From assembly GCF_003010495.1 (NCBI RefSeq), contig NZ_CP027570.1, positions 1,950,001 through 1,982,000 on the forward strand: 32,000 nt of DNA. The letters are read 5' to 3'. The position numbers and the translations under genes are program-made. The notes under the pieces are model-generated. The model saw only the letters and a list, made by a program, of their open reading frames with translations. It ran no database searches and had not been told where the DNA came from. Shown here in pieces: positions 1 through 32,000 of the stretch. The DNA comes from Megasphaera elsdenii DSM 20460 (GTDB taxonomy: Bacteria > Bacillota > Negativicutes > Veillonellales > Megasphaeraceae). Each line of letters begins with the position of its first letter. Positions within the stretch are counted from its first letter, which is position 1.

Positions 1-395
1 TGGGCCATCTGGCTTATCGGGGCTTACATTTTGAAACAGAACGTTATAACGAAGTCAACCATCAAGGTGTGGCAGTCATGAATTACACCGACCGGGAAAC
101 GCCATATACGCGGACTATCGAGCACAAGCATTTTGAATTTGGCAGACAGCCTGTGACGTATGTCACTAAGGAATATCCGGCCGAATGGCAGGCCGGCCAG
201 GAAGCGTATTATCCGGTCAACGATGAAGCCAACCAGGAACTGTACCGTAAATATGCAGCCTTGGCCCGCCATGAATACAACGTCATCTTCGGCGGCCGCC
301 TGGCAGAATACAAATATTACGACATGGACGACGTCATTGCCAGTGCCCTGGCTGCGGTAGAAAGGGAAGGATATCATGCAGAAACAAATTCGTAA
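1..395 (+). CDS. glf: UDP-galactopyranose mutase, C-terminal part (gene begins upstream of window)
   Basis: Frame 3 is open from the window edge (GHLAYRGLHFETERYNEVNHQG...) into the listed 69..395 ORF. C-terminal motifs TRTIEHKHF and FGGRLAEYKYYDMDDVI are characteristic of Glf. Confidence 0.8.
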   Translation, partial: GHLAYRGLHFETERYNEVNHQGVAVMNYTDRETPYTRTIEHKHFEFGRQPVTYVTKEYPAEWQAGQEAYYPVNDEANQELYRKYAALARHEYNVIFGGRLAEYKYYDMDDVIASALAAVEREGYHAETNS

Positions 396-1248
396 GGCCG
401 TCATCCCGGCGGCAGGCTATGGGACACGCTTTTTGCCGGTCACCAAGGCCATCCCCAAGGAAATGATCCCCATTGTCGATAAACCGGTCATCCAGTATAT
501 CGTCGAAGAAGCCCTGCAGAGCGGCATCGAAGAAATACTCATCATCACCGGCCATGGCAAGCGGGCCATTGAAGACCATTTCGACACCAATATCGATTTG
601 GAACTGCAATTGCGTCAGCAGGGGAAAGACCAGCTGCTGCACCTGGTTCAGGATATTTCGTCGATCAACGTCCACTACATCCGCCAAAAACACATGCGCG
701 GACTGGGCGACGCCATCCGCTGTGCCGAATCGTTCATCGATAATGAACCTTTTGCCGTCCTCCTGGGCGACGACGTCATCTATAATCCGGAGAAACCGGC
801 GCTGAAGCAGATGATGGAAGCTTTCAGCCGCTTAGGGGCGACCATGCTCGGCTGCCAGGAAGTGCCGCAGGAACTGGTGTCGCGCTACGGCATCGTCCAG
901 GGCCAGCCGACAGACGACGACCGCGTCGTCAAGCTCATCGATATGATTGAAAAACCGGCTGTCGACGAAGCACCGAGCCGCCTGGCTGCGCTAGGCCGTT
1001 ATATCTTGACGCCGGATATCTTTGAAATCCTGCGCCGTGTCCAGCCGGGGAAGGGCGGCGAAATCCAGCTTACTGATGCCCTGCGCCTCATGGCTGACCG
1101 GGAAGCGGTCTACGCCTATACCTTCAGCGGCCGCAGCTACGACACGGGCAATAAACTGGGCTTCCTCAAAGCTACTGTCGAATACGCCCTGCGCCGGGAA
1201 GACCTGGGAGACGCCTTCCGGGAATACCTGCGTACCAGCCTTCCCTGA
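376..1248 (+). CDS. galU: UTP--glucose-1-phosphate uridylyltransferase
   Basis: The N-terminus KAVIPAAGYGTRFLPVTKAIPKEMIPIVDKPVIQYIVEEA is the canonical GalU/GtaB nucleotidyltransferase signature. The 290-aa length is typical. Confidence 0.92.
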   Translation: MQKQIRKAVIPAAGYGTRFLPVTKAIPKEMIPIVDKPVIQYIVEEALQSGIEEILIITGHGKRAIEDHFDTNIDLELQLRQQGKDQLLHLVQDISSINVHYIRQKHMRGLGDAIRCAESFIDNEPFAVLLGDDVIYNPEKPALKQMMEAFSRLGATMLGCQEVPQELVSRYGIVQGQPTDDDRVVKLIDMIEKPAVDEAPSRLAALGRYILTPDIFEILRRVQPGKGGEIQLTDALRLMADREAVYAYTFSGRSYDTGNKLGFLKATVEYALRREDLGDAFREYLRTSLP

Positions 1249-1331
1249 TAGGGAGGTGGCCGTAAGGCCGGAGGGGTTGCCTTGAAAACCTCTCAGTCAG
1301 CTGCGCTGACAGCTCCCCTATCAGGGGAGCC
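1243..1331 (+). repeat. Type-A ~90-nt palindromic intergenic element, copy 1
   Basis: Terminal inverted repeats are CCTGATAGGGAG...CTCCCCTATCAGG, with internal nested inverted repeats (GAGGGGTT/AACCTCTC, GTCAGC/GCTGAC). It is near-identical to 1440..1530. Its left terminus contains the galU stop codon. Confidence 0.85.
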
Positions 1332-1439
1332 ACGGACCATGAGCCACGGCTGTCCGTTCTGGCAGCCGTCCTGCGCCTTCTGTTGGTCGGCACCTGACGG
1401 GCCAGAATGGCTTGGGATAACCCATGCGGATTATGCCTC

Positions 1440-1530
1440 CCCTAATAGGGGAGGTGGCCGTAAGGCCGGAGAGGTTGCCTTGAAAAACCTCTCAGTCAGC
1501 TGCGCTGACAGCTCCCCTATCAGGGGAGCC
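1440..1530 (+). repeat. Type-A ~90-nt palindromic intergenic element, copy 2
   Basis: Direct repeat of 1243..1331 with only a few substitutions or indels. It has the same nested inverted-repeat architecture. Confidence 0.85.
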
Positions 1531-1536
1531 ATGAGT

Positions 1537-1598
1537 GGGCCGCCTTCACAGGACGGCCCCTACGAACCACGAACCACTAGCCACTAGCCACGAGCCAC
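1537..1598 (+). repeat. Hairpin module (GGGCCGCC..GACGGCCCCTAC) followed by a 5-unit heptad array
   Basis: GGGCCGCCTTCACAGGACGGCCCCTAC is followed by GAACCAC GAACCAC TAGCCAC TAGCCAC GAGCCAC at exact 7-nt period. The array abuts or overlaps the tadA stop codon (1598-1600). Confidence 0.85.
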
Positions 1599-2053
1599 TA
1601 CTTCTTCCGTCTTTGGCGGAAGAAATCTTTCATCAGGGCCGCACATTCCTCGGCGCGGACGCCGGCTGTGACCTCGGTCCGGTGGTTGAGGCAGTCGTTG
1701 TCGACGAGGTGGAACAGGGACCGCACGGCACCTGCTTTGGGGTCGTCGCAGCCGTAGACGACCCGGTCCAGGCGGCTGTTGACGATGGCACCGGCACACA
1801 TGGGGCACGGTTCGACGGTCACATAAAGAGTACAGCCTGTCAGGCGCCAGCGGTTCAGGGCGCGGCAGGCTTTTTCAATGGCTAAGAGTTCGGCGTGGGC
1901 CGTAGCACAAGGCAGGCTTTCGCGCAGGTTATAGGCCCGGGCGACGACTTTCTTTTCATAGACAATGACGGCGCCGATGGGGATTTCCCCGACGGCATAG
2001 GCCGTCTTGGCTTCAGCCAGGGCTTTGCCCATATAAAATTCATCTTTGGTCAT
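1598..2053 (-). CDS. tadA: tRNA-specific adenosine(34) deaminase
   Basis: Contains the CDA zinc motifs HAELLAI and VTVEPCPMCAGAI. Length is 151 aa, and a GGAG-type RBS lies upstream on the minus strand. Confidence 0.92.
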   Translation of the reverse strand: MTKDEFYMGKALAEAKTAYAVGEIPIGAVIVYEKKVVARAYNLRESLPCATAHAELLAIEKACRALNRWRLTGCTLYVTVEPCPMCAGAIVNSRLDRVVYGCDDPKAGAVRSLFHLVDNDCLNHRTEVTAGVRAEECAALMKDFFRQRRKK

Positions 2054-2119
2054 GTTGAATCTCCTTGGTAAAAAAATTTACGTCTATCATAACACGAAAA
2101 CAGGGAAGGGGAAACTATT

Positions 2120-2782
2120 ATGGATGCCATTTGGTGGCAGATTTTCGACTTGTTGGGGACGACGGCCTTTGCCGTATCCGGCGTCTTTGCGGCCATTTCC
2201 CGGCGCATGGACCTGTTCGGCATCTTCGTCCTCAGTGCGGCGACAGCCGTCGGCGGCGGTATCATCCGCGATATCCTCATCGGCAATATCCCGCCGGCAG
2301 CCTTTAAGAACAGTATTTATCTATGGATCATCCTCGGCTCCATGGCCGTCATCACGATTATCGTCCGCTATTTCAATATCCGCATGTGGCGCCGCGTCGT
2401 CGGCAAGCTCTCCATCTGGTATCTCGTCTGCGACGCCATCGGTCTCGGTTCCTTTACGGTCACCGGGACCCTCCTGGGCTGTTTCTACTATCCCGACTAC
2501 TGGATCCTGGATATCACCCTCGGCGTCCTGACGGCCGTCGGCGGCGGCGTCATCCGCGACGTCCTGGCCGGCCGCATCCCCGGCGTCCTGCGCAAGGAGG
2601 TCTACGCGACGGCGTCCCTCCTGGGAAGTATTTTTCTCTACGGGGCGGTCATCCCCTTTGAAGTACCCCTGGAAGTCGGGGCTATCGTCAGCTTTTCCGT
2701 CACCGTCGCCATCCGCCTGGTCGCCATCCGCCTGCACCTCAATATCCCCAGGATCCGCCGCGTCCGCCATCGGAGGGCGTAG
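2120..2782 (+). CDS. UPF0126 / trimeric intracellular cation channel (TRIC) family membrane protein (YadS/YicG-like)
   Basis: Two internal repeats each carry a glycine-rich helix (AVGGGIIRDILIG and AVGGGVIRDVLAG). The protein is polytopic and hydrophobic. Confidence 0.75.
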   Translation: MDAIWWQIFDLLGTTAFAVSGVFAAISRRMDLFGIFVLSAATAVGGGIIRDILIGNIPPAAFKNSIYLWIILGSMAVITIIVRYFNIRMWRRVVGKLSIWYLVCDAIGLGSFTVTGTLLGCFYYPDYWILDITLGVLTAVGGGVIRDVLAGRIPGVLRKEVYATASLLGSIFLYGAVIPFEVPLEVGAIVSFSVTVAIRLVAIRLHLNIPRIRRVRHRRA

Positions 2783-2802
2783 GGCAGCCTGGGTAAGGCG
2801 AA

Positions 2803-2851
2803 CCGCCACTAGCCACTAGCCACTAGCAACTAGCTACGAACCACAGGCCAC
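2803..2851 (+). repeat. Heptad array, 7 units
   Basis: CCGCCAC TAGCCAC TAGCCAC TAGCAAC TAGCTAC GAACCAC AGGCCAC at 7-nt period. It lies between the TRIC-family gene and the DUF4127 gene. Confidence 0.85.
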
Positions 2852-2877
2852 GGCCTCTACAAATTTCCCCAGGCCCG

Positions 2878-2886
2878 TGATATAAT
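2878..2886 (+). promoter_or_regulatory. Putative extended -10 promoter (TGaTATAAT) for the DUF4127 gene
   Basis: TGATATAAT lies ~40 nt upstream of the GTG/ATG region at 2927. Only a weak -35 (TACAAA) is present at 17-nt spacing. Confidence 0.35.
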
Positions 2887-2926
2887 AAAGGGTACAATTT
2901 TTTTTCTTCATACTAGGAGTGATAAC

Positions 2927-4765
2927 GTGAATCTGTTACAGAAAGCAGTCAGCCTGGCCGTAGCGTCTTTCTTTTTATGTGCCTCGCCGGCTGCACTGGC
3001 AAAGACGATTTTATATGTACCCCAGGATGACCGGCCTGTCGATTATGAATATACGGTCAGTACGGCCGAAGCGGCCGGCTATGATGTCCTGACGCCGCCG
3101 GCCCAGTATTTGTCGGGCATGAATTTCCACGGTTCGCCGGATAAGCTCATGGCCTGGGTCGATGCCAATGCCGGCAAGGCCGACGCCATGGTCCTGTCCA
3201 TCGATTCCCTGGTCTATGGCGGCCTTGTCGATTCGCGCAAGCATAATCTGCCCATGGAAACGCTGACGGCGCGCCTGGAAAAGGTCGAAGCCCTGCATAA
3301 ATCGCACAAGAAGGTACCCATTTATGTCTTCAGTACGGTCATGCGCAGTCCCTGGGCTGGCGGCAAAGGCGTAGAACCGGACTATTACCTGACCATGGGG
3401 TCCGACATCTATCAGCTGGCGTCGCTCCAGGCCAAGATGGACGAAGAAGGCCTGAATCCGCAGGAACGGAACGACTGGTTCGCCATCATGCGCCGCGTAC
3501 CGATGGAATACCTGCAGGACTGGTATAACCGGCGCCGCAAGAACATGAGCATCAATTACCGCCTCATCGACGATGCCCGCAAAGGTGTCTTTACCTATTA
3601 CAGCCTGGGCCACGATGACAATTCCGTTAGCACCCAGTCGTCGCTGGAATCGAAGTACCTGGAAATGGCCGGTGACGGCATCCCCAAGACGGCTTTCGGC
3701 TCCTTCCCCGGTGCCGACCAGCTGGGCCTGCTGCTCATCACCCGGGCCAGCAACGATTTCAATAATTATCATCCCAAAATCACCGTCATCTATCCCTTGG
3801 GCGGCGGTGAAAAGACTGTGCCCCGCTACGACGGCCAGGCCATTGGCAAGACCATTGCGTCCCACGTCGAAGCCATCGGCGGCACTATGGTCGACAACGA
3901 ACGGCCGGACCTGTTGCTGGCTGTCAATACGCCGCTGACGACGTCGACGACGGAATCGGCCAACTTCGAGAACTTCCCGATCATGCTCCAGTCGACGCGG
4001 GATTTCCTGACGCAGATCGAAAAGGCCGTCAACCTCGGCATCCCCGTCAGCATCGTCGACATGGCCTTTTCCAACGGTTCCGACAACACCCTGGTCTACG
4101 GCCTCTATCAGGATCAGATGATGTACCGCCTGGCCGCCTATAACGGCTGGAATACGGCCAGCAACTCCGTTGGCTACGGTATCGCTCAGGGCGTCCTGTC
4201 CAAGTACATGACGGCCGATGCCCACCGCGACATGCTGACGACGCAGTACCTGGACAACTGGGCTTATCAGGCCAATGTCCGCGACTACATCTACCGCATG
4301 CAGCAGAAACTGGAAGCCGGCGTCGTCACCCAGTACTACCCGACGCTCAACGAAGAGCTCCAGAGCCGCACGAAGGAACAGCTCCAGCGCTATGCGTCGA
4401 CGTATCTCGGCATCGACCCCAAGACCGTCGATGTCACCCTGCCGTGGCAGCGCCTGTTCGAAGTCTACGTCGATGTCAAGCCGGCGCCGACAGTCCCCCT
4501 GGAAGCCGACGTGCGCCATGACATGAACAGCCGCGAACTCCAGTCCCTGGCCAATGAGGTTTCGGAAGCGCAGGCTAAGCTCGATGCGTCCCGGACGGTC
4601 AATGCCGACGGGACGGTCAGCCAGGCCGACCCGGCCGTCCAGGCCCAGCTCCAGGCAGCCAAAGCTGCCGCCCAGGCCCGGTATGAACAGGAAAAACAGG
4701 CCCAGGCCATCAATCACAGTGAAGAAAAAGCCCAGCAGAGCCGTACCTGGGCTGCACAGAAATAA
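2927..4765 (+). CDS. DUF4127 family protein with N-terminal signal peptide and Q/A-rich C-terminal coiled-coil-like tail
   Basis: ILYVPQDDRPV...DAMVLSIDSLVYGGLVDSRKH resembles the DUF4127 N-terminal signature (I..PLDERP.. / S.D.L.YGGL..SR.H), judged from memory. MNLLQKAVSLAVASFFLCASPAALA looks like a Sec signal. Confidence 0.6.
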   Translation: MNLLQKAVSLAVASFFLCASPAALAKTILYVPQDDRPVDYEYTVSTAEAAGYDVLTPPAQYLSGMNFHGSPDKLMAWVDANAGKADAMVLSIDSLVYGGLVDSRKHNLPMETLTARLEKVEALHKSHKKVPIYVFSTVMRSPWAGGKGVEPDYYLTMGSDIYQLASLQAKMDEEGLNPQERNDWFAIMRRVPMEYLQDWYNRRRKNMSINYRLIDDARKGVFTYYSLGHDDNSVSTQSSLESKYLEMAGDGIPKTAFGSFPGADQLGLLLITRASNDFNNYHPKITVIYPLGGGEKTVPRYDGQAIGKTIASHVEAIGGTMVDNERPDLLLAVNTPLTTSTTESANFENFPIMLQSTRDFLTQIEKAVNLGIPVSIVDMAFSNGSDNTLVYGLYQDQMMYRLAAYNGWNTASNSVGYGIAQGVLSKYMTADAHRDMLTTQYLDNWAYQANVRDYIYRMQQKLEAGVVTQYYPTLNEELQSRTKEQLQRYASTYLGIDPKTVDVTLPWQRLFEVYVDVKPAPTVPLEADVRHDMNSRELQSLANEVSEAQAKLDASRTVNADGTVSQADPAVQAQLQAAKAAAQARYEQEKQAQAINHSEEKAQQSRTWAAQK

Positions 4766-4773
4766 GAGAGCCT

Positions 4774-5832
4774 ATGGAACAACAGAAACAGACAACGACA
4801 CAACTTCATCAGGGACGACGCGTTCCCCGCAAAAAGAAAGGCCGCCGTATAGTTGCCGTCTTGGCCGGCCTCATCTGCCTCGGCGCCGCTGCCGTGGCTT
4901 ATGGCTATTTCGGCCCGAATTTCCTCCTGCCCTATAAGAGCGGCTACGTCCATGTCCGCAGCGACATGACGGCTTCCGAAGTCGGCGATATCCTGACCGA
5001 TAAGGGCTATATCGCCAGCCCCTTGTGGTTCCGCGCCGTAGCGACCGTTACCGGCCAGGCCGGGGATATCCATGCCGGCGAGTATACCCTCGATTCGCGC
5101 ATGAGCCTCCATGCCTTGCTGGACAAGCTGACCAGCGGCAAGTCCGAAGCGGACCGGCTGGTCGTCCCCGAAGGCTATACGGTCCGGGAAATTGCCAAAG
5201 CCGTCGCCGCCAACGGCCGCATCAGCGAAGCCGATTTCCTCAAGGCCGCTTCCTCGTCGGACCAGCTCCTGCCGTATATGAAGGGAAACCGCAAAGTGAC
5301 CTTCCCGACGGAAGGTTTCTTGTTCCCCGATACATATTTCATCCCTTATGATGCCACGGCAGACGACGTCATAGCCATGATGATCAAGAACTTCGACGAC
5401 CACTTGACGGACGCCATGAGAGCGGGCATTGCCAAGCAGAACTTGTCGATTTACCAGTTCGTCACCTTGGCTTCGCTCATCGAAAAGGAAGCGAAATACG
5501 AAAAGGACCGGCCCCTCATCGCGTCGGTCTTCGAGAACCGCCTGAAGATCCACATGAAGCTCCAGTCCGATGCCAGCATTTCCTATGCCATGGGGACCCA
5601 CAAGGCGGCATACAGCATCAATGAGACCCAGTACGATTCGCCGTACAATACGTACCGTTATGAAGGCCTGCCGCCGGGACCCATCGGCAATCCCGGCATG
5701 GATTGTATGGAAGCCATCCTGGAAGCGCCGCCGACGAAGTACCTCTATTTCGTCGCCGATAAGGACGGCCACAACTATTTTGCCGCTACTTATGAAGAAC
5801 ACATGAAGAACGTCCAGGAGCACATGCCATGA
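4774..5832 (+). CDS. mltG: Endolytic murein transglycosylase MltG (YceG/YrrL family)
   Basis: An N-terminal TM anchor is followed by a YceG domain with SPYNTYRYEGLPPGPIGNPG and YLYFVADKDGHNYFAATYEEH. Confidence 0.9.
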   Translation: MEQQKQTTTQLHQGRRVPRKKKGRRIVAVLAGLICLGAAAVAYGYFGPNFLLPYKSGYVHVRSDMTASEVGDILTDKGYIASPLWFRAVATVTGQAGDIHAGEYTLDSRMSLHALLDKLTSGKSEADRLVVPEGYTVREIAKAVAANGRISEADFLKAASSSDQLLPYMKGNRKVTFPTEGFLFPDTYFIPYDATADDVIAMMIKNFDDHLTDAMRAGIAKQNLSIYQFVTLASLIEKEAKYEKDRPLIASVFENRLKIHMKLQSDASISYAMGTHKAAYSINETQYDSPYNTYRYEGLPPGPIGNPGMDCMEAILEAPPTKYLYFVADKDGHNYFAATYEEHMKNVQEHMP

Positions 5833-6422
5833 TGGACGCCTTGTTTGAAGAAATGAAAGCCTGTGCCAGGGAACAGGACCTGCCCATCCTGCGCGACAGC
5901 GAACTTCCCTTGTTCACGGGCATCGTGGCGTCGTGCCGGCCGTCGCGGGTCCTGGAAATCGGCACCTGCATCGGCTATTCGGCCTTGCAGATGGCGCCGT
6001 TCCTGGCACCGGGCGGGACGATTACGACGATTGAACTTGACCGTGAGCGCTACGACCTGGCCTGCCGGTTCTTCCGGCGTTCGCCGTATGCTTCGGTCAT
6101 CACGGCTCTCCACGGCGACGGGACGGAACTGGCCGGGGCTTTGCCCGGTCCGTGGGACTTCGTCTTTCTCGACGGGCCGAAAGGGCAGTACGTGCGCCAG
6201 CTGCGGCAGCTCCTGCCCAAGCTCCTGCCCGGTGCCATCGTCGCAGCCGACAACATCGATTACCATGACATGTTTTACCTCGAAGGGCCTTTGCCGCATA
6301 AGCACCGCACGGCTGTAACCCGCCTGCGGGAGTTCATGGACCTCGTCGGCGACCGGTCCCGTTTCGAGACTGTATTTTTTGAAAATGGCGACGGCATGAC
6401 CGTTTCGCAATGGAAAGGATAA
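5829..6422 (+). CDS. trmR: SAM-dependent O-methyltransferase, YrrM/TrmR-like (tRNA 5-hydroxyuridine methyltransferase)
   Basis: VLEIGTCIGYSA (SAM motif I) and FVFLDGPKGQY match B. subtilis YrrM. The ATGATG overlap with the mltG stop reproduces yrrL-yrrM synteny. Confidence 0.7.
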   Translation: MMDALFEEMKACAREQDLPILRDSELPLFTGIVASCRPSRVLEIGTCIGYSALQMAPFLAPGGTITTIELDRERYDLACRFFRRSPYASVITALHGDGTELAGALPGPWDFVFLDGPKGQYVRQLRQLLPKLLPGAIVAADNIDYHDMFYLEGPLPHKHRTAVTRLREFMDLVGDRSRFETVFFENGDGMTVSQWKG

Positions 6423-6426
6423 GAGA

Positions 6427-7665
6427 ATGGGAAAAATGGAATTGCTGGCTCCGGCCGGCAGTATGGATAAAATGAAGATGGCCTTTTTATACGGTGCCGA
6501 TGCCGTCTACCTGGGAGGGAAGTCCTTCGGCCTGCGGGCTTTCAGCGACAACTTTTCCAATGAAGAACTGAAGGAAGCCGTCGACTACGCCCATGCCCGG
6601 GGCAAGCACATCCACGTGACGGTCAATATCTTCCCGCACAACGACGACCTCAAGGCCCTGCCGGATTACCTCGTGTACCTGCGCGACATTGGCGTCGACG
6701 CCATCCTCATCGCTGACCCGGGCATCTTCGCCATGGCCCGGCAGCTCGTGCCCGACCTGCCTGTCCACGTGTCGACCCAGGCCAATACGACCAACTGGGC
6801 GTCGACGAAATTCTGGCATGACAACGGCGCATCGCGCGTCGTCATGGCCCGCGAAGTGAGCCTCCGCGACGTCAAGGAAATCCACGCCAAAGTGCCCGAT
6901 GTCGAACTGGAAGGCTTCATCCACGGCGCCATGTGCATTTCCTATTCCGGCCGCTGCCTGCTGAGCAATTATTTCACCCACGGCGACCGCGACTCGAACC
7001 GCGGTGAATGTGTCCAGTGCTGCCGCTTCAAGTACAACGTCGTCGAAGAAAAGCGGCCAGGCCAGTATTTTCCTGTCGTCGAAGATGAACGGGGAACGTA
7101 TATCTTCAACTCCAAGGACCTCTGCCTCCTGCCGTATCTGCCGGACCTCTACGACGCAGGCCTTTCCAGCCTGAAAATCGAAGGGCGCATGAAGAGCATC
7201 CATTACGTCGCCACGGTGACCAAGGTCTATCGCCAGGCTTTCGATGCCTACGAAGCCGATCCGGAACACTTCACGGTCCGCCAGGAATGGCTCGACGAAC
7301 TGGAAAAGATTTCCCACCGGCCCTATACCCGGGGCTTCTCCGTTTCCCGGCCGACGGCGGCCGACCAGGTCTACAGCCAGTCGAGCAATACCCAGACCCA
7401 TGAATTTATCGGCCTGGTCAAGTCCTACGATGAAGAAAAGGGATTGGCCTGGGTGGAACAGCGGAACCACTTCAAGCTGGGCCAGACTGTCGAATTTCTC
7501 CAGCCCAAAGGCCAGCTGGTCCGCTATACTATCGACCGCATCGTCGACGAAGACGGGCAGGACCTCGACGCCGCCCGCCACGCCCAGCAGCTCGTCGGCC
7601 TGGCCGTACCGCAGCGGCTGGAACCGTATTCCATGATGCGCCGCCAGGTGAAGAGCCATGTTTGA
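6427..7665 (+). CDS. Peptidase U32 family protein, YrrO/TrhP-like (tRNA U34 hydroxylation factor)
   Basis: MELLAPAGS...AVYLGG...FGLR and a cysteine cluster (CISYSGRCLLSN...ECVQCCRF) are typical of U32. Its position after trmR matches B. subtilis yrrM-yrrN-yrrO. Confidence 0.8.
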   Translation: MGKMELLAPAGSMDKMKMAFLYGADAVYLGGKSFGLRAFSDNFSNEELKEAVDYAHARGKHIHVTVNIFPHNDDLKALPDYLVYLRDIGVDAILIADPGIFAMARQLVPDLPVHVSTQANTTNWASTKFWHDNGASRVVMAREVSLRDVKEIHAKVPDVELEGFIHGAMCISYSGRCLLSNYFTHGDRDSNRGECVQCCRFKYNVVEEKRPGQYFPVVEDERGTYIFNSKDLCLLPYLPDLYDAGLSSLKIEGRMKSIHYVATVTKVYRQAFDAYEADPEHFTVRQEWLDELEKISHRPYTRGFSVSRPTAADQVYSQSSNTQTHEFIGLVKSYDEEKGLAWVEQRNHFKLGQTVEFLQPKGQLVRYTIDRIVDEDGQDLDAARHAQQLVGLAVPQRLEPYSMMRRQVKSHV

Positions 7666-7900
7666 TGAAGACTGGGTCTACTTCCAGGCCCCTCCGGCAG
7701 AAATGACCTTCATCAACCGCATCATCGAAGGCTGTGACTACCTGGGCGTCGTCACGGCCCTGGATGGCAGGAAGGGACTGGGCTTTGTCAGGACGACAAA
7801 AGACACGGCAGGGGAGACAAAAGAGGTACTCCAATCCCTGCCCATCCCGGTCCGGATCCTGAGCCGCCAGGAAGCGCTCGCCGCAGCTGGACAACAGTAG
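7658..7900 (+). CDS. Small conserved hypothetical protein (DUF4911-like)
   Basis: This 80-aa ORF overlaps the U32 stop by 8 nt, suggesting translational coupling. The FINRIIEGCDYLGVVTALD motif recalls DUF4911, assigned from memory only. Confidence 0.45.
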   Translation: MFDEDWVYFQAPPAEMTFINRIIEGCDYLGVVTALDGRKGLGFVRTTKDTAGETKEVLQSLPIPVRILSRQEALAAAGQQ

Positions 7901-7940
7901 TGTATAAAATTTACAGAATTTATAGTTATACGATTTAGTG

Positions 7941-7973
7941 AAAAGCGCTGCCCTTGACGGCAGCGCTTTTTTT
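7941..7973 (+). terminator. Rho-independent terminator
   Basis: A 9-bp stem AGCGCTGCC / GGCAGCGCT with loop CTTGAC is followed by a run of 7 T. Confidence 0.85.
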
Positions 7974-8074
7974 GCTCTTCAAAACATTGTATTTTAAAAA
8001 ATAGCAGTCCTTGTTGTAACATGTAAAATAGTTGTTTTTACTATCCATTTTTTGGCGGTTAGCCCTTTAAATTC

Positions 8075-8107
8075 TTGACAGAATTGGTGTATAATTAATG
8101 ATATAAT
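8075..8107 (+). promoter_or_regulatory. Putative glycogen-operon promoter region
   Basis: TTGACA (8075-8080) is followed by two -10-like boxes, TATAAT at 8090-8095 (spacer too short) and TGaTATAAT at 8099-8107 (extended -10). The exact usage is unclear. Confidence 0.4.
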
Positions 8108-8255
8108 CATAAAATACTTTATAGCGTATATTATATGCGTATACGGTACGCTATTGAATCCAAGACCCGCCGTCTGACGATACGATGTCCATTATCATAC
8201 ATACTGAAACCATAAGCGAAGCGGCCGGGTCCCAGTCAAGTAAGGAGGAGCTTCT

Positions 8256-9416
8256 ATGAAAAAATCTAATTGCCTGGCCATGATTCTGGCCGGCGGGAAA
8301 GGGAGCCGTCTGGGCGTCCTGACCAAAGATCAGGCTAAACCGGGCCTCTTGTTCGGCGGAAAATACCGCATCATCGACTTCCCCTTGAGTAACTGCCGCA
8401 ATTCCGGCATCGATACGGTCGGTATCCTGACCCAGTACCAGCCGCTGGAACTGAACTGGTATATCGGCAACGGCAGTTCGTGGAACCTCGACTCGACCAA
8501 GGGCGGGACCTATGTCCTGCCGCCATATCAGAGCGACGGCGGCTCCAACTGGTATCGCGGCACGGCCGATGCCATCTATCAGAACCTGAACTTCGTGGAA
8601 ATGGTCGGCGACGATTACGTCCTCATCCTGTCCGGCGACCACATCTATTCCATGGACTACGACAAGATGCTTAATTTCCACAAGAAACATCACGCCAAGG
8701 CCACTATCGGCACGATCCGCGTCCCCTGGGATGAAGCCAGCCGCTTCGGCATCATGGTAGCCGACGAAAACATGCGCATCACCAAGTTCCAGGAAAAACC
8801 GGCCAAACCGGAAAGCAACCTGGCTTCCATGGGCATTTACATCTTCGACCGGGACGTCCTGGAATCGTACCTCAAAGCCGACGCCAAAGATGAAAAATCG
8901 GAACACGACTTCGGCAAGAACGTCATCCCGGCCATGCTGGGCGACAAGATTCCCCTCTATGCCTATCCCTTTGAAGGCTACTGGAAGGACGTCGGCACCA
9001 TCGACAGCCTGTGGCAGGCCAACATGGACCTCATCGCCGACGAACCGCCTATCGACCTGCGCGACAGCCATTGGCGCATCTACTCGGGCAACCAGAGTTT
9101 CCCGCCGCACCTCATCGGTCCCAAGGGCTCGGCCAAGAGTTCCCTCATCGCCGAAGGTTCGGAAATCTTCGGGACCGTCAGCAATTCGGTCATCTTCTAC
9201 GGCGTCACCATCAAAGAAGGGGCGAAAGTTACGAACTCCGTCATCATGCCGGGGACGGTCGTCGAAGAAAATGCCGTCGTCGACAAGGCTATCCTGGGCG
9301 AACGGTGCCATATCTATCCGGGCGCTGTCCTCCACAATGAAGATGGCTCTGTCGCCGTACTGGGCCGCAAAGGGGAATTGAAACCAGAAAAAGTCACAGC
9401 GAAAGGGGAACACTAG
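8256..9416 (+). CDS. glgC: Glucose-1-phosphate adenylyltransferase, catalytic subunit
   Basis: [45 protein letters not shown] is the canonical GlgC N-terminus. An AAGGAGG RBS is present. Confidence 0.93.
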
Positions 9417-9418
9417 TT

Positions 9419-10540
9419 ATGAATAGCAATATGATCGGCCTCATCAATATGCGCGAAGACCATCCCTTGCAGGAAATCAACGACACGCGCCCGTTGTCGA
9501 CGCTGCCCATTGGCGGCAAATACCGCCTCATCGACTTTACGCTTTCCAATATGGTAAACGCCGGCATCGAAAATGTCGGACTCCTGCTCTCCAGCCAGTC
9601 CCGGTCGGTACTGGACCACATCCGGTCCGGCAAGGAATGGGGCCTGGCCCACAAGGGCGACGGTTTGTTCTACCTGCCGGAAGAACGGGCAGACATCGAA
9701 CATCCCGTAGAAGGGGACATCGCCGCGTATTATAAGAACCTGGTCTTCGTCAAACGGGCTAACAAGCGCTACGTTCTCTTGTCGGGCTGTGACATGGTCC
9801 AGAACATCGACTACGACGAAGTCCTCCATTTCCACCGCCATCACAATGCCGATGTCACCCTCATCTACCAGCAGCAGAAGTATGACTTCGACCGCGAAGG
9901 CTATATTCTGACCATCGATGACGTCTGCAAGGACCGGGTCCTGTCCATCGAAGCCAAGCCGGAAGTCAAGGCCGGGGATAACTTATACCAGCGGGGAATC
10001 CTCATCGACTGCGACGTATTCCAACATTGCATACGCCGGGCCTATGCCCAGGGATATAACCACTTTATTACGGATGTACTCCAGCGGAATGTAGACCGTC
10101 TGCGGATTTTCGGCTATAATTATCAAGGATATGCAAAACGGATTGATTCTGTTCATTCCTACTTCCAGGTCAACATGGACCTGCGCGACAGCCGCATCTG
10201 GCATGAACTGCTCCTGAAAGACAAGGACCATCGTATCTATACCAAGATCAAGGATGAAGCGCCGGCCAAGTACATGGAAGAATCGCATGTCACCAATTCT
10301 CTCGTAGCTAATGGCTGTATCATCGAAGGCCGCGTAGAGAATTCGATTCTTTTCCGCCGAGTCAAGGTGGGAAAGAATGCTGTCATTCGCAACAGTATCA
10401 TCATGCAGCACTCGGTCGTCGGCGATGACGCCCAGCTCGACTACGTCGTATGCGATAAGAATACGATCATCCAGCCGGAAGCCGTATTGAGCGGCAGCCA
10501 CGACAACCCGTTGTGCATTGGTAAACGTTCAGTCCGCTGA
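9419..10540 (+). CDS. glgD: Glucose-1-phosphate adenylyltransferase, GlgD subunit
   Basis: It is a GlgC paralog lacking the GGxGxR motif (LPIGGKYRLIDFTLSNMVNAGI). It lies immediately after glgC, as in Bacillota. Confidence 0.88.
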   Translation: MNSNMIGLINMREDHPLQEINDTRPLSTLPIGGKYRLIDFTLSNMVNAGIENVGLLLSSQSRSVLDHIRSGKEWGLAHKGDGLFYLPEERADIEHPVEGDIAAYYKNLVFVKRANKRYVLLSGCDMVQNIDYDEVLHFHRHHNADVTLIYQQQKYDFDREGYILTIDDVCKDRVLSIEAKPEVKAGDNLYQRGILIDCDVFQHCIRRAYAQGYNHFITDVLQRNVDRLRIFGYNYQGYAKRIDSVHSYFQVNMDLRDSRIWHELLLKDKDHRIYTKIKDEAPAKYMEESHVTNSLVANGCIIEGRVENSILFRRVKVGKNAVIRNSIIMQHSVVGDDAQLDYVVCDKNTIIQPEAVLSGSHDNPLCIGKRSVR

Positions 10541-10568
10541 ACGCGACTACAAAGGGGTTAGAGACAAT

Positions 10569-12998
10569 ATGAAAAAATGGCAGGATAAGGAAGAATTCAA
10601 AAAGTTATTTACCGAGAAAGCTCACATTTTGTGGGAAAAAGATCTGCGGGACATGACCTTGAATGAAGTCTATCAGACCATCGCCTACATGATCCGCGAT
10701 CTGGTAAGTGAAGATTGGATCCGCACGAATGAAATCTATGCCGAACAGAAGGTCAAACAAGTCTATTATTTCTCCATCGAATTTCTCATCGGCCGCCTTT
10801 TGGAATCGAATCTCCTGGGCATCGATATGGACGACATCTGTCGCCAGGGCCTGGAAGATCTGGGCTGGGACCTGGATAAGGTCATCCCGGCCGAACGCGA
10901 TCCGGGTCTGGGGAATGGGGGACTGGGGCGGCTGGCTGCCTGCTTCATCGACTCCCTGGCGGCGCTGCAGCTGCCGGGCCATGGCAACAGCATCCGCTAT
11001 CAGTACGGCTTGTTCAACCAGCGCATCGTCGACAACCAGCAGGTAGAACTGCCTGACAACTGGCTGGTCAACGGCTATCCCTGGGAAGTCAAGAAAGTCG
11101 ACAAGGCTGTCTATGTCCGCTTCGGCGGCAATGCCTACATGCGCCCTGACGAAGACGGCAGCCTGGAATGTGTCCACGAAAAGTATTCGTCTGTCCGCGC
11201 CGTCCCGTATGATGTGCCCATCATCGGCTATCACAACAACACGGTCAACACGCTGCGCCTGTGGCGCGCTGAATACTCGCGGGAACAGCTCTACCAGGAA
11301 CTGTCCCTCGGCGACCGGCGCCGGGCCTTCCGCTATAAGGATAGCGTCCAGCAGATTTCCCGTTTCCTCTATCCTGACGACAGCAATGAAGACGGCCGCC
11401 GCCTGCGCCTGATGCAGGAATACTTCTTTGTATCGGCCGGCCTCCAGAGCATCGTCCGCCATTATAAGAAGAAATACCACGAAAGTATCTATAAATTCGA
11501 CCGCTATGTGGCCATCCACATCAACGACACCCATCCGGCCCTGGTCATCCCGGAACTGATGCGCATCCTCATGGATGAAGAAGGCGTGTCCTGGGATGCG
11601 GCTTGGAACATCACCGTCCGCACCGTAGCCTATACGAACCATACGATTCTGCCGGAAGCCATGGAAAAATGGTCCATCCCGATGTTCAAGGAACTGCTAC
11701 CGCGCATTTACCTCATCGTCGAAGAAATCAACAACCGCTGGCTCAAAGAAGTCCGCAGCCTCTATCCCGGCGATGAATCGAGGGCCCGCGACGTCGCCGT
11801 CCTCTGGGATGGACAGGTCCACATGGCCCATCTGGCCGTCCTCGGCAGCCACAGCGTCAACGGTGTCGCCGAAATCCATTCGCAGATCCTCAAGGATTCG
11901 ACGCTGCACCAGTTCTATACGTGCTTCCCGCACCGCTTCTCCAATAAGACCAACGGCATTTCCCATCGCCGCTGGCTCATCGAAGCCAATCCGCAACTGG
12001 CCTCGCTCATCGACGAAGCCATCGGGGACGGCTGGCGCCGGACGCCGTCGAAGCTCCAGGACCTCATGCCTTTTGCCGATGACCCGTCCTTCCAGGAACA
12101 GCTGACGCGGGTCAAGAAGGAACGCAAGGATATCCTGGCCCGTTACATCCGCGACCGCTATGATACGGACGTGCGGACGGACTCGATCTTCGACATCCAG
12201 ATCAAGCGCATCCACTTGTATAAGCGCCAGACCCTGAACATCCTTCACATCCTTCACCTGTATTACCTCTTGAAGGATAACCCGAAACTCAAGATTACAC
12301 CGCGGACCTTCCTCTTTGGCGGCAAGGCCGCTGCCGGCTACGGCGAAGCCAAGGAAACGATCCGCCTCATCAACGTCGTCGCCCATATGGTCAACTCCGA
12401 CCGCCGGATCAGCAAGCAGATGAAGGTCCTGTTCCTGGAAAACTACAACGTGTCCTTAGGGCAGCTCCTCTTCCCGGCAGCCGACGTGAGCGAACAGATT
12501 TCGACAGCCGGCAAGGAAGCGTCGGGGACGGGCAACATGAAGTTCATGATGAACGGGGCCATCACCTTGGGGACCCTGGACGGGGCCAACGTCGAAATCC
12601 ACCGGAAGGTCGGCGACGAAAACTGCGTCATCTTCGGCTTGCGGGCTGATGAAGTCATGAATTACTACATCCACGGCGGCTACTCGTCGTGGCAGATGTA
12701 CAGCGGCGACGCCGACATCCGCCGCCTCATGGATGCCCTCGTCGACGGCTCCATCAGCGGCGAACACTTCGGCATGCTCTATTCGTCCTTCCTCGATAAG
12801 AACGATGAATACTTCGTCCTCAAGGACTTCAAATCCTATTGCCAGGCTCAGCAGGAAATCGCCAAGCGCTATGGGAATCATCCGCAGTGGTGTCATTCGA
12901 GCGTCGTCAATATTGCCCAGTCCGGCTATTTCTCCAGTGACCGGACAATTCAGCAGTACGCCGATGACATTTGGCGCATCAAGCCGGTCAAACACTAA
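10569..12998 (+). CDS. glgP: Glycogen/maltodextrin phosphorylase
   Basis: Contains GLGNGGLGRLAACF, the PLP-lysine region EQISTAGKEASGTGNMKFMMNGA, and TNHT. The start is set at ATG 10569 (AAGGGG RBS) rather than the ORF-track start 10518, which overlaps glgD. Confidence 0.92.
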   Translation: MKKWQDKEEFKKLFTEKAHILWEKDLRDMTLNEVYQTIAYMIRDLVSEDWIRTNEIYAEQKVKQVYYFSIEFLIGRLLESNLLGIDMDDICRQGLEDLGWDLDKVIPAERDPGLGNGGLGRLAACFIDSLAALQLPGHGNSIRYQYGLFNQRIVDNQQVELPDNWLVNGYPWEVKKVDKAVYVRFGGNAYMRPDEDGSLECVHEKYSSVRAVPYDVPIIGYHNNTVNTLRLWRAEYSREQLYQELSLGDRRRAFRYKDSVQQISRFLYPDDSNEDGRRLRLMQEYFFVSAGLQSIVRHYKKKYHESIYKFDRYVAIHINDTHPALVIPELMRILMDEEGVSWDAAWNITVRTVAYTNHTILPEAMEKWSIPMFKELLPRIYLIVEEINNRWLKEVRSLYPGDESRARDVAVLWDGQVHMAHLAVLGSHSVNGVAEIHSQILKDSTLHQFYTCFPHRFSNKTNGISHRRWLIEANPQLASLIDEAIGDGWRRTPSKLQDLMPFADDPSFQEQLTRVKKERKDILARYIRDRYDTDVRTDSIFDIQIKRIHLYKRQTLNILHILHLYYLLKDNPKLKITPRTFLFGGKAAAGYGEAKETIRLINVVAHMVNSDRRISKQMKVLFLENYNVSLGQLLFPAADVSEQISTAGKEASGTGNMKFMMNGAITLGTLDGANVEIHRKVGDENCVIFGLRADEVMNYYIHGGYSSWQMYSGDADIRRLMDALVDGSISGEHFGMLYSSFLDKNDEYFVLKDFKSYCQAQQEIAKRYGNHPQWCHSSVVNIAQSGYFSSDRTIQQYADDIWRIKPVKH

Positions 12999-13020
12999 CT
13001 AAGAATCAGGAGGATAAGAT

Positions 13021-15129
13021 ATGAAACTCAGTGCAATCGACGAGTACAGTACCTTCTTGTATCATCAAGGTACGAACTACGCCAGTTATCGTCTGTTTGG
13101 GGCCCATTTCACGGTCCTGCGCCGCAAGCCTTGTGTGCGCTTTGCCGTCTGGGCACCTCATGCGCAGCAGGTCAGCGTCGTCGGTGATTTCAATCACTGG
13201 GATGCTGATGCCAACCCCATGGAACGGAGCAGCTGCGGCAATGGCATTTGGGTTACACATATTGCCGGCCTCCAGGAAGGGGACATCTACAAATACGCCA
13301 TCACGACGGCATCGGGGGAACGCATCTTAAAGAGCGATCCTTACGCCTTCTGGTCGGAAGTACGTCCCAATACGGCATCGAAATTGACGAAACTCCACTA
13401 TGCGTGGCGCGACAAGAAATGGATGGACAGCCGCAGTGCTTACGATTCGTACCGCAAGCCCATGCTGACCTATGAAGTCCATCTCGGCTCGTGGCGCCGC
13501 GATGAAGATGGGGAAATGCTGTCGTACCGCGACATAGCGCCCCAGCTCGTCGATTATGTCAAACAGATGAATTATACCCACATCGAGCTCATGCCGCTGT
13601 GCGAATATCCCTTCGACGGCTCCTGGGGCTATCAGGGGACGGGCTATTTCTCGGCGACCAGCCGCTATGGCAAGCCGGAAGATTTGATGTATCTCGTCGA
13701 CCTGTGCCACCGCAACGGCATCGGCGTCATCCTCGACTGGGTACCGGGTCATTTTTGCCGCGACGCTCACGGCCTGCGCCATTTTGACGGCGATCCGTGC
13801 TATGAATCGGGCAACCCCATGCTGGCTGAAAATAAGGAATGGGACACGATGAATTTCGACTATGGCCGGACGGAAGTCCAGTCCTTCCTCATTTCCAGTG
13901 CCCTCTTCTGGCTCAGCCAGTTCCACATCGACGGCCTGCGCATCGACGCCGTCGCCAACATGCTCTACCTCGATTACGGCCATGCTGACGGCGACTGGCA
14001 GCCCAATAAATACGGCGGCCGGGAAAACCTGGAAGCCATCGAATTCCTGCGCCATCTCAATACGGCCGTCTTCAAGGAATACCCCCAGGCCCTGATGATT
14101 GCCGAAGAATCGTCGGCCTGGCCCCTGGTGACCAAGCCCGTCGACGTCGGCGGCCTGGGATTCAATTACAAATGGAACATGGGCTGGATGAACGATATGC
14201 TCCGCTACATGTCGCTGGACCCGCTGTTCCGCAAGGACAATCACAACCTGATTACCTTTTCGTTATGTTACGCTTTTTCAGAAAACTTCATCCTGCCTTT
14301 GTCGCATGATGAAGTCGTCCACGGCAAACATTCTCTCCTGGACAAGATGCCTGGCGACTACTGGCAGAAATTCGCCGGCCTGCGCGCCTTCTACGGCTAC
14401 TGGATGTCCCATCCGGGCAAGAAGCTCCTGTTCATGGGCAGCGAGTTCGGCCAGTTCATCGAATGGAAATACGATGACAGCCTGGACTGGCACCTCCTCA
14501 AGTATCCCATGCACCAGGCCATGCACGACTACGTGCGCAGCCTGAACACGTACTATGTGGACCATCCGGAATTATGGGAAGAAGACTGCGACTGGTCGGG
14601 CTTCTCGTGGATCAGCTGCGACGACTGCGACAACAGCGTCATCGCCTTTTACCGTACCGGTAAGGACGAATCGGATATGACCGTCGTCGTCTGCAACTTT
14701 ACGCCTGTCGTCCGCCATTCATATCGCTTCGGCGTCCCCCGGAAAGGGACGTACGTCGAAGTCTTCAACAGCGATGCGACGGCCTTTGGCGGGTCCAACG
14801 TCCTCAACGAAGGTGAATTTGAAGCCCAGGATGTGCCCATGCACGGCATGGACCAGTCCCTGGAACTGACCCTGCCGCCGCTGGCGACGATTTACCTGCA
14901 GCTCACTGGAAGTGCTAAAAAAAAAGCAGTGACGAAACGGCGGCGCCGCCGGACGGTGAAAACCGATAAGGCCGCTGACGGGACCGTCAAGAAAACGGCC
15001 AAGGCGCCGGGAAAGAAGGCGACGACCCGTGGAAAAGGGAAAGCCAAAACGGCAGCGTCTGAAAAGAAGACTGCTGCAACGAGAAAGAGAAGACCTGGGC
15101 GTCCTGCCAAAAAGGAAGCAGACGTCTGA
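13021..15129 (+). CDS. glgB: 1,4-alpha-glucan branching enzyme with ~70-aa basic C-terminal extension
   Basis: The GH13 branching-enzyme motifs are present (GVILDWVPGHF, HIDGLRIDAVANMLY, MIAEESSAWP, LPLSHDEVVHGK). A K/R/A/T-rich tail runs from ~14917 to the stop. Confidence 0.92.
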   Translation: MKLSAIDEYSTFLYHQGTNYASYRLFGAHFTVLRRKPCVRFAVWAPHAQQVSVVGDFNHWDADANPMERSSCGNGIWVTHIAGLQEGDIYKYAITTASGERILKSDPYAFWSEVRPNTASKLTKLHYAWRDKKWMDSRSAYDSYRKPMLTYEVHLGSWRRDEDGEMLSYRDIAPQLVDYVKQMNYTHIELMPLCEYPFDGSWGYQGTGYFSATSRYGKPEDLMYLVDLCHRNGIGVILDWVPGHFCRDAHGLRHFDGDPCYESGNPMLAENKEWDTMNFDYGRTEVQSFLISSALFWLSQFHIDGLRIDAVANMLYLDYGHADGDWQPNKYGGRENLEAIEFLRHLNTAVFKEYPQALMIAEESSAWPLVTKPVDVGGLGFNYKWNMGWMNDMLRYMSLDPLFRKDNHNLITFSLCYAFSENFILPLSHDEVVHGKHSLLDKMPGDYWQKFAGLRAFYGYWMSHPGKKLLFMGSEFGQFIEWKYDDSLDWHLLKYPMHQAMHDYVRSLNTYYVDHPELWEEDCDWSGFSWISCDDCDNSVIAFYRTGKDESDMTVVVCNFTPVVRHSYRFGVPRKGTYVEVFNSDATAFGGSNVLNEGEFEAQDVPMHGMDQSLELTLPPLATIYLQLTGSAKKKAVTKRRRRRTVKTDKAADGTVKKTAKAPGKKATTRGKGKAKTAASEKKTAATRKRRPGRPAKKEADV

Positions 15130-15160
15130 TACGGTATATAGGGAAAGTGGGGGATATACG

Positions 15161-16597
15161 ATGAATGTATTATTTGTGGCCTCAGAAGCAGTGCCATTTA
15201 TTAAAACAGGCGGGCTGGCCGATGTCATGGGCGCACTGCCCAAGGCCTTAGCCAAGAAGGGCATGGACGTCCGCCTGGTCATTCCGAAATACAGCCGCAT
15301 CGCCGAAGAAGCGAAGAAGCAGATGAAAGAAGTGACGACAGGCATCGTGAACCTGGCCTGGCGCCAGCTCTACTACGGTGTCGAAGAAATCAAGCAGGAC
15401 GGCGTGACCGTCTATTTCATCGACAACGAATGGTATTTCAAGCGCGATGGCCTCTACGGCTACGGCGATGACGACGAACGCTTCGCCTACTTCTGCCGCG
15501 CCGTCCTGACCATGCTGCCCAAGATTGGCTTCAAGCCGGATATCATCCACTGCAACGACTGGCATACAGGCCTCATGGGGGTCTTCCTCAAAGAAGATTT
15601 CTGGCATGATGATTTCTACAAGGGCATCAAAGTGATCTATACCATTCACAACTTGAAGTACCAAGGCATTTATCCGCCGTCGATCATGCGCGACATCATC
15701 GGCCTGCCGCAGGAACTCTTCGATAAGGGCAACCTGGAATGTGACGGCTGCGTGAACTATATGAAATCGGGCATGGTCTACGCCGACCACATCACGACGG
15801 TCAGCCCGTCGTACGCCCAGGAAATCACCTATCCTTACTTTGGCGAAGGCCTGGATGGCTATATCCGCGACAATGGGGAAAAGGTGACGGGCATCATCAA
15901 CGGCCTCGACGTTGACGTCTATAATCCGGAAACGGACCCGTACATCAAGCGCCAGTATTCCGTCGCCAATGCCCGGGCCGGCAAGCGGGAGAATAAAGAC
16001 GCCCTGCGGGCCGAACTGGGCCTGCGCATCAAGCGCGGCGTCCCCCTGATCGCCATGGTCACGCGCCTCGTCGAAGACAAGGGCCTGGACCTGGTCACGC
16101 GCATCATGGATGAACTCGTCGACGACGACGTCCAGCTGGTCCTGGTCGGCACGGGTGATGCCGGCTATGAAAACGCCTTCCGCGAACTGGCCCGCCGTCA
16201 TCCGACCAAGGTATCGGCGAATATCACCTTCAACGAAGCCCTGGCCCATAAGGTCTATGCCGCTGCCGACATGTTCCTCATGCCATCGCGGTACGAACCG
16301 TGCGGCCTGAGCCAGCTCATCGCCCTGCGCTACGGCGCCATCCCCATCGTTCGTGAAACGGGCGGCCTCAAGGATACGGTCCATCCCTTCGATAAATACA
16401 GCAAACAGGGCAATGGCCTGACCTTCCCGAACTTCAACGCCCATGAACTCCTGTTCACGACGAAACGGGCCATGGGCTACTATGAAGACACGGCCTTGTG
16501 GGATATCCTCGTCCGCAACGCCATGACCAGCGATTACAGCTGGGACCGCTCGGCCGAAGCGTACCTGAATCTGTACAAAAAAGTATTACAACAATAA
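15161..16597 (+). CDS. glgA: Glycogen synthase (ADP-glucose type)
   Basis: MNVLFVASEAVPFIKTGGLADV is the canonical GlgA N-terminus. ATG 15161 is preceded by GGGGGA; the ORF-track start at 15029 would overlap the glgB tail. Confidence 0.93.
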   Translation: MNVLFVASEAVPFIKTGGLADVMGALPKALAKKGMDVRLVIPKYSRIAEEAKKQMKEVTTGIVNLAWRQLYYGVEEIKQDGVTVYFIDNEWYFKRDGLYGYGDDDERFAYFCRAVLTMLPKIGFKPDIIHCNDWHTGLMGVFLKEDFWHDDFYKGIKVIYTIHNLKYQGIYPPSIMRDIIGLPQELFDKGNLECDGCVNYMKSGMVYADHITTVSPSYAQEITYPYFGEGLDGYIRDNGEKVTGIINGLDVDVYNPETDPYIKRQYSVANARAGKRENKDALRAELGLRIKRGVPLIAMVTRLVEDKGLDLVTRIMDELVDDDVQLVLVGTGDAGYENAFRELARRHPTKVSANITFNEALAHKVYAAADMFLMPSRYEPCGLSQLIALRYGAIPIVRETGGLKDTVHPFDKYSKQGNGLTFPNFNAHELLFTTKRAMGYYEDTALWDILVRNAMTSDYSWDRSAEAYLNLYKKVLQQ

Positions 16598-16608
16598 AAT
16601 AGCGTTTT

Positions 16609-16686
16609 TCGTTTGTAGTTCATCGTTCATCGCAGGGAATGTTTTTTAGTTTCTTCGATGAACGACGAACGAACAACGACGAACGA
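16609..16686. repeat. Long imperfect hairpin built from inverted arrays of heptad CGACGAA/GAACGAC
   Basis: The left arm GTTCATCGTTCATCG (16618-16632) pairs 14/15 with the right arm CGATGAACGACGAAC (16656-16670). The right arm continues as GAACGAC GAACGAA CAACGAC GAACGAT at 7-nt period. Confidence 0.75.
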
Positions 16687-16687
16687 T

Positions 16688-16719
16688 AAAGGGCTTGTCG
16701 TTGTCCGGCAGGCCTTTTT
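16688..16719 (+). terminator. Probable rho-independent terminator of the glg operon
   Basis: GGCTTGTCG (16692-16700) pairs with CGGCAGGCC (16706-16714) over 9 bp, including two G-U pairs on the + transcript. TTTTT follows. Confidence 0.6.
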
Positions 16720-16722
16720 GGC

Positions 16723-16760
16723 TAACGGCTAGCCACTAACCACTAGCCACTAATCGCCAC
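16723..16760 (+). repeat. Heptad array, ~5 degenerate units
   Basis: TAACGGC TAGCCAC TAACCAC TAGCCAC TAATCGCCAC lies immediately upstream of the RBS and ATG (16774) of the GH13::GH77 gene. Confidence 0.8.
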
Positions 16761-16773
16761 GAAAGGACCGCTT

Positions 16774-19700
16774 ATGGACTTACGATTGTACCACAACTCT
16801 CATGAATTTTATTACCGCTCGTCTTTTGGTGCCGTTCCCTCCGGGAGCCGGCTCATCCTGCGCCTCCGGGCCGGCGGCAGCGATGCCCGGAACTGCCGGG
16901 CCCGCATCCGCCTGTGGCAGAGCAATGTCGGTGAATCCTTTGTGCCCATGACGTACCAAGACGGCATTTTCACGGGCTGCGTCACCATGCCGCCCAAGGG
17001 CTGCCTGGTCTGGTATTATTTCATCGTCGACGATGGCCATGAGACCGTCTATTACGGCAATAACTACGATCGCCTCGGCGGGGAAGGGGCCAAATATCCC
17101 GAGGTGCCGCCGGCCTATCAGGTCACGGTCTACGATAAGGACGCCCATACGCCGGACTGGTTCAAACATGCCATCGTCTACCAGATTTTCCCGGACCGCT
17201 TCCGCCACGGGACCCATACGACAGGCCGCCTGTACGGTAAGAAAGGGGCCGTCATCCATAGCGACTGGGACGACGTGCCTTATTACTGCAAGCGCGAAGG
17301 CCAGGGCGACATCGTCTATTACGACTTTTTTGGCGGCAACCTCGCCGGTATCCGGGAAAAGCTGCCTTACTTGAAGGAACTGGGAATCACGGCGATTTAC
17401 CTCAACCCGATTTTTGAAAGTTCCAGCAATCACCGCTACGGTACGGCCGATTACTTCCGCGTCGACCCCATGCTGGGGACGAATGAAGAATTTGCCGCTT
17501 TCTGCCAGGCCGCCAAAGAAGCAGGCATCCACATCATCCTTGACGGCGTCTTCAGCCATACCGGGGCCGACAGCATTTACTTCAACCGCTTCGGCAACTA
17601 TCCCGGCGTCGGCGCCTATCAGTCGAAGGAATCGCCGTATTATGAATGGTACCGCTTCAAGCAGTATCCCGACGACTATGAATCGTGGTGGGGCGTATCG
17701 GACCTGCCCGATGTCGAAGAGACGACGCCGTCTTATATGGATTTCATCATCGACAGCGAAGACAGCGTCCTCAAATACTGGCTGAACGAAGGCATCAGCG
17801 GCTGGCGCCTGGACGTCATCGACGAACTGCCCGTGCCCTTCCTGCGCCAGTTCTACCATACGCTGAAAGAGGAAAAGCCCGACGCCATCCTCATCGGCGA
17901 AGTCTGGGAAGATGCTTCGAACAAGGTCAGTTACAGCGAGCAGCGGGAGTACCTCTGCGGCTATGACATCGACAGTGCCATGAATTACGCCCAACGGGCC
18001 ATCATGCTGGATTTCATGACCGGTGTCAAAGATGCGCGGCGCATGAATGCTGAATTGACGCGGCTCATTGAAAATTATCCGCCCGAAAATTTCTATGCCA
18101 TGCTCAACCTCATCGGCAGCCACGATATCGAACGCATCCTGACGGTCCTCACCAAGGCCGGCGGCACCGACGTGGCGACGGCCGAAGAAACGGGCAAGAA
18201 GCGCCTGAAGCTGTTGACGGCCTGGCAGATGACCATGCCCGGTGCGCCCTGCATCTATTACGGCGATGAAGTCGGCGTCACCGGCGGCAAGGATCCCGAC
18301 AACCGCCGGACCTATCCCTGGGGCCACGAAGACCTGGACCTGCTGTCCTGGACCAAGGCCCTGACGCGGCTGCGCACAGCACACGACGCTTTACAGACGG
18401 GCCGCTTCATCCCCCTCTATGCCGACGGCGACGTCTTCGCCTTTGCCCGGGTCATCGAAGGGGGACAGGATGTCTTCGGCAAGCCCGCCGAAGATGGCTT
18501 CTTCATCATCGCCATGAACCGCAATCCGTCGGCCCTGCGGACAATCAGTATCTATACGGACGGCCTGGCTTACGGGAAACTGACCAATGCCCTCCATCCG
18601 CGCATGACGCCGGTCACGACGGTGAACAGCCGCCTGACCCTGACCCTGCCGCCCCTGAAAGTAGTCATCCTCCAGGGGAAGGAGGCCGGGACCAAGCGGG
18701 CCGGTGTCCTCCTGCATCCGACGTCCCTGCCGGCAGCCTGTGGCAACGGCGTCTTGGGACCGGCGGCATACCGCTTCGTCGATTTCCTCAAAGCCGCCGG
18801 CCAACGGGTCTGGCAGATCCTGCCCCTGACGCCGCCCCTCATGGGCGATTCGCCGTATTTGTCGGAATCGGCCTTTGCCGGCAACGAAGCCCTCATTTCC
18901 CTGGAAGTCCTGCGCGACTGGGGCTGGCTGCGGCAGGAAGCGCTGGACGATTTCCTGGCCCAGGGGCAAAAGACGACGTCCTGGCACAGCCTGGCAGCTT
19001 ATAAGGCCAAGATTCTCTGGGATATGTCCCATGATCCGGACCTGACCATTCCCTGGGAACCGTTCCGGGCTTTCTGTGAAAAGAACGCCTACTGGCTCGA
19101 CGACTACGCCCTGTTCCGGGCTGTCCGCGACTTCTTCGGCGGCCGCTGCTGGACGGAGTGGCCCGAAGATATCCGCCATCACAGCCGGGAAGCCCTGGCT
19201 CAGTACGGCAGGGAACTGGCCGGCGCCGTATCGCATGTCAAATTCATGCAGTATATCTTCAGCCGCCAGTGGCACGATGTCCGGGCCTATGCCGCCAAAA
19301 ACGGCGTGTCCGTCCTCGGCGATGTGCCCATGTTCGTCGCCCACAACAGTGCCGACTGCTGGGCCCACCAGGACCAGTTCGACCTCGACGAAATGGGAAA
19401 TCCGTCATCTGTCGCCGGCGTCCCGCCCGATTACTTCAGTGCCGATGGCCAGCTCTGGGGCAATCCCCTTTACGATTACCAGGCCATGGCTGCGGACAAC
19501 TACCAGTGGTGGACGGACCGCTTCCGCCGCATGATGGACCTCGTCGACGAAGTCCGGGTCGACCATTTCCGCGGCTTTGCCGCCTACTGGGCGGTGCCGG
19601 CCGGCTCGGAAACGGCTAAGAGCGGCGCCTGGAAAGAGGGCCCCGGCCTCGACCTTTTCCGGGCGGTCTATCAGAAAATCGGCAGGCTCCGCCTCGTCGC

Positions 19701-20172
19701 CGAAGACCTGGGCGTCATTACCGACGACGTGTGCACCTTGAAAGATGCCCTGCACCTGCCGGGGATGAAAGTCATCCAGTTCCACCTCAAGGACCGGGCC
19801 GACGGCCGCCTGGCCTTCGATACGGAACCGGACTGCATCGCCTATACCGGGACCCATGACAACAACACCATCCGCGGCTGGTATGAAGACGACCTGTCGC
19901 CGAGCCAGCAGCTCCACGTCCGCCAGATGCTGGGCCTGTCTGATGAAGCGGCTCCGCAGGAAATCGTCGGCGCCCTCATCGCCTATACCTGCCGCCGCCG
20001 GGCCGAAACGGTCATCATCCCCATGCAGGATCTCCTGGCCCTGCCGTCGTCGGGACGCATGAATACGCCCGGCGTGGCGGAAGGCAACTGGCACTGGCAG
20101 CTCAAAGACGGGCAGCTGACCTTCGATATCGCCCGCTGGCTGGCCAAAGTGTGCCGCGAAAGCGGACGTTGA
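16774..20172 (+). CDS. Bifunctional GH13 alpha-amylase-family (neopullulanase/cyclomaltodextrinase-like) :: GH77 4-alpha-glucanotransferase (MalQ-like) fusion
   Basis: The N-terminal ~640 aa carry GH13 regions (DGVFSHTG, GWRLDVIDELP, LIGEVWED, IGSHD). From ~18694 the sequence AGVLLHPTSLP...WQILPLTPP...VRVDHFRGF...GTHDNNT is a full amylomaltase domain. It is one uninterrupted ORF. Confidence 0.85.
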   Translation: MDLRLYHNSHEFYYRSSFGAVPSGSRLILRLRAGGSDARNCRARIRLWQSNVGESFVPMTYQDGIFTGCVTMPPKGCLVWYYFIVDDGHETVYYGNNYDRLGGEGAKYPEVPPAYQVTVYDKDAHTPDWFKHAIVYQIFPDRFRHGTHTTGRLYGKKGAVIHSDWDDVPYYCKREGQGDIVYYDFFGGNLAGIREKLPYLKELGITAIYLNPIFESSSNHRYGTADYFRVDPMLGTNEEFAAFCQAAKEAGIHIILDGVFSHTGADSIYFNRFGNYPGVGAYQSKESPYYEWYRFKQYPDDYESWWGVSDLPDVEETTPSYMDFIIDSEDSVLKYWLNEGISGWRLDVIDELPVPFLRQFYHTLKEEKPDAILIGEVWEDASNKVSYSEQREYLCGYDIDSAMNYAQRAIMLDFMTGVKDARRMNAELTRLIENYPPENFYAMLNLIGSHDIERILTVLTKAGGTDVATAEETGKKRLKLLTAWQMTMPGAPCIYYGDEVGVTGGKDPDNRRTYPWGHEDLDLLSWTKALTRLRTAHDALQTGRFIPLYADGDVFAFARVIEGGQDVFGKPAEDGFFIIAMNRNPSALRTISIYTDGLAYGKLTNALHPRMTPVTTVNSRLTLTLPPLKVVILQGKEAGTKRAGVLLHPTSLPAACGNGVLGPAAYRFVDFLKAAGQRVWQILPLTPPLMGDSPYLSESAFAGNEALISLEVLRDWGWLRQEALDDFLAQGQKTTSWHSLAAYKAKILWDMSHDPDLTIPWEPFRAFCEKNAYWLDDYALFRAVRDFFGGRCWTEWPEDIRHHSREALAQYGRELAGAVSHVKFMQYIFSRQWHDVRAYAAKNGVSVLGDVPMFVAHNSADCWAHQDQFDLDEMGNPSSVAGVPPDYFSADGQLWGNPLYDYQAMAADNYQWWTDRFRRMMDLVDEVRVDHFRGFAAYWAVPAGSETAKSGAWKEGPGLDLFRAVYQKIGRLRLVAEDLGVITDDVCTLKDALHLPGMKVIQFHLKDRADGRLAFDTEPDCIAYTGTHDNNTIRGWYEDDLSPSQQLHVRQMLGLSDEAAPQEIVGALIAYTCRRRAETVIIPMQDLLALPSSGRMNTPGVAEGNWHWQLKDGQLTFDIARWLAKVCRESGR

Positions 20173-20204
20173 TCAAACGATGAATGATACATAAAAGGAA
20201 TAAC

Positions 20205-20241
20205 GCGCTGCTCTCAAAAAGAAGGGAGCAGCGCATTTTTT
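20205..20241 (+). terminator. Rho-independent terminator
   Basis: GCGCTGCTC (20205-20213) pairs with GAGCAGCGC (20226-20234). ATTTTTT follows. Confidence 0.85.
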
Positions 20242-20299
20242 GTCGAATACGTATAGTAAAGAACGTTGTAAAGGATGTGATTTTGTGTATCTTACTTAT

Positions 20300-21946
20300 A
20301 TGCGTATTCAAAATTACCGGAATCTGCAAGATGTCGAAATGACTTTTCACGAAAAGGCCAACTATATCGTCGGGGAAAACGCCATCGGCAAGAGCGGCCT
20401 GCTGCGCCTCATTTCCTATATGAGCGATGGCCGCAACGTTGAAGAAGACGATTATGCCGACGTGACCCGGCCCATTATCATCACGATGGATCTGAACTTG
20501 CTGCAGAGTGAACGGGAACATTTCGCCGATACGCCGGACGAACGCCGCCAGAGTGTGCGCGTCCGCATGGAAATGCGCGTCAGCGACATGTATCCTCATC
20601 TCTACGATGACAACAGCGGCGAAGAACTGCCGTTAGAGCTCATCCGCCGCCTGCGCTACGTATCCTATTCGGCGGCTGTACCGGAAGAACAGCGCGTGCC
20701 GCCGCGCATTTACCGGGCCCTGGAACAGAAGCTGTCGAACTGGGGCGAGGCTCACTGGGATGGCCTGTCGGACGAAGCCAAGGCCTTCATCCACCACGAA
20801 GTCGCCGTCGGCACCATGGACTCGTCGTATTTCATCAACATTTTCCTCTTGTCCCGTCTCTTATGCCGCATGGACCGGCCCAGGGCGGACAATATGAAAT
20901 TCATTTCCCTGGCCGCGTTATGCATCATCACCCAGGTCTACCTGATGTCCATCAGCCGCGCCGTGCCCTTGGAACACAATGTCATCGTCGACGAAGCAGG
21001 TAAGCGCTATCTGCCCCTTGTCATTTCCATCGATGAACCGGAAATGCACCTCCATCCCTATATGCAGCGGTCGGTCCTGCATTATTACCAGCAGCTCCTC
21101 AACAATGAAGACCCGCAGTTCTGCACGCTCCTCAAGGATTTGTTCGGCCTCGACGGTCTGCGGGGCCAGTTGTTCATCGTCACCCATTCGACGGATTCCC
21201 TCATCGACGATTACCGCCACATCATCCGCCTGTACCGCAATAAACAGGGCCTGGTCAAAGCGGCCTGCGGTGCCGGCTTCCATTTCAGCGAAGAAATCGA
21301 GAAACACTTGATCATGCACTTCCCGGAAGTCAAAGAAGCCCTGTATTCGCGGAGCGTCCTCATCGTCGAAGGGGAAACGGAATACGGCTGCTTCCAGCAT
21401 TTCGGCAAGACCCTGGACCTGCCTTTCGATCACTACGGCATCTGCCTCATCAATGCCCGCGGCGAAAGTTCCATTTCCAAGATCAAGAAGCTCCTGGAAT
21501 ACTTCAAGATTCCCGTCGTCGCCCTCTACGACGCCGACGTCAAGGGCAGCCACAAGAGCGAACGGGGCGTCTACTTCACCGATGAAATCTGCTTTGAAAT
21601 GGACCTGGCCAAGACCATGATCGACCACGGCCAGCGCCGCGACCTGGACCGCATCATCAATACGGCCTGCGGCGAACACGCCCGGGCCACGACGGACATG
21701 ATCAAGAAGGCCTGCCGCAAACTGGACGTCAACTTCCACGACTATCCGGCCCGCCTTCTGTGGCACGTCAATCCGCGCAATAAGAAAGCCCTGTACATCT
21801 ATTATTTCGCCTGGCTCTACAGCAATAAAGGCGTCATCCTCGGCCGCCTCATCGGCCAGTCCCTGAAAAAAGAAGACATCCCGCCATCCTTCGTCCGCGC
21901 CATCGAAGCCGCCGGCCAGCTGGCAAAAGTCACAAAAGCCGTATAA
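20300..21946 (+). CDS. OLD-family ATP-dependent nuclease (ABC-type ATPase + C-terminal Toprim)
   Basis: Contains MRIQNYRNL...GENAIGKSG (Walker A), LVISIDEPEMHLHP (Walker B) and FIVTHS (H-loop). The Toprim motifs are VLIVEGETEY and ALYDADV (DxD). The start is uncertain: ATG 20300 or GTG 20285. The ORF-track TTG at 20240 sits inside the upstream terminator. Confidence 0.75.
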   Translation: MRIQNYRNLQDVEMTFHEKANYIVGENAIGKSGLLRLISYMSDGRNVEEDDYADVTRPIIITMDLNLLQSEREHFADTPDERRQSVRVRMEMRVSDMYPHLYDDNSGEELPLELIRRLRYVSYSAAVPEEQRVPPRIYRALEQKLSNWGEAHWDGLSDEAKAFIHHEVAVGTMDSSYFINIFLLSRLLCRMDRPRADNMKFISLAALCIITQVYLMSISRAVPLEHNVIVDEAGKRYLPLVISIDEPEMHLHPYMQRSVLHYYQQLLNNEDPQFCTLLKDLFGLDGLRGQLFIVTHSTDSLIDDYRHIIRLYRNKQGLVKAACGAGFHFSEEIEKHLIMHFPEVKEALYSRSVLIVEGETEYGCFQHFGKTLDLPFDHYGICLINARGESSISKIKKLLEYFKIPVVALYDADVKGSHKSERGVYFTDEICFEMDLAKTMIDHGQRRDLDRIINTACGEHARATTDMIKKACRKLDVNFHDYPARLLWHVNPRNKKALYIYYFAWLYSNKGVILGRLIGQSLKKEDIPPSFVRAIEAAGQLAKVTKAV

Positions 21947-21996
21947 ACGCAGTCCGCCGCGGTCCCACGGACCGCATCCGTAGGCGTCCCGTCCAA

Positions 21997-22042
21997 GGCT
22001 CCCTTTATAGGGGAGCTGTCAGCGTCAGCTGACTGAGAGGTT
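21997..22042 (-). repeat. Half copy of the Type-A element, inverted orientation
   Basis: GGCTCCCTTTATAGGGGAGCTGTCAGCGTCAGCTGACTGAGAGGTT is close to the reverse complement of the right half of the 1243..1331 and 1440..1530 elements. Confidence 0.8.
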
Positions 22043-22057
22043 GAATTTGCGTCCCGC

Positions 22058-22119
22058 GGGATTCCCACAAGCGGGCCGCCCTTTGGGACGGCCCCTACTA
22101 GCCACGAGCCACGAGCCAT
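22058..22119 (+). repeat. 41-nt hairpin module plus 3-unit heptad array (upstream of topB)
   Basis: GGGATTCCCACAAGCGGGCCGCCCTTTGGGACGGCCCCTAC is followed by TAGCCAC GAGCCAC GAGCCAT. The module matches 24437..24477 at 40 of 41 positions. Confidence 0.88.
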
Positions 22120-22127
22120 GGTATGAT
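22119..22127 (+). promoter_or_regulatory. Putative extended -10 promoter (TGgTATGAT) for topB
   Basis: TGGTATGAT directly abuts the heptad array and lies ~37 nt upstream of ATG 22164. No -35 hexamer is evident. Confidence 0.35.
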
Positions 22128-22163
22128 ATAGGGTACAGTCTATTTCAGAAAGAGAGATGCCTT

Positions 22164-24299
22164 ATGAAACTTTTTATTGCCGAAAAACCGAGCATGGCCC
22201 GGGAACTGGCGAAGTGCCTGCCGGAGCCGCACCAGCGGGGGAACGGCTGTATCCGTACGGGCGGCGGCATCGTGACCTGGGCTTATGGCCATGTCTTGCA
22301 GCAGGCTGAACCCCAGGACTATGATCCCAAGTACAAGCGCTGGAATGCCGATGACTTGCCGATCATCCCCCAAAAGTGGAAGCTCCTGGTCAGTCCGGCC
22401 AGCAAGGATCAGTTCAAGGTCATTACGGACCTCATCGCCAGTCCCGACGTCGATACCATCGTCAACGCCGGGGACCCGGACCGGGAAGGGCAGCTGCTCA
22501 TCGACGAAATCCTCGACTACGTCGGCAATAAGAAGCCTGTCGAACGGATCCTCCTGAATGCCCTCGATGAAAAGAGCATCCACGAATCCCTCGACGATTT
22601 ACGCAGCAACGGTGATTTCGTCCACCTCAAGGAATCAGCCCTGGCCCGCAGCCGCGCCGACTGGCTCATCGGCATGAACCTGTCCCGGGCGTATACCCTG
22701 GCTGCCCGCCGCCAGGGGCACCGCGTCGTCTTTCCCATTGGCCGCGTCAAGACGCCGACCTTGGCCCTCGTCGTCCGCCGCCAGCGGGAACTGGACAACT
22801 TCGTGCCCGTCACGTATTACGTCGTCAAAGCCGATTTCCTTCATAAGAACGGCGTCATCCGCGCCCAATGGCAGCCCCGCGATACCCAGGGCGGCCTCGA
22901 TCCGGAAGGGCGCTGTGTCGATGAAAAGACGGCCCGGTCCATCCTCGAACGCCTCCAGGCTCGGCCTGACGGTACGATTGTCGAGAACAAGAAGACCAAG
23001 AAGAAAGAGGCCCAGCGCCTGCCCCTGTCCCTGTCGTCCCTGCAGGTCCTGGCCGGCAAGCGGTATGGCTACACGCCGCAGCAGGTCCTCGATACGGCCC
23101 AGGAACTGTACGAACGGAAACTGACGACCTATCCCCGGTCGGACTGCGAATATCTGCCGGTGAACCAGCGCAAGGACGTACCGCGGATCTTGCAGAACAT
23201 CGGTGCCTTGGAAGCGGGGAAGCTGGCGGAATGGGCGGCCGGTGCCGACGGCAAGATACGCAGCCGCGCCTGGAACGACAGCAAGATCACGGCCCATCAC
23301 GCCATCATCCCGACGACCGTAGCCTGCCCCTTCGATAAATTGACGTCTATGCAGCAGCATATCTACTATCTCGTCGCCCAGGCCTATCTGGCCCAGTTCT
23401 ATCCCATCCATGAATACGACCAGACGCGCATGGTCATCGAAGCCGCTGACGAAACCTTTATCGCCCACGGCAAGACCGTCACCGTGCCGGGCTGGAAAGT
23501 CCTCTATCAGAGCGATAAGCATGACGAGGAAGACGAAGAAAAGGGGACCCTGCCGGCGGTCCGCAAGGGCGACGGCGTCCACTACCAGAACGGCCAGGTC
23601 GACAAGAAAGCGACGAAGCCGCCGCCGCGGTTCACGCCGTCGACGCTCCTGGCAGCGATGAAGGAAATCTATAAGTACGTCAAGGATGAAAGCCTGAAGA
23701 AGAAATTGAAAGAAGTCCAGGGCATCGGCACCGAAGCGACGCGGGCGACGATCATCCAGGAACTCATCCAGCGCAAATTCCTGACGACAGAAGGGAAGAA
23801 GAAGTACCTCAAGCCAACAGACGACGCGTATCTCCTCGTCGATTCCCTGCCGGATGAAATGCTCTATCCCGACGAAACGGCGGTCTGGGAAGAACGGCTC
23901 TATCAGATGAGCCTGGGCAAGGATGACCTCAACCACTTCCTGCACGACCAGTTGTCCTTCCTGGATACCTTAGTCACGGCAGCCCGGAAAGTTGTCATGC
24001 ACCTGGCCGGCATCAAGGTCTGTCCCGTCTGCGGCAGCGCCATGGTCAAGCGCCACGGCAAATACGGCGACTTCTACGGCTGCAGCAATTACCCGTCGTG
24101 CCGCCACACCGAGCCCGTCGAGGGAGAAAAGAAACGGCCCGACGCCAAGCCGTCGCCCTATCCCTGCCCGCGCTGCCATAAAGGGACCTTCCAGAAACGG
24201 ACTGGCCCGTATGGCCCGTTCTGGGTCTGCAGCCAGGAAGGCTGCAACACCAAATGTGCCGACGTCGACGGCGTGCCCAGCCTCTACGCTAAACATTAG
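22164..24299 (+). CDS. topB: DNA topoisomerase III with two C-terminal zinc-ribbon motifs
   Basis: MKLFIAEKPSMAREL, the Toprim motif DPDREGQL and the type IA core are present. The C-terminal motifs are CPVCGSAMVKRHGKYGDFYGCSNYPSC and CPRCHKG...WVCSQEGC. The ORF-track start at 22041 runs through repeat DNA. Confidence 0.92.
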   Translation: MKLFIAEKPSMARELAKCLPEPHQRGNGCIRTGGGIVTWAYGHVLQQAEPQDYDPKYKRWNADDLPIIPQKWKLLVSPASKDQFKVITDLIASPDVDTIVNAGDPDREGQLLIDEILDYVGNKKPVERILLNALDEKSIHESLDDLRSNGDFVHLKESALARSRADWLIGMNLSRAYTLAARRQGHRVVFPIGRVKTPTLALVVRRQRELDNFVPVTYYVVKADFLHKNGVIRAQWQPRDTQGGLDPEGRCVDEKTARSILERLQARPDGTIVENKKTKKKEAQRLPLSLSSLQVLAGKRYGYTPQQVLDTAQELYERKLTTYPRSDCEYLPVNQRKDVPRILQNIGALEAGKLAEWAAGADGKIRSRAWNDSKITAHHAIIPTTVACPFDKLTSMQQHIYYLVAQAYLAQFYPIHEYDQTRMVIEAADETFIAHGKTVTVPGWKVLYQSDKHDEEDEEKGTLPAVRKGDGVHYQNGQVDKKATKPPPRFTPSTLLAAMKEIYKYVKDESLKKKLKEVQGIGTEATRATIIQELIQRKFLTTEGKKKYLKPTDDAYLLVDSLPDEMLYPDETAVWEERLYQMSLGKDDLNHFLHDQLSFLDTLVTAARKVVMHLAGIKVCPVCGSAMVKRHGKYGDFYGCSNYPSCRHTEPVEGEKKRPDAKPSPYPCPRCHKGTFQKRTGPYGPFWVCSQEGCNTKCADVDGVPSLYAKH

Positions 24300-24309
24300 C
24301 GTAGAGGCC

Positions 24310-24416
24310 GTAGGGGCGCCCATAACCGGGCGCCCGCGCGAATCCCGTGGATAACGCAAACCGCATTGTAGGGGCTCCCGCGTGGGGAGCCCGCCGCGAA
24401 TCCTGTGGATAACGCA
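24310..24416 (+). repeat. Two tandem 49-nt hairpin-containing units (24310..24358 and 24368..24416)
   Basis: The units are GTAGGGGCGCCCATAACCGGGCGCCCGCGCGAATCCCGTGGATAACGCA and GTAGGGGCTCCCGCGTGGGGAGCCCGCCGCGAATCCTGTGGATAACGCA. The stems differ by a compensatory pair. Confidence 0.85.
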
Positions 24417-24436
24417 GTCCGCAGTCCGCATCCTGC

Positions 24437-24529
24437 GGGATTCCCACAAACGGGCCGCCCTTTGGGACGGCCCCTACGAGCTACGAACCACGAGTCACGA
24501 GCCACGAACCACGAGCCACGAATCACGGG
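24437..24529 (+). repeat. 41-nt hairpin module plus 8-unit heptad array (downstream of topB)
   Basis: GGGATTCCCACAAACGGGCCGCCCTTTGGGACGGCCCCTAC is followed by (C)TACGAG CTACGAA CCACGAG TCACGAG CCACGAA CCACGAG CCACGAA TCACGGG at 7-nt period. Confidence 0.88.
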
Positions 24530-24587
24530 ATTCCCACAACGGGCCGCCTTTACAGGACGGTCCCTACTAGCCACGAACACAGGCCTA
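24527..24587 (+). repeat. Diverged hairpin module plus short degenerate heptads
   Basis: GGGATTCCCACAACGGGCCGCCTTTACAGGACGGTCCCTAC is followed by TAGCCAC GAACACA GGCCTAT. The stem keeps pairing only via G-U on the + strand. Confidence 0.75.
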
Positions 24588-24596
24588 TGGTATTAT
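24588..24596 (+). promoter_or_regulatory. Putative extended -10 promoter (TGgTATTAT) for nifS-mnmA
   Basis: TGGTATTAT(AAAT) directly follows the repeat cluster, ~55 nt upstream of ATG 24652. Confidence 0.35.
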
Positions 24597-24651
24597 AAAT
24601 AATAGGCTATTTTTTATAGCTATTTTGTCAACTTTGGAGTCAGAATCATCA

Positions 24652-25800
24652 ATGAAACGAATTTATTTAGATAATGCGGCTGCGACGCCTATGGACCCGC
24701 GCGTCCTGGACGTCATGATGCCCTATTTGACGACGGCTTACGGCAATCCGTCGAGCCTTCATTATTTCGGCCAGCAGGCCCGGGCTGCCGTCCAGACGGC
24801 GCGCAGCCAGGTGGCCCACTGCCTGGGCGTCAAAGGGGAAGACCTGGTCTTCACCAGTGGCGGCACGGAAGCGGACAATCTGGCCATCCTCGGCTTCCTG
24901 CGGGCCAATTTCCCCGACGGCGGCCATCTTATCACGACGGCTGTGGAACACCACGCCGTCCTGCGGACCTTCCAGGCCCTGGAACAAAAGGGGTACGACG
25001 TGACCTATGTCCCTGTCGAAGCCGACGGCCGGGTCACGGCCGAAGCCGTCGCTCAGGCCTTGCGCGATGATACGGTCCTCATTTCTGTCATGTACGCCAA
25101 TAATGAAACGGGCATGGTCCAGCCTGTCGACGCCATCGGCGCCCTGGCCCGGCAGAAGGGCATCGCCTTTCACGTCGATGCCGTCCAGGCCTTTGGCTAC
25201 GTGCCCATCCGCCCTTTGGAACAGGGCATCGACATGCTGACCGTGTGCAGCCATAAGATTTACGGTCCCAAAGGCGTCGGCGCCTTGTATATCCGCCACG
25301 GCCTGCAAGTCGCCGCCGAAGCCTACGGCGGCCCCCAGGAACACCGCCTGCGGGCGGGGACGGAGAACGTCGCTGCCATCGCCGGCTTCGGCAAGGCTGC
25401 GGAACTCCTGGGAGCCGAACGGAACGACCGCGTCCTGGCGGCGCGGCGCCTGACCGATGCCGTCTACGAGCGGCTCATCAAGGGCGACGCCCGGTTCCAC
25501 CTCAATGGCCGGCGCAATCACGTCCTGCCCAACATCATCGACTTCAGCGTCGATGGGGTGGACAGCGCCATTTTGCTCATCGCCCTCGATCTCCAGGGAC
25601 TGGCCGTATCTGCCGGTTCGGCCTGTGAAGCTGGTGCCGTCGAGGCATCCCATGTCCTCCAGGCTATGGGAATCGAAGAGAAGTGGCTGCGCAGCAGTAT
25701 CCGCTTGTCCGTAGGCAAAGAGAATACGTTAGATGAAATAAAACGAGCCGTTGCCATCATTGGCGACGCTGTCCGTAAAAGCAGAGGAGAATCATTATGA
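24652..25800 (+). CDS. nifS: Cysteine desulfurase, NifS/YrvO-like (class V aminotransferase)
   Basis: Contains MKRIYLDNAAATPMDPRV, the PLP lysine in CSHKIYGPKGVG, and the active-site Cys in SAGSACEAG. The ATGA overlap with mnmA matches the yrvO-mnmA pairing known from B. subtilis. Confidence 0.88.
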   Translation: MKRIYLDNAAATPMDPRVLDVMMPYLTTAYGNPSSLHYFGQQARAAVQTARSQVAHCLGVKGEDLVFTSGGTEADNLAILGFLRANFPDGGHLITTAVEHHAVLRTFQALEQKGYDVTYVPVEADGRVTAEAVAQALRDDTVLISVMYANNETGMVQPVDAIGALARQKGIAFHVDAVQAFGYVPIRPLEQGIDMLTVCSHKIYGPKGVGALYIRHGLQVAAEAYGGPQEHRLRAGTENVAAIAGFGKAAELLGAERNDRVLAARRLTDAVYERLIKGDARFHLNGRRNHVLPNIIDFSVDGVDSAILLIALDLQGLAVSAGSACEAGAVEASHVLQAMGIEEKWLRSSIRLSVGKENTLDEIKRAVAIIGDAVRKSRGESL

Positions 25801-26876
25801 AACGAGTTGCCGTAGCTATGAGCGGCGGCGTCGACAGTTCGGTCACAGCCGGTCTCTTGAAGCAGCAAGGGTATGATGTCATCGGCATTACCCTGCGCCT
25901 GTGGGAAGAAGATCCGGCTTGCACCATCGATAACGTCCACGCCTGCTGCTCCCTCAGTTCCGTCGACGATGCCAAAGCCGTCGCTTCGGTCCTGGGGATT
26001 CCCCATTATACTTTGGATTTCCGCGATATCTTCCGGCGCGACGTCATTGACTATTTCGTCGATGCTTACGTCCACGGCAAGACGCCCAATCCCTGTATTG
26101 CCTGCAATAAATTCATTAAGTTCGGCCTGCTCTGGGAGAAAGCCCGACAGTTCGGCGCCGATTTCCTGGCGACTGGTCATTACGCCCGCATCGAAAAGAA
26201 CGAAGCGACGGGAATCTATTCCTTGCTCCGCGGCACAGACCGCCGCAAGGACCAGTCCTATGTCCTCTATCAATTGACACAGGACTTGTTGCCGCATATT
26301 TTGTTCCCCATGGCCGACCTGGAAAAGGTCCATACGCGGGAACTGGCCAAGGAATGGGGCCTGCCGGTCTTCAATAAGCCCGAAAGCCAGGATATCTGCT
26401 TTATTCCGGACAACGATTATAAGGGATTTTTGCAGCACGAACGGAAGGGCATCTTCAAGCCTGGCGACTTCGTCGATAAAGAAGGCCATGTCATCGGCCG
26501 CCATAAAGGCATCGCCGCCTATACCATCGGCCAGCGCCGGGGCCTGAACCTCGGCGGTCCCGGCGGCCCTTATTACGTGACGGCCCTGGACGTAGCTCAT
26601 AATAAAGTCATCGTCGGTTCGGAACGGGACTTGTTCTCGAAGACGGTCCATGCCAGTGAAGCGACCTGGGTCGAACAGACGCCGGACGCTCCTTTCCGGG
26701 CCTTGGGCAAGATACGTTATGCTGCCCGGGAAGCGGCCTGCACGGTCTATCCCGATGGCGACAGCCTGCAGGTCGAATTCGACGACGCCCAGCGTGCCGT
26801 CACGGCCGGCCAGGCCTTGGTACTTTACGACGCCGACACAGGCGAACGCGTCCTGGGCGGTGGCGTTATCCAATAG
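25797..26876 (+). CDS. mnmA: tRNA 2-thiouridine(34) synthase
   Basis: Contains VAVAMSGGVDSSV (PP-loop), NPCIACNKFIKF and RKDQSYVLY. Length is 359 aa. Confidence 0.93.
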   Translation: MKRVAVAMSGGVDSSVTAGLLKQQGYDVIGITLRLWEEDPACTIDNVHACCSLSSVDDAKAVASVLGIPHYTLDFRDIFRRDVIDYFVDAYVHGKTPNPCIACNKFIKFGLLWEKARQFGADFLATGHYARIEKNEATGIYSLLRGTDRRKDQSYVLYQLTQDLLPHILFPMADLEKVHTRELAKEWGLPVFNKPESQDICFIPDNDYKGFLQHERKGIFKPGDFVDKEGHVIGRHKGIAAYTIGQRRGLNLGGPGGPYYVTALDVAHNKVIVGSERDLFSKTVHASEATWVEQTPDAPFRALGKIRYAAREAACTVYPDGDSLQVEFDDAQRAVTAGQALVLYDADTGERVLGGGVIQ

Positions 26877-26894
26877 AAAAAGAGGAGGACTACC

Positions 26895-26945
26895 GTGTCT
26901 ACAGATCATATCAGAAACTTTTCAATTATTGCTACATATCTCTGA
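26895..26945 (+). pseudogene. lepA: 5' stub of lepA (elongation factor 4) truncated by insertion of the integrative element
   Basis: A strong RBS (AGAGGAGG) precedes GTG 26895. The ORF encodes VSTDHIRNFSIIA, matching the invariant LepA N-terminus IRNFSIIAHIDHGKST, then diverges (TYL-stop) exactly where the G1 motif HIDHGKS should follow. Confidence 0.8.
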
Positions 26946-26954
26946 AACTCAGCT

Positions 26955-28079
26955 CTATGCCTCATTCTTCTTATCGTCTACTGCAACACTACTGCAACCG
27001 GGCAAAGAAACGCCTTTAATTTCGTCGTAGACCTCGTTTTGCATGGCGTTGATATAAATAGATGTCGTGACGATAGAAGAGTGTCTCAACTGCTTTGAGA
27101 TGGTTCTTAGAGGGACTCCCTCTTTGGCCAGTATCGTAGCATGTAGATGCCTCAATATATGGACCGAACCTCTGGGGGACACCCGTAACATAGCTCGGTG
27201 TAGCGTAGCCGTTACACTGTCTGGTTTAAGGTGTCTCCCATTTTTATCACAAAAGACGAATTCGCTACTGATTCCTGCCTTCCTGTATTCGTCTTTAAGG
27301 TTTGCAATCAGTTCCATTCCGTCGTCAGGTATCTGGACTATCTGTCCAGAGATGCCGTTCTTGGGAGTCTTTATATACAGACGATGAGATGTAGCCTGAC
27401 AGGTATAATTTCTCCTTACCGTAACGATACCTTTCTCTTCATCAATATCTTCCCACTTCAATCCGATTAGCTCTCCCCGTCGTAGGCCGGTATATAAACA
27501 AAATAATCCTAGGTATCTCATACCGATAGGGTGAAGTTCGTTCAGTGACTTAATGACATCCTCCACTTTCGGAAGTATGTATGGGTTCTGTTTGCGATGG
27601 CTTATAAAATCTAAATCAACCCCATGATGTATATATCCTTCTTTCTGAGCCTGTTTCAAAGCCCTCATATAGAATTTTACCGTCGTGTGAGTCGTAGCTT
27701 CTGCATAACCCATTCCTTTCATATTAGCTGCGAAAGCCTTCAATGTGGAATCTGTGACTTGTGATAGTTTGAGTTCCCCGGTAAGCCTTATGATTCTCCT
27801 GGATATAGATTGATAATTCTCTATGGTGCTGTTATTCGTAAGAGGCAGGCTATTGACATGGTGGGGAAGGTAATCAGCTACCGTCATATTCTTGCTCTGA
27901 GGGACGATTTCCCCCGATGTTAATTTCTCTTTTATCTTCTTCTTGAGTTTGGCCAACGCCTCGGTCTTGTTCTTTCCATAGGCGGTGATTCGTTTCTTGT
28001 CTATCGTCTCTTGGGCGCAATAAGTCCCATCTTTCCTTACATATACGGTTCCTTCTCCGTTGCTTCTCTTTCGTGCCAT
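26955..28079 (-). CDS. int: Tyrosine-type site-specific integrase
   Basis: The catalytic residues sit in the expected contexts: TGLRRGEL (R), HILRHLHAT (HxxR), LRHSS (H) and TTSIYI (Y). The N-terminus GEGTVYVRKDGTYCAQ is an arm-binding-type domain. Confidence 0.9.
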   Translation of the reverse strand: MARKRSNGEGTVYVRKDGTYCAQETIDKKRITAYGKNKTEALAKLKKKIKEKLTSGEIVPQSKNMTVADYLPHHVNSLPLTNNSTIENYQSISRRIIRLTGELKLSQVTDSTLKAFAANMKGMGYAEATTHTTVKFYMRALKQAQKEGYIHHGVDLDFISHRKQNPYILPKVEDVIKSLNELHPIGMRYLGLFCLYTGLRRGELIGLKWEDIDEEKGIVTVRRNYTCQATSHRLYIKTPKNGISGQIVQIPDDGMELIANLKDEYRKAGISSEFVFCDKNGRHLKPDSVTATLHRAMLRVSPRGSVHILRHLHATILAKEGVPLRTISKQLRHSSIVTTSIYINAMQNEVYDEIKGVSLPGCSSVAVDDKKNEA

Positions 28080-28108
28080 TCATACTCACCTCTTGTGTTT
28101 ATTATAAC

Positions 28109-28137
28109 ATTATATGCAATGACGCGGTAGATGACAA
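28109..28137 (-). promoter_or_regulatory. Putative leftward promoter for int (-35 TTGTCA, 17-nt spacer, -10 TATAAT, minus strand)
   Basis: Plus-strand TGACAA at 28132-28137 and ATTATA at 28109-28114. It lies ~30 nt upstream of the int ATG (28079). Confidence 0.5.
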
Positions 28138-28143
28138 AATGGC

Positions 28144-28172
28144 TTGACATAGAACATGCGTTCTATTATAAT
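28144..28172 (+). promoter_or_regulatory. Rightward consensus sigma-70-type promoter P1 with an inverted repeat in the spacer
   Basis: TTGACA (28144-28149), an exact 17-nt spacer, and TATAAT (28167-28172). The spacer is TAGAAC-ATGC-GTTCTA (28150-28165), an operator-like inverted repeat. Confidence 0.6.
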
Positions 28173-28215
28173 GAAAACAACAGGGAGAAAATTACAAAAA
28201 GTTAGTATAGTCAAT

Positions 28216-28244
28216 TTGACATACTCACTTACATGTAGTATAAT
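28216..28244 (+). promoter_or_regulatory. Rightward consensus sigma-70-type promoter P2
   Basis: TTGACA (28216-28221), an exact 17-nt spacer containing the palindrome TACATGTA (28230-28237), and TATAAT (28239-28244). It lies ~24 nt upstream of the Xis-like ORF. Confidence 0.6.
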
Positions 28245-28267
28245 AATCACAGGAAGTGAGTTAGGAG

Positions 28268-28441
28268 GTGAGCCCCATACTTCTCAAGACGAAAGAGGTC
28301 GCTGAGTACCTCAAGATTTCAGACCAGCAGGTAAGGCGGCTGGTGGACAAGAAGGAACTTCCGTGTATTAGAATCTCCCAAAGGGTCCTTCGGTTCAGGA
28401 AGGAAGACGTTGAAGAATTCATTTCAGGGAGGGAAATATAA
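28268..28441 (+). CDS. Excisionase/AlpA-type helix-turn-helix DNA-binding protein (57 aa; below the ORF-track size cutoff)
   Basis: My translation from GTG 28268 is VSPILLKTKEVAEYLKISDQQVRRLVDKKELPCIRISQRVLRFRKEDVEEFISGREI. This is the typical MerR-superfamily excisionase pattern. The stop overlaps the next ATG (TAATG). Confidence 0.7.
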   Translation: MSPILLKTKEVAEYLKISDQQVRRLVDKKELPCIRISQRVLRFRKEDVEEFISGREI

Positions 28442-28623
28442 TGGACCAATACATTGTGGAGTTCAGAATGTCGGGAAAGACTTTCCCGGAACACTATACC
28501 GTGGACACCCGGAAAGAGGCATACCAGCTCTTAGACGAGTTGATTGAAGAAGCCGAAGGCTGGGGGGACAGGTGGGAGGGTAAAATCTCGAAAGCTCACC
28601 ACTTCGACTATAAGTCCCACTAA
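28441..28623 (+). CDS. Hypothetical small protein (60 aa)
   Basis: A GGGAGGGA RBS is present, and the ORF is translationally coupled to the upstream ORF. I recognise no motif. Confidence 0.5.
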   Translation: MDQYIVEFRMSGKTFPEHYTVDTRKEAYQLLDELIEEAEGWGDRWEGKISKAHHFDYKSH

Positions 28624-28681
28624 GGGACTTCATTTACCCTTGAATACTCACTTTTAGTGATTTTTAATAGGAGGAATCATT

Positions 28682-29431
28682 ATGACAAACACAGAAATTA
28701 TGGAAGCATTGAAGGCACCGTTCAAACCGGAAGAGGTCATGTGGGTTATCGGACGCAAGAGCAAGGACAAGAGCAAAGCCGAAGCCATGGCTTACATCAG
28801 CTCCCGGGCGGTCATGGAACGTCTTGATGAAGTAGTAGGCCCCGATAAATGGGAAGTCGAATACATCCCGGCGGATATGGGGACAGCAACACGGACGACA
28901 TATAAAGGAGAAGAAACATATAGTATCAAAGGCTTCTTGGCCAAGATGACGTTGCATCTGCCGGAAGGTGATGTGTCGAGAATGGACGGAGCTAACTGCA
29001 CAGATTTCAGCCCGTTCAAAGGCGGTATTACCGGAGCCATGCGCCGTGTAGCTTCTGCTTTTGGCATTGGCCGTTACCTGTACAACCTGCCTCGTCAGTG
29101 GGTGCCTATTGACCAGTGGGGTAACTTTACAGAACGTCCGAAGCTTCCGAGTTGGGCGTTACCGGAAGGAACTGTTCAGGACGAACCGGAACCGAGACAG
29201 TCTTACCATCGTGAAGATTCCTACGAAGAACATCAGCCGCAGGCATCCTCGACTGGAGAAGTTATGATGCCGCCGAACACGAAGTACGCAGGCAAACCGG
29301 TATCTTCGGTTACGGACTTCGGTTATCTGACTTGGGTAGTCAATAAGTCTCGATTCTCGGAAGAAGTCAAGAACGCCGCAGCGAAAGTACTTGCCGATCA
29401 GCAGGCGGCTATGTATGACGAACCGGCTTAG
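28682..29431 (+). CDS. Rad52/22-family single-strand annealing protein (phage recombinase)
   Basis: LKAPFKPEEVMW...AYISSRAVMERLDEVVGPDKWEVEY...GAMRRVASAFGIGRYLYNLP matches the Rad52/Sak-type pattern (AYI.AR.V.DRLD...GP..W and FGIGRYLY). Confidence 0.7.
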   Translation: MTNTEIMEALKAPFKPEEVMWVIGRKSKDKSKAEAMAYISSRAVMERLDEVVGPDKWEVEYIPADMGTATRTTYKGEETYSIKGFLAKMTLHLPEGDVSRMDGANCTDFSPFKGGITGAMRRVASAFGIGRYLYNLPRQWVPIDQWGNFTERPKLPSWALPEGTVQDEPEPRQSYHREDSYEEHQPQASSTGEVMMPPNTKYAGKPVSSVTDFGYLTWVVNKSRFSEEVKNAAAKVLADQQAAMYDEPA

Positions 29432-29441
29432 GAGGTAGCCT

Positions 29442-29702
29442 ATGGAGTTAGACGTAAGACTTTGCCAGAAAGTAGGCGTAAGCGCGGCTATTGTCCATTC
29501 GGTCATTCGTAAGCAGTGCGAAGTGAAAGGTGTCCCCTTCGAGGGGCACCGGTTCGCTCGCATGTCCATTGGAGATATTAACCGTAAGATACCGTTCCTT
29601 TCGGCAAGGACAATAACAAGAGCGTTGGACCGACTCGAAGCAAAAGGGTTGGTAGAGAATAGAACATTCGTGGGAACCACAAAGTGGAGGAGAGCATTAT
29701 GA
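29442..29702 (+). CDS. Small winged-helix DNA-binding protein (86 aa)
   Basis: FLSARTITRALDRLEAKGLVEN is a MarR/wHTH-like recognition segment. The RBS is AGGAGG. Confidence 0.5.
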   Translation: MELDVRLCQKVGVSAAIVHSVIRKQCEVKGVPFEGHRFARMSIGDINRKIPFLSARTITRALDRLEAKGLVENRTFVGTTKWRRAL

Positions 29703-30130
29703 GTAGAATTAATGTTTACCAAAGGAATAAATGGGTTAATCTCTGGGTGAGTTACATGGGCGGGAAGAGGTTTTCTTGGCTTGTTTCTGCTAAGGCCACA
29801 ACTGATGAATTCGAGTGTGATTACTCTATGCTTAACAAGCTATGCAGGTCTGGGCTATCCAGTACAGCCAAGGGTATTTTCTCTTTTATACTCCTTAATC
29901 GGTATCTTCCCACGAAAGTCTGTCTATATGGACAGACAACTATTGCAAAGATGTATGGGTGCGCTAACAACACTGCCAGAAGAGCATTGAATGAACTCGA
30001 AGATAACAAAATTATTTACTCCCTCAAGATACACACTGGAAGGTATATAGCATACCAATACGTTATCAACGAATACAAAGAGTGGAACTTACCCGAAAAT
30101 AGTAAGGGGATACACGAGGAGAAAATTTGA
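29699..30130 (+). CDS. wHTH protein, tandem paralog 1 (143 aa)
   Basis: It has an ATGA overlap with the upstream ORF and a GGAGGA RBS. The central segment is TIAKMYGCANNTARRALNELEDNKII. It is a paralog of 30173..30646. Confidence 0.6.
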   Translation: MSRINVYQRNKWVNLWVSYMGGKRFSWLVSAKATTDEFECDYSMLNKLCRSGLSSTAKGIFSFILLNRYLPTKVCLYGQTTIAKMYGCANNTARRALNELEDNKIIYSLKIHTGRYIAYQYVINEYKEWNLPENSKGIHEEKI

Positions 30131-30172
30131 AAGTAGAACGTTCATAGGTAATAAGAAATGGAGGAAAGCACT

Positions 30173-30646
30173 ATGAACACAGAAAAGAAGAATATGATTT
30201 CGGTATATCCGGTTAATAAGTGGGTGAACAAGTGGGTCATAAAGAGAGGTGCTAGAGACTTCGTTTGGAGAATATCTACAAAAGCTCCTACAGATTCTTT
30301 ACATATATCTCCAGACCAAATGATGGTTTTAACAGAATCTGGATTATCTCCTACAGCTAAAAGTATATTTGCTTTTCTTTTCCATCACCGTTTTTCAACC
30401 ACAAGAGTTTGTCTATATGGCTCGTTGACCATTGCACGAATGTACGGATGTGCGAATAATACTGCCAAAAAAGCTCTGAAAGAACTCGAAGCTAGTAACA
30501 TTATAAATAAATTGAAGATTTACACTGGGAAGAATGTATCGTATCAGTATTACATTACCGACTATGGCAAATGGATTCTCCCTAAAAATAGGCGTTCTGG
30601 TGAAAATATTGAAGCCCCTATGCAAGTGATTGAATTAGATGAGTAG
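30173..30646 (+). CDS. wHTH protein, tandem paralog 2 (157 aa)
   Basis: About half of ungapped aligned residues are identical to paralog 1 (my manual count, 69 of ~133), e.g. NKWVN.WV, SGLS.TAK.IF.F, VCLYG..TIA.MYGCANNTA..AL.ELE. The RBS context is also duplicated. Confidence 0.6.
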   Translation: MNTEKKNMISVYPVNKWVNKWVIKRGARDFVWRISTKAPTDSLHISPDQMMVLTESGLSPTAKSIFAFLFHHRFSTTRVCLYGSLTIARMYGCANNTAKKALKELEASNIINKLKIYTGKNVSYQYYITDYGKWILPKNRRSGENIEAPMQVIELDE

Positions 30647-30667
30647 GGTGTCAATAATTAATCTCTA

Positions 30668-30691
30668 TCTAAACTTCTAAACCTCTAAACC
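30668..30691 (+). repeat. Three direct 8-bp-period iterons TCTAAAC(y)
   Basis: TCTAAAC occurs at 30668, 30676 and 30684. Confidence 0.7.
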
Positions 30692-30733
30692 TGTCCGAGG
30701 TAACGCACCTCTTACGAGGTGCTACCTCGGACA
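30692..30733. repeat. 18-bp-stem hairpin with a 2-nt bulge
   Basis: In TGTCCGAGGTA-AC-GCACCTC-TTAC-GAGGTGC-TACCTCGGACA the 11-bp and 7-bp stems pair perfectly. No U-tract follows. Confidence 0.8.
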
Positions 30734-30896
30734 ATAAGAGATTCGTTCGCTTTCGCTCTCTCATCTCTCTAGTATTACATACTAGTTAATTAATTAATTT
30801 AAATTCTAAAGTTCTACACTAACTCTAGAATTACAATCTTAAAATAGCTCGTTGACCACAGGCCAATGAGTTATCTTAATTAATTAAATATAATAA

Positions 30897-30946
30897 GTTG
30901 GTATGATTCTTTATCTGGAGGTAGAAAGAACGATACCAAGTAATTA
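30897..30946 (+). repeat. 50-bp stem-loop repeat, copy 1
   Basis: GTTGGTATGATTC...ATACCAAGTAATTA has the same 36-nt arm spacing as copy 2. The arms are mutually inverted (TTGGTAT/ATACCAA). The loop contains GGAGGTAGAAA, identical to the RBS region at 31163-31173. Confidence 0.75.
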
Positions 30947-31107
30947 CTTGTATATGTTAGATTGATAATAGAGAAATTCTTAACCGGTTAAAAGATTAGA
31001 TAAAGAAGATGTATCCCCAACCACGGGCGGGGGATAGATATTAATTAAATGAATGTTTTTAATCTCCTCATTTTCTCCCGGTTAATGTTTTACTCATCAT
31101 TAGATGA

Positions 31108-31157
31108 GTTGGTATGGTTCGTTCTACCGCCCGTGAATGAATCATACCAAGTAATTA
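31108..31157 (+). repeat. 50-bp stem-loop repeat, copy 2
   Basis: GTTGGTATGGTTC...ATACCAAGTAATTA gives a 16-bp stem if two G-U pairs are allowed on the + strand. It lies immediately upstream of the RBS of ORF 31173. Confidence 0.75.
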
Positions 31158-31172
31158 ATATAGGAGGTAGAA

Positions 31173-31481
31173 ATGAACAAAGACACTGAACGAGATAGGT
31201 TAGCTCAACTCTACCTTGACCAGACCGTCGGCAAAGAATGTTGGGGGTATCAGAACTACGAGAATGTAATGGAAGCTTTCAACAAGAGCCCTGACGGGGA
31301 CATCACAAATATGATAAACTATCTACAGACCCATGTGATGCCTCTAGGTACACCTCTCCGGGAACTGTATCATGAAGCTTCCTCATGGAGAGCTTTCGAC
31401 TACTACAAGGAACAGCCTCGTCCCAAACTGACTGACGAGGTGGCTTACTCCATTGACATGCTGATGAAATTAAGGGGGTAA
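31173..31481 (+). CDS. Hypothetical protein (102 aa)
   Basis: A strong RBS (AGGAGG) is present and the composition is coding-like. I recognise no motif. Confidence 0.5.
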   Translation: MNKDTERDRLAQLYLDQTVGKECWGYQNYENVMEAFNKSPDGDITNMINYLQTHVMPLGTPLRELYHEASSWRAFDYYKEQPRPKLTDEVAYSIDMLMKLRG

Positions 31482-31485
31482 TATT

Positions 31486-31698
31486 ATGACAGAACAGGAA
31501 AGACAGGATAAGATTTTTAAAGGATTGGTCATGTTATTGATGCAAGTCGATAAATACTTTGAACGGGAGGATGATGGTGCCGAGAAAGGAGAATTGGTTA
31601 TTCTCAAAGGCCTTATCCGGAAACGGAAAGATAGTTTACTTGACTTACTGGAGAGAAAGAATGATAACATCATCCAGTTCCCGGGATTGAAAGACTGA
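31486..31698 (+). CDS. Hypothetical protein (70 aa)
   Basis: The RBS is AAGGGGG. The sequence is charged and helical-looking. I recognise no motif. Confidence 0.45.
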   Translation: MTEQERQDKIFKGLVMLLMQVDKYFEREDDGAEKGELVILKGLIRKRKDSLLDLLERKNDNIIQFPGLKD

Positions 31699-31714
31699 TA
31701 TTCAGGAGGCACAC

Positions 31715-32000
31715 ATGGACATCCAAAACATCATCATTCAGAAAATAGATTTACCACAGTTCATCAAAGATTACGCTCATGTGGAACTTGTACGCAAAGG
31801 GAATGGCTGGCGGTGTAAATGCCCCATCCATGAGAACTCTGTCAATCCAGAGGCTATGTATGTTGACGACCGTGGCGGTTACTACTGCTTCGCCTGCAAC
31901 TCGGGAGGGAATGTCATCAACTTCCTTTCTGATTACGAGCATATCAGCTACAGTGCCGCCACAGAACGTCTTGCCTCTATGCTGAATATCAACCTCAAAG
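31715..32000 (+). CDS. DNA primase, N-terminal CHC2 zinc-finger domain (partial; continues past window end; absent from ORF track)
   Basis: My translation from ATG 31715 (RBS AGGAGG) is MDIQNIIIQKIDLPQFIKDYAHVELVRKGNGWRCKCPIHENSVNPEAMYVDDRGGYYCFACNSGGNVINFLSDYEHISY... The pattern C.CP.H...C..C..GG.VI.F is the DnaG/phage-primase zinc finger. The frame has no stop up to 32000. Confidence 0.75.
   Translation, partial: MDIQNIIIQKIDLPQFIKDYAHVELVRKGNGWRCKCPIHENSVNPEAMYVDDRGGYYCFACNSGGNVINFLSDYEHISYSAATERLASMLNINLK

Follow-up and report, generated by a model that had tools for sequence, protein, structure and literature searches.

Heptameric SSRs are over-represented in bacterial intergenic DNA (Mrazek et al. 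2007; PMC4679880, PMC4692102). They form the most over-represented class of long SSRs in bacteria, and the cause of this excess has not been established. Described families include the STRR of cyanobacteria (Mazel 1990), GGGAATC of Xanthomonas, and GGGGAYT of Nostoc (PMC4692102), and TAACTGA heptads are found in Beggiatoaceae, cyanobacteria, and Bacteroidetes (PMC4679880). The 7-bp repeats of Haemophilus influenzae hmw1A and hmw2A are likewise heptanucleotide SSRs that lie upstream of genes and vary among isolates, and their copy number changes the transcription or 5'-UTR processing of a surface adhesin (PMC8262952, PMC12721329). GTAG-tagged REPs are GC-rich imperfect palindromes of 20–40 nt with an unpaired GTAG at one end and a bulge in the stem (PMC2817692, PMC3733652, PMC8266576). 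They occur as many near-identical copies (tens to hundreds per genome), cluster in both orientations as BIMEs, and differ in presence or absence between strains. Their cognate transposase gene, RAYT (TnpA_REP), is of the Y1 HUH type and usually has REPs on its flanks. They lie in unidirectional and convergent spacers near the 3' ends of genes, where the tag may supply a TAG stop codon (PMC3733652). The text of the 2013 survey of REPs mentions neither Megasphaera nor Firmicutes (PMC3733652).

Here we describe arrays of the 7-nt unit CCAC[G/T]A[G/A] in a 32,000-nt stretch of DNA, referred to below as the window, and in related Megasphaera loci. An earlier note on this DNA had not recognised the repeats as a described family. 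However, bacterial heptanucleotide SSRs are a described class (PMC4679880, PMC4692102), and the arrays share its head-to-tail 7-nt units, intergenic position, single dominant family per lineage, variation of length and sequence among close relatives, occasional inverted hairpin-forming pairs, and excess of period 7. They differ from the known heptad SSRs in their unit, in their host, a gut anaerobe of the Negativicutes, and in being coupled in phase to a REP-like hairpin. A TAACTGA-type start-codon heptamer was considered and rejected because the unit differs and only 5 of the 58 flank-clusters of arrays lie within 40 nt of a start codon. G-quadruplexes are also unlikely since the unit is not G-rich. 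Searching the literature for these exact units and for repeats in Megasphaera returned no relevant paper. What is new here is the fusion, in phase, of heptad arrays to GTAG-tagged REP-like hairpins in a Negativicutes host. The arrays are probably heptanucleotide microsatellites of VNTR type within a mosaic of GTAG-tagged REP-like hairpins that fills the intergenic spacers of Megasphaera.

Heptad arrays and hairpins in the window

The two-unit pattern CCACKARCCACKAR, with at most one mismatch, has 18 matches in the window, and all 18 are on the + strand. The shuffle expectation for the two-unit CCAC[G/T]A[G/A] pattern is 0.13 (sd 0.37), and 18 matches were reached in 0 of 100 shuffles. Single units number 25 on the + strand and 5 on the − strand. 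Period-7 repeats were called by TRF at 1562–1598, 2805–2834, 16729–16753, 22100–22118, and 24476–24527, while an in-phase scan of the window gave five arrays on the + strand and none on the − strand (Table 1). Three or more head-to-tail copies are therefore present above chance, as in a heptanucleotide SSR. The arrays also lie outside coding sequence: all those of the window are intergenic on a Pfam-checked gene map, filling five of the approximately seven spacers longer than 100 nt, and 0 of 160 arrays in the wider set fall inside a gene call. TRF, the in-phase scan, and the gene map thus bear out the earlier description of the repeats as non-coding, intergenic, and of period 7. Six loci had been counted; five of them are real arrays, and the sixth (24568–24587) is only the two-unit remnant of Table 1.

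Within the unit, positions 1–4 and 6 are nearly invariant (C.93, C.82, A.95, C.99, and A.98, respectively), whereas G or T stands at position 5 and A or G at position 7; the last unit is preferentially CCACTAA. The array in the topB-iscS spacer reads CTACGAG CTACGAA CCACGAG TCACGAG CCACGAA CCACGAG CCACGAA TCACGGG. In the predicted fold of the + strand, it is unpaired between hairpins, and the array alone folds no better than its shuffles (z near 0), in agreement with the proposal of an unstructured tract beside a stable hairpin. Scans with Rfam 15 and for tRNAs gave no match at gathering score. Array 2 is flanked by a glycine-transporter gene and by a promoter-like site, TGnTATAAT, that belongs to the DUF4127 gene, and array 3 lies approximately 20–30 nt upstream of the amylase/MalQ start codon. 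The second heptad family, in which inverted arrays face each other, forms a long hairpin (z=−6.3).

Table 1. Repeat features of the window (positions from its first nucleotide)
Feature	Coordinates	Strand	Description
REP-like hairpin	1537–1563	−	GGGCCGCC-TTCACA-GGACGGCCC followed by CTAC (GTAG tag on the − strand)
Heptad array 1	1560–1601	+	6 units, CTACGAA ... CCACTAC; TRF and in-phase scan
Heptad array 2	2806–2854	+	~7 units, CCACTAG three times, then degenerate
Second heptad family	16603–16686		GTTCATC twice facing GAYGAAC-type four times, inverted, after glgA
Heptad array 3	16733–16753	+	3 perfect units; degenerate flanks 16723–16760
41-nt REP-like module	22058–22098	−	GGGATTCCCACAAGC-GGGCCGCCC-TTT-GGGACGGCCC-CTAC
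Heptad array 4	22095–22115	+	3 units, upstream of topB
Two GTAG-forward REP-like hairpins	24310–24393	+	GTAGGGGCGCCC..., GTAGGGGCTCCC..., after the topB stop codon
Short CGCAGTC heptad run	24413–24430	+	next module in phase after CCGC/CTGC
41-nt REP-like module, copy 1 of topB-iscS spacer	24437–24477	−	
Heptad array 5	24474–24529	+	8 units, topB-iscS spacer
41-nt REP-like module, copy 2	24527–24567	−	inserted in phase, TCAC / module / TAG
Two-unit remnant	24564–24577	+	CTACTAG CCACGAA, upstream of the cysteine desulfurase gene

Four tracts of heptads, starting at 1560, 22095, 24474, and 24564, begin at the CTAC that closes a GC hairpin, as had been noticed before; the arrays at 2806 and 16733 do not. 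Read on the opposite strand, the hairpin ending in CCCCTAC is GTAG-GGGCCGTCC-CAAAG-GGCGGCCC, that is, GTAG plus a GC stem of 9 bp. The CTAC of the + strand at these four positions is thus an unpaired GTAG at one end of the element on the − strand, and GTAG-forward copies are located at 24310 and 24368. The element is a GC-rich imperfect palindrome within 20–40 nt that is predicted to fold as single-stranded DNA into a 9-bp stem (−9.8 to −10.4 kcal/mol) with a bulged A or a T.G pair. There are 6 hairpin copies in the 32 kb and 145 stem-matching copies in 0.9 Mb of related loci, which were chosen by the motif. Across these 145 copies, the stems are essentially invariant (CGGGCCGCC / GGACGGCCC, with the bulged A on the C-rich strand). 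The loops are variable (CTTTG, TTTCA, TTTACA, TTCACA, and others), with 36 variants in the 145 copies. A covariation test of the hairpin was uninformative because the stems do not vary. Between 24300 and 24570, the GTAG-forward hairpins, which have other stems, and the two reverse modules make up a BIME-like cluster with both orientations. Moreover, the elements prefer unidirectional and convergent spacers near the 3' ends of ORFs (24 unidirectional, 11 convergent, and 4 divergent contexts of array clusters).

The GTAG tag, the bulged stem, and the REP-type distribution all agree with the published description; therefore, the hairpins are considered REP-like. The earlier note had excluded REP and BIME, but a GTAG followed by a GC-rich bulged palindrome corresponds to the published definition of GTAG-tagged REPs (PMC3733652). 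As far as sequence and predicted fold can tell, REP/BIME is the best match for the hairpins, and for them that exclusion was wrong. They differ from REPs in that no RAYT was found in the window or in the 0.9 Mb of related loci, which are a partial sample. A role of the module as an intrinsic terminator was rejected because CTAC and heptads follow it instead of a T-run; separate true terminators follow approximately 20 of the arrays. Another module, a 48-nt double hairpin (AAAACCTCTCAGTCAGCTGCGCTGACAGCTCCCCTATCAGGGGAGCCA), occurs at 1285–1332, 1484–1531, and, inverted, at 21982–22040. Its first two copies are identical and belong to a duplication of approximately 200 nt inside the spacer 1249–1545, and it is also present in M. 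elsdenii and metagenome loci.

The 41–42-nt module (GGRAWTCCCACAA...GGACGGCCCCTAC) sits in phase within a heptad, in the arrangement CCAC / module / GAG. Its left flank is NNRC in 19 of 20 distinct copies (CCAC, CCGC, TCAC, CTGC, and others), and its right flank is GAG, GAA, or TAG. The placement is in phase at 4 of 5 independent loci (p=0.002). Locus L154 has three units without the module, whereas L152 and L243 have the module between the same flanks. On the strand that carries the tag, the unit reads CT-N-GTRG and lies beside CT-C-GTAG-hairpin, so that it reiterates the tag together with its 5' CT. The heptad unit may have been seeded from, or may have co-evolved with, the 7 nt around the REP tag. 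Classical BIMEs have fixed motifs as linkers, whereas in the present case a heptad array that can expand, with a unit similar to the tag itself, takes their place. The hairpin-plus-heptad module was also found in M. elsdenii and in an uncultured Megasphaera MAG.

Variation between strains and species

A metagenome scan for the succession of hairpin, CTAC, and heptads gave at least 115 gut loci, and the 115 that were analysed comprise 0.88 Mb selected on the motif. The window and these related Megasphaera loci together contain 160 arrays, which fall into 58 flank-clusters. Over 7.5 kb, the window shares 90.7% identity with Megasphaera sp. WILCCON 0056 (L071), and it is 97–98% identical to many human-gut metagenome contigs. 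Most of the sequences compared are metagenome contigs assembled from short reads, in which repeat lengths can be wrong; the isolate genome gives qualitatively the same picture.

Whole units differ between orthologous arrays with nearly identical flanks, as is characteristic of SSRs. The orthologues of array 24474 have 7, 7, 7, 7, 9, and 19 units, compared with 8 in the window (7 in a stricter scan). Those of array 1560 have 4, 6, 9, 9, and 9 units, those of array 2806 have 4 to 7, and another orthologous locus has 3, 5, 9, 10, and 12. The isolate WILCCON 0056 carries 13 and approximately 23 units at two orthologous spacers, the latter being array 24474, and one orthologous array has 3 versus 13 units across species. 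Copy number thus varies between strains, the comparison that the earlier note had called for. In the isolate, the arrays are blocks of locally homogenised variants (CCACGAR, CCCCTAA, CCCCTAG, and CCACTAG). The changes in copy number may have arisen from slipped-strand mispairing during replication. Period 7 dominates the retrieved genomes, with 169 arrays against 3 to 13 for other periods, which agrees with the known excess of heptameric SSRs. Slippage-driven repeats that travel with REP/BIME-like elements are the best-supported reading.

The arrays occupy the same spacers in relatives at approximately 91% genome identity. Random orientation and location genome-wide, together with a lack of conservation between related strains, had been named as the sign of neutral slippage debris. 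The outcome of this check is intermediate: orthologous spacers retain their arrays from strain to strain and from species to species, but the units vary freely in number and sequence. In the topB-iscS spacer, the ends are kept and the centre is swapped between strains that are 97.7% identical. The centre consists of two modules with 7–19 units, of one module with a few degenerate units, or of the different heptad of locus L202. The L202 segment 7476–7842 is orthologous to 24300–24651 of the window, to which this locus is 97.7% identical overall. It has no REP module and contains instead six units of ACTTCAA/ACATCAA in the same orientation, and the last of these ends in TTCAAA at a distance of 17 nt from the downstream TATGAT. 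That the slot holds another C/A-rich heptad, (ACTTCAA)n, in unchanged orientation hints at some constraint and, like the persistence of the arrays at approximately 91% identity, counts against the slippage reading.

At about ten other loci and at L143 and L211, the latter two orthologous to 21947–22163, a composite palindromic element is built of heptads. Its left part is (GTTTGTA)n-like, its right part is (CAAACTA)n or CCRCTAR, its centre is AT-rich (GGTTAAAAATTTAAAACC), and an intrinsic terminator usually follows it.

When one genome per species was scanned for three CCACKAR units, at least 120 stretches from at least 15 phyla matched, an archaeal MAG among them. These sequences (L009–L128) contain CCACTAA, CCACTAG, and CCACGAG arrays in cyanobacteria, Chloroflexota, Acidobacteriota, Planctomycetota, Bacteroidota, Proteobacteria, Patescibacteria, and a Nanoarchaeota MAG. 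The arrays often adjoin other heptad arrays, and period 7 exceeds periods 5, 6, and 8–10 by more than 10 to 1. In practical terms, gut Megasphaera strains can be resolved with the arrays as VNTR markers. The repeats also interrupt short-read assemblies: the Logan contigs L004–L008, which carry the iscS-like gene, stop within the heptad/REP region or at its edge.

Orientation, co-option, and competing explanations

The large ORFs assigned by Pfam on the + strand of the window are galU-like, DUF4127, mltG, the glgCDPBA cluster, malQ, OLD-like, topB, iscS-like, and mnmA; only tadA (1598–2053) and an integrase gene (26955–28079) are on the − strand. Genes of the related loci were called with our own codon-usage caller, which was trained on the Pfam-confirmed genes of the window. 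Both flanking genes are known in 39 of the 58 flank-clusters, giving the 24, 11, and 4 contexts mentioned above. Between unidirectional genes, the array is sense in 18 and antisense in 6 (p=0.023). The upstream gene is co-oriented in 34 of 47 clusters and opposed in 13 (p=0.003), while the downstream gene gives no significant preference (27 versus 23). The array follows the majority gene direction of its locus in 33 cases and opposes it in 16 (p=0.021). Where an intrinsic terminator follows the array, the upstream gene is co-oriented in 15 and opposed in 3 (p=0.008). Approximately ten arrays lie within 4 nt of a convergent stop codon.

The claim of a single orientation thus holds inside the window but not strictly among the related loci, and a strict match with gene direction fails there in view of the antisense, convergent, and divergent cases. 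The strand bias as such is real. Pure neutral slippage does not predict the bias of 34 versus 13 and 15 versus 3. It may reflect the orientation of the REP element that carries the array, and mild selection may also favour a C/A-rich strand that stays inert and unstructured in transcripts reaching from the upstream gene as far as its terminator. The array as a whole probably has no sequence-specific function. These data do not separate transcription-linked from replication-linked causes of the bias. The GC skew of the + strand is negative in the window. However, related genes totalling 0.63 Mb have a C-rich coding strand in both the majority direction (−0.05) and the minority direction (−0.09) of their loci; therefore, the skew is a coding-strand effect and is unusable as a replication marker. 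A Chi-like or KOPS-like polar motif was also set aside by inference because the G-rich strand mostly runs against the direction shared by most genes, and because the arrays consist of tandem and not of dispersed units.

Some terminal units coincide with expression signals. TAGCCA at 22099–22104 lies 17 nt upstream of a TG-extended TATGAT (22122–22127) before topB, and TAGCCA at 24568–24573 lies 17 nt upstream of a TG-extended TATTAT (24591–24596) before the cysteine desulfurase gene. The length of array 4 and the 17-nt spacing are kept in relatives at 91–93% identity. The three units at the topB promoter have a constant length in all orthologues, while arrays farther upstream vary. The TAG stop codon of tadA (1598–1600, − strand) comes from the last heptad of array 1, CCACTAC, where orthologues have CCACTAT. 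To judge from these sequences, the terminal units are local co-options as a putative −35-like hexamer or stop codon and not a copy-number switch, that is, repeat debris becomes part of promoters and stop codons. A general function of the arrays as stop codons in three frames, which a period of 7 (1 mod 3) would permit, was rejected because TAA or TAG occurs in only 208 of 662 units, and the CCACGAR units have no stop codon on either strand.

The arrays might instead be made, or used as landing pads, by a Y1 HUH transposase of the RAYT/IS200 type. This explanation, which we regard as unlikely, overlaps with the slippage reading and differs from it in mechanism alone. In this scheme, a transposase recognising the bulged, GTAG-tagged hairpin would cut at a CT situated slightly 5' of the tag. 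The 7-nt units would be made and resized by successive rounds of cutting and strand transfer at staggered CT-N-GTRG sites, and the module would be inserted 3' of CCAC or CCGC in a peel-and-paste manner. TnpA_REP is known to take GTAG as a guide, to require the stem bulge, and to cut at CT or CA 5' or 3' of the REP (PMC8266576). On the GTAG strand, the units CTCGTGG, TTCGTGG, or CTAGTGG indeed adjoin CTCGTAG-hairpin. The in-phase modules with their NNRC flank, their presence/absence polymorphism, and the combination of invariant stems with variable loops, which suits recognition by a protein better than RNA folding, also point in this direction. However, the absence of a RAYT noted above (tblastn with E. 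coli RAYT and IS200 TnpA queries) argues against it, and the sole Y1 transposase in the sampled loci is an ordinary IS200 with different end hairpins. Half of the units begin with TT rather than CT. In other phyla, the same heptads have no association with a hairpin (11 upstream versus 7 downstream, in 127 arrays). Loss of the module could also come from deletion between the CCAC and CTAC microhomology, and our literature search gave no published microsatellite generated by a RAYT. In its most specific form, the arrays would be both enzymatic products and targets of a REP-associated Y1 transposase that, instead of polymerase slippage by itself, writes and resizes the units and inserts the module 3' of CCAC, which we consider quite improbable. 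We give equally little weight to the accompanying idea that each CT-N-GTRG unit copies the cleavage-site-plus-guide motif of the adjacent GTAG hairpin. The coupling in phase of a heptad to a GTAG-tagged hairpin, the substrate type of RAYTs, nevertheless makes one hypothesis on the origin of heptads testable. If it is true, it would provide a mechanism for at least part of the 7-nt repeat excess in bacterial genomes; should slippage alone account for the arrays, the finding is an ordinary one.

A copy number that ranges freely from 3 to 23 at a single locus does not suit a functional RNA tract, in which a C/A-rich, G-poor 3' or 5' UTR would bind a protein or space hairpins from terminators. Candidate binders would be Rho, at a rut-like site, or a CA-motif RNA-binding protein, and such a tract would explain the sense-strand bias. 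The co-oriented upstream genes, in particular where a stop codon precedes the array and an intrinsic terminator follows it, are consistent with such a tract, as are the unpaired array in the + strand fold and the different C/A-rich heptad in the same slot of L202; a comparable idea has been put forward for the TAACTGA repeats. However, a quarter of the arrays between unidirectional genes are antisense to both neighbours, no Rfam match was obtained, and the contexts are a mixture of terminators, promoters, stop codons, and start codons. We therefore hold an RNA function to be very unlikely. A phase-variation (contingency) switch, with copy number altering promoter geometry and thereby switching the downstream gene, appears extremely improbable. 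Copy number does differ by strain, three arrays of the window end at or near promoter-like sites, and TAGCCA precedes an extended −10 by 17 nt at two of them (22099 and 24568). Nevertheless, the variable part is upstream of the −35-like hexamer, so that slippage leaves the −35/−10 spacing unchanged, and the three units at the topB promoter do not vary in length. The downstream genes (topB, iscS, and DUF4127) are housekeeping genes, and elsewhere most arrays precede terminators or convergent stop codons. The H. influenzae hmw repeats differ in this respect, since the variable units here lie upstream of the −35 region or in the 3' regions of housekeeping genes. A classification as phase-variable SSRs, whose repeats sit in an ORF, between the −35 and −10 elements, or in a 5' UTR and thereby let the unit number affect expression, was rejected for this reason.

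Other features of the window and related loci

Two genes for Y1 transposases were observed among the comparison sequences. In one Megasphaera strain, a tnpA of the IS200 family, which has end hairpins of its own, is inserted next to heptad arrays (L150, 4877–5305), and its product is 55% identical to a Salmonella IS200 TnpA. The other, from a Terriglobia MAG, is a RAYT-like ORF for a Y1 transposase in which an HVHLL motif occurs (L110, 4215–4775); it lies 2.5 kb from a CCACTAA array, and no direct link between the two is evident.

Two DnaA-box 9-mers are present on the − strand of the topB-iscS spacer, one near-perfect (TTATCCACG, 24346–24354) and one perfect (TTATCCACA, 24404–24412). Both are inside a duplicated unit that adjoins the GTAG-forward hairpins. 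A DnaA-box role was rejected since 4 boxes were found across the window and 5 are expected, and hence there is no enrichment.

The 350-nt spacer upstream of glgC (7900–8255) is AT-rich and contains neither heptads nor REP modules. It holds a bidirectional terminator (7945–7972) and a near-consensus TTGACA-N17-TATAAT promoter (approximately 8076–8104). The end of the window (26955–32000) is a low-GC island (39–49%) that encodes a tyrosine integrase on the − strand, an HTH_17 protein, and a Rad52-like protein. L001 has this island; it is missing from L002 and L003, where lepA directly follows mnmA. It resembles an integrative element or prophage that varies between strains and has entered immediately downstream of mnmA.

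Follow-up and report, generated by a model that had tools for sequence, protein, structure and literature searches.

The window that we analyzed, a stretch of 32,000 nucleotides from the genome of Megasphaera elsdenii DSM 20460, contains the tRNA 2-thiouridylase gene mnmA, followed by a 16-codon reading frame that opens like lepA (the gene for EF4) and then by a convergent tyrosine integrase gene (Table 1). A comparison over 11 kb showed 100% identity between the window and HE576794.1, also from M. elsdenii DSM 20460. Read directly, the letters after the mnmA stop codon (TAG, 26874-26876) are AAAAAGAGGAGGACTACC and then GTG. A preliminary description of this DNA had reported a strong ribosome binding site and a GTG reading frame immediately after mnmA, and we found both: the Shine-Dalgarno motif GAGGAGG and a GTG at 26895-26897, from which VSTDHIRNFSIIATYL is read. 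The frame was also said to run into a TYL-stop ending, and it does so at TGA 26943-26945; comparison of attL and attP copies with two attB copies (L011 and L029, described below) traced this ending to a 1-nt shift at 26933 relative to lepA. The base composition changes at the junction, as described, with G+C falling from about 0.57 to 0.42-0.45, and the integrase gene, described as ending about 20 nt farther on, has its stop codon 9 nt beyond the stub stop and 22 nt beyond the junction between lepA and phage sequence. We found no tRNA genes within the window.

Table 1. Features at and around the mnmA-lepA junction, in window coordinates.
Feature	Position	Strand	Basis and remarks
mnmA (tRNA 2-thiouridylase)	25797..26876	+	ORF list; Pfam tRNA_Me_trans; last host gene before the junction
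Common core, 53 bp	26877..26929	+	lepA ribosome binding site, GTG, codons 1-11 and the next 2 nt; repeated perfectly, in direct orientation, at the two ends of the prophage
lepA Shine-Dalgarno, GAGGAGG	26882..26888	+	Read directly; present in every attB, attP, attL and attR copy
Strand-exchange interval (inferred)	26895..26929	+	Pattern of att polymorphisms; lies within lepA codons 1-12
Stub (decoy) ORF, VSTDHIRNFSIIATYL and stop	26895..26945	+	16 codons: lepA codons 1-13, phage sequence, stop
Extra T, then ACATATC	26933..26940	+	First phage-specific base, then residual match to lepA codons 14-15
Left 5 kb of prophage	26933..32000		G+C drop; 95-99% identity to attP-bearing contigs L004, L013 and L014
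Tyrosine integrase (int), 374 aa	26955..28079	-	Pfam Phage_integrase (PF00589) 1.4e-24, Phage_int_SAM_5 2.3e-07; phrog_1 1.7e-54
Two tandem TACTGCAAC repeats (P' arm)	26979..26998	+	Inside the 3' end of int; candidate arm-type integrase sites
Excisionase-like HTH_17 protein, 57 aa, adjoining int	28268..28441	+	Pfam HTH_17 3.3e-15; PHROG excisionase families
Erf/Rad52-like single-strand annealing protein	28682..29431	+	Pfam Rad52_Rad22 3.1e-13; phrog_1097 3.6e-38
Replication-initiator-like HTH genes (86-aa ORF and two tandem HTH_36 paralogues)	29442..30646	+	Pfam, PHROG

The stub had been taken for the start of lepA, and this reading held. The resemblance of the stub to lepA is not a matter of chance: the 53 bases of the common core are identical to the start of an intact 600-aa lepA elsewhere in the DSM 20460 genome, and also to the beginning of lepA downstream of mnmA in an M. 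elsdenii contig that lacks the element. The Shine-Dalgarno motif belongs to the sequence that is duplicated in attP, and the BLAST alignment of the window to attB extends to 26940.

The DNA to the right of the junction encodes an integrase, an excisionase-like protein, an Erf/Rad52-type protein and replication-initiator-like proteins, and we therefore regard the element as a prophage. In DSM 20460 it extends past the window, to about 43.3 kb in all by the coordinates of the repeats, and genes for lysis and virion functions (a GH25 lysin and a tail-like protein of about 2,680 aa) adjoin attP and attR. The same integrase protein, without any change, is encoded by HE576794.1 (M. elsdenii DSM 20460) and by other assemblies. 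A megablast search with the prophage part of the window found no match among deposited phage genomes, and in protein comparisons the closest integrases from deposited phage genomes were less than 28% identical to the Megasphaera integrase. Exact-pattern scans of IMG/VR and the JGI metagenomes for the phage arm returned no matches, and a degenerate scan of IMG/VR for the IRNFSIIA codons returned no Megasphaera copy.

If an integrase had inserted this element into lepA, the empty site, the phage site and both hybrid junctions should be recognizable as rearrangements of the same two pairs of arms. We recovered all four forms, with consistent arms and each in several independent assemblies: two attB, nine attP, six attL (the window and five further loci) and eight attR. 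These recoveries bear out the proposal that an integrative element has inserted among lepA codons 1-13, with a stub left beside the host promoter, and they relate the four sites to one another as a single reciprocal exchange would.

The attB form, which the preliminary description had proposed to define with an element-free relative, came from two loci in which mnmA is followed by an intact lepA. L029 encodes an MnmA identical to that of the window, and its lepA begins 18 nt after mnmA; the sequence after the TAG reads AAAAAGAGGAGGACTACC GTG TCT ACA GAT CAT ATC AGA AAC TTT TCA ATT ATC GCG CAT ATC GAC CAT GGC AAA TCG, and the lepA start translates to VSTDHIRNFSIIAHIDHGKST. L011, from a metagenome-assembled genome of a related Megasphaera, has the same arrangement. 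In the nine attP loci the junction lies in the interior of contigs of about 53-68 kb, flanked by int and, on the opposite side, by a divergent HTH_3 regulator, a phage DnaE, the GH25 lysin and the tail-like gene. These loci carry 56 bp, from AAAAAGAGGAGG through the GTG and codon 13, that are identical to window positions 26877-26932; one extra T follows, and then ACATATC, which corresponds to lepA codons 14-15 out of frame. The 16-codon decoy reading frame is present in all nine attP copies, and BLAST matches between the window and the attP contigs begin exactly at 26877.

The eight attR loci join a phage arm to lepA. A homology search with the 51-aa LepA N-terminus yielded short fragments only and no full-length M. 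elsdenii LepA; the attR of DSM 20460 (L138; HE576794.1, 2,107,845-2,116,210) was reached by way of proteins that cluster with the phage HTH protein beside attP. The perfect 53-bp repeat occupies 2,154,949-2,155,001 (attL) and 2,111,553-2,111,605 (attR) of HE576794.1, with 43.3 kb between the copies. The second att copy and the continuation of lepA that the preliminary description expected downstream thus turn up in the DSM 20460 genome at a distance of 43 kb, as the 53-bp repeat and a 600-aa lepA. Several short Logan contigs stop exactly 30 nt inside the shared core; we take the Logan assemblies to consist of k=31 unitigs, and such ends would fit unitigs from samples in which both arms coexist.

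The attR of DSM 20460 also reveals what became of the interrupted gene. Here the phage arm is followed by a ribosome binding site, a GTG and an uninterrupted 600-aa LepA with GTP_EFTU, D2, EFG_C and LepA_C domains, and hemN-like, rpsU and yqeY genes lie downstream. The N-terminal 86 residues of this LepA are identical to those encoded by the element-free attB contig. Given the intact gene and its unchanged N-terminus, the insertion neither inactivates nor alters lepA, whose product is full length and of unchanged sequence. As the sequences show, recombination inside codons 1-12 has left the mnmA operon, a decoy stub and a convergent int at attL, and has placed the phage arm, an identical ribosome binding site and start, and the remainder of lepA at attR.

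Seen through the window alone, where a 16-codon lepA stub simply gives way to phage DNA, the insertion might appear to inactivate lepA, which would then be restored only upon excision, as in the "active lysogeny" described for comK. This reading is extremely improbable, since the opposite end of the prophage in this genome, like seven other lysogen loci, has an uninterrupted 600-aa lepA with its own ribosome binding site and GTG, and the lepA 5' end carried in attP is precisely what rebuilding requires. We accordingly rejected inactivation, one of two outcomes that had been put forward. The other, that a new 5' end and promoter for lepA come from the far side of the element, held for the 5' end (ribosome binding site, GTG and codons 1-13) and, as discussed below, gained a promoter-like site; a far end devoid of any lepA remainder, which would have spoken against the insertion, was not what we found. 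Taken together, the junction in the window is very probably the attL of a temperate Megasphaera phage that a tyrosine integrase inserted at the start of lepA in DSM 20460, with lepA rebuilt at the other end.

Polymorphisms among the att copies allowed us to delimit where the strands would have been exchanged. The phage variant ATTCCT at 26890-26894 is retained in three of the eight attR copies, and position 26930 has the host C in all eight attR copies and a T in all nine attP copies and five of the six attL copies. The retained ATTCCT and the split between C and T at 26930 together place the crossover within 26895-26929, and the interval cannot be narrowed below 35 bp. One attL, L001, belongs to a phage variant that is about 95% identical and has the host-type C at 26930, in discordance with this interval; the discordance would persist unless the attP of that variant itself carries C at 26930.

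We also considered which sequences the integrase might recognize. The preliminary description had pointed to two related motifs flanking the junction as possible core-type sites, and both CATATC..GAAACT motifs are indeed present (26907-26919 and 26935-26949). They form an imperfect direct repeat, however, and no inverted repeat of 6 nt or more occurs within 26870-26960; moreover, the second CATATC is a leftover of the lepA His-Ile codons 14-15, displaced by the 1-nt indel, and lies outside the crossover interval. For these reasons we set the two motifs aside as core-type sites. Better candidates are offered by the repeat TACTGCAAC, of which the window contains two copies against 0.11 expected. 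In a 20-kb attP locus (L013), all four copies share one orientation and are no more than about 200 bp from the core (0.15 expected), and they are laid out as two tandem pairs, 11-12 bp apart, with one pair per arm. These four repeats look like arm-type integrase sites.

Rebuilding the reading frame leaves the matter of how the rebuilt gene is expressed. The lepA start follows the mnmA stop by only 18 nt in attB, which leaves no promoter-sized gap, so lepA without the prophage is most likely co-transcribed with iscS-mnmA or transcribed from a site inside mnmA. The prophage would separate lepA from the iscS-mnmA transcription unit by interposing 43-68 kb. The phage arm carries a promoter-like sequence directed toward lepA, TTGGAA-17-TATAAT, which matches the consensus at 10 of 12 positions; 56 nt lie between its end and the GTG. 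Across the 17 phage arms examined, neither hexamer varies and the spacing stays at 17 nt, although neighboring positions do vary; the one change within the spacer occurs in two arms. Given this conservation, and given that the neighboring phage gene is divergent, we infer that the phage supplies the lepA promoter, and lepA would now be transcribed from this predicted, phage-borne, sigma-70-type site. Read-through from phage genes could also reach lepA at attR.

Alternatively, lepA may be rebuilt without TTGGAA-17-TATAAT serving as its promoter, in which case lepA would depend on phage read-through or be poorly expressed, and the site would serve the phage, for example in antisense transcription across int in the attP form. 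The site was recognized by its match to the consensus only, and promoter-like sites number 4 in 500 bp against 1.8 in shuffled sequences. In attP, moreover, it is directed at the 3' end of int, and no terminator-like hairpin intervenes. Nevertheless, we consider this alternative unlikely. The hexamers and their spacing are kept in every arm amid polymorphism at other positions, and the nearest upstream phage gene (HTH) points away, so that within about 300 bp no other obvious rightward transcription would be expected in a repressed lysogen. Analogous elements, namely SXT at prfC and the dusA islands, do supply a promoter (PMC8409611).

At attL, host transcription and the intact ribosome binding site should still yield the 16-residue stub. 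We found no terminator-like hairpin, and transcription past the stub would therefore run antisense into int. It is conceivable, though improbable, that such host read-through over the stub damps excision.

The DSM 20460 copy differs from the phage found elsewhere. It spans 43.3 kb between its repeats compared to 65-69 kb for most phage contigs, an insertion sequence (HTH_Tnp_1 and rve; locus L002) lies within it, and its DnaE is split or shortened (883 aa and 87 aa, compared to 950-991 aa). This copy is probably a decayed prophage, and it may no longer be inducible. It is an even call whether the element goes further and is a dead remnant, its junction a fossil rather than a working att site: the reduced length, the insertion sequence and the broken DnaE all point that way, while the int and xis genes and the two att repeats remain intact and do not differ from their counterparts in the free phage. 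The answer bears on the mobility of the DSM 20460 copy alone and leaves the nature of the junction unaffected.

To our knowledge, prophages have been little studied in Negativicutes, and the present analysis gives a complete sequence-level account of an att site at the 5' end of a protein-coding gene in a member of this group, covering the four att forms, the stretch that contains the crossover, and candidates for the arm sites and for a replacement promoter. It reveals no new mechanism. Recognizing the start of lepA as a phage target should be useful for predicting prophage boundaries, where pipelines otherwise call a truncated lepA or miss the boundary. In addition, the integrase and its 53-bp site offer a ready-made integration system for engineering M. 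elsdenii, an organism of industrial and rumen importance.

The preliminary description had considered an att site in the 5' end of a conserved translation-factor gene to be unusual, and this view did not survive comparison with known phages. [quoted passage not shown] A list of protein-coding genes that serve as integration loci in Salmonella includes lepA (PMC3603311), and a Salmonella lepA mutant shows reduced Gifsy-1 induction (PMC13090387). When the ends of the Gifsy-1 record are joined, they read ATG AAG AAC ATA AGA AAT TTT TCG ATC ATT GCT CAC ATC GAT AAT TGA, which translates to MKNIRNFSIIAHIDN and a stop, a decoy lepA start that ends just before the G1 motif. The degenerate IMG/VR scan for the IRNFSIIA codons returned 90 matching stretches, at least 25 of which, on proteobacterial viral contigs, are decoys terminating immediately past AHID or AHIN; a decoy and a complete lepA occur together on four contigs, and in the seven decoy contigs that we checked, the integrase is 39-95% identical to that of Gifsy-1. 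The strategy of targeting the lepA start is therefore not new, and Gifsy-1 and many proteobacterial prophages share the decoy design.

Like Gifsy-1, the Megasphaera phage targets essentially the same lepA codons (the first 14 or so), carries a decoy start in attP and rebuilds lepA with its reading frame unchanged. However, the two phages differ in several respects. The Megasphaera integrase has no significant pairwise similarity to that of Gifsy-1 (BLASTP E value of 0.96 or worse; 0.027 or worse when Gifsy-1 and seven relatives are compared). In Gifsy-1 and its seven IMG/VR relatives, int comes after the decoy and is read in the same direction, whereas the Megasphaera int converges with the decoy and has the core at its 3' end. 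The host of Gifsy-1 belongs to the Proteobacteria and that of the Megasphaera phage to the Negativicutes (Bacillota), and the core duplicated by the Megasphaera phage, unlike that of Gifsy-1, includes the Shine-Dalgarno motif. Given the lack of significant integrase similarity and the convergent int, the Megasphaera phage is, on sequence grounds, an independent arrival at a known solution by an unrelated integrase lineage.

Another lineage of Bacillota provides a further comparison. Group VII prophages of Latilactobacillus curvatus are reported to lie in lepA with the att sequence AGAAGCCTTCATGTCCATT (PMC10688831, Supplementary Table 3), which differs from that of the Megasphaera phage although the target gene is the same; the reverse complement of this sequence contains ATGGACATGAAG, which may be the start codon region. 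A third lineage, in Lactobacillaceae, may have converged on the same lepA codons. The start of lepA is a recurrent phage target that unrelated integrases have reached independently. With two unrelated lineages on the same dozen codons, each with a decoy start, and a promoter-like site in the Megasphaera phage, one could ask whether the site offers more than a conserved, dispensable safe harbor. The phage might take over EF4 transcription and uncouple it from iscS-mnmA because the level of EF4 feeds back on prophage induction or on lysogen fitness, but we regard this as a long shot.

The prfC gene encodes RF3, which like LepA is a translational GTPase. SXT/R391 integrative conjugative elements insert in the 5' end of prfC, and both they and dusA-specific elements such as IMEVchUSA3 bring a new promoter and restore the reading frame (PMC2791158; PMC8409611, citing Hochhut and Waldor 1999). 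These elements resemble the Megasphaera phage in aiming a tyrosine integrase at the 5' end of a conserved gene. In contrast, they alter the N-terminus of the protein, whereas the LepA N-terminus is identical in attB and attR, and they are conjugative or mobilizable elements, whereas the Megasphaera element is a phage. For SXT at prfC and the dusA-specific islands, experiments have demonstrated promoter function (PMC8409611), whereas the promoter of the Megasphaera phage is predicted only.

Finally, phages that leave their target gene intact can be set beside those that interrupt it. Phages e14 and 21, which insert in icd, and phages that target tRNA genes carry in attP a copy of the part of the target that they displace, and the gene stays intact (PMC3603311, PMC4632033). 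They duplicate the 3' end, and the gene keeps its own promoter and start, whereas the Megasphaera phage duplicates the 5' end, so that the expression signals of lepA must come from the phage. The Listeria comK phage and the lipase-converting phage of Staphylococcus aureus insert inside a protein-coding gene that is interrupted in the lysogen (PMC4632033); the Megasphaera phage likewise inserts within a coding gene, but here lepA is rebuilt.

We examined the shared att core between the prophage and lepA (26877-26929) in assembled contigs, and found that short Logan contigs (L030-L037 and L015-L023) stop exactly 30 nt inside it. In window-equivalent coordinates, the end points fall at 26906 for the contigs that arrive from the mnmA side and at 26924 for those that arrive from the phage arm. 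Other Logan contigs break off where the T/C polymorphism lies, at 26930. Such ends would be an assembly-graph signature of samples in which host and phage arms, or attB and attL, coexist. The attL at L001, which belongs to a phage variant that is ~95% identical, disagrees with the crossover interval obtained from all other junctions, carrying the host-type C at the equivalent of 26930 and then the phage-type GCTACATATC. This discordance may be caused by a different attP allele or by a different point of exchange.

The prophage copy in DSM 20460 is probably decaying. It contains an IS, its att repeats lie 43.3 kb apart, compared with 65-69 kb for free-phage contigs, and its phage DnaE is shortened or split, present as 883 aa plus 87 aa, compared with 950-991 aa. 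The phage DnaE also has variants: an intein with an HNH endonuclease lies inside DnaE variants of 1,215-1,217 aa (Pfam Intein_splicing and HNH), and in other variants a free-standing HNH/NUMOD4 gene adjoins or splits dnaE (for both types together, proteins P0147, P0152 and P0186; loci L015, L027, L133 and L139). Both types represent mobile endonucleases that have inserted into the gene for the phage polymerase. The two HTH_36 ORFs of the prophage, which resemble replication initiators or DnaD-like loaders, vary in number and spacing between related phage contigs.

Features located in the window and in the HE576794.1 loci L002 and L138
Feature	Position	Strand	Description
Two tandem paralogous ORFs	window 29684-30130 and 30158-30646		148 and 162 aa; HTH_36 domain
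OLD-family protein	window ~20285-21946, from L002 16134-17795	+	553 aa; AAA_15/AAA_21 ATPase and OLD-like TOPRIM
~70-nt repeated intergenic element	window 22049-22118, 24428-24497, 24518-24587 (also 24476-24527)		either side of topA
IS and shortened or split phage DnaE	L002 2790-3982 and L138 4613-7588 (HE576794.1, outside window)		IS with HTH_Tnp_1 and rve transposase

Immediately upstream of topA lies the gene for the OLD-family protein, a candidate anti-phage defence gene. The intergenic element that flanks topA is made up of a hairpin-like segment rich in G+C (GGGCCGCCCTTTGGGACGGCCC) and, after it, ~6.6 copies of the heptamer ACGAGCC; it resembles an M. elsdenii repeat of the REP type.

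Many proteobacterial viral contigs (IMG/VR loci L038-L127, for example L043/L098, L067/L053, L108/L044 and L080/L039) also contain a decoy lepA start, here followed by a Gifsy-1-type integrase, and these decoys end in …IRNFSIIAHIDN*, …AHINH* or …AHINN*. On four IMG/VR contigs the decoy occurs together with a full lepA, so that both prophage ends are present. The lepA start is a widespread att site of the Gifsy-1-type integrase lineage.

Follow-up and report, generated by a model that had tools for sequence, protein, structure and literature searches.

A repeat-rich non-coding gap beside an initiator-like gene is a candidate replication origin region of a Megasphaera elsdenii prophage

What is the role of a 526-bp stretch (30647-31172) that is the largest non-coding part of a 43.4-kb prophage and is filled with repeats and palindromes? 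The window analysed is 32,000 nucleotides of DNA from Megasphaera elsdenii DSM 20460 (NZ_CP027570.1), corresponding to positions 1950001-1982000 of the single-contig 2.48-Mb genome. An initial annotation of this window had proposed that the stretch, here called the gap, is either a replication origin or a regulatory RNA locus. Our comparison of related loci points to the first of these: we estimate a probability of about 0.55 that the gap is a cis-acting replication origin region of the prophage, associated with an initiator cassette.

The G+C content falls from ~58% to ~43% at window position 26900 and rises again ~43 kb later. Because a 53-bp direct repeat lies at both edges of this shift, we interpret the region as an integrated prophage of 43.4 kb, of which the window holds the first 5 kb only. 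The integration site of this temperate phage is the 5' end of lepA. From the left end, an integrase gene on the minus strand is followed by two rightward promoters, an HTH_17 excisionase-like gene, a 60-aa gene, a gene for a Rad52/Erf-like annealing protein, an 86-aa wHTH gene, two HTH_36-like paralogues (rep1 and rep2) and the gap. After the gap come a 102-aa gene, a 70-aa gene and a gene for a 659-aa protein in which a DnaG-type primase is fused to a DnaB-family helicase. The relevant features around the gap are listed here, with the strand given where one applies; the two clades of related loci are defined below.

26877-26929: attL, left copy of the 53-bp direct repeat
genome positions 2020272-2020324 (beyond the window): right att copy
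29442-29702, plus strand: 86-aa wHTH gene, 96-100% conserved in clade 1, with a weak match to the N-terminus of a phage replication initiator
29684-30130, plus strand: rep1, initiator-like gene of the HTH_36 type (class B), shortened at the C-terminus and missing a class-B repeat/hairpin stretch of its own
30158-30646, plus strand: rep2, HTH_36-like and initiator-like gene of class A that immediately precedes the gap
31173-31698, plus strand: two small genes (102 aa and 70 aa) of unassigned function, found after the gap in every relative that has the gap
31715-32000, continuing past the window to 33694, plus strand: 659-aa DnaG-type primase fused to a DnaB-family helicase

GC skew climbs steadily across the prophage, but since such a rise fits all genes being on one strand, it is uninformative. 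Two IS copies are carried by the prophage, and the prophage may be decaying. A P4-like RNA immunity was weighed because no repressor was visible, and was dropped when an XRE-type HTH gene was found at 69667-70032; this gene adjoins attR, which adjoins the integrase gene in the circular form.

Searches of INPHARED phages (50,697 phage records) and PLSDB plasmids detected no relatives, nor did searches of 38 genomes from the same family and 400 from the class. No deposited phage protein exceeds 32% identity to the primase. A scan of genome contigs with short G+C-rich patterns returned chance matches only, and pattern and protein scans of IMG/VR yielded one true relative (L025). Proteins closely homologous to rep2 and to the 102-aa product, taken from a large protein collection, led to about 20 syntenic loci from animal-gut metagenomes, and the locus set was completed with one IMG/VR contig and three metagenome contigs. 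Outside the rep cassette, clade 1 loci share ~90-99% identity with the window. In clade 2 (L054, L055/56 and L057), the genes are ~58-75% and the gap ~65% identical to clade 1. One further locus (L059), with a weakly matching Rep homologue in another family, differs in layout and was set aside as uninformative.

The repeats, palindromes and hairpins described by the initial annotation were all recovered at the same positions by reading of the sequence (30300-32000) and repeat finding (30600-31250). Together with their variation among relatives, the features of the gap are as follows.

30660-30743: end of the allele-linked cassette, an inverted repeat (AATCTCTAT / ATAAGAGATT) flanking the three 8-bp repeats and HP1
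30668-30691, plus strand: three tandem 8-bp units YTCTAAAC, with TCTAAAC at 30668, 30676 and 30684
30692-30733: hairpin HP1, with an 11-bp outer stem, a 2-nt bulge and a 7-bp inner stem
30736-31172: conserved core of 437 bp, with 91-99% identity across clade 1 irrespective of the rep allele
30769-30785: palindrome CTAGTAT-TAC-ATACTAG, which in clade 2 is CTGGTAT-TCC-ATACCAG (one compensatory pair)
30779-30978: 74.5% A+T, the highest 200-bp value in the prophage and a candidate unwinding stretch
30786-30797 and 30876-30887: TTAATTAA tracts inside these most A+T-rich 200 bp
30802-30832: inverted repeat AATTCTA.AG / CT.TAGAATT with a variable spacer, of which only 5 bp are kept in clade 2
30846-30872: hairpin d, with a conserved loop ACCACNGGC and compensatory double changes in 4 of 7 stem pairs
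30898-30939: stem-loop 1, a palindrome of 42 bp built from two 16-mers (TTGGTATGRTTCNTTC) and not present in clade 2 or L050
30976-31155: least variable 180 bp of the module (diversity 0.012-0.026)
30980-30991: perfect 12-bp palindrome TTAACCGGTTAA; CCGGTTAA occurs again at 31078
31012-31036: hairpin g, TATCCCC-N11-GGGGATA, with a stem that is invariant in both clades
31093-31108: hairpin CTCATC-ATTA-GATGAG, invariant in clade 1
31109-31150: stem-loop 2, a 42-bp palindrome of two 16-mers, invariant in clade 1

As annotated, the gap is free of ORFs of at least 60 aa on both strands; a conserved small peptide was ruled out, as the short ORFs differ between the two clades. The high degree of order that had been noted in the gap exceeds chance, with a tandem-triple 7-mer occurring in 0 of 2000 dinucleotide shuffles. 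Single-strand fold z-scores are -8.9 for the plus strand and -12.7 for the minus strand, and perfect 7-bp stems alone show no more than a weak enrichment (4 in the gap, 0.68 on average in shuffles, of which 57 of 2000 reach 4). The three tracts containing TTAATTAA are also real. Their sites start at 30786, 30790, 30876, 30880 and 31041, so that the gap holds five of the six sites in the prophage and five of the 23 in the 2.48-Mb genome. The same is true of the duplicated ~50-nt stem-loop, whose two copies lie 211 bp apart. The arms are four copies of the 16-mer TTGGTATGRTTCNTTC in alternating orientation (30898 plus, 30924 minus, 31109 plus, 31135 minus), and these four are unique in the genome (23-28 bits, compared to 19.8 for the next-best match). 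One detail fared less well. The 11-mer GGAGGTAGAAA, said to be shared by the loop of stem-loop 1 and the start of the following gene, is indeed present at 30917 and 31163, but it is not conserved, relatives carrying other loops in stem-loop 1. As the 11-mer is peculiar to the window, functional mimicry of the ribosome-binding site was ruled out. No DnaA boxes were found in the gap.

Alignment of the gap across loci revealed a sharp boundary at 30735/30736. To its right lies the 437-bp core common to clade 1 loci; to its left, the sequence of the ~90 bp that hold the three 8-bp repeats and HP1 depends on the Rep allele. Two Rep classes can be told apart by their N-terminal ~55 residues and their C-terminal tail. 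Class A is accompanied by TCTAA-type repeats of 8-9 bp abutting a hairpin of the HP1 type (HP1-A) in 7/7 loci, on two diverged backbones (two of the loci belong to clade 2). In the window, the YTCTAAAC units begin 21 nt past the rep2 stop codon, and their position is kept in all class-A relatives, while class-B relatives have other direct repeats. Within clade 1, all five class-B loci carry direct repeats of the forms TTGTNTATATC, TAGTGT..TTTA or AGTCTTGT.TAT, together with a hairpin, GCTCTCCCG...CGGGGGAGC, that differs from HP1-A. In clade 2, the sole class-B locus carries a third version of the repeat/hairpin stretch. Overall, the type of repeat and hairpin tracks the Rep class in 12/12 class-assignable loci. 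The window and L017 have tandem rep genes: a class-B gene, truncated at the C-terminus and lacking repeats of its own, comes first, and a complete class-A cassette follows. Two distant contigs (L022 and L023) have neither a rep gene nor the gap, and there the 86-aa gene and the 102-aa gene homologue overlap directly. This indicates that the rep gene and the gap are gained or lost together.

Are the Rep proteins initiators? Both rep1 and rep2 match PHROG families of replication initiators and DnaD-like loaders (E 1e-6 to 1e-7). For Pfam HTH_36, rep1 scores 27.6 bits and rep2 20 bits, with a cut-off of 25. The rep proteins had no NCBIfam match, and a sequence search of the PDB returned generic HTH matches only (E ~0.2). 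An AlphaFold2 model of Rep, built with 10 sequences, was poor (pLDDT 45). Since rep2 falls below the Pfam cut-off and the model is poor, rep2 is a putative initiator, assigned from low-scoring profile hits. All Rep alleles are near-identical in the predicted recognition helix (NNTARKALKELE) and in the wing. Because this helix is nearly invariant across Rep classes, the allele-specific repeats may not be its target, and the linkage between repeats and initiator may reflect mere adjacency within a recombination cassette.

The 437-bp core is conserved at least as well as the neighbouring genes. Compared to its least variable 180 bp, diversity in the 102-aa, 70-aa and primase genes is mostly 0.05-0.12 in clade 1; elsewhere in that clade, only two parts are equally invariant, namely the place where the two small genes join and the zinc-ribbon portion of the primase. 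That the right part of the gap and the zinc-ribbon region of the primase are the least variable parts of the module is a hint that the primase may recognise the hairpins.

We scored nine local hairpins on a 13-sequence alignment of the core from clade 1. Pairing was seen in 99.4% of cells, compared to ~40% when the partners were slid by 1-3 columns, and three pairs had changed on both sides. Variable columns were rarer in stems than outside them (7/148 vs 42/279; Fisher p = 0.0012). Covariation across homologues, which had been suggested as a check, was then assessed over both clades: compensatory double changes were found in 15 of 62 pairs, distributed over six hairpins or palindromes, and, as the relatives are few and closely related, they represent a handful of independent events. 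The rest of the 62 pairs comprise 40 that are invariant, 1 with a one-sided change that still pairs, and 6 that include non-pairs. HP1 has three compensatory pairs in its outer stem, and its inner stem is wholly different in clade 2 yet pairs perfectly. For stem-loop 2, 6 of 16 pairs differ in clade 2 by compensatory double changes. The second TTAATTAA tract and stem-loop 1 are missing from clade 2 and L050, suggesting that both are dispensable or recent. As judged from these alignments, the hairpins are maintained as structures, not as sequences. Template switching between the arms of inverted repeats can invert spacers and homogenise arms (PMC8604942), and it could yield part of the "compensatory" pattern without selection for pairing.

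The 9-bp inverted repeat formed by CACGGGCGG at 31022 and its complement CCGCCCGTG at 31127 places complementary sequences in the loops of hairpin g and stem-loop 2. In clade 1, these loops are complementary over the 9 nt of CACGGGCGG / CCGCCCGTG. The corresponding pairs in clade 2 are CCGTGG / CCACGG in L054 and L057 and CCGCGG / CCGCGG in L055, each of 6 nt. As all of these loops are CCRYGG-like near-palindromes, the complementarity is partly automatic. Furthermore, the clade 2 loop of hairpin g resembles the inverted clade 1 loop (9/11 bases match when inverted, 6/11 when compared directly). For these two reasons, we regard kissing of the hairpin g loop with that of stem-loop 2 as possible only.

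Two hallmarks of an origin are present in the gap, namely tandem direct repeats adjoining an initiator-like gene (the three YTCTAAAC units) and an A+T-rich stretch beside the repeats (30779-30978). Against this reading, three units with an 8-bp period are short for classical iterons. If the gap is an origin, the small HTH_36 protein encoded by rep2 would bind within it, the three 8-bp repeats and HP1 would be the part matched to the allele class of the initiator, and the A+T-rich stretch at 30779-30978 would melt. The palindromes (hairpins d and g and both 42-bp stem-loops) may then extrude as single-stranded hairpins or bind protein, and they could serve as loading or priming sites for the phage primase-helicase encoded downstream.

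A more specific form of this scheme, which we regard as improbable, would have the hairpins act as single-stranded initiation signals for the DnaG-DnaB fusion, with kissing of the hairpin g and stem-loop 2 loops, in single-stranded DNA or in a transcript, gating the firing of the origin. This would amount to an RSF1010-like initiator-plus-ssi origin in a tailed phage. RSF1010 oriV has ssiA and ssiB, inverted repeats of ~40 nt, along with iterons and an A+T-rich stretch, in a replicon with a primase and helicase of its own (PMC8567376). The two 42-bp palindromes of the gap, with their opposite strand preference, are similar. Unlike the prophage enzyme, the RSF1010 primase RepB' is unrelated to the DnaG type, and clade 2 has one palindrome only. 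Priming at the hairpins of the gap is pure inference.

The explanation that competes best with an origin is that the gap is a transcribed, structured spacer in the early operon and has no origin function. HP1 and hairpin g would then be terminators or hairpins for processing or stability, and the palindromes would be operators that set the expression of the 102-aa, 70-aa and primase-helicase genes. Two perfect TTGACA-17-TATAAT promoters are present at 28144 and 28216, and all genes from 28268 on are on the plus strand. A scan for promoters and terminators found no sigma-70-like promoter and no terminator inside 30647-31172. With promoters upstream, genes on the plus strand and no sigma-70-like promoter inside the gap, read-through transcription is likely, a point in favor of such a spacer. 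The position of stem-loop 2, which ends 12 nt before the ribosome-binding site, is also consistent with a role in the transcript, as are the loop complementarity kept in three versions (9, 6 and 6 nt) and the T-rich run ATTTCTTTCTTTATT that follows hairpin g in clade 2 like that of an intrinsic terminator. In the window itself, however, the gap has no terminator-like site: HP1 is followed by AATAAGAG, with no T-run on either strand.

The mismatches in the second stem-loop had been described as compatible with G-U pairing on the plus strand only, a hint of RNA-level structure. This holds for stem-loop 2, which folds better on the plus strand (-20.8 vs -14.0 kcal/mol), but stem-loop 1 shows the opposite preference in most variants, for example in L015 (-13.7 kcal/mol on plus vs -21.7 kcal/mol on minus). 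Across six hairpins in both clades, wobble cells read on the plus strand comprise 12 G.T and 9 A.C, with no consistent bias. The lack of such a bias fits DNA-level inverted repeats better than a plus-strand RNA. There was also no Rfam match at E up to 1 in 26500-32000 on both strands. Finally, relatives without a rep gene have no leader between the 86-aa and 102-aa genes, which are directly coupled, showing that the downstream genes do not need the gap for this purpose. We consider a purely transcriptional spacer unlikely.

A free-standing small RNA or RNAs, such as a replication primer or control RNA relying on ColE1-like kissing of hairpin g with stem-loop 2, appears very improbable. The fold is very stable on both strands, the loop-loop complementarity is kept in both clades, and extended -10-like motifs (TGGTATGAT) occur in the arms of the stem-loops, all of which speak for such an RNA. 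However, the TGGTATGAT motif is lost in clade 2, promoter-like sites are absent inside the gap, and the Rfam and wobble results weigh against an RNA here as they do for the spacer. The CCRYGG-like form of all the loops further reduces the value of their complementarity.

Least probable of all is a recombination joint between phage modules whose palindromes arose from replication slippage or template switching and have no dedicated function: it would account for the swapping of the rep cassette at fixed boundaries, for the tandem rep genes, the deletions (L050) and the breakpoint within stem-loop 1 (L049) that occur in or beside the gap, and for the apparent inversion of the hairpin g loop between clades, but not for a right-hand 180 bp that varies less than most coding sequence, for substitutions that avoid stems, or for hairpins that survive between clades at ~65% overall identity (stem-loop 1, absent from clade 2, excepted).

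Of the two functions put forward in the initial annotation, the replication origin is thus the one favored by gene context, A+T content, linkage to the cassette, joint presence and absence with rep, and compensatory changes. The regulatory RNA gained no support, since Rfam matches, internal promoters, terminators and a wobble bias were not found and the shared 11-mer is not conserved.

A replication origin of this layout would have partial counterparts in several known systems. In SaPI pri-rep-ori modules, reportedly studied by Ubeda et al. in 2007 and 2012, repeats of 6-8 bp are said to lie immediately 3' of the initiator gene with an A+T-rich stretch adjoining. SaPIs are reportedly integrative elements with primase and helicase functions of their own, in which initiator and origin are matched allele by allele. 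The gap is similar in having short repeats 3' of rep, an A+T-rich stretch and a repeat type that tracks the Rep class. While the SaPI Rep acts as the helicase itself, with specificity in its C-terminus, the candidate initiator here is a wHTH protein of 157-182 aa, and the helicase is fused to the DnaG primase encoded downstream. The prophage also differs in having a single set of three units that abuts a strong hairpin.

Lambda-type and iteron plasmid origins are linked to their initiators, have direct repeats followed by an A+T-rich stretch, and are exchanged together with the initiator among related phages. The gap shares the linkage to an initiator-like gene, the order of repeats and A+T-rich stretch, and the joint exchange. 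In ori-lambda, four 19-bp repeats lie inside the O gene, whereas the repeats described here are outside the gene, 8 bp long and three in number, and the recognition helix stays constant across repeat types. The origins of Streptococcus thermophilus Sfi21-type phages and of Lactococcus c2 phages are A+T-rich, ORF-free stretches of a few hundred bp with direct and inverted repeats. These origins of Firmicutes phages adjoin primase or helicase genes and were defined by plasmid-borne interference or replication tests. The gap is likewise A+T-rich, ORF-free, filled with repeats and near a primase/helicase gene, but sequence similarity to the dairy-phage origins is absent (50,697 phage records searched). 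In the Vibrio satellite PLE, a repeat-rich non-coding origin with inverted sub-repeats and a single element-encoded protein, RepA, are needed for replication (Barth et al. 2020, PMC7145576). The gap is similarly non-coding, repeat-rich and located beside an element-encoded putative initiator. Unlike the PLE RepA, Rep is predicted here to be HTH_36-like.

Megasphaera is an anaerobe of the gut and rumen. If our reading is correct, it defines the replication origin and an exchangeable initiator cassette of a family of Megasphaera phages with no close relative among deposited phage genomes. The element is of an ordinary kind in an unstudied phage family, and general concepts would be left unchanged. 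It could aid the construction of replicons or phage-based tools for Negativicutes, and the relatives would offer naturally matched initiator/origin variants for studies of origin specificity.

The low-G+C prophage spans 43.4 kb and is enclosed by direct repeats of the attachment type:
26877-26929 of the window and 2020272-2020324 of the genome (the latter beyond the window): 53-bp direct repeats.
A lepA-like gene (MSTDHIRNFSII...) has its ribosome-binding site and initial codons within the repeat, and is thereby restored at the opposite end of the prophage. Beyond the window, but in its numbering, lie two further kinds of feature:
34098-35290 and 44616-45808, opposite in strand to the phage genes: two copies of an insertion sequence whose ORFs measure 93 and 304 aa.
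69667-70032, minus strand: a 121-aa XRE-type HTH protein, adjoining attR.
The prophage may be decaying. In the circular phage, the gene for the XRE-type protein would lie next to the integrase gene. This position makes the protein a likely repressor; the prophage is not repressor-less.

The integrase and the excisionase-like gene are separated by three back-to-back promoters of the sigma-70 type, all perfect or near-perfect matches:
28109-28244, leftward: one promoter, TTGTCA-17-TATAAT.
28109-28244, rightward: two promoters, TTGACA-17-TATAAT.

Two stretches outside the gene-free gap match its right-hand part in invariance within clade 1, with a joint range of nucleotide diversity of 0.003-0.028:
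31455-31515: the stretch where the 102-aa and 70-aa genes meet.
31695-31875: the zinc-ribbon part of the primase.
The remainder of the 102-aa, 70-aa and primase genes carries 3-5 times more variation.

The size of the primase-helicase gene differs between relatives. Its product is 659 aa in most and 957-1005 aa in some (the primase genes of related loci L015, 2552-5363, L054, L055 and L057). A faint LAGLIDADG match within the L015 protein suggests an intein or homing endonuclease. At another locus (L009, 5663-7642) the primase-helicase is split into 350 and 282 aa. One copy of the replication module is truncated:
L049, 1352-7491: a related locus in which the module begins inside stem-loop 1, a 42-bp palindrome of the gap.
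It adjoins an IS66-like remnant and its primase ORF is shortened. Judged from their translations, the neighbouring genes look like type III restriction-modification genes.

The left-hand modules that precede this same replication module can differ considerably (in L010-L014, the part ahead of the 60-aa gene; in L006, 778-1998). One of them carries a DNA polymerase III alpha-like gene in place of an integrase, and another a NUMOD4-type homing endonuclease. This joining of one module to differing partners shows strong mosaicism.
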